Part shown: piece after piece, positions 1 to 64,000 of the stretch
Position numbering within the stretch: the first letter of the stretch is position 1
How the letters are laid out: each line of letters opens with the position of its first letter
DNA from: Selaginella moellendorffii
Lineage: Eukaryota; Plantae; Lycopodiophyta
Assembly (NCBI RefSeq): GCF_000143415.4
Contig: NW_003314278.1
Location: forward strand, 1,748,362 to 1,812,361
DNA: 64,000 nt
Reading direction: 5' to 3'
Program-made: the position numbers and the translations under genes
The notes under the pieces: generated by a model
The model's input: the letters and a program-made list of their open reading frames with translations, nothing else
What the model was told of the DNA's origin: nothing
The model's database searches: none

Positions 1-3000
1 TACATGGTACAGTTTCGTACCGAGATCTTTGTTTGAGCAGTATCGGCGAGCAGCTTATTGGTACTTCACGGCTATGGCGGGGCTGTCGCTAACGCCCTTC
101 AGTCCATACCGACCAGTCAGCGTTATTTTGCCCCTTCTCTTCGTCATTGCCCTCGGCATGGCGAGAGAGCTCTGGGAGGATGTTCGTCGAGCACGAGGGG
201 ATCGTGAGATTAATTCCAGGCCCGTGACATGTTGCACGAGAGGCACGGCACAAGTGAAGCTGTGGAGGGAGCTTCTGGTCGGAGATGTGGTCAAAGTCAA
301 GGACAAGGAGTTCTTCCCCGCAGATCTACTGCTTCTGCAATCCAGCAATTCCGATGGAGTGTGCTACGTTGAGACGAAGAACCTCGACGGGGAGACTAAC
401 TTAAAGGTGACGTCTGGCTTATTCCTTGAGTGAACAAGAGTAATCTCGTTTCTGTGGTTTGATAGGCAGGTCCGACAAGCGTCGCAAAGTACATGTCATT
501 TGGTTAGCGATGAAAGCTTCAAGGACTTTGATGCGGTTCTGAAGTGCGAGCCTCCCAACGCCTCGCTTTATACGTTCAGCGGCAGGCTGGAGTTTCCGAA
601 TGGCCAGGTTTCTCCCATGGGACCGCCGCAGGTGCTTCTCAGGGACTCCTGCCTCCAAAACACGGATTACGTATACGGGGTGGTGATTTACGCGGGACGG
701 GACACGAAAGTCATGAGAAACGCCATCAATCCACCGTCGAAACGCAGCCGCATGGACCAGAAGCTGGATCACATCATGTGGGTTATGTTTGGGATACTCT
801 TCGTCATGAGCTTGGCAACGGGTCTAGCAGGTGGCCTCTTGACGAGGTTCCGACTGTCGAGGCTGTTCTACTTCAGGCCTTTCGAGGACAATCCTTATTA
901 CAATCCCAGGAGAGCAGCCATCGCTGGTATCATCGCGTTTGTAAACGGCCTGGTGTTATATGGCTACCTTATCCCGATCTCTCTCTACGTCACGCTGGAG
1001 ATTGTCCGAGTGATCCAAGCCTTGTTTATTGGCCAGGACCTGGGCATGTACGACGAGGAGACTGACCGGCCTGCGAAAGTGAAGTCTTCCGGGTTGAACG
1101 AAGAACTTGGACAAGTGGATACCATCCTGTCCGACAAGACTGGAACGCTCACTGCCAACCAGATGGATTTTTGCAAGTGTACCATCGATGGGACTTCATA
1201 TGGGACGGGATCTACAGACGTTGAAAGAGCGTCCAAGAGGCTGGGAATACCTTTCCTGGAGGCCCACGCCGAGGATGCTGACACCAGTGATCCGGTTGTG
1301 AAGGGGTTCAACTTCCAGGACGACCGGTTGATGGATGGGAAGTGGCTGAAACAGGAGAATGCCGACAGGATTAAGCTTTTCTTCCAGACGCTCGCTCTCT
1401 GCCACACAGCGCTACCCGAGGGTGATATTGCGGATCCAAAATCTATCCAGTATCGCGCTGAGTCTCCCGATGAGACTGCTCTTGTGGTGGCGGCCCAGCA
1501 GTTTGGATATGTTTTCTACAAGAAGACCCCGACTACTCTATATGTGAGGGAGATAACTGGAACCAAAGGAGAAACTGCTGATAATGCTTACGAGCTTCTA
1601 AATGTGCTGGAGTTCAGCAGCGCCCGGAAACGCATGTCGGTGATCGTGCGCCTTCCAGGAGGTAACATCGTGCTTCTATCGAAAGGTGCTGATTCCGTGA
1701 TGCTCGACCGTTTGGATCGCCATGACGAAGAACATATATCCATAACACTGGACCACTTGCGAACTTNNNNNNNNNNNNNNNNNNNNNNNNNNNNNNNNNN
1801 NNNNNNNNNNNNNNNNNNNNNNNNNNNNNNNNNNNNNNNNNNNNNNNNNNNNNNNNNNNNNNNNNNNNNNNNNNNNNNNNNNNNNNNNNNNNNNNNNNNN
1901 NNNNNNNNNNNNNNNNNNNNNNNNNNNNNNNNNNNNNNNNNNNNNNNNNNNNNNNNNNNNNNNNNNNNNNNNNNNNNNNNNNNNNNNNNNNNNNNNNNNC
2001 AGGCAGGAATCAAAATATGGGTTCTAACGGGAGACAAGATGGAGACCGCTATTAACATTGGCTACGCATGCAGGTAAAAGGCACCGCTTTTTTCTTACAT
2101 ATCTATTTTAAATGTTCGTATGGTATTTTTTCCACAGTTTACTGCGACCCGGCATGGATAAACTCATCGTAAGCCTGGGAGGATCGTCAGTGCAGGTTCT
2201 TGACGAGAAGCTGTCGCATGGAGGATTGTCCCCGGACGAAAGAGCGAGAAGAAGAAAAGATGTATGTGTTATGAAGCCTTTCTTGGGATCAATTAACTTG
2301 TGGCAACTTTACAGGAGCTGCAAAATTTGGTTCGTCAGCAACTCGACGACGGCCTGAGAGCCTTCGAGAGCAACATTGAGCTGGATGAACTTCCACGCGG
2401 GAACTCGTCAAGTCGTCATGAAGGAGGGTCTGGCAGGTTTGCTAATATCCTTCAAAGAGACAGCGGAGGTGTCTCAAGCTTTCGATCCTTTGGAAGCCAG
2501 AACCTACAGAGAACGATGTCGAGAGATAGAAGCAGCTACACAAAGATGGACGACGCTGTGAATGATGCCTATGCACTTGTTATCGATGGTGATTCACTGG
2601 CAGTCATACTGACGGGAGATTTGCAGAACTTATTCATGGAGCTAGCTACAAAATGCTCCTCGGTTATTTGTTGTAGAGTTTCACCCAAGCAGAAGGCATT
2701 CGTGGCGAAGCTGGTAATGAAGGGATTGGGTAAAGACAGGCTTTGCCTGGCTATAGGCGACGGGGCAAACGACGTGGGAATGATCCAGGTTGCCAACGTT
2801 GGTGTAGGGATTATTGGCGTCGAAGGTGCTCAGGTAAAAAACTCTCTTGTTTTCTCTAGGGGACTAAAACCTTTGTCTGTGTTTTGATTGCAGGCTGCTA
2901 TGGCTGCCGATTTTACCATCGCAAAGTTCCGATTTTTGGAGAGACTACTCCTTGTACATGGTCATTGGTGTTATAGACGTATTTCGGTCATGGTAAGCTT

Positions 3001-3793
3001 CTCCGGTCGTAGAGTCTTTGCTGATACTCACACCCATGCATTTCGCCCTCCGCAGATTCGCTACTTTTTGTTCAAAGTCTGCCTCATAGGCTGGATTTCT
3101 GTCTACTCGAATATTTTCACGGTGTTTTCGGGCAATCCTCTCTACGACGACTGGTACGCATCCTTCTACAGCACGGTGTTCACCGCACTTCCTGTTGGAG
3201 CGGTGGGAACGACAGACCAGGACGTTTCCGCCGACGACTGCATAAGATACCCGCAGCTTTACCGAGCAGGCCAGAGGCAGCAGTACTTCAACACGAAGCT
3301 GGTGTTTCTATCTATCATCCACTCGGTCTACGCATCGCTCGTCATCTTCTTCTTCCCGGTGGCACTCTACTTGGTCTCGGCGTTCCGATCAAACGGGCAG
3401 CCAGCCGCGCTCCAGGACTTCGGAGCGGCACTCTTCACCGGACTGGTCCTGGTACCCAATCTCCAGCTCTTCACTTACGTGCACTACTTCACCTGGATCC
3501 ACCACTTCCTGATCTGGGGCAGCATTCTCGTCTGGTTTCTCTTCCTCATCGTCTACGGCTCGCTATCGCCAGAGCTATCGACCGGGGCTTTCAGGGAGTT
3601 TGTGGAAGTCTTGGCACCGTCCCCGAGCTACTGGCTGCTACAACTCTTGGTGGTGGTGGTGGCGATCTTTCCAGATGTGATCGTCCGGAGCTTCCAGTGG
3701 CTGCTCAGGCCAGCGGACTACCAGATCGTGCTGGGCTTGGCGAAGTTTAAGAGTCAGACTACCACTACCACGCCGGCTCCAACACCGGCCTAG
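1..3793 (+). CDS. P4-type ATPase phospholipid flippase (ALA family), 5'-truncated by the window, multi-exon, interrupted by an N gap at 1767-1999
   Basis: Motifs [31 protein letters not shown] (phosphorylation site), [58 protein letters not shown]; short GT-AG introns. Confidence 0.95.
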
Positions 3794-3968
3794 AGACGAT
3801 TTTTGCTTTGCCTGTGATGGATCGATGTTCTTATCGTTTCCTGTGGTCGTGATGTTTTTCCAGGGGAAGTTTTCCTATGGTCTTTAAAAACTCGAGCTTA
3901 AAATTTGAATTTGAAAGTTAATTTTAAAAATTGAATTCCCCGCGCTCTCGTTTTAGGGTTCTTGGGAG

Positions 3969-4847
3969 ATGGAGGTGATCCGGGGGCGGCAGCGCGTGAC
4001 ATTGGGCTGCGCGGTGCTGGATCAGGTCTTGGAAGGAGGATTTCCTTGCGGCGCCATCACGGAGCTCGTTGGGGAGAGCACTGCCGCCAAGACGCAGCTC
4101 GCGCTCCAGCTACTCGTCACGGTACAGTTGCCAGGGTCTCTCGGGGGATCGAATGGCTCGGCGATCTACATCCACACGGAGGGGTACTTTCCAGGTCGCC
4201 GGTTGCGGCAGCTCGCTAGCGCGTTCCAGAGTTCCAGGGGGCTAGGGTTTGATCCCTGCGACAATGTGTTCGTGGAAGCGGTTGGAACGATCCAAGAGCT
4301 GATTGCCCTCTTCGATCGCTTGGAGCAGCTCTTCGAGATGCAGCGGGAGATGCCGGTGAGGCTGCTTGTGATCGACTCCATAGCGGCATTGTTTCGCTCG
4401 GAATTCGAGAACAACAGAGCGGAGATGGTGGTCCGAGCTGCAACCCTCTTTCAGGTCTCCGCCAAGCTCAAGAGATTGGCTCACAGGTACGATGTGGCAG
4501 TCGTAGTAACGAACCAGGTGATGGATTGCATGGACGGATCCAGCGGCATCCAGATAGGAAATCTTGCGGAGCTTGTATCGTCTCGGAGAAGGGTGGCTCC
4601 AGCGTTGGGTTTAGCGTGGGGGCATTGCATCAACATCAGGATTTTTCTATCAAGGAGCCAGGAATTCCTGGAAGCTACAGCCAAGCGTCCAAAGCTGGAC
4701 CACCAAGATGTGGCCGAAGTTTCGAAGAGTACAAAGAGGGAGTTACACGTTTTGTTCGCTCCACACTTACCTTACAGGTCGTGCGAGTTTGTCGTCAATC
4801 AAAGTGGCATTCACGGAGTACTCGACGATGACAGAGAAAATGCGTGA
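3969..4847 (+). CDS. XRCC3: RAD51 paralog XRCC3, intronless
   Basis: TLGCAVLDQVLEGG..ITELVGE, YIHTEGYFP.RRL.QL, Walker B LLVIDSIAALFR, AVVVTNQV, PALGLAW, APHLP: typical plant XRCC3. Confidence 0.9.
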   Translation: MEVIRGRQRVTLGCAVLDQVLEGGFPCGAITELVGESTAAKTQLALQLLVTVQLPGSLGGSNGSAIYIHTEGYFPGRRLRQLASAFQSSRGLGFDPCDNVFVEAVGTIQELIALFDRLEQLFEMQREMPVRLLVIDSIAALFRSEFENNRAEMVVRAATLFQVSAKLKRLAHRYDVAVVVTNQVMDCMDGSSGIQIGNLAELVSSRRRVAPALGLAWGHCINIRIFLSRSQEFLEATAKRPKLDHQDVAEVSKSTKRELHVLFAPHLPYRSCEFVVNQSGIHGVLDDDRENA

Positions 4848-4910
4848 TTCTTTATCTTTCTTGCGACGACACGGGTAAGCACTTCCAGTTAAACGCTTTC
4901 TATGTTCATC

Positions 4911-6316
4911 CTAACTTTGCAGTTTTACAGTGCTTGTTTTTTGCATGGCTGCTACGAAGGCTTGCAGATTCTTCGTACTTGAGCCTTCTCGTTTTAGAGC
5001 TTCCACGCATGCGGTGCTCAGCACCTCGACCTTTTTCCTCGGGACACTTTCGGCCAGCATAATCTTGCGTATCATTTCTTCTATATCTTTTGCAGTAGGC
5101 CCAATACTGGTGTTATACGCATGGTACCCGACTTGCCACCGATCCACTGCGAATAAGCAATTTAACTTCTGCTCTGCAAAACATGGCCATCCTAGAACTG
5201 GAACACCTGAAACTATAGCTTCCATCAGCGAGTTCCATCCACAGTGCGTCAGAAATGCAGCGATGGAGCTATGCTGCAAAACCTTCATCTGAGGAGCCCA
5301 GGTAACAAACATGCCCCGCTTGTTATGCTTGAACCTCTGCTGAAGAAACTCACTGTTTTCCTCTATCAGGTCCAAGCGAGCAACCCACAGGAATGCGTAC
5401 TCACTTTGTTCCAAACCGTCGGCAAGCTCCTGAGTGTCGTTCAAAGAGAGAGTTGCCAGACTTCCAAAGGATATGTAGAGAACGGACTGAGGTGGCTGCT
5501 GGTCGAGCCAATTCATGCAGCCGAGTTCTTGCTCCCACACAGAGCGACTATACTCTTTTGAAGGTATGAATGGCCCAGCAGCCACAATGCTTGTAAACTT
5601 CTTATGAAGCTGATCAAATTGTTCCTTTTCAAGGTCGTCAAAGGAATTTACTAGTGCCCACGCGTCACTGTTGTCGATGGACATTCGGTGCCTGATATGG
5701 TCTTCATGGCCATCTAAGAACCTAGAAGGAAGGTAGTGTGCAGGAATCGGAGGGAGCCCGGGGATACCGTCTAAAGTTCCTCCTGAAAAGGTGAGAAAAT
5801 ATTATTCTGTTTTTTAGATTTCGCCTGCTAGTCATGCTTACCATCTTCCAGATTCTCTCGAAGGAAAGGAATGTAGCAGGATATCAACGCGAATGTTGCA
5901 GAAGACGTCCAGAAGCATGCTCGGCTGAACCCAAACTTTTGAGCAACATCTCGCGTCCAGTAGAAAAAGGCATCCGATATAATGCAAGTGATAGTCGGAG
6001 CTGACAGATCTCCCATAAGCTGCTCAACTATCTTCTCAACTTCGTCTCTCATCGACGTTGCGGCAGTGTCAAGAAACAGCTCCAGGTGGCTCAGCAACTT
6101 GGCTTGAGGTAGGCAGTCATCTGGGACACTTACAAATCTCAAGCTATCAGCTTCGCAGTTGGACTTCAGGATCTTATCGTGGTTGCTTCTCGTGTTGACG
6201 AAAGTAACGAGGACTCCCATGGAAGCAAGACGGTCGCTGAGGTGCAGCATCGGATTAATGTGGCCCTGTGCCGGGAATGGGACTACCAAAACATGAACAT
6301 TCGAGACGGAAGCCAT
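4911..6316 (-). CDS. Family 1 UDP-glycosyltransferase, two exons (intron ~5782-5841)
   Basis: N-terminal HVLVVPFPAQGHINPML; PSPG box WAPQMKVLQHSSIAAFLTHCGWNSLMEAIVSGVPVLGWPCFAEQ. Confidence 0.93.
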
Positions 6317-6371
6317 CGAGCAGAAACTTGGAGGTAAGCCTAAGTTTGAACTTTTATTTTTAGCTAAGGAC

Positions 6372-7862
6372 ATGCAGCGCAGATTTTACGTGGAGCTGAT
6401 AGATAAATGTGGGAACTTGGCCGTGGCCGCCGACATTCACGAGCAAATCCAGCGCGCCCTTGTGGACAAAGAAGACGTCTTCTTCCATAACAAACTGGTT
6501 CACATGTATGGCAAGCTTGGAAGCGTGGGACACGCCCGACAGGTCTTCGACGCAATCAGAACGAAGAATCTCTTTTCTTGGATCGTCATGCTGACAGTCT
6601 ACTCCCAGAACGGGTTCGTCGAGCACGCCAAAGCCATCTTCGACCAGATGCCGTTCGTCACCGTGGTTGCTTGGAACGCGCTGCTAGCGGCTTATGCCAC
6701 AAACGGGTATCTCCGAGAGGCCAGGGAACTCTTTTCAACGATGCCAGAGCTCAGTATGGTTTCGTCAACGTGCATGCTGGGAGTTTTCTCCGAGATTCAG
6801 GACTTTTCCAGGTGCTGGGAAGTAATTCATGAGATGGAAGAGCGAGATATAGTCTCCTGGAATTCACTGCTATCGGCTTACGTCCGGAATGGGCTTTTGA
6901 AAGAGGCGAAGCAGGTATTCTCTTCAATGCCGGAGTGGGATTTAGTCTCATTCAACACTATGCTAGCCTCGAGCCTGGAAGACAGCAGCAGCAGTGGTTT
7001 GTCGGAGACACTAGAAGTCTTCACTACGATGCCCGAGCAGGATATAATCTCCTGGACAACTGTTCTTTCAGCTTATGCCCGTGAAGGTCGTCTCGAGGAG
7101 TCGAAAGCACACTTTGACAGGATGCCGCTTTGGAATCTCCCGTCCTCCAATGCAATGCTGGCCCTCTACTGCAACTGTGGCAAGTTTGACGACGCAGTGG
7201 GATTTTTCGCGTGTATGCCCGAGAAGGACTTGCTCTCATGGACGTCGATGCTCCTGGCATATGCTCGGAACGGGCATCTCGGGCGTGCGAGAGATTTCTT
7301 CTACAGCATGCCAGGCCGGGACGTGATCTCCCGGAACGCAATGCTGACGGCCTACATTCGCAATGGCGATATCAAGTCAGCCAAGAGGTTCTTTGACGCT
7401 CTTCCGGAAACGACCCCATCGTCGTGGAACTCCATGCTCGCCGCTTCCAACGCCAGCAGCGTTTTGCAGCTCGCCGGCGAGATCAGCCTCGCTCATGCTC
7501 CCGACGCAGAGAGCTTCGTCTCCATCCTCATCGCCGTGACGCACTTGGGCAAAGTTGACGAAGGCCGGCGCTACTTCATCTCCATGACGCTCGACTTTGG
7601 GATCCAACCGACGAAGCAACACTACCTCTGCATGGTCGACCTCCTGAGCCGAGCCGGGCATATCGAAAAGGCCCAAGATCTCGTCGCCAACATGCCTTTT
7701 TCGCATGGGACTTTGAAATGGAGATGCTTTCTCACGGCATCCAGGAGCACCTCTCCACGCATGCTCGCAGCTGCTAGAAGCATTCTTGAAACCGGAAAAG
7801 GTGGTGGAGCTGAGACATACGTGCTACTAGCAAATGCCGCGACGGTACCAAAGGCAAGGTAA
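6372..7862 (+). CDS. PLS-class PPR protein with short ~31-aa repeats and an E-like C-terminus, no DYW
   Basis: Repeats such as DIVSWNSLLSAYVRNGLLKEAKQVFSSMPE; C-terminal HYLCMVDLLSRAG...MPF; intronless. Confidence 0.9.
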   Translation: MQRRFYVELIDKCGNLAVAADIHEQIQRALVDKEDVFFHNKLVHMYGKLGSVGHARQVFDAIRTKNLFSWIVMLTVYSQNGFVEHAKAIFDQMPFVTVVAWNALLAAYATNGYLREARELFSTMPELSMVSSTCMLGVFSEIQDFSRCWEVIHEMEERDIVSWNSLLSAYVRNGLLKEAKQVFSSMPEWDLVSFNTMLASSLEDSSSSGLSETLEVFTTMPEQDIISWTTVLSAYAREGRLEESKAHFDRMPLWNLPSSNAMLALYCNCGKFDDAVGFFACMPEKDLLSWTSMLLAYARNGHLGRARDFFYSMPGRDVISRNAMLTAYIRNGDIKSAKRFFDALPETTPSSWNSMLAASNASSVLQLAGEISLAHAPDAESFVSILIAVTHLGKVDEGRRYFISMTLDFGIQPTKQHYLCMVDLLSRAGHIEKAQDLVANMPFSHGTLKWRCFLTASRSTSPRMLAAARSILETGKGGGAETYVLLANAATVPKAR

Positions 7863-7908
7863 CGTTTTGTGTGAATTGTTCGCTTGATACAAAGTTTTCT
7901 AACTGGAG

Positions 7909-8685
7909 CTATGCCTTATGGTTCTTTTTCCGGAATGTCAGATAGTATTTGTTAGTGTACGAATCGCGGAAGAACGAGACCTCGTCCCCGTGACGCAGCC
8001 CATTATGATTGACGTAGCTGATCCATCCGGTGGTGAAGACATTGCCTTGGCTGCTACACCAGTGCGTGTACTTAAACTTCCAAGTTCTTCCACTCTCGTC
8101 CTCGAACGCAAGTATTACAAACCGGTTGCCATCCTCACCGCTGCTACTTCCTCTCGTCCTTGCCGCGGAAGGGGAGGCGGAGGGCTCTCCATTCCCGGCC
8201 ATGACAAGCGGGAAGCAGCGCTCGGCGTCCTTCTTGGAGACGAGCAGCCGGTTGAGCTTGCTGGTGTCGCTCCTTGTGAGAACTTTGGTGAAGAGGTGCT
8301 CCCTGGTGCTCCTTGGATCCGGCCGCTGATCGCTGCTGGAGGAGCCGAGACACCCCCGCTTTGGAAGATTATCAAAGTCGTGGGGATCAGCTGGCGAGCG
8401 AGACCTTTTGCGTGTTGCTTTTGGAGGCGGTGGTGGCGGGGCTTCTTCTCCGACTCCCAGGCTCAGCCACCTCGAGCAATCCAGCTCTGCTTCGCTCGTC
8501 AAGTATTTGCTGCTTGGAAGCGAGAAGGCTGGCACCATTTCCATCCATTTGAGCAAATCTTTGGTCTGGAACTCCACTGCTGGCACTGGTAGTAGATTTG
8601 ATGGCTGCTCGCCCTCTTGTTTATCTTCGTCTTTGTAATCCTGCTGCTGCAGCCACTGCTCTTCCAAATGTTCTTCACTCGCCAT
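7909..8685 (-). CDS. B3-domain transcription factor (RAV/NGA-like B3)
   Basis: REHLFTKVLTRSDTSKLNRLLVSKKDAERCFP ... FEDESGRTWKFKYTHW..SQ..VFTTGW..YV...GLRHGDEVSFFRD. Confidence 0.88.
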   Translation of the reverse strand: MASEEHLEEQWLQQQDYKDEDKQEGEQPSNLLPVPAVEFQTKDLLKWMEMVPAFSLPSSKYLTSEAELDCSRWLSLGVGEEAPPPPPPKATRKRSRSPADPHDFDNLPKRGCLGSSSSDQRPDPRSTREHLFTKVLTRSDTSKLNRLLVSKKDAERCFPLVMAGNGEPSASPSAARTRGSSSGEDGNRFVILAFEDESGRTWKFKYTHWCSSQGNVFTTGWISYVNHNGLRHGDEVSFFRDSYTNKYYLTFRKKNHKA

Positions 8686-8912
8686 CCTCAAGATATAACA
8701 CTGAAACTACTTTGGAATCTCATATCGAGAGTTTCCAAACAAGTTTGATCAAGCATATTACTTGCAGTATGTTCCTGTTATCTCCATTTTATCTCTCGAG
8801 GCTCTATTTCTAATGGTCAGCCGCTTATGGCTCTTCTTTCTGAGCGGGAATGGGAGGGAATATGCTTCAAATTTTCAACACGAAAGAATGCGGGTTTTAC
8901 AGGATTTCATTT

Positions 8913-9978
8913 TCATTCTAGTAGCTTGTTGTAAGTTAGAACGCTCACAGCGGCGACCAGATGCCACGCGGCGTGGAGATACGGAGTCCGTGGATAGAGA
9001 CCATCTGCGAGGAACAATGTGGCTCCGGCGAGCGAGGAAATGGTGTGGAGATTGTGAGCTGGCTTGAGAAGAGGCTGTGTTTGCACGCGCCTTGCGAAAG
9101 TGGCCTAGTCGAAAAAATCAGAATCGATCGATAAGTCGAGCTAGAAAACTTCGCACCTCGGTAAGTCCAGTGTGAAGAATGGTCACGAGGAATGGTTGAA
9201 ACGGGGCGAGAGCTGCAGAGCAGACGAACAATCCTTTCCAGTTCTCGGATTGTAGAAGAGCTCTTGATAGACACTGAGAGATCCAAAAAACCTTGCCATG
9301 AGCAAAGATTGAGGAAAAGTTTACCAGAGCTGAGGTTGCGATCATGGTGTAGTCTCCGCGCCTTAGAAGTTGTCGAGATTTTCCTCTCGATGCGTGGTAC
9401 AAGCTCGAGGCAACTCCAACACCGATCAAGGAATCGGCATAGAACTTGCTCACAGTCTTCTTTCTGCGAGCAAAGTGTTATGCTCTCAATACAATGGATG
9501 GAATTCATAGCTAACCTTGGCGCTTGCAATCCAACAAAGATGAAGGGTAACGAAGTCACGACGTTAGCAATTGTCTCGAGAAAGCAGTGATCATCTGCGT
9601 TAGTGGAGAAATCCAAGTTCTCGATCACGAAGGCTATTTCTAAAACTGACCGCGCTTATGTTTCGAAAGAGGACGTAACCAGCAAAGCCACACGCGCCTC
9701 ACAGGCTGTGCTCGCGATTTCAGGCGCTCCATCGTCCTGTTCTTACACCCATTTCCATAAACCAGGGAAAGCTCTAGATGTTTCGATCCATTCACATACC
9801 ATTCCTCGTCCTCGCTTGAAGCAACAGAGTGCTCGAGGCGAACACCACGGAGCCCTTCAAACACCATTCTCAGAGAAGAGAGGAGTGAAAACGATCACTC
9901 CACTATGACACCGTGAAAAAAAATGCAAACGTACCAAAGTGGAGCTCGCAGAAGCATATCCAAAGATCCGACTCCATG
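8913..9978 (-). CDS. CREST-superfamily (alkaline ceramidase-like) multi-pass membrane protein, multi-exon; start uncertain
   Basis: Spliced translation gives ETIANVVTSLPF, GVASSLYH (SxxxH), RGDYTMIAT and a last exon with YLHAAWHLVAA (HxxxH) ending NKLLE*. Confidence 0.7.
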
Positions 9979-10044
9979 AAACGAATATTCAACCGCTGGA
10001 GATACGGATCTTCCACTATTCGTTGACTAATTGGTCTAGACCGG

Positions 10045-12234
10045 TCAAAGTACTAGTCTCGCCAGGGAAATGTAATGGCCGCTGTGGGTAGAGTCGATCT
10101 CTAGCAGCCCACGAGCCGCTCGCTCCCCCCTTGTCCAATCCCTGTGCCAGTTACAAGCGCTTAGAATCGAAGTAGTGGTCACTGGATTCACTGGAAATGG
10201 CATTGAAGCCAGGAGCTCCTCGGCCTCCTCCAAATGCCCAGCCCTCGCAAGAGCGTCCACCATCGCGCTGTAGTGCTCCCTCGATGGCCTCACGCCATGA
10301 TCCGCCGCCATGGATTGGAATACCCGTGCCGCCTCCTCGATCATCCCCGCGCCGCCACACAGTGCCAATGCGCTTGTGAAGGCGATCTCGTTGGGGGCAA
10401 TTCCTTCTTGCCCCAGTCGACGCCACAAGGTGATGCCCTCTTCAGCACGACCGTTTTGGGCATATCCACCCAGCATCGCCGCCCAAGAGAGCAGACACTT
10501 ATGAGGAATGCCGTCAAAAGTTTCCTTTGCTCGCAGCAAATGCCCGGTTTGGGCATATGCAGTCACCATGGCGTTCCACGGCATAGAATCTCTCATGGGC
10601 ATCTTCTGGAAGACCAACAGGGCCTCATTAATTTTCTTATTGGCCAATGCTAACGCAGCTATCATGACTGTCCAGCAGACGTTACTCCGGTGTGGTAGCC
10701 GGTCAAAAAGTGCCTTGGTCTCGTCAATGTGCCTGTTTTGAGCATATCCCGCCAGCATTGTGGCCGCTGAGAAGGCATCTTGCTGTGGCATCCTTTCAAA
10801 CACGGTTTGGGATTCCTGGACTTGACCGGCCTGGAAATACGCTTGCAACAGTGCAGTCCACGACGTGATGTCTCTGGTCAAGGCCTGCCCGTAAAACACC
10901 TCTTTGAACGCTTCCAAGTCATTGTACTGGAGAAAACCATTCAACATCGTATTCCACATTACCCTGTCGTGCATTGGCGCTTTGTCAAACAGCAGCTTCC
11001 CAGGATCTATATGCCCTCTTTGGGCATACGCTGATAACATAGACGTCCAGGCGGCAACACTCCTTCCCTCCATTTTGAAGAACACTCCTTCTGCCTCCTC
11101 TGAATTTCCACAGTTAACGTAGCCTTGCAAGAGAGAGTGCCAAGTTGACGGATGCCACTGTGGCATTTTTCTGACTGTAGATTCAAGCTCAGCAAGGTAC
11201 CCATTACGGGCATATCCTGCGGCCATGGATACCCAAGCTAATGTGTCTCTCTCCGGCAGTATCTCAAACCATCTTCTTGCTTCGTGAAGGCGTCCATCCT
11301 GCACGCACGCTACTGCTATTAAACTTACTACGCTGGAGCTCCAACAAGGTGACAGCTCAAGCGAAGATTTTGCATCATCCAGGCGAGAGTTCGAGCAGAA
11401 TGCCCCGATCAACCCTGCCCAAGTTACCAGTGATCGATCACCCGGCATCGTGTCAAAAAGATGCTTTGCTTGGCCCAAATCCTCTCCTTTCTGCCCCACT
11501 GCAGCAATCATGGTGTTCCATGCAACAGAGTTGCGCTGCGGCATCTGAGAGAACACTTCCCGTGCGTGATCTATGCTTCCAAAGTCGCACACTGCTGCCA
11601 AGAGCGCGTTCCAGGAGACGCAGCTCCATTCCGGCATCAAACAGAAAATCGCCGTTGCTTCCTCCAGATGCCCTGCTTGGGCATATGCATGTAAGATAGA
11701 GTTCCAAGAAACTACGTCGTGTTCTGGGCTCTGAGAGAAGAATGTCAATGCCTCATCAACCGCTCCGCCCTTGACCACCCCTGCCAGAATCGAGTTGAAC
11801 GTCACAACATCTACCATAGGCATCCTCTGGAAGATGATATGCGCTTCTTCGATATGCCCTGCTTGCGTATACGCTCCAACCATGGTGTTGCAGACCACGA
11901 CATTGAGCGTGGGCATCGAATCGAAAACGGCCTTTGCCTCTGCAGTGGATCCAATCTGCGCAAACCCGAGGAGCAAAATACTGCATGAAACGAAGTCCCT
12001 GTCAGCCATAGAAGCAAAGACCGCCGACGCCGCTTCCAGATCCCCGCATTTGGCATAAAGCTGGAGGATGATCTTGGCGAGGTATTTGCTGCCACCGAAG
12101 TTCTCTCGCAAGATCTGGGCATGGAGACGCCGCCCTTGGAGCAGATCCCTGGACCTGATGCACTCATAGAGGAGGCGAGCCAATTCCGCAATCCCAGGGC
12201 TTCGAGCACAGAATATACTCGACTGTTTCAGCAT
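10045..12234 (-). CDS. PLS-class PPR protein with E domain, no DYW
   Basis: About 20 PPR repeats; C-terminal REHYSAMVDALARAGHLEEAEELLASMPF...SGHYISLA. Confidence 0.92.
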   Translation of the reverse strand: MLKQSSIFCARSPGIAELARLLYECIRSRDLLQGRRLHAQILRENFGGSKYLAKIILQLYAKCGDLEAASAVFASMADRDFVSCSILLLGFAQIGSTAEAKAVFDSMPTLNVVVCNTMVGAYTQAGHIEEAHIIFQRMPMVDVVTFNSILAGVVKGGAVDEALTFFSQSPEHDVVSWNSILHAYAQAGHLEEATAIFCLMPEWSCVSWNALLAAVCDFGSIDHAREVFSQMPQRNSVAWNTMIAAVGQKGEDLGQAKHLFDTMPGDRSLVTWAGLIGAFCSNSRLDDAKSSLELSPCWSSSVVSLIAVACVQDGRLHEARRWFEILPERDTLAWVSMAAGYARNGYLAELESTVRKMPQWHPSTWHSLLQGYVNCGNSEEAEGVFFKMEGRSVAAWTSMLSAYAQRGHIDPGKLLFDKAPMHDRVMWNTMLNGFLQYNDLEAFKEVFYGQALTRDITSWTALLQAYFQAGQVQESQTVFERMPQQDAFSAATMLAGYAQNRHIDETKALFDRLPHRSNVCWTVMIAALALANKKINEALLVFQKMPMRDSMPWNAMVTAYAQTGHLLRAKETFDGIPHKCLLSWAAMLGGYAQNGRAEEGITLWRRLGQEGIAPNEIAFTSALALCGGAGMIEEAARVFQSMAADHGVRPSREHYSAMVDALARAGHLEEAEELLASMPFPVNPVTTTSILSACNWHRDWTRGERAARGLLEIDSTHSGHYISLARLVL

Positions 12235-13699
12235 ATGCTCTCAAGCGGGCTTGCTTGGGAATCTGATGTACACGTGGGACTTGTTTGCTTGTGCGTGGCT
12301 TCAATTTGTAAACTATGGATTCTCATCTGCATGCGCAGCGACATTCTTAGCATACGCGCGTATGGTTAAGAGTGTCAATTACTTACTCGACAATACTTAA
12401 CGGTAGACCCTAAGTAAAAAATTAGCTTGTCTTTGCTGTGTCGATCCCGCCAAAGAGATTCGTCACCCGCGTTTATTAACGCGGGGCATTACATAGTATG
12501 TATCCCTGTTTTTGTTTGACAAGCGTCGGCTGGCTAGGTGACATATGAACAGAAAAAGAAAAAGAGAAGAAAAACAAAGAAAACGTATTTTCACATATGG
12601 AATCAGTATACTATACAGTATGATTATTTTCGAAAAAGCGTTGCAGCATTTGGACTGCGATATCTGAACCAACCAACCAATGTAACTTTGGAGCAGACTG
12701 CCGGTAAAATTCGCGTGCCCGTGGCTTGCCCTAAGAAAAAAAAGGCTGGTCTGGCCAACCACAGGAGCATCTTCCAAATCGTACCAGGTCTCAATTCAAT
12801 TCAGCTGCTGCTGAAAGGACTGCCCAGGACTTTACTGTCACGATCGCAAGAGAAAGAAAAGATTGAAAATAAAACAACGCAGTATTATTATTTCTATTTA
12901 ATATTATTCTAAATATTATTCTGTTTATCTCTTTATCTCAAATTCCAGAAAAAAAATAAAAAAAGATTCAATCAGGAAAAATCTATGCATCCTAGAGGCG
13001 AGAAGAGAAAAAAGAGCATATCTTTACTCTAGCTCTAGGATTGGCATCGCAGAAAATCAGATACAATGACGACCATCTCGCTCTGCTCTGCTCTCTCTCT
13101 CTCGCAATCGGCGACCGCGACCCCGAGAGAGGCCTGGAATCCAGAAACTTAAAACACGCTCACGGAACGAGAGGACAAGATCAAGCAGCAGTGGGGCGAG
13201 GATCTGGGTGGTCACGACCCGAAACAAACAAGATTGCTTGCGATGAATTGGATTCACGAGAAACGGGATGGGGGGTTGGGATTTGTTCGCTCGCTCCATC
13301 CAAATGCCACCAAGCGGCACCTAGAAAACGACTGACTCTGCAAAGAACCGACCAAACAACCAACGCAATGAAAATGAGAAAAACAAGATGCCCATTTGAG
13401 GCAACATGTTCTCTAAACGCAAACGCTTACCAAACAAACCACAAATTTGTTGATCTGGTATGAGCGTAAAACAAAACTGGTAGCTAGCTACGTAAGGTAA
13501 CCAGAGCCTCCGTTTGCAGTCTCCCTATAGCTATAGGCTAAAAGTATGGATGAAAAACGAGGAACGCGAGGAGAAAGAGCGAAGACAAACTTCCGGGAGG
13601 GAGATGAGATCTTCTCCTCTTTGTTCTTGGGCCGGGAGGGAACAATCTCTGATCGGGGGTGTTAAGTTGAGCTCCAATTCCCCCCTTCTTCGCTCCTTG

Positions 13700-15207
13700 C
13701 TACCAATTCTGAAACCCCGGTGCTGTGCTAGCGCTACGCCGGTAACCATGTACACGAACCTCACGATCTCGATGGCTGGATGATCTTCGACGCGGTGGAA
13801 GAGCCTCGTCGACTTCCACTGCCGCTGCTCGGAGGCCCTCCTTGATCCGCCTAAGTTGATCACAGCACCCACCTTTGCTGCTACCTTTGCTGCTGCTATT
13901 CTCTGTACAACAAAACCTCCATGCCTGGCGAGGGGCTGCGCCCGGCGCCGCCGCGGGCTTGAAGCTCGGATCCGGGGTGGCGAGCGGAACCACCTTGCTG
14001 CTGCCACGGATCCTCTCGTGCGGCGACGACAGCCACTTCGCGAACATGTACTCGATCGTCCGCCACGGCGGGAGATGCATCGAGTTCTGCGTCAGCGATT
14101 GCTTGGCTGCCTCGGACATGATCTCCAGCACCCGGTGGAGCTTCTTGACGCTGCCCACGAACACCACCGGGAGGAGCTTGAGCGCTGCGCGGTAGCTCGG
14201 GGTCGGCCGGGCGATCTCAAACTGGGACTGGAAATCCAGGTCGAGGATCAGGCGGCGATCTTCGGCCTGGCCCCCGCTGTCGAATACAACGTCAACGTAT
14301 TCGTAGTCACCTGGACAAAACCACCCAACGATCAGAGGCCCCCCACCACGAAGAAATAAGAAAAGTTCTTCGAAGAGACATGGTGCCTATGATCAATCTG
14401 TCTAGGATGGCAGTGAAGATCCATGATGATGGCAAGAACAGTGGAAGTGCTGAGGGAAAGGCAAACATCTCTGGGTGGATCTGCCTTACCTCCTGGCACG
14501 TTGCCCGAAATTGGCCACCGCAATTTGCAAATGGCTGCGTCGTAGCCTTGCGACTTGAGGTGCTTGGCCACCAGCTGACGAACGCAAGCGCCTTTGCAAT
14601 CGCTGCCTGGATCGCCGTAGCAAGCCATGCCCTCCTCGGACATCGCCAGCAGCACGGCCGAGACCTTGGCCACCAATTCGACCTCCACGCCCGACTTGCT
14701 CGATCCCAACACCTGCATTGCGGGATTGATGGAAGCGTGAGGAGAGGAAAATCGCTAGAGAAGAGGGCATCTATCGGCAAGCGAGAGAACACAAACCTTC
14801 AAGCTGTCGCACAGGCTTCCCGGTGGCGCGCCATCGGCGCCGTCGCCGTCGCCCTCGTCGCGGTCGCGGCTACCGTCCTCGATGAACTCGTGAACCATCG
14901 CCGCGAGATCGTGATCGCCTTCGCCGTTGCTGTTAGCAACGCATTGGTCCCCGGCTCCCCCGGACGAGCGCGACGACGAAATATTGGTCTTGGATTGATC
15001 GCCATTCTCGAGCTCCTTGAAGCTGTGGATCCAAGAAGCCTGCGAGAGAGACGGCCGACACGCCTTGTGCTTGCCCCCGGGGGTGAGAGGGGAAAGCGGA
15101 GGCTCTAGGCTCAAATCCTTGTCGATGGAGCGCGAATGGAGCAGATCAGAGAGCGTAGGAGGATCGATCTCGATCCTCCGCGGCCCCTGGAAGAGGAGGC
15201 CGGGCAT
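13700..15207 (-). CDS. DUF506 family protein, multi-exon
   Basis: DLAAMVHEFIED, LKSQGYDAAICK..W...GNVPG, VFVGSVKKLHRVLEIMSEAAKQSL..NSMHLPPWRTIEYMFAKWLSS. Confidence 0.88.
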
Positions 15208-16846
15208 CCTGGATGGGGTTTGGCTCGGAATCGTGACGGGCAGCAAGAGCCAGCAGCACAGGGAGAGGGGGAGGAAATTGGGAGTGACACGACCGGAGGA
15301 AATTTCGGCTGCCGGGAGGGAGAATGCATCAGAAGCAAGAGCAATCGCCAGGAAATCGCAAGAATGGAGGAGAAATCACAAGAATGAAGAACAACCCTGC
15401 CAGAGAGGGACGATCAAAGCCGCGGCAAACCGGATGCGCGAATGAAGACGCTGTCGCAGGAGAGCCCGATCGCCGTCGAAGAGAATCAAGCCGCCATAGC
15501 CAGCGCCTTCTGCTCGCCGCGGCCCCCCTCCCTCTTCAATCGAGACCCCAAAGACAAGGCATTAAAAAATCCGACGGGTAAATTAACTCTTTCACCACAG
15601 GGAACCGCTTTTACCTTTTACCGCCCGCCCCAGCCCCTCCGTACGCAGGCGACGCGGAATATCCCATTCGTACGGACGCCATCAAAGTCAATAACCCCTT
15701 TATCCTTCTTCCAAGCGAACCGAGAAAAGAGAGAAGGGGATTTGGATGGATGAATCGATCGCGTGTATGGAACACCCTTCGCCTATAATACCTGGAAACC
15801 ATTTGGGCCTTTGATTTTCTTCCAGACGAATGGTATTTTGCGCGGGGGCCTCTTCTTTGTCGCGGCCTGTACGTAAGAGTGTGGAGTTTCTAAGTCTTTG
15901 CTCCATGTCGTCACCCAGCATTATTTTTGGCCTTGTTTAACTTGGCGCTGTGCCGCTCGCTCGCTTTCGCTGTGCTAAGCTTTGGCGATGATCCCCAAGT
16001 GCTTTGTGCTGTGGGGACCTCTTTGGCGAGCGTACCACTCCTGTCCATATTAAAAACACACACTCCCTCCCTCCCTTCCATCCCACTTGGACACTAAACA
16101 ACGCGTGCTCGGCCATGGATGGATGGAGTTTTCGCGGTTGTTGGCTACATTCGCTTTGGACCCGGGCAAGCAATCAAGCAAGCGCAAAAAAAAAAAACGA
16201 AAAAGAAAAAAGAAAACCGGAAAAAAAAAAAACAAGGAAAGATCAATGCGTTTGAGCACAGAGGAAGATCACAGCGCTTGGGGATTAGGAAAAGGCAAAG
16301 TGGGGGGAGGGGCGGCCATGATATTGTCAAGTTGATGATGTCGAAAGAATGGAAAGCAAGGATGATGGGCGACCGAAACGGGGTTTCTTCTGTAGCGAAG
16401 GAAACGAACGCTCGTGTTTATGCACTTTCATGTTTAGGCGCTCTTTATCTTTTTCTGAATCGCGCCGGGGACCACGAAGGAGACTGACAAAGGTTTCTAG
16501 TAGATGCTCCGGAATGAGTGAAAGCAGGAACAAGGTATGATAAGCAGTAATGCAATGGATGATGTCTCCCTCTCAAGTTAGTACCGAAAGATAAAGATAA
16601 AGATAAAGATAAACTCACAGAAGAGCCACACCTTACATGAGAAGAGCCCAAGCTCTTATGGTGGATGAATAGAATAGCCTCCTCCCTCTCAGAGCATCTC
16701 TGTTGTCAAAAGAACGATGGCCACTTTGGCTGATGTTGAGATAAGCTGGAAAAGAAAACCTTTGAGATGCGCTTTGAAACATGAAAAGCAAAAGAGGGGA
16801 GAAGGAAAAAAACGGAAGCCAAAACGTCTACCTGACCCCGCGGTGC

Positions 16847-18004
16847 TCACAGGAACGGGGGTAAAATCACCCAGCGCCTCGGGTACTTGGCTCGCCCTTC
16901 TTTTCCGTCAAACAGCTGCGAAAGAGAAGCGCAAAAGTCGTGAAAAGATGAGCAACACTACCAGAAGATGCAAAACCTTCTTCAGCCGCCTGTGCTTGGC
17001 AAGGGCCCAGTTGGTCATGATGAACGTCGCAGCGAAAAGAAAGCTATAGCCAGCCACCGTCTGCGTCGCAATGTTGAAGCCAAGCCACTGGTAGATCTCG
17101 GTCGTGTAGTTCCCGCAGGTGACGAAGTTAAACACGAAGCCATAGGGGATAACGTAGCCACCTTTGCCCTCGGCCGGGCGAAGCCCCCGGAGGATGATAT
17201 GCGTGACCAAGTTCGCGGCCTGGAAGACGAGCCCGATACCGAAGCCGAGATACATCTGCTTGTCCGGGACAGGCGTGTAGAGCGGATGATTGACGAAGTA
17301 AGCGATGAAGGCACCGAAGAGCCAGTAGTAAGCACAGTTCCTGTAAACGTTGCTCAGCGGAGAGGTGGCGTGGCTAAACCGGTGGACGAAGAAAGTCTCG
17401 AGGATTCGCTTGGAGTAGTGCAGTGTCCAGTACCACATCGCATACTTTTGCACGGGGTGCGTCACGGTCCGTGCCGGGAGCGAGAAAAGCAGCGAATATA
17501 TGCCCGGAAAGAAGTAAAAGAGCGGATATATCACCAGTGGGCCGAGGTACTCGAAGAAGAACAAGGTCCGATACGAGACTTGGGGTCCCAGATCCTTGAA
17601 AACCACCTCTCCACCATCGCTGCTTTCGAAGTATTCCTTGAGGCTTTTGCCGTGTTCTAGTACCGTGGGACGAGCTTGGCCGGTCCTTAGAGGTAAAGTA
17701 AGGCGTTGCCTCGAGGCATAGTACTTTGGAACTACGAAAAAAAGGTTTGAAGGAAATCAGTGTGTCTGAGAAAGGGAGAGAGTGGTCAAATACTCACCGC
17801 GCTTGGAGATCGCCCGCTTGAGATCATCCACTGACGCCTGGGGAAGAAATGCCGTGAGAGGGACGAGAAAATCGGACATGGACAGTGGAAAACCTCCACC
17901 CCTCCGGTAGATCTTGGTCCGGAGATGATTCTTACCTCGTTTGGGAGCTCAATGCCGCCCTTGACGACCTCCCGCCCGCTGCGCGACACCACAATCACCT
18001 TCAT
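16847..18004 (-). CDS. ECR: Very-long-chain enoyl-CoA reductase
   Basis: [61 protein letters not shown], last exon [22 protein letters not shown]. Confidence 0.95.
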
Positions 18005-18149
18005 GGCGAGAGAGGAGGATGAAGAACCCTAAAAGAATAGAGGCCGTTGGATTATCACTGTGAGGCGGGTGTTGATCGACGGTGGATTTACACTGGCAAT
18101 GAATGCGCCGATTGAATGTACATTTCTTTTTTGTTTCTTGTTAGCCTTG

Positions 18150-19705
18150 TTAAGAGACGAACGCTCTTGTCGCGGTGGCTAAAGCGAAAACTTCGTTTGT
18201 TCTTGGGCAAGTCACGAGACCATTGTTTTGATCGGACATGGTTTGCAATGCCTGGAAGAATAAGAAAAAAAAGAATAAGAAAGTATTGAGAGATCTGGAT
18301 CGAGAAACAAAACCTTTGTGCTGTAAACGTATCCATTCGGTAAAACCATTGGAGGATTGTCCTCGTCCATAAGCTCCTTCGTGATGTAACAGATGAGCCT
18401 CGAGCGTACGTGCTTCATGAACGGAAGTGGCTCCGCGAGTTTCCTGATCGCTTCATGCGAGAAAGGATCGTCCTTCAAACACGTTTCTTCGTAGCACAGC
18501 CTAGAGAACGATAAGAGAAGGAAATGAGAACAGGCAAGGCGACAAGAAACTAAAGCTTACGGTGTTTTGAGAGCTGAAAGACCGGCCTGGATGTAAATGT
18601 GTAGCAAGGACGGAGAAGTCATTCCGTGCATCTTGCAGAACTCGTCCTTGAAGAGCTGAATTAGTTTCTCCCATTGGTTGTCATCGAATAAAGTCTGGCA
18701 ATACAAAGCACGAAAAGGTGTTTTGAGGAAGCAAAACAGAAAGAAAAAAAAAAAAAACTCACCTTGTAAAAGACACACTCTGTTGTTTGCTTCAGTACTA
18801 GAGTTGTCATGGCCTCTTGCAAGTGTTGCATATCAACAGCAGCAAGCTGCGAGAGAAACTTGCGAGCGTATAACACAGCGTCAAATGCCTTCTCCGCTCG
18901 AACGAGTTCTATGAACTCCTGAATCCTCAGCTTAAATTCGAATACACTCTAGAAATTCAGACGAGAAAATTAGAACGAATCGATCGTGCAAAAAGATTAC
19001 CAGCGTCTTCTTTAGCTTTCCCTTGTTCTCCGAGCACCAGTTAAGTGCATACGTGCAGCTCTTGCTCTTCAGTCCCTCGATAATCTGCTGGGCTTCAGCA
19101 AAAAGGCCAAGGTCTGCAAGATCCTGGATTCGAAGGATCACTACTTTGATCATAGTGAAGAGAGAAAACAAACATTTCCAGAGCAATACCTGAATGGACG
19201 AATGCTCGACGAGTTTAGTCGCGGTGTTAATGTAAGACGAACGCAAGAGGTAGTCCACGAGAATTCTGTCAAGCTTTGTTTTCTTCCACTTTGGATCCTT
19301 GCAAAAGTCACTCAAGTGATCCAACCTCGCTCGAGATCTTTGGAGATTTTGTTCTTCCGCATCGTGCATTTCCCGGAGCTGCCAAAGGAAGACGTATCTT
19401 CGAAAAGGAGACTAAAAAACCGCCACTACCTTTCTCTTCAATCCACTCAAGCGATTCACGCACGAATCCAGCTGCTTGATCGCGGCGTCTCGCGACACCT
19501 CCTTCTTGCCGGCCTCGGCAACAGCGCCAGTGATGCCATTCACCTCCTTCTCTACTGCGCGAATGCCCTGCCGTACAGACCTCTTGAGAACTTCGTAAGG
19601 CACCCGGACGAGCTGGTGCTCGAGCTTGATCGTTTCCACGCAGCGATGGCACGTCGATGCCGCTGAATCGAGGGCCGGACCAGCTGGGGCGCCTTCCTCA
19701 TTCAT
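18150..19705 (-). CDS. MAEA: MAEA/GID9 subunit of the CTLH E3 ligase, multi-exon
   Basis: IKLEHQLVRVPYE, LisH LDRILVDYLLRSSY, CTLH ALNWCSENK, QAGLSALKTP, RING-like SRLICYITKELMDEDNPPMVLPNGYVYS. Confidence 0.92.
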
Positions 19706-19798
19706 TCCCAACAGAAGAACCCTAAAAAACAAGAGCCCTAAAAACAAGCGCCCAAACTTCTATCATAACTATAATACAAAACTTTCTTTCTAACTTTG

Positions 19799-21463
19799 TC
19801 AAACCATCTGGAGTTTCTTCTCGAGGCCCAACGCCGTCTTGTACGCTGGCGCGATTGGAGGCTGCACGGGAGCTAAGCTTTGATAATCCTCGCTGGGCAA
19901 AGGATACGATTGATCGGCGTCATAGCCACTCAAATCTCCACACGCCAGGAATGGTACCATGATTTTGTTTGGTCCTTCGAGCCAAGCGCTGGAACAGTCT
20001 GCACGAGGAACAAGCCGTGAGAAACGTAATTATCTAGAACACTGTCGTAGAGACGAAGCAACTGGAAGCATCAGAAATGCACAGTGGATTGATCATCACA
20101 TAGAGATCATGAAGGGGAATCCGTGATTTCATCACGCGCAAAATACCATGGCATCAGAAACTGGAATGTTTCATCACTCAAGTCATGAAGGGGAATCCAG
20201 TACTCATCATTTGCTTGCAAGCCTGCTTTGGAGTGTCGAAAAAAAGGAAAAGAATCTTACCGAGTTCCGGGTATGCTCCGCTAGCTTGCTCCAAGATATC
20301 ATACAAGTTCCGTGGCTCGAAGCCTTCCGGAGGTTGATAGTCTTCGCAAACAACGAAAGCTTCTGTAAAGCGATAGCATCGTGAGGGATCGGAGTAGAAA
20401 ATCATGACAAGGATTTACCTATGCTCGAGTTTCGGCTGCTCTTTGGTTTCGTACAAGTCACAGTCGTGAAAAACATTTTCAGCTGGCACAAACCATGTTT
20501 ACGATAAGCGTACAACCATTAAAACGCTATTACCTGAGCGTACAACAGGCTGATATCTTTCCCCCGGAAAACCTTTGCGACAAACTTCGCGCCTGGCCGA
20601 AGAACGTGTGTTACAATTGTTAGCGCCTGCATCGAAACGATGGTCACTCCACTGTGCTTTACAAGCTAGAAAACTGTTACCGCTAGGATAAGCTGCGCCT
20701 GGACGAACTCGTCCATGTCGTGGAGTCCCGTCACTGTAAGTTCAACATTTTAGACCAAAAGCAATTGTTTTGGGACCATCTCACCATCCGGGGCACCGTC
20801 ACAGACAACTAAGTCGGCTTGGCAACCATGGAAATGCTGAATAACCTACGAGGACAAAAAAACCACGGAAAAAAATTAAAAAAAAGCTTCAAACATTACA
20901 TAATACTTGAGATTCTACTAACCAACTCGGCAGTTCGTGCACTAGTGATGTCTCCTTGAATTTGAACGACACCATCAATAGGGGCCATTGGCTGCAGATC
21001 AATAGCCACAATAAGAGGTCGGTCATCCTGCCTAGAAGAACACAGTGATAAATCTTTTTCCTCACAAAGAAAGGAGAGAAAAAGGAAGGCAAAGCTCTTA
21101 CTTATCGCTCTTTGAAGGAACGTAGAGCTGCCTGCTTAGAACCTGTGAATGTCGCTACCAGTTGTACATGAAAATCCAAAACTCCATACCTGGCTCCAGC
21201 TTCCAGGAGCCGCGCACAGATCAACAACGCGCTTCACACCTACATTGTCAAATCCATAAGGACCCCAAAATCGCCAATAGACAAAACCCACCCTGCAGGA
21301 TTCCAAATTCTTCGTCAATCTGGAGCAGCTTGAAGGCGCTGCGAGCGCGCCATCCTTCTTCCTTGGCCTTCCGATAGTAGATGTCCTGCGCGGCAGCAAA
21401 AATGCTTATGGGCAAGAACAGGACCGCGAGACCCACCCGTTTGTCCTTGGAAGATTTCCCCAT
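19799..21463 (-). CDS. TRM7: FtsJ/TRM7-like tRNA 2'-O-ribose methyltransferase, multi-exon
   Basis: [71 protein letters not shown]-terminus. Confidence 0.93.
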
Positions 21464-21619
21464 CGCCGCCTTTTAGGGTTCTAGCCGCCGCCACGTTAAA
21501 AACGCGTACGAATTAAAGTTAATCTTGCTTAATCATTTCCAGTTTTACGTTGTCTTGAAAACAAGATTGCTCCGTGACCTTTGTCCTTCCAGGTCAGTGA
21601 CCTAAAAGCCGCACTTCTT

Positions 21620-23410
21620 ATCTTCTTTCTCACAGGATCAGCATCCAAGAAGTCTTTACTTGACCAATGTGGTCAAACTTCAATTCTCTCGGCTTGACCA
21701 TCAAATTGACTCCCTCTTGCTCTTCAACACTCACGGTGTACACAAACGTATTGTGCCCAACATTCGTAAACTTCTTCCCAGAGAAATCAGCAAGACCAAT
21801 TGATGGATAGTTGAGCTGGATTGCTTGAACAATCTCCAAACCTTCATGGCAGAACTTTCTTCTTTGGGCACAACTTTCTGGCCAGAAAATAGCCCAAACA
21901 CAAGTCCAACGTAGTCTGACACGTTTAGATCGTAGACAAGCTGCAACATTGGGATTAACATGTCCACCTCCATAACCAAATGGTTTTCCATCGTAAGCCC
22001 ACCAGCTACAAAACCTGTATAATTCTAAGCCATTAGATCCAACAATGCAGAATTTCATAGTCAATCCTACCAGTTGTAACCTGATAGCTCTAGGACACCA
22101 CTCAGGATGATCAACTTTTAGCAATGCAACAATCCCAGAGACAAGAGGGAGTTCCAGACATTGTCTGGAACCTATTCCTTGCGGGTGCTGCAGCTATAAT
22201 AAATGTTCCCGCCGCATCAGGCTGAAAAAGATGCCTAGAGCATGAGAAATTCACGGATTAAATCTTTACCTTGATGATGGCAGGGTTTGAAATACTAGGG
22301 CCACGGGATGAGTAGTTTGCCATGGTGGGACTATGCTTTTAAAATGTTCATAGGCCCCTGATAGGTAGTTTCACTAAAGTTCAAACAAAAAAAGCGTCAA
22401 CTTATACCTAACGATGCTATTGAGGCAAATAGAAAATATACCATGAAAAGTTGTGCAGAGTTGCATAAAACCTCGTCATTTCTGCCTCTGATAAATAAAT
22501 TGTGGGTAAACCCTATGGCTTGGGGACGTATACCAAGATAAACCATGCCTACACCAACTGCATGTAACACCACTTGGCCTGGGAATGGATAGTCCCCTTT
22601 GAGACATCCAACAATTTTGCTTTTGGTTTTGACAGGATCCATGCAAACATAGCGCGCTGTCATACCAAAAGCATGAGCCTTGCAGCTTAAGAAAAATGCT
22701 CCTAAAGGAACACACCTTGTGGCAGGATCAACGCCATCGTATCCTAGTTTGGATCCAAGGGCCACCGGTTACCACCCTCCAGTAGAATTCTTGTTTAAGC
22801 TCGCTCCCTCGGATCAAAACAAAAGTTTGCTGGGTGATCTTGTCTGAAAAAGTACTTGCCTTAGAGGTAGCTCACAAATTCACGATCTAAATTGGTAGCT
22901 AGTGTTTGTAACGGACATATTCAATCCCTTATTTCCAGCAGCAGCCACCACCGCAATTCCCTTTGCAACTGCTGCAAGGCCAGCCATAGCAACACTATCA
23001 TGTATGTAAGAAAGGTAATCAGCCACCAGGGACATTGAAATAATATCAACGCCATCGTCACTATCGAATCCAGCCACAATATCAGCGATATTTGGTGCAC
23101 CTCCAGAAGCTGTGCCATTCCCAAGTCCCAAAAAGTTGGCATTTCTAACAAAGGTCCCCGCGGCAATTGAAACAGTGTGAGTTCCATGATCTCCGCTATC
23201 TCTAGCAGAGAGAAAACCATAGCCTCTCATAGTGGTGTGCAATCCCTGGTAAAAATACTTTGCTCCAATAATTTTCCTGTAAATTAACATTGCTTTGGGT
23301 ATTTTTGATATATTATACGTACTTGTTGCAATGTGATGTGCTGAAAGCTTCTCCTTCTATACAATCCCCTTACATGCCGTCGTCCCTAAAACTCTCGGAT
23401 TCAGGCCATC
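21620..23410 (-). pseudogene. Degenerate subtilisin-like serine protease (S8), catalytic and C-terminal regions
   Basis: KIIGAKYF, SARDSGDHGTHT..IAAG, DGVDIISMSL, GIAVVAAAGN, HPEW.P.AI, FGYGGGHVNP, LNYPSI; split by frameshifts and deletions. Confidence 0.88.
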
Positions 23411-23439
23411 TATTATTCTGCTGAGTTGGTCCAAACAAT

Positions 23440-23680
23440 CAATCGTCTACAGTTACAAACACTACAATGGATTGTCTGCTCGGATGACAGCTGGCCAAGC
23501 TGAGACGATGTCAAGTAAGAATTTTTCTAGCTGTTCTAGATTCTATCTTTGGAACTTTAGAGCTCCCCGGAGCTGTATCGGTTCAACCCAGAAAGGCAAA
23601 ATTGCTGACAACGAGAAGATGGGATTTTGTGGGATTGAATAGACAAAATAGAATGGATTCCCTATTTGGTTCATTTTCTG
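23440..23680 (+). pseudogene. Subtilase I9 prodomain fragment, inverted relative to the adjacent catalytic part
   Basis: YSYKHYNGLSARMTAGQAETMS, then intron, then ELPGAVSVQP; matches 27200-27420. Confidence 0.7.
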
Positions 23681-23989
23681 AAGGTATACAAAAATTAGGC
23701 ATACTGGAACCTTTTTAAGTAGGTAACCATTGATTCTGAGACGATCTCAATTTACTTTAATCAAACTTTTTATAATAAAAAGCAAAGTGACATTTGCCTA
23801 TCGACTGTGACAAAGATACTGATGACACGTGGAAAAACTTCACCAAATAACACACAAACTAATCAATCCACGTAGCGGCAATTCTTCCGCTACGAAACAA
23901 TCTCCCTCATCGTTTTCCAGCTAGACGATCTCTCCCGGAAGAGAAGAATTTTCCCCGTGGGATTGATCGATCGATATCTCCCTCTTCCT

Positions 23990-24980
23990 CTCCTCTTTTG
24001 ACACGATCCAGCATCCAGCAAGAATAAGACATCCAATCGATCCTTCGTCGATTCAAGGTCAAGGTCGTGAAGTATGTAACCACGAGCACCGGATCTTGAT
24101 TTACCTCGATCTGGAACAGCGGCGATTGCCCAAGCGATGTCTCTTGAGTTCGGAAGAAGGATCGACCATCCAAGACGCGATTGGGCGATGGTGGATTGGT
24201 TCCTGGAAAGCGAAGAATTGTCGTCCCTCCTCCGGTCGGCCCCTCGACGTTCTTCAGCTCCAAGCAGTTCGAGATCTTCGACGTGGAACTCGTCCAGGTG
24301 AAGGATTATGTGAGATGAAAATACGAATTTTCGTTCATGATCGATCTCACTTGTCTCATGTGTGATGTTCCTGGCTTCGTGAGGCTTGCTGCGGTGATTG
24401 TGCGAGCTCGGAAATAATAGAAGCATTCCAAAAACCACTCTGGTCTCGTAAATCCTTCTGCACTTCCCATACACATCGATTAAAACATTAGGAGGCGCTC
24501 ATTATAGCATATGCCACATATGGGCATCTAGATATGGTAAGAGAGTTTCTCTAAGAAAAACGCCAAAGCGTGCAGCCACAAAGCCTGGTGGACCAGGTAC
24601 AAATATGATACGACAAGACGCTCTAGAAAAATATTGTGTCGTGGACTACTATGCTCGCGGAAGATGCCGTGTCAGGGCATCTAGACGAGGTAAGGCGAGA
24701 GCATGCTTTCATTATATCTGTGCATGGCATGTTCGTCATTGTTACTTTTGAGAAAATGCCTGTCCACGACAAAGTTCCATGCCCGAATTGTCCAAGCTTG
24801 AGGAGGCCCTGGATGTTTAATCGGGATGGAATTCGATCATCCAGAGAACGCTGGAGCTCGTTGGCTCAATGCTCCTTGAGGAGTTAACCACAGCGTGTTT
24901 GCAAGCAGTGAGCACGCTCACGTAGGTGATGTCGTGCGGCTTCACTTCAACACTTTGGGATCATGGTCAATGCTCATGGA
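23990..24980 (+). pseudogene. Scrambled, deletion-riddled duplicate of FKBP20-2 plus the downstream PPR gene (intact at 44149-46450)
   Basis: Nucleotide matches such as attcaaggtcaagg.., ccatccaagacgcgattgggcgatggtggattggttcct, gcccctcgacgttctt.agctccaagcagttcgagatcttcgacgtgga; two internal segments are reverse-complemented. Confidence 0.9.
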
Positions 24981-25056
24981 CTGATTCATTGCGTGGACTT
25001 TGTTGGGGACTTTGTCCGACCTCCTTGTACGGCTCGAACGCAACCGCTGACCTGGG

Positions 25057-27069
25057 GTGGTGACAAGGAGCTCGGGCGCGACAGCAGTGCTATCTCGGAA
25101 GCGCCGCAAGCTCCGTATCGCGGGAAAGTCAAATCTTTTGAAGGTGGATTGCTTGGAGCTCATCCAGACATGCCGGACCCTCTCTTTTGCTCGAGAGATC
25201 CATGCCGGGATTCGTCCCAACGACGTGTTTCTCAACAACAAGATGATCGATCTTTACGGCAGGTTTGGCAGCGTCCAGGATGCGCAAAGAACTTTCGATG
25301 CCATGGTCTCTCCAAACGCCTTTTCCTGGTTTTTGATCCTCAACGTGTACGCGAAGAATGGATACCTCCGCGACGCCAAGCATATCTTTGACGAGATGCC
25401 GCAAAGAGATTTGATCGCCTGGACTACCATGCTTGCAGCATATGCCAAAGAAGGTCATCTTGAGGCAGCAAAGCACATGTTTGGATCGATGCCTCAGAGG
25501 GATCTCGTGTCATGGAACACTATCATATCCGCGTTTGCACAAAACGGCGATATCCAACAAGCAAGATCTTCTTTCGAAAACGCGCCGTTAAGAAACTTGA
25601 TAACTTGGACGTCAATGTTAGCAGCATACGCCCAGAATGGGCACTTGGAGCACGCCGAGCATATCTTTTTCTCAATGCCAGAGAGAGATCTCGTGGCTTG
25701 GACAACAATGCTGGTAACTTACGGTAACAGTGGTCATGTAGAAGACGCTTTTAGAATATTTAGTCGTATGCCTGTGAGGAACGTAGTTGCATGGGCTTCT
25801 ATGCTCGCTGCATATACCCAAAACGGCCTCCTTGAGAGAGCTAGGAACTTGTTTGGCAAAATGCCCGAAAGAGATCTAGTATCATGGACGTGTATGCTCG
25901 CTGCCTTTGCGCAAAATCGAGAAATAGAAAAGGCCGAAACTGTTTTTTGGGATATGCCCCAGAGGGATATGGTTTCCTGGAATACTATGCTATTAGCTTA
26001 TGCCCAAAACGGGCATATAGAAACAGCAAGACATATGTTTCACGAAATGCCTGCAAGAGATCTTGTCACCTGGAGCTCAATGTTGGTGGCACTTGCCGAG
26101 AGTGGTAATTCAGGAGAAGCTAAAGCATTTTTTGATAAAATGCCGCAAAGAGACTTGGTGACTTGGAACTGTCTCCTTGCAATGTATGTACAAGCCGGGA
26201 ATTTTGACAAGGCCAAGCAAATGTTTGATGAGATGCCGCAGATAAACATGGTGACATCTACGTCGATGCTGGAAGCATACGCTCAAAAGGGCGATTTGGA
26301 AGGAGCGAAGTTTACATTTGACCAGATGCCTCAACAAGACGTGATCTCCCTTTCATGCATGCTAAATGCCTACTCTTTGCATGGACACCTAGAGGAGGCC
26401 AAAGCTTTGTTTGATCAGATGCCACAGTTCACTCTCATCTCATGCAACATCATGCTGGCAGCGTACAACCAAGCTCAAAACCTTGAAAGCTCCATCAAGA
26501 TGTTCATGGAAATGCCGGAAAGAGACTTGGCAACCTGGAACTCGATGCTTGGAGCATACGCCCAGAATGGCCAAATCTACAAGTCTAGCCGTGTGTTTGA
26601 GACAATGCCTCACCACGGTGGCGTGTCTTGGAGCACAATGCTAGCAGCTTACTGCCACAATGGCCAGTCTATGAGAGTGTTTGAGGCTTTCGACTCAATG
26701 CAGCTCGTAAGCCCTCCGGATGAGACATGTTTCGTTTCGTACTTGGTTGCTTCCAGCCATGAGGGAAAGCTCTCCAGTGGAAGAGCCTGCTTTCTCTCAA
26801 TTTCTCTGGATCACGGAATGGATTGCATCAAGCAGCATTACTGCTGCATGGTTGCGCTATTGGCGAGGACTGGTTACTTGGTGGAAGCCAAGAATTTGAT
26901 CCTCAACATGCCGTTTAAGGCCGATGTTGTAGATTGGATGTGTTTGCTCGGGGCCTGCCGAAGCCACAATGATATCAAGCTTGGAATGCACGCAGCTGGA
27001 TGCATTCTTAGCTCCAACTCAAGCAACACAGCAGGTTATGTTTTGCTCGCAAACATTCAAGGCACTTGA
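25057..27069 (+). CDS. PLS-class PPR protein with E domain, no DYW; first in-frame ATG at 25243
   Basis: Regular 31-aa repeats (RDLVAWTTMLxxYAQNGHLExAxxxFxxMP); C-terminal QHYCCMVALLARTG..MPF..DWMCLLGAC..GYVLLANI. Confidence 0.88.
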   Translation: MVTRSSGATAVLSRKRRKLRIAGKSNLLKVDCLELIQTCRTLSFAREIHAGIRPNDVFLNNKMIDLYGRFGSVQDAQRTFDAMVSPNAFSWFLILNVYAKNGYLRDAKHIFDEMPQRDLIAWTTMLAAYAKEGHLEAAKHMFGSMPQRDLVSWNTIISAFAQNGDIQQARSSFENAPLRNLITWTSMLAAYAQNGHLEHAEHIFFSMPERDLVAWTTMLVTYGNSGHVEDAFRIFSRMPVRNVVAWASMLAAYTQNGLLERARNLFGKMPERDLVSWTCMLAAFAQNREIEKAETVFWDMPQRDMVSWNTMLLAYAQNGHIETARHMFHEMPARDLVTWSSMLVALAESGNSGEAKAFFDKMPQRDLVTWNCLLAMYVQAGNFDKAKQMFDEMPQINMVTSTSMLEAYAQKGDLEGAKFTFDQMPQQDVISLSCMLNAYSLHGHLEEAKALFDQMPQFTLISCNIMLAAYNQAQNLESSIKMFMEMPERDLATWNSMLGAYAQNGQIYKSSRVFETMPHHGGVSWSTMLAAYCHNGQSMRVFEAFDSMQLVSPPDETCFVSYLVASSHEGKLSSGRACFLSISLDHGMDCIKQHYCCMVALLARTGYLVEAKNLILNMPFKADVVDWMCLLGACRSHNDIKLGMHAAGCILSSNSSNTAGYVLLANIQGT

Positions 27070-27199
27070 GAGTAGCCCAGTTTTATCAATGTCGTTAAGA
27101 CTTCTTAATCGAGTTCTTATAAAGCGCACAGGCCTTAAAAGGTTCCAGATATGAAACTTTCTCCTAATGTTTGCTGATTATTCCTAGGCCTGCCCATCC

Positions 27200-27820
27200 A
27201 TCATTTACAGTTACGAACACTACAATGGATTTTCTTCTCGTATGACGGCTGGGCAAGCTGAGTAAGAATTTCTTTGATTCTAAATTTCCTAGATTCTAAT
27301 TATTTATCTTTAGTTAGAACTCCCAGGAGCTGTATCGGTTCAGCCTGGCAGTCAAGCAAAATTGCTGACAACAAGAATCTGGGATTTCATAAAAGAGTTC
27401 GGATTCACTGTTTGGTTCATTTTCTCCCACACTATGGGAAGACCAAATCATCGGAGTAATAGATGATGGCATCTGGCCTGAATCCGAAAGGTTTAGGGAC
27501 GATGGGTATCGGATGTTCCGACAAGAGTTTCAACACATCACACTGCATCGTATATTCATAAATGTTACTTCAGATTATTGGTGCAAAGTATATTTACCAG
27601 AGATCACCTGGTTTTCTCTCTGCTAGAGATAGCGTGGAACTCACGGACTTTAGTTGGAAATGCCAACTTTTTGGTTGGGAATTTGCTTCTGGAGGTGCAC
27701 TGACAAAGTTTGCTGGGCACGGGACTGCAATACCGCTGATATTGTGGTTGGGATTGATAGTGCGATTGATGATGGTGTTGATATCACTTCAATGTCAATG
27801 GGGGTTGTTTACATACATGT
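27200..27820 (+). pseudogene. Subtilase pseudogene, 5' part (I9 through catalytic Asp region)
   Basis: YSYEHYNGFSS, IDDGIWPESE, IIGAKY, FLSARDS, ADIVVGIDSAIDDGVDITSMSMG; frameshifted. Confidence 0.85.
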
Positions 27821-28499
27821 TGTTGCAAGTAGGTCAAAATACATACCTACTTGAAACCCTATCGTGAAAAGGACTACTTTAGGGGATCGCTAAGGATGTT
27901 GTGACGAGTGTTGGAAGTCATGACCTGGATAATGTCCTGTGGTTGTAAAGAGCTCATATGGTGTCCTTGGGTGGAGGAAACTTGTGGACCAAATTGAGCT
28001 GCTGCTAGAACAAAGCCATTGCAACCTCCACCTTTCCCATATAGAGAAATCACAAGCTTTTGTTGTCCATGAATACTGTCTAGTTGCTATGTACTGGTGG
28101 ACAGTTTGCAAGAGGTGCTAGAGAGTTGTCAGCCAGAGTGTGAGTAGAAGTGACTGTCAGAGATGTTGCTTCTATGTTACTTGTTGCACTCACAAGGTCA
28201 CATGATGAAGTATATGTGCCGTGGAGGAAATGAAAGGTAAGCACAATATTACAAATAGGTTGGTGGATAGAGGCTCTAAAAGATGTTGAAAGATTGCAAG
28301 CTATGTCTCCAATAATGTGATGGCTGGCAATTCTCATTCATGTGTGGGACTCGAGAATCCATCTAATGGCCCACAGTTGCAGCTCCAAGAGCATGTCTAT
28401 GTCCTCCAAAAGCTTGATTGTGCAAGGTTGAGTAAGAATGACAGTTGGAGATTTTGAATCTAACTTTGTCTCAATTGGAATCTCCATCAAGATGTGAAG

Positions 28500-29520
28500 C
28501 ATGGTTGTGATGGTTGTGGTCCCAAGAGATGCCAATAAAAATGCTTTATTATATGGATTATCTATTGGTGCCTAGAGCAATTGTATCTACTTCAGATGCA
28601 AAGGGGTCAAAGAAAGTTCTTCGTGAAAAATTATAAATAGAGTTGTCATTATTGTGGCGAGTTTGGACACTACAAGGTTAATATTCCACAGTTAAAAAAC
28701 AAGTAGCAAGACAAAAAAAATGGCCAATCTTTTACTGACAGTAAGTCAAATATTAAAAAGTTGCAAACTTTGTAGTGGGGATGATTATTCCAATTAGAGG
28801 AAGAGGTTTTTGATCATTGCTCGTCAACTCAATTATATGTGGAATAAGATGGAGCAAAAACACTTGTGAATCAGCTCTAATGCTGGAGTGTATGTTCTGT
28901 GGCTGTCTAATGTGAATTTTATTGGATAGTAGGAGCAATAACAACTTTGTTTTGACAAAGTTTAATGAAGAGCATGGCATGGTAACACCCATATACAGTG
29001 GAAGGTGCAATTACTTCTGCTCAACATTTCAATACTTGTGTAGAGGGGTTGGAAGTGTTGGTTGACAAAACCATCTTTTTAGAAATTTTTTATCTCACGA
29101 ATATCCATTATATGGATTTCATTCTTGGAATGCGATAGTTAGTGAAGGTGGATTTAGAGATAAAGTGAGCATGTCTCACTGAAGTACAATGGCGTTAAAG
29201 ATATATGGTTTGAAGAGGGAGTTTAACTTTAAATTGTTATGCTCTTCATTACATTTTTTAAGCGAGTTTGTTGTAATGTTTTCCGATGTTTTTCTATTTG
29301 AACTTCCTCATGTTGCCTCCATAGAGCATGGGATTACATTGGAGCTGGGAACACAAGCAATTTATCAATATCCATTCTATTTGAGTTATGTAGAGGAATA
29401 AGAAGTTCAATAATAAGTCAAAGAATTACTTGAGTTTGGATTTATTCAGCCAATTAAGTTTTCATTTGGTACTCCAATCTTGCTTATGAAGAAGAAGGAT
29501 AGTTCAATGTGGATGTGCAT
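28500..29520 (+). mobile_element. Degenerate Ty3/Gypsy retrotransposon gag-pol remnant
   Basis: Zinc knuckle CHYCGEFGH (~28644), protease-like ILLDSRSNNNFV (~28916), RT entry IEHGITLELG..PFYLS..VKELLEFGFIQP..FGTPILLMKKKDSSMWMCI; many stops. Confidence 0.8.
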
Positions 29521-29521
29521 A

Positions 29522-29620
29522 ATACTAATGATACCATTCATTCTAAATAAACATCCAAAGAAAGTACAAAACCCAAAGTGCATTTGGATGTTTATCTAGA
29601 ATGAATGGTATTATTAGTAT
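29522..29620. repeat. Near-perfect inverted repeat (38-bp arms, ~23-nt loop)
   Basis: atactaatgataccattcattctaaataaacatccaaa pairs with tttggatgtttatctagaatgaatggtattattagtat, 2 mismatches. Confidence 0.9.
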
Positions 29621-29949
29621 CAGTTTTATTATTCTTAAGAAACATGGTTGCAATTCTTCTCCCTAGACACAGTCAAGCTATTCTTTCCTATAAGAGTAAA
29701 TAAGCAATTGGCTTCTAACATAGTATTACATTTATGCCCACCACAAAACAAATAACATGGGGTTTAGATTCTCTTTTATCCACTTTATTTACACTATAAG
29801 AGCACAAGAAAATAGCGAAAGAGAAATATTTATATCATTTTGTGTTCTCCTATAAATAATTTGATTTGTGTGGACTTTTAGAATGCTAAAAAACACTCGA
29901 GAACGTGAAGGTGGTGATAAATTACTCATTGAACATATGCTCTCCAATC

Positions 29950-32900
29950 TGAATTTTTAACCACTTTAACTTTTGTATATATTTTTTTATAATAAAATTC
30001 AAGGGAAGTCAAGTAGCATGATTGTTGGAATGAGGGTTTAGGCTTTCTCCATAGTTAAGGAATTTTAACCAGATAATAAAATTTAGTTTTTTAAATTTCA
30101 TATAGAAAAAGAGAAATTCTAATAGTTCCAAGACACAAAAGTTATATCACTCTCCTAAAGAAGGACAAATTATAGTTGATTTAATGAGTTTTGGTTATTC
30201 TTATATAATTTACTCTTTAATTTGTTGATTTATATACAAATAAAAGTTTCTCATTGTTACAAAATAGTATATATTTTTGTTATTTATATTAGACTAAAAT
30301 ATAAAGATGTAAATATGTAAAATTTGATTGATATAGAGCTAGTTTACTTTTTCCTGTGGTTGTGTTTATCCCGTGGATAGAGCTGATGCTTGTATTATAG
30401 CTGAATAAAATAAATTTAATTAAGAAAAATCTAAATTTTTAGCCACTTTAACTTTTGCATTTATTTATTTTCATAATAAAATTTAAGGGAAGTTAAGAGG
30501 TATGAATGATATAATGGCTTTTTCCATAGTTAATAAATTTTTACTATATCCTTTAGATAATAAAATTAAGTTTTTAAAATTTAAGAAAAAAGGATTGCTA
30601 TCGACACTAGAAATTTCAGCAATTCCAATACAAAAAAGTTATATCATTCTCTTAAAGAATGACAAACTATGGATGATTTAATGAATTTTAATTATTCTTA
30701 CACATAATTAACACTTTAATCTATTGATTTATATAAAAAGACAAAGTTTGTCATGATTGTAAAATAGTATATATTTTTTTATTTAGATTGGAATAAAATG
30801 TAAAAATGTAAAGATGTAAAATTGAACTAACACAAAGCTAATTTACTTTTTCTTGTGGTTATGGTTATCCTGTGGATAGAGCTAATACCTGTATTACAGT
30901 TGAATAAAGTAAATTTAATTAAAAAAAAGCTTAATAAACAAAACTTTAAATTTTTGGCCACTTTAACTTTTGTATCTATTTTTTTCATAATAAATTTCAA
31001 AAGAAGTCAAATAATATGACTGCTAAAATGAGGGTTTAAGCTTTTTCTATAGTTAAGGAATTTTTACTATAACCTTAATAAAGTTTAATTTTTAAAATTG
31101 CATAAACTAAGAGTTGTTATTAATATTAAAAATTTCAGTAGTTCCAAGACACAAAGTTATGACACTCTTCTAAAGAAAGATAAGTTATAGCTAATTTAAT
31201 GAGTTTTAGTTATTTTTACATATAATTGATTCTTTAATTTGTTGATTTATGTAAAAAGATAAAGTTTTCTATAGTTGCAAAATAGTATATATTTTTGTTA
31301 TTTAGATTGGAATAAAATATAAAGATGTAAAGATGTAAAATTAAACTTATTCAGAGTTAATTTATATTTTCCTATGGTTGTGGTTATCCCGTGGATAATG
31401 CATATATTACATTAATAAGGAAAATTTAATAAAGAAAAAGCTTACCTCAAAAAAATTTGTATTTTCTTATAAACTAAATGATTCGAAATACCAAAAATTG
31501 GTGCCAACCAATTTTCAACTGATTCAATGAGATAAACCATGTAGTATCTCAGAAGATGGGCTCCCCACACAGATTTCCCGTCATGCTACTGCTGCTCGTT
31601 GACGATGTCTAGAGCTTGGAGCTCGAGTGCCAGCTATAAATGGTGTGCTCTCCAACTTGTGTGGACAGCATGTGAACGCTGAACCGCTCTTGGTTGCCTC
31701 TCATCTCCAACTTGATCTGACCATACGTATTAGCCAGCTCGGGAGAGTTGTTGCTGCGGTTGCAAAAGGTGAGAACCGGGAGCTCAAGTTGGAATCTGGT
31801 GCCGGGTTGCAAATGGCCACTTGCAACCGCCATCGGTTGTCCGCCCAGTGCAAGCCCTCGGACAAGACAGCATCTCTGTGAAAGCCACACACCATGCCAG
31901 AGCACGAGGCCATGGGAATGAAGTGCCACGGCAACAACCTGTTTACCACAATGCCTACCAGCTGCTCGTCTGGGTACCAGGCCAGCACCGGTGGCCATGA
32001 CAATTCCCCAAACTGTGTCATGAGTAAGAGCACGCACTCCTTCCCCTAGCTGAGATGTCCAGCTCTGGGAGATGATCGACCAAACTTGCCTTGGTAGTGC
32101 AAGTAGTGCTCCAATTTTTTCCTCGTCAAGTCCAACATGAGGTCATAGGATTTAGACAATATATAAGGGTTTATATGAGTCGCAGAAAAGGTTAAACTAT
32201 AAACATGTTTATACTTCATAAACCTCTTTAGAACGCTTATAAGATATTTATTCTATAAGCTTCTCTTTCATAAACATCTTATCAGCTATTTGATAAGACC
32301 AAACTCATTAATACGAATGCAATATCATCAACTTTGAAGTAGAATGGTTATAGCTACTTGGGGGATCCTAGCTCTAGAAAATTTAAAATTCCAAAATAAA
32401 GTAGTATTAAATTTTAATAAAAAATGTAACTAACAACAATAAAAGTATATACTACATAACTCTCCTATTTTTCTTATTTTTTCTGATAGTCAGACAATTT
32501 AATTCTAAATAAAAAATATATATACTATTTTGCAACCATGGAAAAATTTGTCTTTTTATATAAATCAACAGATTAAAGAATAAATTATATGTAAGAATAA
32601 CCAAAACTCATTAAATCAGTCATAGTTTGTCCTTCTTTAAAAGAGTGATATAGCTTTTATATTTTGGACCCGCGCCAAGGAGCTCTTGGATGCTCTATAA
32701 ACACACGCTGGTGACATGAGGTTCGCACATTCTCCGCGAGAATCACCAGATCTCTGCTATGAGCAAATGGGAGGCCAAATCCCTCTTGGGCATCTCGCGA
32801 TGGCTTTCCCCCGGCATCCGTCTGGATCACTGTGTCCCACGATGCGAAGTTCCATTGTCCATCGTCTTGGTCCGCAGCGCTAGATCAAAGAAGTTGTAAC

Positions 32901-33345
32901 ATCCACAACTCTTTTCTAAATTAAACTGACTATAAATTCTTTCCTAATACCCTTGTGTTCCTATTCCAACCTCTCTTCTACCTTATCTGCAAATCCATCT
33001 AATCCTTGAGACTTTTGTTGGTTTACGGCGCTACACCAAAGAAGTTGTAACATCCACAACTCTTTTTTAGATTAAACTGACTGCAAAATGGGTTATTTTA
33101 TTTTTTTAATAATTTAATTTAAATTTTTTTCACAAATGATTTTAAAATTGGACTGACATAAAGTAATTTACTTTTTCTTGTGGTTGTGGTTATCCTGTAG
33201 ATGAAGTTGATGCCTGTATTACAACTGAATAAAGCAAATCTAATAAACAAAAAACTTAATTTAAAGTAATTTGTATTTTGTTATAAATTGAAAGATTGGT
33301 GTCAGCCAATTTTAAATTGATTCGATAAAATAAACCACATGATAT
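29950..33345. repeat. AT-rich ~500-bp tandem repeat: three copies at 29950-31545 plus a broken fourth (inverted piece 32500-32668, direct piece 33160-33345)
   Basis: ccactttaacttttg recurs at ~29961, 30443, 30958; tttttc(c/t)tgtggtt..ttatcc.gtggata recurs at ~30347, 30846, 31367, 33172. Confidence 0.85.
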
Positions 33346-33828
33346 GCATTGTTGCTCTCCCCTATTTTGTCATCCATAATCCATATAATTAACCAAACCA
33401 TTAATTTATAAAAGAAATAAACATCCGGGAAAACAAATAATAGTTACACTTCCCAAAAGTGGATGTTTTAAAACTGCAGTACATGCAAAAAAGAATCTTA
33501 TTCCACTTAAAAATCTGTAGTTGAAGCAACTCATGATTTCATTCTACCAAGACAAATGTTATTTTAGTTTAGTCTAATATCAACAATAGCAATTGCTAAA
33601 AGAATAATTAGAATTTTATAAATTGACACTTGAAGGTACAGAAACTACATAATTTCTGAACTTACACAACTTAAAATAAAATTAAATTAAATTAAATTTT
33701 AATTTAGTCCAATTTAGTAAAAAAAACTTTATTTACCAAACCAAAGTTCTGTAAATTTAGAAACCATATAACCATCCCTGTAAGTGTAAATTCATAGAAG
33801 TCCAATTGTTCTCTCAACGAACACTACT

Positions 33829-34230
33829 GTCAATATGCACCTTTTCTTCTAGTTTTTCCATCAATCTCTTCAGCATGCATGCTGTCAGCCGGCTACCGTC
33901 AATATGCACCTTTTCTTCTAGTTTTTCCATCAATCTCTTCGGCATGCATGCTGTCCAGCTGACTCCATTGTGGAGTCTAGCTCTTTCAGAAAGAGCTCTT
34001 TCCGAAATCAGCTTTATAATCATAGCAGTAGTAGCATCAAACCCTGGAAGGAAGCCAATCAAAGCCCAGAAGGAAGCCGATCAAACCCTGGAAGGAAGCC
34101 GATCGCAGCCGTGCGAGCCGATCGCGAGTCACATCAAACCCTAGCAAAGAAAGGCAGCAAGAAGCCGATGAGTATAGCCGTATCAAACTGACGAGCAGGA
34201 AAGCCGATGAGAGTATAGCCGACGAGCAGG
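33829..34230. repeat. ~59-bp direct duplication followed by ~22-bp atcaaaccctggaaggaagcc units
   Basis: gtcaatatgcaccttttcttctagtttttccatcaatctcttc.gcatgcatgctgtc at 33829 and 33898; short units at 34036-34103. Confidence 0.8.
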
Positions 34231-34489
34231 AGAAGCAAGCCGCAAAGCCCCGCGCGGGAACAGCAACTGGGGCAGCGCGGCACAAACAAAGAACCCTACT
34301 CTAGCAATCGATACTGCGCAGCATAGTTAGAATTAAGTTTAGAACTGATATTTATCATAATTGGTTTGCTTAAGCAGCAACAGTGATAGAATTTGCTGCA
34401 TCGCGCTGAGACCTGCGAGAAACTGGGTCTCCAAGCGAGAATCCGCCGCGGCGGTGAAGCTGACAAACTCCAGGCACTCATATAAACGA

Positions 34490-34998
34490 AGTACCTTGAA
34501 AGCTGCTGCAAGAAGGCTCCAACGAAAACCATCCAATGCATGGGATCCAGTCCACCGCCGAAGAGGAACGCCTTTAACCACTGGAGGTGTCTAACAGACC
34601 AAAGATCTCCAACTTTTCATCTTCGTTCGCGTTGAGCACATAGAACACGGCTCCAGCAGGGATGGTATAATCCTTCTTAACAGTCGACTTCCCACGAATC
34701 GATCCAATCAGAGCATCACCTGTTCAGTTGTGACATCACGATCAACGAATCTAAGAGAAAACAATTCTTAAGTACCTTTCTGGAAAGGCTTGCGTCTATG
34801 TGGTAGCAGCAGCGCTATGGTGATGAAGCCAAGAGCTACATCACGCTCCTTAAGTGACAGGTTCGTGAGACCCCATCAAAGCTTGGATTTCACCAGCATC
34901 AAGTCCTCCTCATACTCAACTTCGCTGGTCGATCCAGATGATCCCGATGACGCGGCTACAAGGGCCGCAAGTGCCACCACTAGCAAGAGCTTAATCAT
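34490..34998 (-). pseudogene. Vicilin-like (7S cupin) protein pseudogene
   Basis: Signal peptide MIKLLLVVALAALVAAS, premature TGA, then VALGFITI..LLLPH, YTIPAGAVFYVLNANEDEKLEIFGLLDTS, GF..SLLAAAFKV. Confidence 0.7.
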
Positions 34999-35489
34999 CC
35001 TGCAAGAGACGGAAACAAAATCTCGAACGGAAAGCGACTTTCCCGTTCTCCGTGACCATTATAAACAAGGATTTTTGTCAGTTTCGGCATGAGTCTCGGT
35101 GGCAGCTTCCCGTTTCCTTGAGGTGCACAAGAGCTTGTTTGCATCTTTCGAGATGGACTGACAGTTTGCTTGCTTAGATCCACTTCGTCGTACTATAGAA
35201 GTTAGAAGGTACTTACTTGCTCTAGTACCACGTTTGTTGCTGATTGAACTTGCTTGGAAAATAGCTCCATATCAGAGATTCTGGAGTGGGATGATGGCAT
35301 TCCAAATACAGGTGTTGGTTCCATTCGGCCCAAATTTCATGAATACGATTAAACTTTGCTCTGAGTTTTTTCTTATAGCAAAACAGGTGTCACGCATGCA
35401 AGACTCGTTCCGCCACCATTCGTCCAGCCAGCACCGCGAGCATGCAGATCGTGACCGTGATGATCAGAAGGTACACTGCCATTTTTTGC

Positions 35490-37850
35490 CCGAGGCCTCC
35501 GGAGGCTCGGGAGTAGAAGCTGCTTCGGACGTGCGGTGCCGGTGCTACTGCCGGGAGCTCGCTTCGTGTCTGTGTCTTTCTTTGCTGTCGACTTGGAGCC
35601 GGGGGTTTCGCATCAGAGACGATGTCAACCTTCGGCATTCTCACCTCGTGGTTGAGTCCGATAAGTGCTGTCGGTGCGCAAGAGAGGCTGACGAAGTATA
35701 TGAGCGGTTACCATTGGGTGAAAACCGCCATCCCCACAACAGCCATCACCCGGTCGCGACTGCAGAGATATGGTCACGTTCCTTACTCCGGCATCAAGTT
35801 CCCTTCTTGCTCATCGTGTCCTCGTGTTTCTCACTAACAATTTTCTCGAGTTGACGCCTGCGTGAGGAACATTGATGTAGTACTTCTCAGCGTTATACGG
35901 CAAATAGCTGACAAACCTGAAAGCAGCAAGGCGAGGCTCCGGTAGCCTGCATGAGAGCCACAAGTTGGCGAACAAAGTCCCCAGCGCCTGGTTCCAGACC
36001 TCGCTTGACGCGGTTCCAGCACAGGAGATTCCCACGCGCCATAACGAACGTGAGCGTTGTATGACTCCGACAAAAGGGAAACGATTTTTGGAGTCTAAAA
36101 GAAAAAGTTAGACAACATCGTATGCTAGAGAAAGGATGAATCTTACCTGAGCAGGATCAATGCTCTTCGGACATCGTCACTCGCGTCCGAAACGGCAAAA
36201 TGCAGCAGACGGCGGATAGCACTGTTGTTAGACGTGCCTCTATACTCCAGAGCCAAGGCGTACATGCCACCATAACGAAGAATAGGATCCCGATCCCTTG
36301 TCATCTGCTGGATCAAAGTATCTGCTTCTTCTTAACGACAACCAGCGCTATTCCAAGAGCCAACTCCCTTATAATCTTTTCGTGTTGTGTATCGTGAGCA
36401 TTTCTCCAGCTTTATCGCTGGCGCTTCCAACCATCCATGAGCAGACCCATAGCAATCCCTGCGGCCTCGCCAGCGACGGCATATGTTTTATGTCTTCGTA
36501 GATTTCAGCGTCGGCAGTGCCCAGTGCGGCTAGTCCTAGTCCAAGGCAAGATCATCTGAATCACAAGCACCAAGACATTCACATACGTCTTCCTAAGAAT
36601 GAAGCTTACCTCATTGTTTGTCTTTCTCAAGTTTTCTAGTAAGAACGACTTGATTCCTTCACCGTGGTTAGCATGTATTAGCCCTAAGGCCACCTTCCGA
36701 GTATGGACTTCCCCACCAGTCCCACCATCTTGAGGAAGATATGGAGCAATTAAAGAGCGGCCCTGCTGTAAATGACTCTGCGAACAACACCAGTTCAGTT
36801 GGTGGCCTGACTTGGCCAATCCTAGCAATGTGCTCCTTCAATCAGCCGCAGCATTAACAACAAAAATAAACGCTCACCCCCATGCACCAAAGCTATAGTA
36901 GAGCTGTGACAAACACTGTTTCTCGTTTCAACTGATTGCTTGATAGTCTTCAGAATAAGGAGGTTGGACCTGAAAAATCAGCAGGCATAAGAATCGAGAA
37001 CACTGACAATGGTTCTTACTTGTCACGGCTGTATAAAAACTGGAAAGTGAGATGAATAAGCGTTTCTCCAGAAAGAATGCCCTTCAATTTCCCCGCTTCA
37101 TATCATTCTATCTCACAGTCTGTGTCTCTCAATGATCCTCAGACTGTCGCTAATATCCCTTGACAAGCTAGGGAAACAAGGTAATAATGCTTTCGTTAAC
37201 TTTGATTCTGAAGTTCTTACTCGATCGAAGCACTTTTGGCTTACCAGATCGCCTTCGATTTGTTTGAAAACAAGAGCCAGCTCTTCCTACTGAATGTGAG
37301 GGACCGTCGCCAGAGGCTCGGGCTGGAAATAGTTCAGGCGGCGGCAACAATACGAAAGCTACAGAACAAATCGGAATGATGGACGTTTTAACAAGTGCAA
37401 ACTCCGTAGAAGGAGACAACGTTGAGGACTCCCAGGATATCATTTATGTCGGCAGGATTAAACGGATAACCTAGTCAAAAGAAAAGAACAGAAAATAATA
37501 AGAATTATAGAAGCTAAGCACTACGCAAGCATTCCCAGCACATTCTCACTCTTCTGGGAGTTTGGCAAGCCTTTGCGATTCTAATGCCATGCCGATTGCC
37601 TGCCCATACTTTCTCTTCTGCATGCACCTAAGACGACACAAGGTAAAAGAATTGACCAAAATTGCAGCAATGTGAGCTCATCCTTTCCACGATTGGGTCA
37701 ATGTCCCCATCTGGTGTTTTCCGATGAGCGATAAGCACAAAAGAGTCAAACACCATCCCTGGAAGAACGAAAAATAGAAATGCCATACCCACGAGAGTTC
37801 TGACAGAGTGCGAATCTTCCAGAACAGAGAGTTCGAATGAGCTCGAGATA
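35490..37850 (-). pseudogene. RPN2: 26S proteasome regulatory subunit RPN2 (PSMD1) pseudogene, intron-containing, heavily deleted
   Basis: Collinear fragments YGQAIGMALE, KGILSGET, LLILKTIKQSVETRNSVCHS, HLQQGRSLIAPYLPQ, LGLIHANHGEGIK, VSLLSESYNAHVRYG, GISCAGT, LDAGVRNVTISLQ, PTALIGLN..RMPK. Confidence 0.88.
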
Positions 37851-40429
37851 GGAAATAAAAATCAAGATACAAATAGAAAACAGCACATTCCTGTGTTAGA
37901 AAATTTTCGAAGCTAGTAGAAAAATTCGCTCACCTCAAGAGCAGCGAGCTCTCTCCGCTCGAAATACTCGTAGGAGCTCTCGCTGCGGGCAAAGGATTTG
38001 TGAGAGATCTAAACGATAGTGGAAATGCAAATAAAGGAGTTAGTGTAGCTGCCGCGACCGTAAGAGGAGCAAGAACGATATGCCCGCGAGCCCGTGCGCT
38101 GTCCGGCCACGACTCGATGCCTTGCAAGGTCGATATGGACGGCTTCTTTTTTTTATTGCGCAGGCAGTAGCGGCAGAAGGAGCAAAAGAAGAAGCGAGTA
38201 GCGAGAGCTCGGATGATAACGACGATGGCGCGACCGAGAGCCGATGAGGTTTCTCTCACAATTTTTTTTTCTTTCTTCGGCTTCTCCAAAGTGGGGAGAG
38301 CAAGTGTTTGGAGCTCAGGTAATCTTAGAAGTTTTCTATTTCTTCTTTTTTCTCTCCTTCTCGTGCTAACTTCGTGAGTCTATCAAATGGCTATCAGGCC
38401 TCCAGAACGTCGCTTACTAGCGAGGATGACGGTACATCTTTTCCAAGTGTAAGCTAGTCAGTCTCTCTATGTTCTTGCGTCCAGGGGAAGAGTTTCTGGA
38501 TGCTGCCGCTGTTTCTCCACGGAAAATCGAGCCCAGGTCTTCAAAAGTAAGCTTTTGTTTGGCGAGTTTCTCACTGACTCCTTGAACAGTGGCTTAGTCT
38601 TCGAATAAGCGCCCCCAGCGAGTAGCCTGCTCACTGCTTTGCGAAATCTTGTTCTCTCTTTGAAGCTGTGCTCTATTTCTTCCAGGGTGGCGGACTAGAT
38701 CCGGTTTATCGTTGTTATGGATAGACGTTACTCCTCAGGCTTCAGGTCTGATTCTACTTCTCGGTTAAAGAAAAACTATTGAGAGCAATTGGACCACCCA
38801 CATAGAGTGTTTCTCTCAATCAAGGTGAAAATCTTTTCCCCTTGATCCAGCCCGACGCGTTGCTTGCAGAAGTCGGGGCCTGAGGATTATATTTTCATCT
38901 TGGCACGGTGTTTACTGGATAGGAAGCTCCCTCCTTTTCTCTCTTCAATCTAAGACTGCATCGCGCTTCTTGCCAACTCTTTAACCGTGCCGAGGATCGC
39001 ACACTCGCTTGCAAGGTCTCCAAAACTGGTTTCAACACTTGCGAGTTTGCATGATCCAGAGTTAGCAAAGAGCTCGTGAACGGTGCCCGCCACCAAAGGA
39101 TACAGCTGCTCCAGAGGGAAATAGCCTTTGAGCTCTTGTCAATGACGAACAATGAGGTATTGCTGCAAATTTAAAAAGGGAAAAACGAAAGAACTGGCCA
39201 CAGAATTTTTCGCGTTCTTCCAGCTTGATCTTCGCATTGGAAGTTACGATCTAAGAGAAAATGTGGATATTGTCCAGCTCTATTACCATATGGAGCTGGT
39301 CTGAGATATGTTTAGGATGGCTTTTCCGTGTGGATATTCTGTGAACTTTCGCCAGGTTTTGGGCGTCTTTCATTCTTCTCTTAGGTTTTGAAGAGAAACC
39401 GCAAGGAGAAAAGTTTGTCAGGAAGAAAAGTATATATATATTGTGTGTGTGTGTGTGTATGTACGCAATTAAATAAACTTTTGACATAAAGCTTATACAT
39501 GGTCAGAAAGAAGAATTAAATTTGTTTTGGTAATAATTAGGATGGCAATTAATTTAGAAGCATATTTGAAGAGAAAGAATTTGGGAAATTTATTTATGTA
39601 AAGAATAAATTATTTTATCTATTTTCATAGTTAAGCTTCTTTATTTAAGAGAGCTAGTTTTTCTAGATTCTTTATGTATTACAAGAACGAGAATAATGGT
39701 TTTTTTTGCTTGCCAATTAGGCAAATTAGGAGTTTAAGAATATTCTTTGAATATTCTCTTCCTATCTAGATTAAATCTTATAACAGATTGTTTTGTAATG
39801 TAGTCAAATTCCAATAATCAAATGTGAATTTCTAATAGCAAGCTCAACAAACCATCTCGCAATAAGTATTTTATAAATTGTGAATGTTTTTTCCCTTTTA
39901 GTTTTTCCACTTTATTCAGGTGATTGTACTCTTTGGAAGAAGATTAATGGATGAGAACCACTACTACCAGTAATAACAACAAAATGTGAGGAAGAAAGGG
40001 CAAAGAGTAGTACGTCTTGAATGGTTTTATGCTTCTCATCCTACCATACCTAATTAGAGTCTATGTCCATTAGAACTTGGGCATGCAATGCAATATTTGC
40101 CATCAGAAAAGGTCTGGGACATTCAGACAGGTATGCACCTAATGCTTCCCTTGTTGTGAAGTTCTTGAGGGTGGTTTGGGTGGTTGACGAGAGTATGCCC
40201 TTCTGACACTCTAATGCTGGGCAACATTATGTCATGTCTACCTGGATGCATATCATGATGTTTAAAAAAGGATATCATAGTTAACTACTTTAGGGAGCAA
40301 TTGAAAGAAGGTTAAAGTATTTACAATTGTCTGTGTGCATGTTGTGCATACTTGATAGAAGTAATCAAGTTGTGTTTCACACTTGAACGTAAAAAGGTTT
40401 CAGCATATAAGTTGCCCAATTTGAAACTT

Positions 40430-40990
40430 ACTTGTGGCCTGATGTGGTTGCACCGCGAACATTTATTATAGCTTCAAGGCTCACAATGCATAGGTTCCAA
40501 ACTCTGCAAATTCTATGGCTTGCCCTCATGCCTCTGGGATTGTTTCATTGCTGAAAGCATATCATCTCAAGTGGAGTCTTGCCGCTATCAATCTACCTTG
40601 GTTACAACTGGTAAGAATGACTTGCACTCTTGGATCTAATAGTTTAGAATTCTAGAGCCTTTGTTGGTGGTGGGCTTAATAAGAACAACTGATTATGGAG
40701 ATGGACATGTTAGTCCCAATGCTGCAGCTCATCCAGACATGTCAAACTATATTGGACTTTTGTGTGGGCTATGGCCAGAAAGTTGCACCCAAAGAATTGT
40801 ATTGTTCAACCAAGCCATCTCAATTGGTCTTGTTAATTTCACTGGATTAATGATGAATGTTGGGCACAGTAAGTTGTGTACTGTGAATGTTGAAGCGCCA
40901 CATAGAATCAACGTGGCGGTCAAGCCGAGAGAATTGAGGTTTGACTTGGTCAAGTAAAGACCTATCTGAAACGGGTCACTGACTTGGAAG
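40430..40990 (+). pseudogene. Subtilase pseudogene, 3' part (catalytic Ser region and Fn3-like domain)
   Basis: PDVVAP, SMACPHASGIV.LLKA, YGDGHVSPNAAAHP, TVNVEAP..INVAVKPRELRF; nucleotide similarity to 21620-22250. Confidence 0.82.
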
Positions 40991-41071
40991 GACACCTATT
41001 GCAATCTTGTTTTCAAATAAGTAACGCTCTTGCACCAACAGAGAAAGATAGTCATCTTTTTCTCACGAGGG

Positions 41072-42700
41072 TCAATATGTTCCTTTCTCTTGTGATCTTC
41101 CTTTCAACTTCTCCATTCTGTGCTTGATAGCGGCGCTCTCCTCCCGCTCACCGGCCTCAACCAGGATGTTTGCGAGCATCACATACGTCGACCAATTCCG
41201 AGGCTCCAGCGCAAATGCCCGCTCTGCAACTCGCCTCGCGCGCCTAACGTCCTTGTGAGTGGAGCACGCTGCTAGCAGCGCGATCCACAGCACTGCCACT
41301 CTCACCGGCAACTCCTCCACAAACTTCTCCACGTCGTCAAGCTTCCCGCACCGTCCCAGAGCGTCCACAACGCAGCCGTAGTGCTCCGGACGGGGAAGAA
41401 TCTCGTAGTGCACCGCAAGATCATTGGGAAGCTCTCGAGCAGTCCTCCGTGACTGCACGAAGACAAGACGCTCACAAAAGCGATGCTGTCTGGAGCGACG
41501 CCTTCCAGCTGCATTATCGCGAAGAGTGACAGGGTCATCTCCAGATCCCCGGCTTGGGCGTGAGCCGAGACGATGTACGTCCAGGAAATCACGTTCTTGC
41601 TCGCCATCTTTTCGAAGATTTCCCGAACGCTCTCTACTCTCCCAAGCTTGGAGTACATGGTCATGAGCGAGTGGCACAGGGCTTCGTTGGAAGCAAACTC
41701 GCTCGCTTCAATCAGTCTGTAAGTGGCGATTCCTTGGGCAAGATCTTTCTCGCCAGAGCAAGCAAGAACGACGCAGAGGAGAGTTACGTGGTCCGGCTCT
41801 ACGTCAATCCTTTTGAAGAGCTCCATCGCCTCGTGTAAGTGGCCCCCTTGGACGTAAACCGTGAGCATGCAGTTCCAGGAGTTGCGATTCTTGTGTTGGA
41901 TCGTGTCAAACACTGCTCTTGATTCTTCCAGAGCCCCGCCTTTTCCATACATGAGCATTTGCTACGACTGTGTTACTCTCGAATCCCCTCGAGACGACGA
42001 TCCTGTGAACTTTTCTGCCTTGCTCCAGCGATGCCATGCTCGAGCAAGCGTCGAGAGCGCTCACGCAAGCAACCGCATCGGGTTCGAGGCCTCCATGAGC
42101 GAGCAACCTCTCGAAAATCTCCATCGCTTCTCTGCCATGGCCATGGGCATAGCTCGATATCAGCGTCGTCCAGGTGACGAGGTTCTTTTGCGGCATTCTC
42201 TCGAAGACTAGCCTGGAATCTCTCAAGCTCCCACACTTCTCATACATTGTGATCACCTCTGTGCCAACTATAACGTTTGATTCCAGGCCCAGAGCTGTGA
42301 TCCTTGCGTGGAACTTTCTAGCTTGCGGGAGAAGCCTTCGAACCGTGAAGGAAGCAAGAACAGTGACGCAAGTCACCGGCGATGGCTTCACACCATCGAG
42401 CTCCATTCGTCTAAACAGCAACAACGCCTCGGCAAAATGCCCATTCTATGGAAACGCTGCGATCATGATATTCCACGAGAAAAGATCTCTGTTCCAGATG
42501 CCAGCAAACACCTTATATGCTAGACCAAGCTCGCCAAGCTTCCGATATGCCTGTAGTATCATGTCTCCCACGAACTGGTCTTCCGCGCAGCCGGGATGCC
42601 TCGCGGAAACAAAGCCGTGCACGCGACGAACTTGTGCTAGATTATTCTCTTGTACGCACCACTTGAGAAGGGACACAAAGCCTCTCGACACTGCCGTGTT
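41072..42700 (-). pseudogene. Frameshifted PLS-class PPR (E/E+) gene
   Basis: PPR fragments in four overlapping frames (42446, 41906, 41302, 41072 ORFs); end PEHYGCVVDALGRCG..TYVMLANI. Confidence 0.8.
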
Positions 42701-42887
42701 AATGCTGATCTCCCCTGCTTGCTCGATCACGGCACCACGGCTCGCGGGAGATCTCCATACTTTCCCTTCCACCCATCCACATCGGTCTCCAAGAACTTGG
42801 CATTGTCACCAATCACCGATGCCGCTGCCGTGTGGAGCCACTCGCGGAGCACTCGAATTCGCCGCAAGCTCATCTAGCAGGATCGAT

Positions 42888-43964
42888 CTATCCCATGACC
42901 ACGGAGCCAGCTCTAAACCAAGAACTTCCCAGGAACAATCCGTGGCAAACGAGATCCTCCCCAATCACGCAAGAGAGATCACCAGCGCCCAGGACGAAGA
43001 TCTCATCCCGGAGCCCAAATGCCCGCTGTGAGTGGACATTGAAAGCCGGAGACGAGGAAGACGAAGATGGCTTGCGCTGGATGCTCCCGGCAAGAACCCA
43101 TTCCCCATCCACGAACTTGTAGAGGCAATCCGAGGCTGTCAAGCTGTAAATCCCGCTGGAAGTAGCGACGAGTTCTCCATGATCCATGGCGCTCATCCCA
43201 GAAGAATCGCGGTGCCAGGAATCGCTACCAGGATCATAGACCAGCACCTCGCAACGCGTGGAAGAGAACACCCGGACGTAAAGCTTACCCTGGAACACCA
43301 CCTCGCAGTCAACCCGGTCGAGGTGGTTGTACGGCATGGTTGACCGCTGCGTCCACGTGTCGGTCGCAACGTCATAGGACTCGGTCGCGGGGACAAAGTC
43401 ACCGTCGTGGTCGCAGCCCCCCGCGACGTAGACCGTACCATTCACTGTCGCCATGGCGAACTGCGACCGCGCGACAGTTGGCGGCGATCCCGCCCGCCAC
43501 TTGTTCTTGGTGGAATCGAAGATCCGGGTGTGGTTCTCCACGCTCGATCGGCGAGAGCTCGTCCTGGATTCCAGCGCGACGAGGAGAGCGCCCACCGCCG
43601 CGGTCTTGAATGTGGCGAATCCTCCTCCGCCCACATCGCCGATTTCTAGCCCCGTGGGCAGTGGAGGATCTGGAAGAGGCGCTTTGAGCAACAAGGATTT
43701 GGAGGCGAGATTGTAAATGCAGTAGGAGTTGTGGCCATTTTCCATGAGGATCACGACGAGCCAGGCATCGGCGATGCCAGATTTCCTTCTTACCGCGAAG
43801 AAATCCTCACTCTCGAGCGTCTTCCTCCAAGTTCTTGACACCGATCGCATGCTGCGGTGGTAGATCCTGGGGACCTTGGCGAGGCAGTGGCGCGCGACAT
43901 CGTTTGGAAGCCCCGAAATGAGAGATCTCTTGAGTTCTAAGCCTAGGTACCTCTTGTTTCCCAT
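42888..43964 (-). CDS. F-box/kelch-repeat protein
   Basis: LISGLPNDVARHCLAKVPR (F-box); kelch ARSQFAMATVNGTVYVAGG..ESYDVATDTW. Confidence 0.9.
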   Translation of the reverse strand: MGNKRYLGLELKRSLISGLPNDVARHCLAKVPRIYHRSMRSVSRTWRKTLESEDFFAVRRKSGIADAWLVVILMENGHNSYCIYNLASKSLLLKAPLPDPPLPTGLEIGDVGGGGFATFKTAAVGALLVALESRTSSRRSSVENHTRIFDSTKNKWRAGSPPTVARSQFAMATVNGTVYVAGGCDHDGDFVPATESYDVATDTWTQRSTMPYNHLDRVDCEVVFQGKLYVRVFSSTRCEVLVYDPGSDSWHRDSSGMSAMDHGELVATSSGIYSLTASDCLYKFVDGEWVLAGSIQRKPSSSSSSPAFNVHSQRAFGLRDEIFVLGAGDLSCVIGEDLVCHGLFLGSSWFRAGSVVMG

Positions 43965-44148
43965 TGATCTTCCAAGGAATCATGGGCGATCGCTTAAGAA
44001 CACCGTGAAGAACTTTCGGTGGGAAATACCAATTAAACATGGGACACGTTGCTGGAGATATTTTATCCCTCGTTTCAAAACTGGACACGTATGGTCTCTT
44101 TTCGCGGATTTTCAGCATTGTGACACGTGTATTAGGGCTGTTTTAGGT

Positions 44149-44805
44149 ATGGTTGCTTTATCCTTTCTTCCCTCTGGCGCCACTATCCTCCCTCCATCGC
44201 CACTCCCGCGCAGGAATTTCCTCGCCCTAGGGTGCCCGCTGCTGGTAGCGATCGGCAGCGCTGGCAATGCCGCCCAAGCGGTGATCAAATCCAAGGCCGC
44301 GGCCCAGGAAGAGAAGCTGCTGGAATCAAACCAGCGGATCCAGCAGATGAATGGCGTGCCTCCGGATTTCCCGAGCTTCGTCCGTCAGGGATTCAAGGTC
44401 AAGGTTGTGGCGAGCCCCAAGTATGTGACCACGAGTACCGGATTGATCTACCTCGATCTGGAGCAGGGGAGCGGCGATTGCCCCAGCGATGGCCAGCAAG
44501 TGATCTTCAACTACATTGGCTACAACGAGGCCGGGAGGAGGATCGACAGTAGCTACCAGAAGGGGCAGCCATCCAAGACGCGATTGGGCGATGGTGGATT
44601 GGTTCCTGGGTTTGAGGAAGGGATCAAGAGCATGAGGCCTGGCGGGAAGCGAAGAATTGTCGTCCCTCCCGAGCTGGGTCCTCCAGTCGGCCCCTCGACG
44701 TTCTTTAGCTCCAAGCAGTTCGAGATCTTCGACGTGGAGCTCGTCCAGGTGAAGGATTGCGTGAGAAAGACAGTGGGATTCTTCTCGGCTCTTAGCTGTG
44801 ACTGA
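44149..44805 (+). CDS. FKBP20-2: Thylakoid-lumen FKBP-type PPIase, intronless
   Basis: Twin-Arg transit PRRNFL..AQA; GQQVIFNYIGYNEAGRRIDS, PPELGPPVGPSTFFSSKQFEIFDVEL, C-terminal Cys pair. Confidence 0.9.
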   Translation: MVALSFLPSGATILPPSPLPRRNFLALGCPLLVAIGSAGNAAQAVIKSKAAAQEEKLLESNQRIQQMNGVPPDFPSFVRQGFKVKVVASPKYVTTSTGLIYLDLEQGSGDCPSDGQQVIFNYIGYNEAGRRIDSSYQKGQPSKTRLGDGGLVPGFEEGIKSMRPGGKRRIVVPPELGPPVGPSTFFSSKQFEIFDVELVQVKDCVRKTVGFFSALSCD

Positions 44806-44848
44806 AAACAAACGAATTTTTTGTTCATGGATCGATCTCACTCGTCTC

Positions 44849-46450
44849 ATGTGTGATGTTCCTGGCCTCGTGAGGCTACTGAAATCTTGCTGCGGTGATT
44901 TCGCCAGGGCGCGCGAGCTCCATTTGCGTGTCTTGGGCGATGAGCGCTTGCGATCCAACGTAAGAATCAGGAATGTTTTAATCGATGTGTATGGGAAATG
45001 CGGGAGAATCGACGAGGCTAGAGAGGTTTTCGATGGATTGGAAGAACGAGATGTTTGCTCGTGGAACTCGATTGTCACAGCATATGCCACAAATGGGCAT
45101 CTTGACATGGCAAGAGATTTCTTTGAGAGAACACCAGGCCGAGACGTGGTATCTTGGAATGGTATCACAAAAGCGTGCAGCCACCATGGCCTGGTCGATC
45201 AAGCGCGAATTTGGTACGACAGGACACCCTGGCAAAATGTGGTGTCGTGGACAGCCATGCTGGCAGCATATACCGCGTCAGGGCATCTGGACGAGGCAAG
45301 AAGTATATTTGACAACATGCGTCAGCACGACCTGGTGTCGTGGACTGCCATGCTGGCAGCCTACGCTGGCAATGGTCGCGTTCGTGATGCGTGGAACTTT
45401 TTTATCAGGATGCCTGAAAGAAATCTGGTCGCGTGGAACGCTATTGTGCAAACATTTGCCCAAAATGGGCATTTTTCTAAGGCGGTGGAGACGTGGGAGT
45501 CCATGCCTGACTTGAGCGCTCTTTCATGGACAATTATGATATCCGCGTATGGGAATCAAGGCTTGGTGGACTTAGCTAAGCGTGTTTTTGACAAAATGCC
45601 GTGCAAGGACATTGTGGCCTTGACGTCCGTAATCACGGTTTACGCCCAGAACTGGGATCTGGAGCACACGGAATATGTTTTTGCAAAGATGCCCTGTTGG
45701 GATTCAGTTGCGTGGACGGCCATGATTCAGGCATACTCTCAGAATGGAAAGCCTGAGATGGCAAAGGCTACGTTTGACACTATGCCCAAACGAACTGCTT
45801 TTTCATGGAATTGCCTCATTTCTGCGAGTGCCATGTACGGGCATTTGCGTCATGCTTGTGTAACTTTTGATAAAATGCCTGTTCACGACAAAGTTTCATG
45901 GACGACTATGGTTTCTGGATTTACGCAAAATGGCCAGCTTGAGGAGGCTCTGGAGGGTTTTAATCGAATGCCCAAGCGGGATCTATACACTTGGAATTCG
46001 ATCATCCAGGCACTCGCCCAGAATGGCGACTTGAAAACCACACTGGAGCTCGTTGGGTCAATGCTCCTTGAAGGAGTGAAGCCGAGCTACATCACCTACG
46101 TGAGCGTGCTCACGGCTTGCAATCACGAAGGCGTGGTTAACTCGGCAAGGGAGCACTTTGGAATCATGCTTGAAGCTCATGGCATTTTGCCGGTGATCAA
46201 GCACTTCCACTGTTTGATAGATGTGCTGGGACGAGCAAGACGGCTACAACAAGCCGAGGAGCTGCTCTACAGCATGCCCTTTGCAGCCGATGAGGTTGCC
46301 TGGACTACTTTGCTGGGGGCTTGTGCCGTCCATGGTGAAATTGAGCAAGGGGAACGAGCAGCGAGGAATGCTCTTAGGCTAAATCCTTGCAGCGATGTTG
46401 CCTTCACGTTGCTATCGAATGTGCATGTCATTGCACACAGCCTGGTATAG
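44849..46450 (+). CDS. PLS-class PPR protein with E domain, no DYW
   Basis: 31-aa repeats; KHFHCLIDVLGRARRLQQAEELLYSMPFAADEVAWTTLLGAC. Confidence 0.9.
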   Translation: MCDVPGLVRLLKSCCGDFARARELHLRVLGDERLRSNVRIRNVLIDVYGKCGRIDEAREVFDGLEERDVCSWNSIVTAYATNGHLDMARDFFERTPGRDVVSWNGITKACSHHGLVDQARIWYDRTPWQNVVSWTAMLAAYTASGHLDEARSIFDNMRQHDLVSWTAMLAAYAGNGRVRDAWNFFIRMPERNLVAWNAIVQTFAQNGHFSKAVETWESMPDLSALSWTIMISAYGNQGLVDLAKRVFDKMPCKDIVALTSVITVYAQNWDLEHTEYVFAKMPCWDSVAWTAMIQAYSQNGKPEMAKATFDTMPKRTAFSWNCLISASAMYGHLRHACVTFDKMPVHDKVSWTTMVSGFTQNGQLEEALEGFNRMPKRDLYTWNSIIQALAQNGDLKTTLELVGSMLLEGVKPSYITYVSVLTACNHEGVVNSAREHFGIMLEAHGILPVIKHFHCLIDVLGRARRLQQAEELLYSMPFAADEVAWTTLLGACAVHGEIEQGERAARNALRLNPCSDVAFTLLSNVHVIAHSLV

Positions 46451-48570
46451 TTCTACATTTTACAGAGGATACCATCTATCGCACGCGTGCCAGGCCGAGA
46501 GGCTGTGGAACGAACTTCTTCTGCTCACGATCAAAGAAGGCAGGAAATTCATGGTTGGAAAGCTTGCATTCTAACTAAGCATATCCTGAGTTTAACCTGT
46601 GGATTTGCTGAACGAGACAAGATATACATCATAACTAAGCAAAGGTTCTCATCTTTCATTTGCTCAAAGTAGAACCCCAAAAATTAGAAGCTATCTCTAT
46701 GCAAATTGAGAAAACATCCGTGGGTGGTAAAAATGCCATAGTAGAAAAAGAAGGTGAGTGCAAAACTAGCTAGGGCCCTGAAAATAAAGGAAGCAAGGCA
46801 AGGACAAATGAGAAGCTGCTGTGATCAAAGGTTTGGCTGCGAGAAGATGTCTTGCCAGAACTGTCCTCCGAGTTTTCTTTAGAATACATCATGTCTGACA
46901 AAACTGTTTTCATTGTTGTTTTCATTTACACTGATTCAGAGTGTTTGCAGATCAAATTGTTATAGAAGATACACATAATATTGAGTGAATGGCTTGCTAT
47001 GCTCTTATCGTCCGTGCAAGCACATCATGAATCACTCAATACTGATATTATTATCCCCATCATCCAACCACAAGCAAACTAGTCGGCTTCAAAACAGCTC
47101 TAAATATCTAAAGCTCAGTTTCAGCTGTAAAAATCTTCGCATGAGAATGGAAGCTCTTGTAGCTCACAATTATTCTAGTCATCTCAAGCCTTAAAATGTT
47201 GTGGCCACTCTCAGCAGTAGAGCCAGCATCCGTTCTCTAACAAAGACGATCATGGTCAAGATAGGAAGAATGATCAACCATCGATATCGGTTGATCACAA
47301 GGAGAAATAAGACAAGAAAGAAAAGTTCCAGATGTTGGTTATAATGGATATTAGACAGCCTGCTTCAAGTAAAGCAATGAAAACATGAGATCGTAGTTGT
47401 CATAGCTAGTGGCCACCTTCATGATGAGGCGTTTTGGCTTAGATCTCGTAAAAAGAACTATCTCGGCACTCCAGAACTCTCCCCGGTGTGCCTTCTCATT
47501 GTCGCAAGAATTCTTTTGCCAAGGCCTCTGGCGGGATAGCCTGAAGTGTCCCAAGCCTCACACGCTCACATTCTCCGGATCAAATTTCTGCTATGATTGA
47601 GTCCCTTTGAACGACTTACATTTCGTCCAATCTTGAGACTTAAGTATGACAGCTAATGGATGCCAGGAAACTCGTCAGCACCAAGAGTGTCCTCTTTCTT
47701 GAGCTGAGCACAATTACCAAATACTTTGCGAAATTCTGCCCATAGCTATAGGTTGTGATCCCAACACACAAATGTGGAGTGCAGGATGACAAATGTCATC
47801 ATCTTTCATAGCTCTCCTTTAAAACTCATGGCGCGAGAGAACTCCAAGATTGATCCCGAGCTGCCGCCAACTACTCAGAATTCTTTGCTGCTATGTGGAA
47901 TCCATATTGTGCTGGTTTAAAACCACACCACCTTTGCTAGACAATCGTCTTGTGTTGCCCAGCCAAGAAGTAGTGGCTAATTCCATTTGCTAAATGTCAA
48001 TTTGGCGCTAAAAGATTGCAATGATCTTACTAATGCAGGTTCCCAATGAGGAAGTCTAGATGATCACTGTTGTGATTTTGGGTTTAATTTGCAGAAACCA
48101 ATTACTTAGATTTAGCAAATTATGATTTCTGTTAGAAAAAACAGATTTACAACACAACTTGGATTAAAAGAGACGAGTTACCACCCGAATATAATAATAG
48201 CCTTCTCAAGGTAACCGTGTTTGCTTCTATCAGGGACGACATTTAAACTTCCAATGAAACATTGTGTATGCTGAATCCAGCTTTCATTGATCACGATGGA
48301 AGAGGCCAAGACTGTTTTCTCGGCCATGGCGCAACGCTGGGAGCCATAATCGCGGTGCCACACTGGACAAGTTCCGCACATGGATAAAATCACATTCATC
48401 ACTACTCTGGAGGCGAGTTAGACAGGCTGATACAAAGATTGGGATCTGCAACACGAATAGTGAGTTTACTTTGAACACAATGAATATGTGTAGTTTATTG
48501 TAGAGTGTTTTGTCTTTTCTTCCGTAGAATCTGAGCTGTGCAGCTTGTTAAAGAGAGTCTTGAATATAAT

Positions 48571-48990
48571 TTAACATGGTATCAAGAGGCATATGTGTCC
48601 CTTCTTGTCTTTTTATTTATTCGAGATGTTTTTGATGAATTATAGTGTTCTCATATCCTTCTAGATATGGATTACTTATAATTGGAATTGTCATGTTTGG
48701 TTTCAAACCTTTCAAATATCGCAAGGAAGGAAGTCGCAAATATCTTCTTCCATTCTTACCGCATTCTTGTATCCGTGCTCCTTGTTGGATTTGTCAAGCT
48801 TTTCGAATTAGAATTGTCAAGCTTTGTTGAGCTCTTTCACTTGGAACTGTCTAGCTTTGTCGAATTACTTTTTGAGCTTTTCGAATTGGAATTGTCAAAC
48901 TTTGACAGAATTATTTTCGAGCATTATCGGATAATTTTATTGAGCTTTTCAAATTGGAATTGTTGAGCTTCGTCTGACTAGATGTCAAAC
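48571..48990 (+). mobile_element. Possible LTR end with tRNA-Met primer-binding site, followed by degenerate short tandem repeats
   Basis: ..taaca|tggtatcaagag resembles CA|TGGTATCAGAG; repeated gaatt(g/a)gaattgtc/gagctttt units at 48800-48970; AT-rich flank. Confidence 0.35.
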
Positions 48991-51050
48991 ATTTTTCAAA
49001 TTAAGTTTGTCAGAAGATCTCTTATCAGTAGCAATGGAGTTGTAATTTGGTATTTTCACTATGGGAAACATTTTAGATTCAAGCTTTATTGTTAAATTAC
49101 TTTTGTCATATATTTTTACTTAATTTTTTTCTTGGTAAAACTTTGAACTTGCCAAACTTTGAACAATTTAACTAGAATATCTAAATATATTTTAGGATAT
49201 TTTTCAATCTAACAGCTTTTTCTAATTTATTTATAATCGGTATTTAATAATAATTTTCTTAGTTAAACTAATACAAATTAACTTTAAAGTCTGTGTTTAT
49301 GTTTTAACTATTACTTCCTAATTAGATTTTTATGAATCATCCTTAGAACATAAGAAATAGTACCCTACAAAGATTCAATTACCACTATTTGGCACCCAAA
49401 ATCTTTTAAATACTGTAATGTATAAATCAATCAGGAGCTTATATCGTGAGCCCTATATATTTCTATTTTTAATTATATGAAAATTACTCAAAAAATTTAC
49501 ATTTGTAAGAGATTGGGTAATAAGTGTTTTCCTTACCCAAGTCAAAAATATTTATTAATTATTGTGGTGAGTATGTCATCTTTTGACTGCTTTCTATATC
49601 TGTAAAAAGATAATTCAAGCAGATAAGAACGTAAGACACCACCATAATGCCAAGGAAATGTAAAAACTAACAATATTTGAGATCACCATTTTTACAAGTA
49701 AATAAAAAAGTGACAACATTTGGGTTGTTTTTTACTTTTATGCCCTAGAATTAAACTATGCAAAACATAAATGCCAAATTAAATTATTTTTGGTTTGCTT
49801 AAACAAACCTGTAGGAATATACCTAGAATATCCTTGGATATTCTAGGATATTCTACCATCTAAAGGTTTTAGATTAATCATTATTAAACAAACCAAGTGT
49901 TGTTACATGCAATGCATAGAAAATTATTAATATTGCATGCTAAAGCCCTCAAACCATTATGATCAAACTTATAGTTCCATTTATCGTGGCTCCTACCCCA
50001 AGGATAGGGGTTCTTGCACAAAAATGTTATTTTTACTAGAAAAGAAACACAACTTGTGTTTAAAAGCCTAAATTGGGAGCCACATAAGGTGGAGGGTGTA
50101 CTTATAATTTGATATTCTTACACTAAACTTTTAGTTTCAAACTAATAATGTAAAAGTATTAGGAATATATAATAAGTTTACTATTTTATAAAATCCAAAA
50201 TAAGGAACCTATTTTGGAAAGATCAACTCAGAACGATCTCATCTAGATCTCAAGGATCCATAAAAAATAAGTGCCTTTATGATCTATTGGATTTGTCACG
50301 AAAATTCTGCTTGCTAAGGAGTTTGTTCCAATTAGAAGCTAAGCGCTCATGGACAGCTGGCCAGATCAGTGTGAGACACAGAAAGGGTGCCACATGGTAA
50401 TGGTTTTGCTAATTGGATGTCACAACAAGGGATGTCCATCTAGTGAGGAATTTAATACAATGTGATCAAAATCAATGACAGTCAACATAATTTTTATATT
50501 GACTCTTAACATCATGGTTTTGGAACAGGGGTTAGTTAATTATTGCTGTAATTCTATAGAAAAATAATAATGTTCATGAAATTTATAAAGTTATAGATTA
50601 ACATTAAAGCTTAAAGTGCCCCAAAGGACCATCTTGCAAGAAACCACAGCAGTGCTGCAATATCACCTTTAGAATCTTCAACATAATCAATCGATTACTG
50701 GTTGGAAGTTAATTAAGATGATTTATACTGCTATTAAGGCATGTAATCTAGCATCTTCATGGTTTCGCCAGCGTTAATCAAAGGGATTGATTTAAAGTAT
50801 CTAAAAACTACCAAAATTTTGTGGAAGAACTCAAAATGCTAATTTTAATACAACAGCGTTCTCTTTGAGGAACGCAATCAAAATCGCCACTGTTAATCTA
50901 GAGAAAGAAATTTGCTCTTGAAAGTTTTCTTTGGACTAAGCTGGATTTGCTAGCTTACAAACAGATCAGTACGAACACAGGAAATCACTCTAGAGAAAAA
51001 ATCCATTTGCTTGAGAAATGTCGTGTGTATAGTTTTTGTTTGCCTCGCAG

Positions 51051-51190
51051 GTCGGAAACACGATCGTTTACTCAAAGTACGCCGGCACTGAGATCCAGTT
51101 CAATGGTGCTGACCACATCCTCCTCAAGGAGGACGACGTGATTGGGCTGCTATCCACCGAGGACATCAAAGATCTCAAGCCTGTGAATGA
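51051..51190 (+). pseudogene. Isolated exon of the plastid co-chaperonin CPN20
   Basis: Acceptor ttgcctcgcag then VGNTIVYSKYAGTEIQFNGADHILLKEDDVIGLLSTEDIKDLKP; no other exons seen. Confidence 0.8.
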
Positions 51191-51630
51191 ACCCAATCTT
51201 ATTTGTCCTAGTAGATATTAGGTTAATATATGATGTCCATACTAGTAGACTAGAGCCAATTCCCTGCAATGTGGAATCACCTTTAGTGCATATTGCCCAG
51301 CAAATGCTAGTACAAAAATCAATAATTTTATACAATTTTTTTCTTTTGATATTTTTATATGTATATATATATACACACAATAGGCAGGGATTTTGAAGCT
51401 TTTCCCTTTTCCCAAGTTTGAGACAAGAGTTTTTAGCGGCTCTGGAGCGAAATGCTGAGTGCTAGCTGGCGGAGCCTTGGAAGAATGTCACCCATTTTCA
51501 GTGCTTCTGTGATGGCCTCAAGTAGAAAGAGTGGAACTACGGACATATATATGTATATAAAGTGGATCAACCGGTGGAAAGACTGAACCGGCCATGAAAA
51601 AACAAAAACAGAGCTAGGAAATATCAAACT

Positions 51631-51702
51631 AGCTCCCAGCGAGGTTCGAACTCGCGACCTTTCGCTTACGAAGCGAACGCACTACCACTATGCTATGGAA
51701 GC
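51631..51702 (-). tRNA. tRNA-Thr(CGU)
   Basis: Reverse complement GCTTCCATAGCATAGTGGTAGTGCGTTCGCTT-CGT-AAGCGAAAGGTCGCGAGTTCGAACCTCGCTGGGAGCT; A/B boxes and stems pair; downstream T-run. Confidence 0.95.
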
Positions 51703-51784
51703 CAAGTCGGTGACAAACGTCAGAGTAAAACCCATATATCCGCTCACGTGTCAATCCTAGCCACGTCATCACACCTCTCCGCCA

Positions 51785-52315
51785 ATGGTCGTGCTGCATC
51801 CCCGCCCAGGGCTGATTCACCCCCCATTCGGGGGACGGCAGACGATGGACTGTTGCGACAGCGACGATGACTGCTGCGACATAGTGCCACACCACCACGG
51901 GCACCACGGGCACCACCACGGGCACCACCACCACCACCACAGCCACAGCCCCCGCGTCCACATCTCCTCGGCCCACTGCTCACCGCGCTCCTGCTCCCCG
52001 GTGCGCGTCCGCGTGGGCGACGATACCACGGTGCTCTACTCGGGTGGCAGCCACTGCCACCGCCCCTCCTTCTACCACCACCACCACCACGACTCCCTCA
52101 CGCTCCACATCGACGATTCGCCGCCGTGCACGCCCCGGATCTCCGTGCGCGCCCGGAGCTGCTCGCCCGAGAGGGTGACGCTGAGCATCACGCCGCGATC
52201 TTGCCCCTTTTGCCCCTCGTGGCAGCGCTACTGCCGCTGGTGCCCGATCTGCCGCTGGTGCCCGTACTGCCACCACGGCTGCCCTCGCTATTGCGGCTAT
52301 TGCCGCCTGTGGTGA
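51785..52315 (+). CDS. Orphan His/Cys/Arg-rich protein, 176 aa
   Basis: GC-rich intronless ORF with strong C-ending codon bias against AT-rich flanks; poly-His tracts, CC pairs, CxxC repeats. Confidence 0.65.
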   Translation: MVVLHPRPGLIHPPFGGRQTMDCCDSDDDCCDIVPHHHGHHGHHHGHHHHHHSHSPRVHISSAHCSPRSCSPVRVRVGDDTTVLYSGGSHCHRPSFYHHHHHDSLTLHIDDSPPCTPRISVRARSCSPERVTLSITPRSCPFCPSWQRYCRWCPICRWCPYCHHGCPRYCGYCRLW

Positions 52316-52528
52316 AGCAAAGCAATGCCGCCACCCCGCTCTCCCATGCCTGACACTTCGATGCTGCGATTGAGGAGCCACTGAAGCTAACCAACGCCAT
52401 AGCCTCAGCAAGAAACTCGCGCTTACAATGTTCTTCTAAAGACTCTTATAAAAGACCTCTTCATTTCAAATTTTTAGGGTTCTTGGGTAGGGCTCTCTCT
52501 CTCTCTCTCTCTCTCTCTTCTTGCAGGA

Positions 52529-55500
52529 ATGGGGACGAGCGTCCAGCTGACCCCGCTCGCCGGCGCTCACTCCGAGGGGCCGCTCTGCTACCTCCTCCAG
52601 GTCGACGATTTCAGATTCTTGCTGGATTGCGGCTGGAACGATGTCTTCGATGTCTCTCTCCTCCAGCCCCTCGTCAGGTATTGGATTCTCGGCTTTTCTT
52701 GATTGACCATTGATATTTCAGTGTCGCTCCCACGATCGATGCTGTTCTTCTCTCCCATTCTGACACGCTGCATCTCGGAGCGCTACCCTACGCGATCGCG
52801 AAGCTGGGACTCAATGCGACCGTCTATTGCACGCATCCCATCCGGTCCATGGGCCATATGCAAATGTATGATCATTGCCTCTCGCGAACTGTGAGTTTTG
52901 TTCTTTCCGCTCAGCTCGTGGATGGACTGAAATAATGTATGGATTTCTTCTTTTCTTACAGGCTGTGTCGCATTTTGATCTCTTCAGCCTGGATGATGTA
53001 GACACTGCCTTCTCGAACACCTGTCCTCTCAAGTACTCTCAACATTTTCCTCTTCAAGGTAATCCCCGAGAAGAAAACTAGAAGAAATTTAAGGTTTTAG
53101 TTTTTCTCTAGTGCAGGCAAGGGGCAAGGCATTACCATCACACCGTTTCCAGCAGCCAGACTTTTAGGCGGAACTATCTGGAAAATCACTAAGGACACGG
53201 AAGACATCATATATGCTGTCGATTTCAACCATCGCAAAGAAAGGTTTCAGTTTTAGATTTGTTCATTTCCTGAGGCCTAGAATCTGAGGGCATGCTAACG
53301 CAGGCATTTAAATGCAACGGTTTTAGAGTCCTTCACTAGGCCTGCAGTGCTTATTACGGATGCTTACAATGCTCTCAATTCTCAGCCTGTGCGCCGGCAA
53401 CGAGATCAAGAATTTCTGGGTACGTCTTTCTTGGCTTTTTGTGAGCCATAGAGTTCTCTCCTGTTTTGTGATGCAGATATTATCTTGAGGACTCTACGCT
53501 CCTCTGGAAATGTTCTTTTGCCTGTCGAACCGTCTGGTCGGGTATTAGAGATTATTTTGTACCTGGACCAGGTATGCTCTCAAAACTAAGTTTACTTTGT
53601 AAGCGTCCTTTGCATGCAGCATTGGAGCCAGCACCGAATAAACGTACCCCTCGTTTTTCTTACGTATGTGGTCGGCAGCGTAACTGACTTTGTTAAGAGC
53701 TCGCTTGAATGGATGAATGATGCTATAGGAAAAGCATTCGAACAGAATCGTGAGAATCCATTCGCACTAAGGTGAGTGATCCGTTTTAACTGCATATTCT
53801 TATTTTTCATATTTACTTTCAGATCCGTGAAATTGTGCACCTCACGAAAACAGCTTGACGAGCTTCCTCCAGGACCCAGGGTAACGTTTTCTCGAAACTA
53901 AATCGTGAATACTCAATTATTGGTTCAGGTTGTTCTTGCATCCATGGCGAGCTTGGAAACAGGATTTGCGAAAGAATTGTTTTTGGAGTGGGCTGTAGAT
54001 CCTAAAAATCTTGTACTTTTTACGGAACGGGCTCAGGTAGTCGTTATTCTCTCCTATTTGCGAAAAGTTCATCGTTAAATTTTGGTAGGTTGGAACACTA
54101 GCGCGTCAGCTACAAGTGGAGCCTCCGCCAAAGATTGTGAAAATCACCATCAGCAAGAAAGTCCTTCTTGTCGGTGAGGAGCTGGAGGCTTACGAGCGTG
54201 AGCAGTCGCGGCTCAGAGAGGAAGCAAGGAACGCAGCTTCTCAACAGGAACCAGTCCAGCCAGCTTCTTCAAGCGACGACCTGATGCCATCGGCTCCGGA
54301 CGAGTCAAGTACACCATCAGAAGGTGATGAGTTTGTCAGTTTTCTCTTGGCTTAAGACGATAGTCCTTGTTCATTCCAGGGAAACAGCAAGCGGTCACTG
54401 TTCATCATGATATTTTCATAGATGGTTTCACGGTTCCGGCTGACACCGTAGCACCCATGTTCCCGGTTTATGACGATAGCAACGAACGTGACGAGTATGG
54501 GGAAATTATTAACCCTGATGACTTTGTGATTAAAGAAGAGTTTATGGACTACTCCCAAACTCAGGCTGTAAGTGATGTTCTTAGTGCATCTAAAACTGGT
54601 TTTAACGATTTGTTTTTTTTACAGAATGCAAATAATATAAAGCTAGAGACAGAAGGAGACACCTCTGCAGAAAAGCCGTCGAAAGTCGTCACGACTGATA
54701 CAGCGGTATTTCTAGTACTCAGAAATTACTGAGTATTTTCTAAAATATCTCTCTTGTGATGTTTAGGTGGTCCCACTGTGTGCGCTGACATTCATGGATT
54801 TTGAGGGCCGAGCCGATGGACGATCGATCAAGTCGATATTGGCCCATGTAGCTCCCTTGAAGCTGGCAAGTGTAGCCTTCTCCTTTATCTTCATTTGCTG
54901 ATTTGGAGGAGATCAGGTTTTGATCCATGGATCCGCGGAATCTACCGAACACTTGAAGCAGCACTGCCTCAAAAATGTCTGTCCGTTCGTCTACACTCCA
55001 CGGGTTGGTGAAAATATGAACGTCACTTCCGATCTCAATGCGTATAAGGTGCGATGAGAGTTTGAGACCCGTGTGTGAATGACTCCGTCCTTGTTCCTGT
55101 TTAGCTGAGGCTGACGGAGCGTATAATGAGCAGCGTCCTCTTCAGAAAGGTAAAACGTGGCATAGATTTGGAGTTTCAGCATTGTGCACGTTTCAGCTTG
55201 GAGATTACGAGCTAGCGTGGGTTGATGGAGAAATCGGACAGAATGAGGAGGACTTACTCCCACTTTTGCCTCTGGACGGAACGCCACCTCCACACAAGAC
55301 CGTCTTTGTTGGGGATTTGCGCCTTGCTGATTTCAAGCAGCTATTAGCCACCAAAGGCATCCAGGTTTGTTCTGCTGCCCTGGTTAGATGTTTGACCTCT
55401 GCTTCACATGCGCAGGCAGAATTTGCCGGTGGTGTTCTCCGTTGCGCTGACAACATAGCCGTTCGCAAGGTAGGTAGTTCCGAACTTTGTAAATCCGGAA

Positions 55501-55612
55501 ACTAAGTTGCTCTGCCCAGAGTGGAGGACAGCAACTCGTAATCGAGGGATCTTTGTCTGACGACTACTACAAAGTCCGGGAGCTGCTCTACTCACAATAC
55601 CACATAGTGTGA
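52529..55612 (+). CDS. CPSF100: Cleavage and polyadenylation specificity factor subunit 2, many short introns
   Basis: [101 protein letters not shown]. Confidence 0.95.
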
Positions 55613-55652
55613 ATGTAAAGTAAGTACCTTTCGAGACACTGGGGTGATCACA

Positions 55653-57075
55653 TTAGTTTGCTGTGAACAGCTTCTTGGCCAGAGTTTCGTGGAGGGCTTG
55701 TCGGGACAAGAGGTTTTCCATCTGCAAACAAGGAACCAATCAGCACAGGAACTTAAGATATCATATCCGGGGGCGTTGACTCACTCACCTTGGTGTTGTG
55801 GTGAACGGTCAAGCTGAGGACCGAGCTCACTTCGGGCTTCCAGTCGATGGAATCCAGCTCCAGACCGAGCTCCTGGAGGCAACTCAGCATCCTGACCAGG
55901 TCGTGATCCGGTCTCTTGACGTCGAAGCTGAGGTGAATTGCCGATCGCGCGGCGCGGGAGTCGTCATTATTGTCGAGCTCCTCCGTGAGCATGCTGGTGG
56001 GATTCGTTGCGGCTGGGGACAAGGACTCCACCTCTTGGTCGCCGGTGCCGCCGTTCAAGTTGGAGGTGAAGCTCGGGCTGCTCTGCTCTTGGAGCTCCGC
56101 GATCTGGCACCGGAGTTGCTTGATGTAGTCGATGGTGGCCTGGAGGACCGCGAGCTTGTTGGCCTGTCCAGTGCCACGTTCAGGGAGTGGAAATGAAAGT
56201 TGAAGCAAGTTTTCTTGTTTTAAAATGCTCATACCTTCTTCAAGGTCCCTTGTGGGATGAATTTCTTGAGCGTGGCCAGGTGCTCGGATTCCTTGGACCG
56301 CCGGGACCGCTCGGCCAGCATGTGGTTGTACGAGGCGGGAGTTTGCGCTGGAGCTCGCGGATTTGATTGGAATTGGATTAGGGGTTGGTGTTGGAGATCT
56401 TGAGCTTGAGCTACTTGAGAAGATGGCGCCTGTATTTCTAGTTGCTGCTGTTGGTGCTGCTGCTGGAGAGTTACATCTTCGGGGGCAGCCGAGGAGGAGG
56501 AAGCGCGAGATTGGAGCTGCTCCCTTTCGTGAACTTGCCGATAGAGATCCAGAATGGAGCACGCCATCGACTTCTTCCTGCAACCATGGCCATGAGTATG
56601 AGCGGTGCTTTCGATCCCAGGACTCCAGTATTGGAAGGCCTTGCCCGGATGGATTTCTACTTGTTCCACCGGTACCGCTTCCTCCTTGACCGCCATCACG
56701 GGCAGCGGCTGTTCGAAGTGCTGCTGCTGGAAACCCGCACCACGGCCCGTTTCCAGGGGAAAATCCACACGAGACAGCCCCTGAACCACGATGCTGTCGT
56801 GATCAAACAACTGAAACGCCTCGGTCCCGTCGAAGCTCCGGCTAAGTTGCTGAATGTGGGCTTGGAGCTCGTGATCGTCGTTGGGCTCCAGGAAGCCGCC
56901 GCCGCTGCTGGCCCCCGCGGAGCTCAGGCTGAAAGCAGACTCATGGCCCGTCGCTGCCCCTGGAAAGCTCCACGCCTCGGGATCGTACAAGGCCTGGGAT
57001 GGGAAGCACAGATTTGTGAGGAAGCAAAGGAGAACAAACTCTTGCTCCAAGGAGAGAACATACCTCCATCTCCAT
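55653..57075 (-). CDS. bHLH transcription factor with C-terminal ACT-like domain, 4 exons
   Basis: NHMLAERSRRSKESEHLATLKKFIP | ANKLAVLQATIDYIKQLR; LVRMLSCLQELGLEL. Confidence 0.88.
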
Positions 57076-57840
57076 GGCCTTTGCCGCTCCCTCGCTGCTG
57101 GTTACTTGTTCCAGGTCGGTCTCATCAGAGTTCTTAAGGGAAGAGATGGCAGAAAATCTGCGAACTAAGGCGAGATACTCTTGCTCCTCCACTTTGTTCG
57201 GCTGTTGCAGAGGATATCAATCTTTGGCCCCGATTTATTCAGCGGCTCCCCCGCATATTCCCCGAATACAACACGTGGGTTAAATGTGCACCTTCTCTGC
57301 TCGACACTGAGCTGTTAAACCGCCCTTTGACATCGCGGTTTCGGAGCGTAATCTAATCTAGCTTATGGCGAGGAAGGTGGTGAGGCAGCTTCCCAAGTGC
57401 CGCACGTTTTGGAAGCTTGCAAAGACCCCTCCTTTCCGCCTTTAGTCGAAGCCCACGCGAAGCCGCGGCGTGGAACGTCGAAGCTTTTGCGACATTGCCT
57501 GCTGCGCGGCCTGTCAAAACCACTTTCTTCACTAATCCCAAATACACGCAATCCTGTGTTCTGTGTGAGTTGTGTGTGATCAGGTCAGCATCTGGTTCTG
57601 GGCCACACCTACAAGGAACAATCAGCCACCATTTGTCAATTGATTGGAAGGGGGGCCACCCTAGCTCCTACAGTTGGGTCATTTTCCTGTTGAACACTTG
57701 GCTCGGCTTGCTTTTGGAATCACAGATCCTTTGGATTACGTAACTCTCACGTAATATATGGTGGTGGCTCTTGATTTTCAGGAACCATTGGGGATACAAA
57801 TTAGGCCATTTTCCTCCAGTGCTAACAAGTGTCTTGTTCC

Positions 57841-57876
<36 letters not shown>

Positions 57877-58392
57877 CTCTCTGTCTCTGTCTGTGGTTGT
57901 GGTTTATGCAAAGGACATTGTGTAATAAGTCGCAGCGAACATATGGTCTGTAACAAACTTAATGTTTCTGGAATACTAAATCAAACCCCTGGCCGTGATC
58001 TAGCGTGGATTAGAAAAGCATAGAATTGTATGAAACCGCGTTCAAGGCTTGTTCGGTGTTTATGTTGTGCCTGATCCAGTCCAGACGTATTCTACACGTA
58101 CTGCTAGTCCAATTCCAGTTTGCTACGGCATAAAGTTACGTAGTAACCGTAATAAAATGCGACCCCTTGCACGTGGCCTTTCATATTATCTCTAGCTCGA
58201 AACAAAGACAGTGTGAGGGAGTTCAAGTCAATTTTCTAGTTATATTTGCATATGATCCTATATGATGTGGAATAGCGTGGTGCAATAGACACATTAGTTC
58301 ATGGAATGTTCTAACATTACAAAAGTCATAGAACGTGTTCGCAATGCTCTGGGTATACATATCCATAAAGATCCCCGACTAGTGATCCTGCG

Positions 58393-58966
58393 ATGGTCCA
58401 TCGCAAGCTCGATCCCGTCGCCTGCTTGTCCCTCTTTCTCGCTCTTGGGCTTGCCACTCCAGGAATCAAGAAGGACACTACCTCCGCTGCCATCCTCCCG
58501 GCCGTCAACCGCCTCTTCCTCCGCATAAGTTGATGATTGATTCAATATGTCGAAGAGTTCTGTGAAACTGTTATTGCTGTGCAGTTGTCTACATCAATCC
58601 GGAACCCCCTGGTACATCTGCAGTGTAAGATTCTTTCTCTTTAGCGTTTCTGGTCTGATGATCGTGAGTTCACCGTGACCGTGACCGCAGTTTTCAGGTC
58701 GCCGCCAGGTGGTAAGGCTGAATGAACCAACAATCAATGTGTCTGCGTGTGTTTGGCATTTGGTTTCACAGGTCAAAGAGGCTTCGATTGCTCGCAATGC
58801 GTCGATTGCTGTTTCGCCTTCTATTGCATAATCCACGGTGAAGTTTGTGAGCATGTTAACGGTCTGTAATGCTCTTTTCATTGCTTGCATGGTTGATAAA
58901 ATCTGCTTCCTCTGTCCAGTGCTTGAAGAATGCCACCAGAACTGCCCCTTCGAATGTGTAATCTAA
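58393..58966 (+). CDS. Secreted cysteine-rich peptide gene, copy 1 (first donor and last acceptor altered; may be a pseudogene)
   Basis: Signal peptide; microexons 58585-58611 (27 nt) and 58691-58711 (21 nt); Cys exon 58772-58837 CSQCVDCCFAFYCIIH; tail CPVLEECHQNCPFECVI*. Confidence 0.6.
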
Positions 58967-59860
58967 CATTCTCGTAAAGACTCTGTAGAAAATCTTCCAT
59001 CGCAGCCAGCATGGTCTTAAAAATATCCAAAGATCCTCCCTTACATTGCACTCTCGTAAATCCCAGCAACATTGTCATGGCTCGAGAACGCTCAAGTCTC
59101 GTCTCTGGGATTTCCAAGAGACGACGAGAATTCCAGTCAGCGCGTGAAAGTCTGTCTCCCTCACCTTGCGATCTCGAAACATGCATAACTCCGTGCACTC
59201 CTCGCGATTGAAATATTAGGCAGATTCGTGCAGTTTTTCTTGCTTAACGTGTTGCAATTTATGGAGATGCTCCTGTTACAGCCGTTACTGTCAACTTGGC
59301 CGTCTAGATCCAAGTTCTTCCCATCATCTGTCAAAAAAAAGCTACTTCAAAATAGAATTAAAACATACCGCTAACTCGAAAGATCGGCAAGAAGACCGTG
59401 CACATCGGAAGAAAGCGGGCCTCGTCCAGTTCTACCAAAACAAACATCGAGGTTTGTGACGCTGCAACGTTACTTACATGTCCGATTAAAAACTCGTTTA
59501 AGAAACTGTATAAAACCGTGTTTAAGTCGATTGGCTGGTTGTTTGTGTATTGTCCAGGCCACGTATTCTCCATGTACTGCCAATCCATTTCCAGTTTGGC
59601 CACGGCATGAAGTTACGTAGTTCTACTGTAATGCAATGCGACCCATCCCTGCGCTCTATAACTCAAAAGACAGCCTGTGAGGGAGTTTAAACCACTTTTC
59701 TCTGCATAGATCCCATATAAGTAATATGAGGTGTGGAACAGCGTGTTGCAGCAGACATACATTAGTTCATGGAATGTTCTAACAGTACAAAGTCATAGAA
59801 GTGTGTCTGCTAGGCTCTGGGTATACATATAGAGAACAGTGCGACTGTAGTGATCCGGCA

Positions 59861-60451
59861 ATGGCCGCTTGGAAGCTTGATCTCTTCGCCTGCTTGTTCC
59901 TTTTTCTCGCTCTTGGGCTTGCCGCTCCAGATCCTACAGAGAATGGAGAACACCACCTCCGTCGCCATCCTTCAGACCGTCAAGCTCCTCCTCTTCTTCC
60001 TGGTAAGTTGCTCTAGATTCCAAGATGTCAGAGCTCCTGTCAAACTGGCGGTTGTTGTTGCAGATTTCGTCGGTTTCCCTGGTAAGTCTACAGTGTAAGA
60101 TTCTTTCTGAACTTCAGCGCTTTCTATCCGATGATCGTGAGTTTTGCCACCTCCGCAGTTTTCTGGTCGCCGCCAGGTGGTAAGGCTGAATGAGCCGACG
60201 ATCAATGTGTCTGTGTGTGTGTTTGGCATTTGGTTTCGCAGGTGATAGAGACTTTGACTGTCAGCAATGCGTCGACTGCTGCCTCGCGTTCACTTGCATA
60301 ATCCGCGGTGAACATTGCGAACAGTTTAACGGTCCGTAATCCTCTTTTCGTTGCTGCTTGATTTAATCTGCTTCCTCTTCGTCTTGCAGGCTTCCACTGT
60401 CCAGTGCTTGAAGCATGCAACCGGAACTGCCGCATGGAATGTTTACTCTAA
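59861..60451 (+). CDS. Secreted cysteine-rich peptide gene, copy 2 (intact, 5 exons, 102 aa)
   Basis: Exons 59861-60002, 60064-60081, 60159-60179, 60242-60307, 60390-60451; all introns GT-AG and phase 1; open frame to TAA. Confidence 0.8.
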
Positions 60452-61065
60452 CCAGCAAGAATACTGGCCATGAACTTAACCTTGATTTTCTCGTAATTTC
60501 TTTGAGCATGTATCCAATATCGCAAAACGCATGATTCATTCTTATGAATTTGTTTCCTCGCGAATCTCATCAACATTCTCATGGCTGGAGAACGCACAAT
60601 TCTCGTCACTCGAGCCAGCGACTGAAAGTCGGTCTCCCTCCTCTCCTTGCGATCTCGAAACAGGTGAACTCCGAGAGATCAAGACTGGCGACAAGGCCCT
60701 CTATCGAAAGAAAGGGGGCCTCGTTCAAACAAACAATGAGGTTTGTGATATATAGAAGGCATAAGAAAATGCAATGCTGCTTACCTTTAAGACTATCCAA
60801 GTAGTTGAACGTCAGGAAATCCTAAAAAAAGCCTGTGGCGAGAGCAAATGTGCCGACAGAATATACCGTAATACAATGCAACCCCTGCATGTGGCCTTGA
60901 ATATGTTCTCGAACTCAAAACAAAGACAGTGTGAAACCAATTTTCTAGTAATATCTCATATGCAGTGAGGAACAGCGTGTTGGACGTACAGTAGTTCATA
61001 GAAGGTTCTAACAGAATGCTCTGGGTATACATATAGAGAACTTTCCCGACTGTAGTGCTCCAGCA

Positions 61066-61598
61066 ATGACCGCTCACAAAATCCAGCTCATCGCATGCTT
61101 GTTCCTCTTTCTCGCTCTTGGGCTTGCCACTCCCACGGAATGGAGGACACCACCTTCCTCTGCTTCCTGGTAAGTTGCTCTAGATAGTGAATCAAGTCGA
61201 AGTGTTCCAGTCAAACTGCCAGTTGTTGCTGCAGATCCCTTGGTAAGTCCAGTGGAAGATTCTTTCTGAGCTTCAGCGTTTCTGATCCGATGATGACCAC
61301 CGCAGTTTTCTGGTTGGAGCCTATCGGTAAGGCTAATGAGCCGACGATCAATGTGTCTGTATGTGTTTGGCATTTGGTTCCGCAGGTGGTAGAGTTTTCG
61401 ACTGTCAGCTATGCGTGGACTGCTGCCGCGACTTCACTTGCATAATCCGCGGTGAACATTGCGAACAGTTTAACGGTCCGTACTCCTCTTTTCGTTGCTG
61501 CTTGATTCAATCTGCTTCCTCTTCGTCTTGCAGGCTTTTACTGTCCAGTGCAGCTTGAAGAATGCAACCGGAACTGCAACATGAAATGTTTAGTCTAA
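61066..61598 (+). CDS. Secreted cysteine-rich peptide gene, copy 3 (canonical exon1/2 join creates TGA; possible pseudogene)
   Basis: Exons 61066-61169, 61235-61242, 61306-61326, 61386-61451, 61534-61598; CQLCVDCCRDFTCIIRGFYCPVQLEECNRNCNMKCLV*. Confidence 0.6.
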
Positions 61599-62279
61599 CC
61601 AGCAAGCGAACTGGCTATACTTTACCTCGTAAATTCTTTGACTAGCTGTAGAAAATCTTCCATCGCTCGCAGCTGGTCTTAAATATCCAATATCGCAAAA
61701 CGCATGATTCGTTTCTATCAAATGTTTCGTTTTCTCGTGAACCCCAGCAGCATTGTCATGACTGAAGAACGCAGAAGTCTCGTCGTCTGGGATTTCGGAG
61801 AGACGTCGACATATCCGGACTTTCAGCCAGTCGTTCTCCCTCTGCCTTGTGATCTCGAAACATGCAGGTAGAACTCCGTGCACTCAGATTCGTGCAGTTT
61901 GCTTGCCATTTTTTCCTGTGCATACAGGGTGTTGGGGATGTCACTAACACGAAAGATCAAGACTGGCGAGACGGAAGGAAGGGGTTCTGCCAAAACAAAC
62001 AGTGAGGTTGGCGACATTAGAAACAGAAGCACAAGGTATAAGAAAATGCAATGCTGCTGACTTTTAAGACTGTCCAAGTGGAGAGTGATATAAAACATCA
62101 AGAAATACTCGTAAGAAACCTCTAGAGTCTGGGAAAAAAAACTTTTGGCGAGAAAAAGTCGAAATGTGTGGAGCAAGTTAAAGAATTAAAACCTTTGGTT
62201 TTAGCTTCAGAACTCTAAGTTTCTCGCTGGAGAAAAAAATATTCGGACTCCCTGTCAATCTGCTTTCCCGGAATATCAT

Positions 62280-63170
62280 CTACATTAGTCGCCCCACATA
62301 CAGACTCCTTGGGAAGCGCTCCTTGAGTTGAGGCCACTGGACGTAGAACAGATCCATGGCGTGAAGCCTGTATAGGATGAGGCCAGTGAGCGAGAGCTTC
62401 TGCACCCTGGCAATGCTTTCAATATACACCAGAGTCGCCCATTTCAGTCCCAAAACCTGCAAGCACGCAGTCCGTCCATCAAAATGTGATTTTTACTTCT
62501 TTTTCATTTTTCAACCTTCAACAAGAAAGCTGCGACGCAAACTGGCAGACAAGTCCCCGGTCCATTGCACAAAACCTGTGGACTTTTCTCAGCGACAAGG
62601 AGACAGCAAAAGAACTACGACTTGTCACTCACCACATCGGGTCTGATCCGGAAAACAACCCACAGAGCGTGGGCAATGGCCATCAAAGTCGTCACCACCG
62701 ACGTTAGATACGACTGCCCGACCTCGCGGCTCCTGTAAATCTGGAGGTAGTGCCGAGCACCTTGCAAACATCCATCCTAGCAAAGTATATCGATCCTCTC
62801 TCATCCTGCGTGATCCACAAATAGACCCACCAGAGTAGCAGCAGACGACGATTTCTCCTCCGCGGCCCGAGCTCTCGGCAAGCTCATGTTGTCACTCGCG
62901 GCAGCCAAGTATATCCTGGGGCTGTATCTCTCCGAACGAAGCATCTCCACGACGTTCAACATCTCAGCCGTGTGCCCGCCTAGGCAAAAACAGTAAGAAA
63001 GCTCTTCACAATGAGATTCTTCGTCGATTACCTGATCCAAGAACAACGAGGGTCTTGAAGGCCCGGCTGCCCGGCGCACGCGGCTTCCCGGTGAATGCGT
63101 AGACGACGAGCAATCTCCATAGCACAAGACCTACAGCTGCCCCGCAAAACAGAGGAAACCAATCCTCCAT
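62280..63170 (-). CDS. ALG14: UDP-GlcNAc transferase subunit ALG14, multi-exon
   Basis: TLVVLGS|GGHTAEML, YSPRIYLAAASDNMS, IYRSREVGQSY, CNGPGTC, YIESIARVQKLSLTG, FYVQWPQL. Confidence 0.93.
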
Positions 63171-64000
63171 TCCAACCTAGAACTAGAAAGACTCTAGGGC
63201 ATAGTATAACTTACATTTACATTAGAACAAAACTACACCATAGCATTAAACTCGATGATAAGCCCAAGCTTTCTGATGGTCCCATGATCCATCAATCTCC
63301 ATAGCTACAGCTAAGCTGATATCTAGATCAATCAAACCAGCAGTACCATCTCCCATTGTAGCTTGATCAGAGTAACCAACTCAACTCAGGATGATCCAGC
63401 AAAGCCATAGCTCTAGAATGGTCCTATCACTGAGGCTGTGTGGTACACTTTTGCTAGCTAGCTCACACACTGTGAGCCTGTGTGACACACACAAGACACA
63501 CTACACGCGGGAGAGCTTGCCTTTATTCCATTTCCTTCTTCTCTTTTGCCTGGCCAGGGGCCACCAACAACGATTGAGCTAATAACTCCAAAGCCAGAGC
63601 TGTCGCAATTCCCACACGTAGTTTTCTTCTTTTCAAGAACTACTGCAAGTAGTATTTAGTGATCGTTTTTTTGTCACTGTGATCATCAATTTCACTGCTG
63701 GAACTTCACAGGCCCTCTGTTGAAAGATCTAGCGCTACAAGCCAAGCTCTCTCAGGCCTGGTACTCTTTCTCGCGGGTCTCTTTTCAATCTTTTCTTCTC
63801 TGCTTTCTAGCGAGCAATCGCCCAAAACGAAAAGAGGGGAGGATTGAGACGGCAACTTCTCTAGAAGCATGGAGCCATCCATCGTCCGCTTTTCAGCCAG
63901 TCCTGTGCTCGCTCGCTCGCTTTGCTGTGTTAGCGACGAAAAACGATAGCTCGACAATGCGAAGCTGCCCTTTCTTTCTCTTATGTTTTATAAAGATGGC

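What the first reader, a model, noticed from the sequence alone, without database searches (positions are those of the whole stretch)
58393..61598. Hidden tandem family of microexon-built secreted cysteine-rich peptide genes
The ORF track misses these genes; I assembled them by hand. Copy 2 splices through four phase-1 GT-AG introns into MAAWKLDLFACLFLFLALGLAAPDPTENGEHHLRRHPSDRQAPPLLP-DFVGFP-VFWSPPG-GDRDFDCQQCVDCCLAFTCIIR-GFHCPVLEACNRNCRMECLL*. That is a signal peptide, a Pro-rich pro-region built from 18- and 21-nt microexons, and a C-x2-C-x2-CC-x4-C-x6-C-x5-C-x3-C-x3-C domain. All nine Cys codons are kept in all three copies while the residues between them vary (CSQCVDCCFAFYC / CQQCVDCCLAFTC / CQLCVDCCRDFTC), as expected for diversifying defence or signalling peptides. 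I do not recognise the spacing as defensin, thionin, RALF, LTP, snakin or EPFL; the CxxxC tail is only loosely alpha-hairpinin-like. Novelty is inference.
Basis: partly seen in the sequence, partly recalled or inferred. Interest (0 to 1): 0.85.

Follow-up and report, generated by a model that had tools for sequence, protein, structure and literature searches.

The report
Orphan Selaginella cysteine-rich peptide gene cluster
This is a small cluster of three tandem copies of a spikemoss-specific gene for a secreted cysteine-rich peptide, of which only the middle copy is clearly intact; two copies are already in GenBank as hypothetical proteins, so it is a real but fairly ordinary orphan gene family.

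Summary
The tandem triplet is real. The window is Selaginella moellendorffii scaffold GL377582.1. Copies 2 and 3 are already annotated as hypothetical proteins SELMODRAFT_412328 and 412329.

A spliced RNA contig confirms two junctions in copy 3. Exon 4 is 90 nt, which adds 8 residues and a tenth Cys. The domain is C-x2-C-x2-CC-x4-C-x6-C-x7-C-x5/6-C-x3-C-x3-C.

Only copy 2 is clean, and it is intact in both haplotypes with an identical Cys domain.
- Copy 1 has lost its first donor (GT to AT). A 20-nt deletion also removes the last acceptor and one Cys codon. In the other haplotype it is a deleted remnant.
- Copy 3 gets a TGA at the exon 1/2 junction with the homologous splice sites. In the other haplotype it has lost its ATG and parts of the Cys domain.

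Exons and introns diverge at the same rate between copies, and dN/dS is about 0.5. Diversifying selection is therefore not shown, although the Cys codons are retained more often than chance predicts.

An exhaustive HMMER search, Pfam, PDB sequences and Foldseek found no relatives.

Verdict: an orphan secreted cysteine-rich peptide gene with two decaying duplicates. Its function is unknown; defence or signalling is inferred. Another note of this scan (s1-334653) covers the same stretch.

The parts
59822..59831 (+). TATA-like box TATACATATA, about 39 nt upstream of the copy 2 ATG. The same motif lies before copy 1 (about 58354-58362) and copy 3 (61026-61035).
   Evidence: Sits in a block conserved in all three units (GCTCTGGGTATACATAT) in the alignment. 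Promoter function is inferred.
59861..60002 (+). Copy 2 exon 1 (142 nt): signal peptide and the start of the Pro-rich linker. Ends in phase 1 at a GTAAGT donor.
   Evidence: Same exon as in the public model P0001.
60064..60081 (+). Copy 2 exon 2, an 18-nt microexon (DFVGFP).
   Evidence: Used in the public models P0001 and P0003. No RNA read seen here.
60159..60179 (+). Copy 2 exon 3, a 21-nt microexon (VFWSPPG).
   Evidence: The public model skips it. Its use is inferred from copy 3, where the RNA contig joins the homologous exon end to exon 4.
60242..60331 (+). Copy 2 exon 4, revised to 90 nt with donor AACG|GTCCGT. Encodes the first six Cys of the domain.
   Evidence: By homology to the RNA-proven donor of copy 3. 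Identical to the public model P0001. Translation.
60390..60451 (+). Copy 2 exon 5 with stop codon. Encodes the last four Cys (C-x5-C-x3-C-x3-C).
58393..58966 (+). Copy 1, damaged. The first donor is AT at 58525 instead of GT. A 20-nt deletion removes the last acceptor and one Cys codon, leaving 9 Cys. An open frame needs a weak donor at 58529 and a new acceptor at 58919/58920.
   Evidence: Reduced to a remnant by a deletion of about 530 bp in the other haplotype. Not annotated on this strand.
61066..61598 (+). Copy 3 (SELMODRAFT_412329), transcribed and spliced. The Cys domain is intact with 10 Cys. Exon 1 is 104 nt and exon 2 is 8 nt, which gives a TGA at their junction.
   Evidence: The public model P0002 avoids the stop with another acceptor and a retained intron. 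The allele in the other haplotype is broken.
61386..61475 (+). Copy 3 exon 4 (90 nt), with both borders seen in RNA.
   Evidence: Run X1 contig (197 nt, depth 7.2). It has 13 loose letters equal to the end of exon 3 (61306-61326), then 61385-61474, then a GT..AG skip of 58 nt to 61533-61626.
61534..61598 (+). Copy 3 exon 5 with stop codon.
   Evidence: (acceptor seen in RNA).

Best explanation
The locus is a tandem triplication, found only in Selaginella moellendorffii so far, of a small five-exon gene for a secreted cysteine-rich peptide.

The precursor is about 110 aa. It has a cleavable N-terminal signal peptide, a short variable Pro-rich linker partly encoded by 18- and 21-nt phase-1 exons, and a C-terminal 50-residue domain. 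The domain carries ten Cys and probably forms five disulfides around two helices.

Only the middle copy (SELMODRAFT_412328) is an intact gene in both haplotypes. The two flanking copies are decaying duplicates, one of which is still transcribed and spliced.

Shown: the gene structure, two junctions in RNA, the damage to the flanking copies, and the absence of detectable relatives.

Inferred: secretion, disulfide bonding, and an extracellular role. Defence or antimicrobial action is the most likely role, and signalling is the next.
For: - Tandem units and their alignment.
- Copy 2 gives an open frame with GT-AG phase-1 introns.
- A spliced RNA contig on copy 3 proves the exon 3/4 and exon 4/5 junctions on the + strand.
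- Public models match: SELMODRAFT_412328, 412329 and 429846.
- The copy 2 allele in the second haplotype differs at 3 N-terminal residues only. Its Cys domain has one synonymous change.
- Copy 1 lesions. Its deletion in haplotype 2.
- Copy 3 lesions. Its haplotype 2 allele has ATG to GTG plus deletions of 11+1 nt and 36 nt in the Cys domain.
- Cys residues are never among the replacements. The chance of that is 0.004-0.08 per pair.
- N-terminal hydrophobic helix 5-20, and helices over the CxxCxxCC and CxxxC segments, in AlphaFold models.
Against: - No RNA read seen here covers copy 2. Only a few index words of it occur in RNA runs, and some of those could come from copy 3.
- The 5' half of every transcript, including both microexons as separate exons, is unverified.
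- Exons and introns diverge equally between copies, so selection is visible only at the Cys codons.
- The allele comparison of copy 2 is too small to prove constraint (Fisher p 0.27).
- Structure models are of low confidence (pLDDT 54 and 68).
- No signal-peptide predictor could be run.
- There is no functional evidence of any kind.
Confidence: 0.7

Rival explanations
1. This is an actively diversifying family. All three copies would be functional genes, and their pro-region microexons and inter-Cys residues would be under positive selection.
For: - The Cys scaffold is kept while 20-40% of the other residues differ.
- Copy 3 is transcribed and spliced.
- The three deletions in copy 3 exons 1-2 sum to 48 nt, a multiple of three.
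- Alternative acceptors can give open frames for copy 3, and a shifted donor can for copy 1.
Against: - dN/dS is 0.46-0.58 overall and 0.6-1.2 outside Cys codons. None of these is clearly above 1.
- Exon divergence equals intron divergence.
- Copy 1 has lost a canonical donor, an acceptor and a Cys codon.
- Each flanking copy is independently deleted or broken in the other haplotype.
Confidence: 0.15
2. The whole cluster, copy 2 included, is a young, possibly de novo, orphan with no biological role. It would be an expressed neutral sequence on its way to loss.
For: - No homolog anywhere in 1.84 billion representative proteins.
- Very low read support.
- Two of the three copies are decaying.
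- Exon and intron divergence are equal.
Against: - All Cys codons are retained across paralogs, beyond chance.
- Copy 2 is intact in both haplotypes with an unchanged domain, while its neighbours collected many indels over the same time.
- It has an orderly signal-peptide and Cys-domain architecture with a conserved TATA-like box.
Confidence: 0.12
3. The real gene lies on the minus strand. This is the 236-aa public model at window 58594-59588. The plus-strand peptide frames would then be incidental.
For: - A public gene call exists there.
- Minus-strand ORFs of 81-106 aa occur there.
- The few stranded reads of runs X4 and X5 over 61168-62031 have the same orientation as those of the minus-strand Alg14 gene.
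Against: - The minus-strand ORFs carry stops in the homologous parts of units 2 and 3.
- They have no Pfam domain.
- The GT..AG polarity of the spliced RNA contig is plus.
- The minus-strand reads are better explained as read-through from Alg14.
Confidence: 0.03

Closest known systems
Plant secreted cysteine-rich peptides in general (defensin-like, thionin, snakin/GASA, nsLTP, RALF and EPF classes; known to be under-predicted, Silverstein et al. 2007, cited in PMC7168108)
   Same: - Small precursor with a signal peptide, a variable linker or pro-region, and a C-terminal Cys-rich domain with an even number of Cys.
- Tandem duplication with birth and death of copies.
- Fast change outside the Cys scaffold.
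- Short exons that gene finders handle badly.
   Different: - No sequence or profile match to any of these families.
- The Cys spacing C-x2-C-x2-CC-x4-C-x6-C-x7-C-x5/6-C-x3-C-x3-C fits none of their signatures.
Alpha-hairpinins (plant helix-hairpin antimicrobial peptides with C-x3-C...C-x3-C)
   Same: - Two helices are predicted, each carrying closely spaced Cys.
- A C-x3-C-x3-C motif lies in and just after the second helix.
   Different: - The first helix carries C-x2-C-x2-CC, not C-x3-C.
- There are ten Cys rather than four.
- Foldseek finds no match to solved or predicted structures.
- The model is of low confidence.
Micro-exon genes of schistosomes (secreted proteins built mostly from symmetric microexons)
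   Same: Symmetric, same-phase exons of 18 and 21 nt encode a variable part of a secreted protein.
   Different: - Only 39 of 333 coding nt lie in microexons.
- No alternative splicing has been shown.
- The length differences between copies go together with pseudogene lesions.
- The organism is a plant.

Membership tests
Any Pfam family of plant cysteine-rich peptides (gamma-thionin/defensin, thionin, GASA/snakin, RALF, EPF, LTP/8CM, Stig1, prolamin-like/EC1, SCR) | Profile match to the family model. | tested here: not met
   hmmscan of the 110-aa copy 2 product against Pfam-A gave 0 families even at E<=10. The precomputed Pfam field is empty for P0001 and P0002.
Alpha-hairpinin | Two C-x3-C motifs, one on each helix of a helical hairpin, forming two disulfides. 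| tested here: not met
   Read directly from the sequence. Only the C-terminal segment has C-x3-C. The N-terminal helix has C-x2-C-x2-CC. No fold match was found.
nsLTP / 8-cysteine-motif proteins | C...C...CC...CXC...C...C pattern with eight Cys. | tested here: not met
   A CC pair is present, but there is no CXC and there are ten Cys. No Pfam LTP match.
Secreted protein (classical secretory pathway) | N-terminal signal peptide: a basic n-region, a hydrophobic core of 10-16 residues, and small residues at -3 and -1. | tested here: inconclusive
   The sequence has K5, a hydrophobic run at residues 6-21, and G-L-A before A-P. AlphaFold predicts a helix at 5-20. No signal-peptide predictor is available, and secretion has not been shown.
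Expressed, spliced gene | Spliced RNA across the predicted junctions. | tested here: met
   Met for copy 3 at junctions exon 3/4 and exon 4/5, the latter at a revised donor. Not tested for the copy 2 junctions or for exons 1-3 of any copy.
Schistosome-type micro-exon gene | Most of the coding sequence lies in symmetric microexons, with variation produced by alternative splicing. | tested here: not met
   Two microexons make up 39 of 333 nt. No alternative joints were seen.
Gene family under diversifying selection | dN/dS above 1, or exon divergence above intron divergence. | tested here: not met
   Nei-Gojobori dN/dS is 0.46-0.58 overall and 0.62-1.19 for non-Cys codons. Exon versus intron divergence is 10.7% vs 10.0% for copies 2/3 and 20.4% vs 20.2% for copies 1/2. 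The sequences are very short, so power is low.

The most novel reading that the evidence does not exclude
Copy 2 encodes the founding member of a structurally new, lycophyte-restricted class of ten-Cys secreted peptides. It would have a helix-rich, five-disulfide fold unrelated to known plant antimicrobial or signalling peptides, and a real extracellular activity. Its symmetric microexons would allow the linker to vary.
Probability: 0.3. Interest if true: 0.45.

Novelty: new member of a known kind. Interest (0 to 1): 0.25.

Why it matters
If the peptide is active, it would add a lycophyte-specific scaffold to the known plant cysteine-rich peptides. That is of modest interest for the evolution of plant innate immunity and for peptide engineering.

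The practical result here is a corrected gene model.

The locus is also a clear small example of birth and death in a tandem family. Presence/absence and null alleles differ between the two haplotypes of one individual.

Tried and rejected
- **Relatives.** I searched by word index, by an exhaustive HMMER profile of the Cys domain, in Pfam, in PDB sequences and by ESM Atlas features. The best Atlas score was 0.75, which is within noise and points only to generic small toxin-like peptides. Nothing turned up beyond the two local genes and one allele.
- **Structure.** The full-length AlphaFold model has pLDDT 54. The domain model has pLDDT 68. Foldseek against PDB and the AFDB clusters gave no usable match.
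- **Positive selection.** Not supported.
- **Transposon origin.** There is no protein match and no further copies in the window. The unit occurs only between the bHLH and Alg14 genes in both haplotypes. A genome-wide DNA search was not possible.
- **Minus-strand gene model.** Rejected because its frames are not conserved between units.
- **Raw RNA-seq runs X4 and X5.** Only about 10 reads each were laid, all in the orientation of the minus-strand neighbour, so they do not support the peptide genes.
- **Run X3.** This gave a colinear, unspliced, DNA-like contig and is uninformative.
- **Literature.** No paper names these loci.

Full report
**What is in the sequence.**
Between 58.3 and 61.7 kb there are three head-to-tail units. 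The gene parts start at 58393, 59861 and 61066, spaced 1468 and 1205 nt apart. The units align over promoter, exons, introns and 3' flank. A TATA-like TATACATATA lies about 39-40 nt before the ATG of copies 2 and 3. Copy 1 has a close variant (TATACATAT) at about the same distance.

A tblastn of the exon translations against the whole window finds only these three copies.

**Identity of the genome and existing annotation.**
A protein search with the copy 2 product returned two proteins. They are hypothetical protein SELMODRAFT_412328 (103 aa, 94% identity over the whole query) and SELMODRAFT_412329 (124 aa), both from Selaginella moellendorffii. Both are encoded on scaffold GL377582.1 of GCA_000143415.2, at the positions of copy 2 and copy 3.

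The genes are therefore hidden only from a plain ORF list. No paper in the library names them. Copy 1 has no model on the plus strand. A 236-aa minus-strand model covers 58594-59588 instead. Its ORFs carry stops in the homologous parts of units 2 and 3, so I treat it as spurious.

The neighbours are a bHLH gene on the left and an Alg14 gene and an LRR receptor kinase on the right, all on the minus strand.

**RNA evidence and the corrected model.**
Only one read-laying run was allowed. A 197-nt contig from RNA run X1 (depth 7.2) lies on copy 3.
- It starts with 13 loose letters that equal the 3' end of the 21-nt exon 3.
- It continues through 61385-61474.
- It then skips 58 nt with GT..AG ends to 61533-61626.

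This proves the exon 3/4 junction and the acceptor of the last intron.

Exon 4 is thus 90 nt. It adds eight residues (GEHCEQFN in copies 2 and 3) with a tenth Cys. Both public models use the same donor. All four introns stay in phase 1.

The corrected domain pattern is C-x2-C-x2-CC-x4-C-x6-C-x7-C-x5/6-C-x3-C-x3-C.

The public model of copy 2 includes the 18-nt exon but skips the 21-nt exon. The homologous exon end is used in copy 3 RNA, and the splice sites are conserved. I therefore think the true copy 2 product has 110 residues, but this is an inference.

Raw RNA-seq runs X4 and X5 gave about ten reads each. All had the same orientation as the reads on the 3' end of the minus-strand Alg14 gene. 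They most likely come from minus-strand read-through and say nothing about the peptide genes.

A second index search shows that a few RNA runs hold 4-10% of the sampled words of copy 2. This is weak evidence of expression, and I could not lay those runs.

**State of the three copies.**
*Copy 2* is clean in this haplotype.

*Copy 1* has several lesions.
- It has AT instead of GT at the homologous first donor (58525).
- A 20-nt deletion takes away the last acceptor and the first 11 nt of exon 5, including one Cys codon.
- A frame can be kept only with a weak donor four bases downstream and a new acceptor. That gives 9 Cys.

*Copy 3* has deletions of 8 and 30 nt in exon 1, and an exon 2 of 8 nt instead of 18. 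The sum restores the frame, but the exon 1/2 junction reads TGA. The public model escapes this by using another acceptor and reading through intron 2. Nothing seen here tests that.

**The second haplotype.**
The cluster of P0001 has a second member, SELMODRAFT_429846, on scaffold GL377686.1. That scaffold has the same flanking genes.
- The copy 2 allele differs by 3 replacements, all N-terminal, and 3 synonymous changes. The Cys domain protein is identical.
- Copy 1 is a remnant. The TATA-like box is gone, and about 530 bp from within the signal peptide to just past the stop are deleted.
- Copy 3 has GTG for ATG, deletions of 11 and 1 nt in exon 4, and a 36-nt deletion in exon 5. It still has the full-length exon 1 and the 18-nt exon 2.

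Each flanking copy has thus collected independent disabling changes in one or both haplotypes, while copy 2 has none. This is the pattern of one maintained gene with two decaying duplicates.

**Selection.**
Between paralogs, the Cys-domain exons and the introns differ by the same amount. The figures are 16/149 vs 24/239 sites for copies 2/3 and 29/142 vs 47/233 for copies 1/2.

Nei-Gojobori dN/dS is 0.46-0.58 for the domain and 0.62-1.19 when Cys codons are left out. No aligned Cys codon has been replaced. The only Cys lost is the one removed by copy 1's deletion. The chance that none of the observed replacements hits a Cys is 0.004-0.005 for the pairs with copy 1 and 0.08 for copies 2/3.

So the scaffold was under constraint during the divergence, and the rest evolved close to neutrally. 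Diversifying selection is not shown, though the sequences are too short to exclude it.

**What it is like.**
Every search for relatives was negative.
- Pfam gave no family at E<=10.
- A profile of the 50-residue domain, searched with HMMER against 1.84 billion representative proteins, found only the two local genes.
- PDB sequences gave nothing.
- ESM Atlas features scored 0.75 at best, which is within noise and points only to generic small secreted Cys-rich peptides.

AlphaFold models are weak (pLDDT 54 for the whole protein, 68 for the domain). They agree on an N-terminal hydrophobic helix (residues 5-20), a helix over the CxxCxxCC...C segment, and a shorter helix that starts the C-x3-C-x3-C segment. 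Foldseek found no match in the PDB or the AlphaFold DB clusters.

By direct reading, the Cys spacing fits none of the alpha-hairpinin, 8CM/LTP, thionin, snakin or defensin signatures.

**Most likely working.**
The product enters the secretory pathway through its signal peptide, with probable cleavage after GLA. It then folds into a compact ten-Cys, five-disulfide, largely helical domain carried on a short Pro-rich linker, and acts outside the cell.

By analogy with other plant peptides of this build, a defence (antimicrobial) role is the best guess, at about 0.4. A ligand role is next, at about 0.25. Both are inferences, and nothing here tests activity.

**Verdict.**
The genes are an orphan family already present in the public annotation as hypothetical proteins. 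Only one of the three copies is a sound gene. This is a new member of the well-known class of plant secreted cysteine-rich peptides, of modest interest.

The same stretch was also noted in this scan as 'symmetric phase-1 microexon cassettes' (s1-334653). My results suggest that most of that variability is decay.

Noticed in passing
window 58594-59588, minus strand: The public annotation has a 236-aa gene model with no Pfam domain, antisense to copy 1 and its 3' flank. Its ORFs carry stops in the homologous parts of units 2 and 3, so it looks like a spurious prediction.
   Followed up: partly
window 61168-62300: Sparse stranded RNA-seq reads (runs X4, X5) run antisense over copy 3. They have the same orientation as reads on the 3' end of the minus-strand Alg14 gene (62280-63170). 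This is probably transcriptional read-through from Alg14 across the peptide gene.
   Followed up: no
window 57000-62400 versus L003 3831-8654: The two haplotype scaffolds (GL377582.1 and GL377686.1) are only about 87-92% alike here once indels are counted. Many indels of 5-40 bp and one of about 530 bp lie between the bHLH and Alg14 genes. This is an unusually polymorphic intergenic stretch.
   Followed up: partly
window 57845-57895: A (CT)n microsatellite, followed by imperfect CTGT repeats, lies just upstream of the cluster.
   Followed up: no
window 55753-57333, minus strand: A bHLH transcription factor gene (Pfam HLH; 460 aa in the public model) is the left neighbour. An LRR receptor kinase of 1028 aa lies beyond Alg14 on the right.
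   Followed up: no
window 51785-52315: A 176-aa ORF rich in His and Cys, with a CRWCP-type repeat tail, was listed by the ORF scan. It shows no similarity to the peptide family studied here.
   Followed up: no
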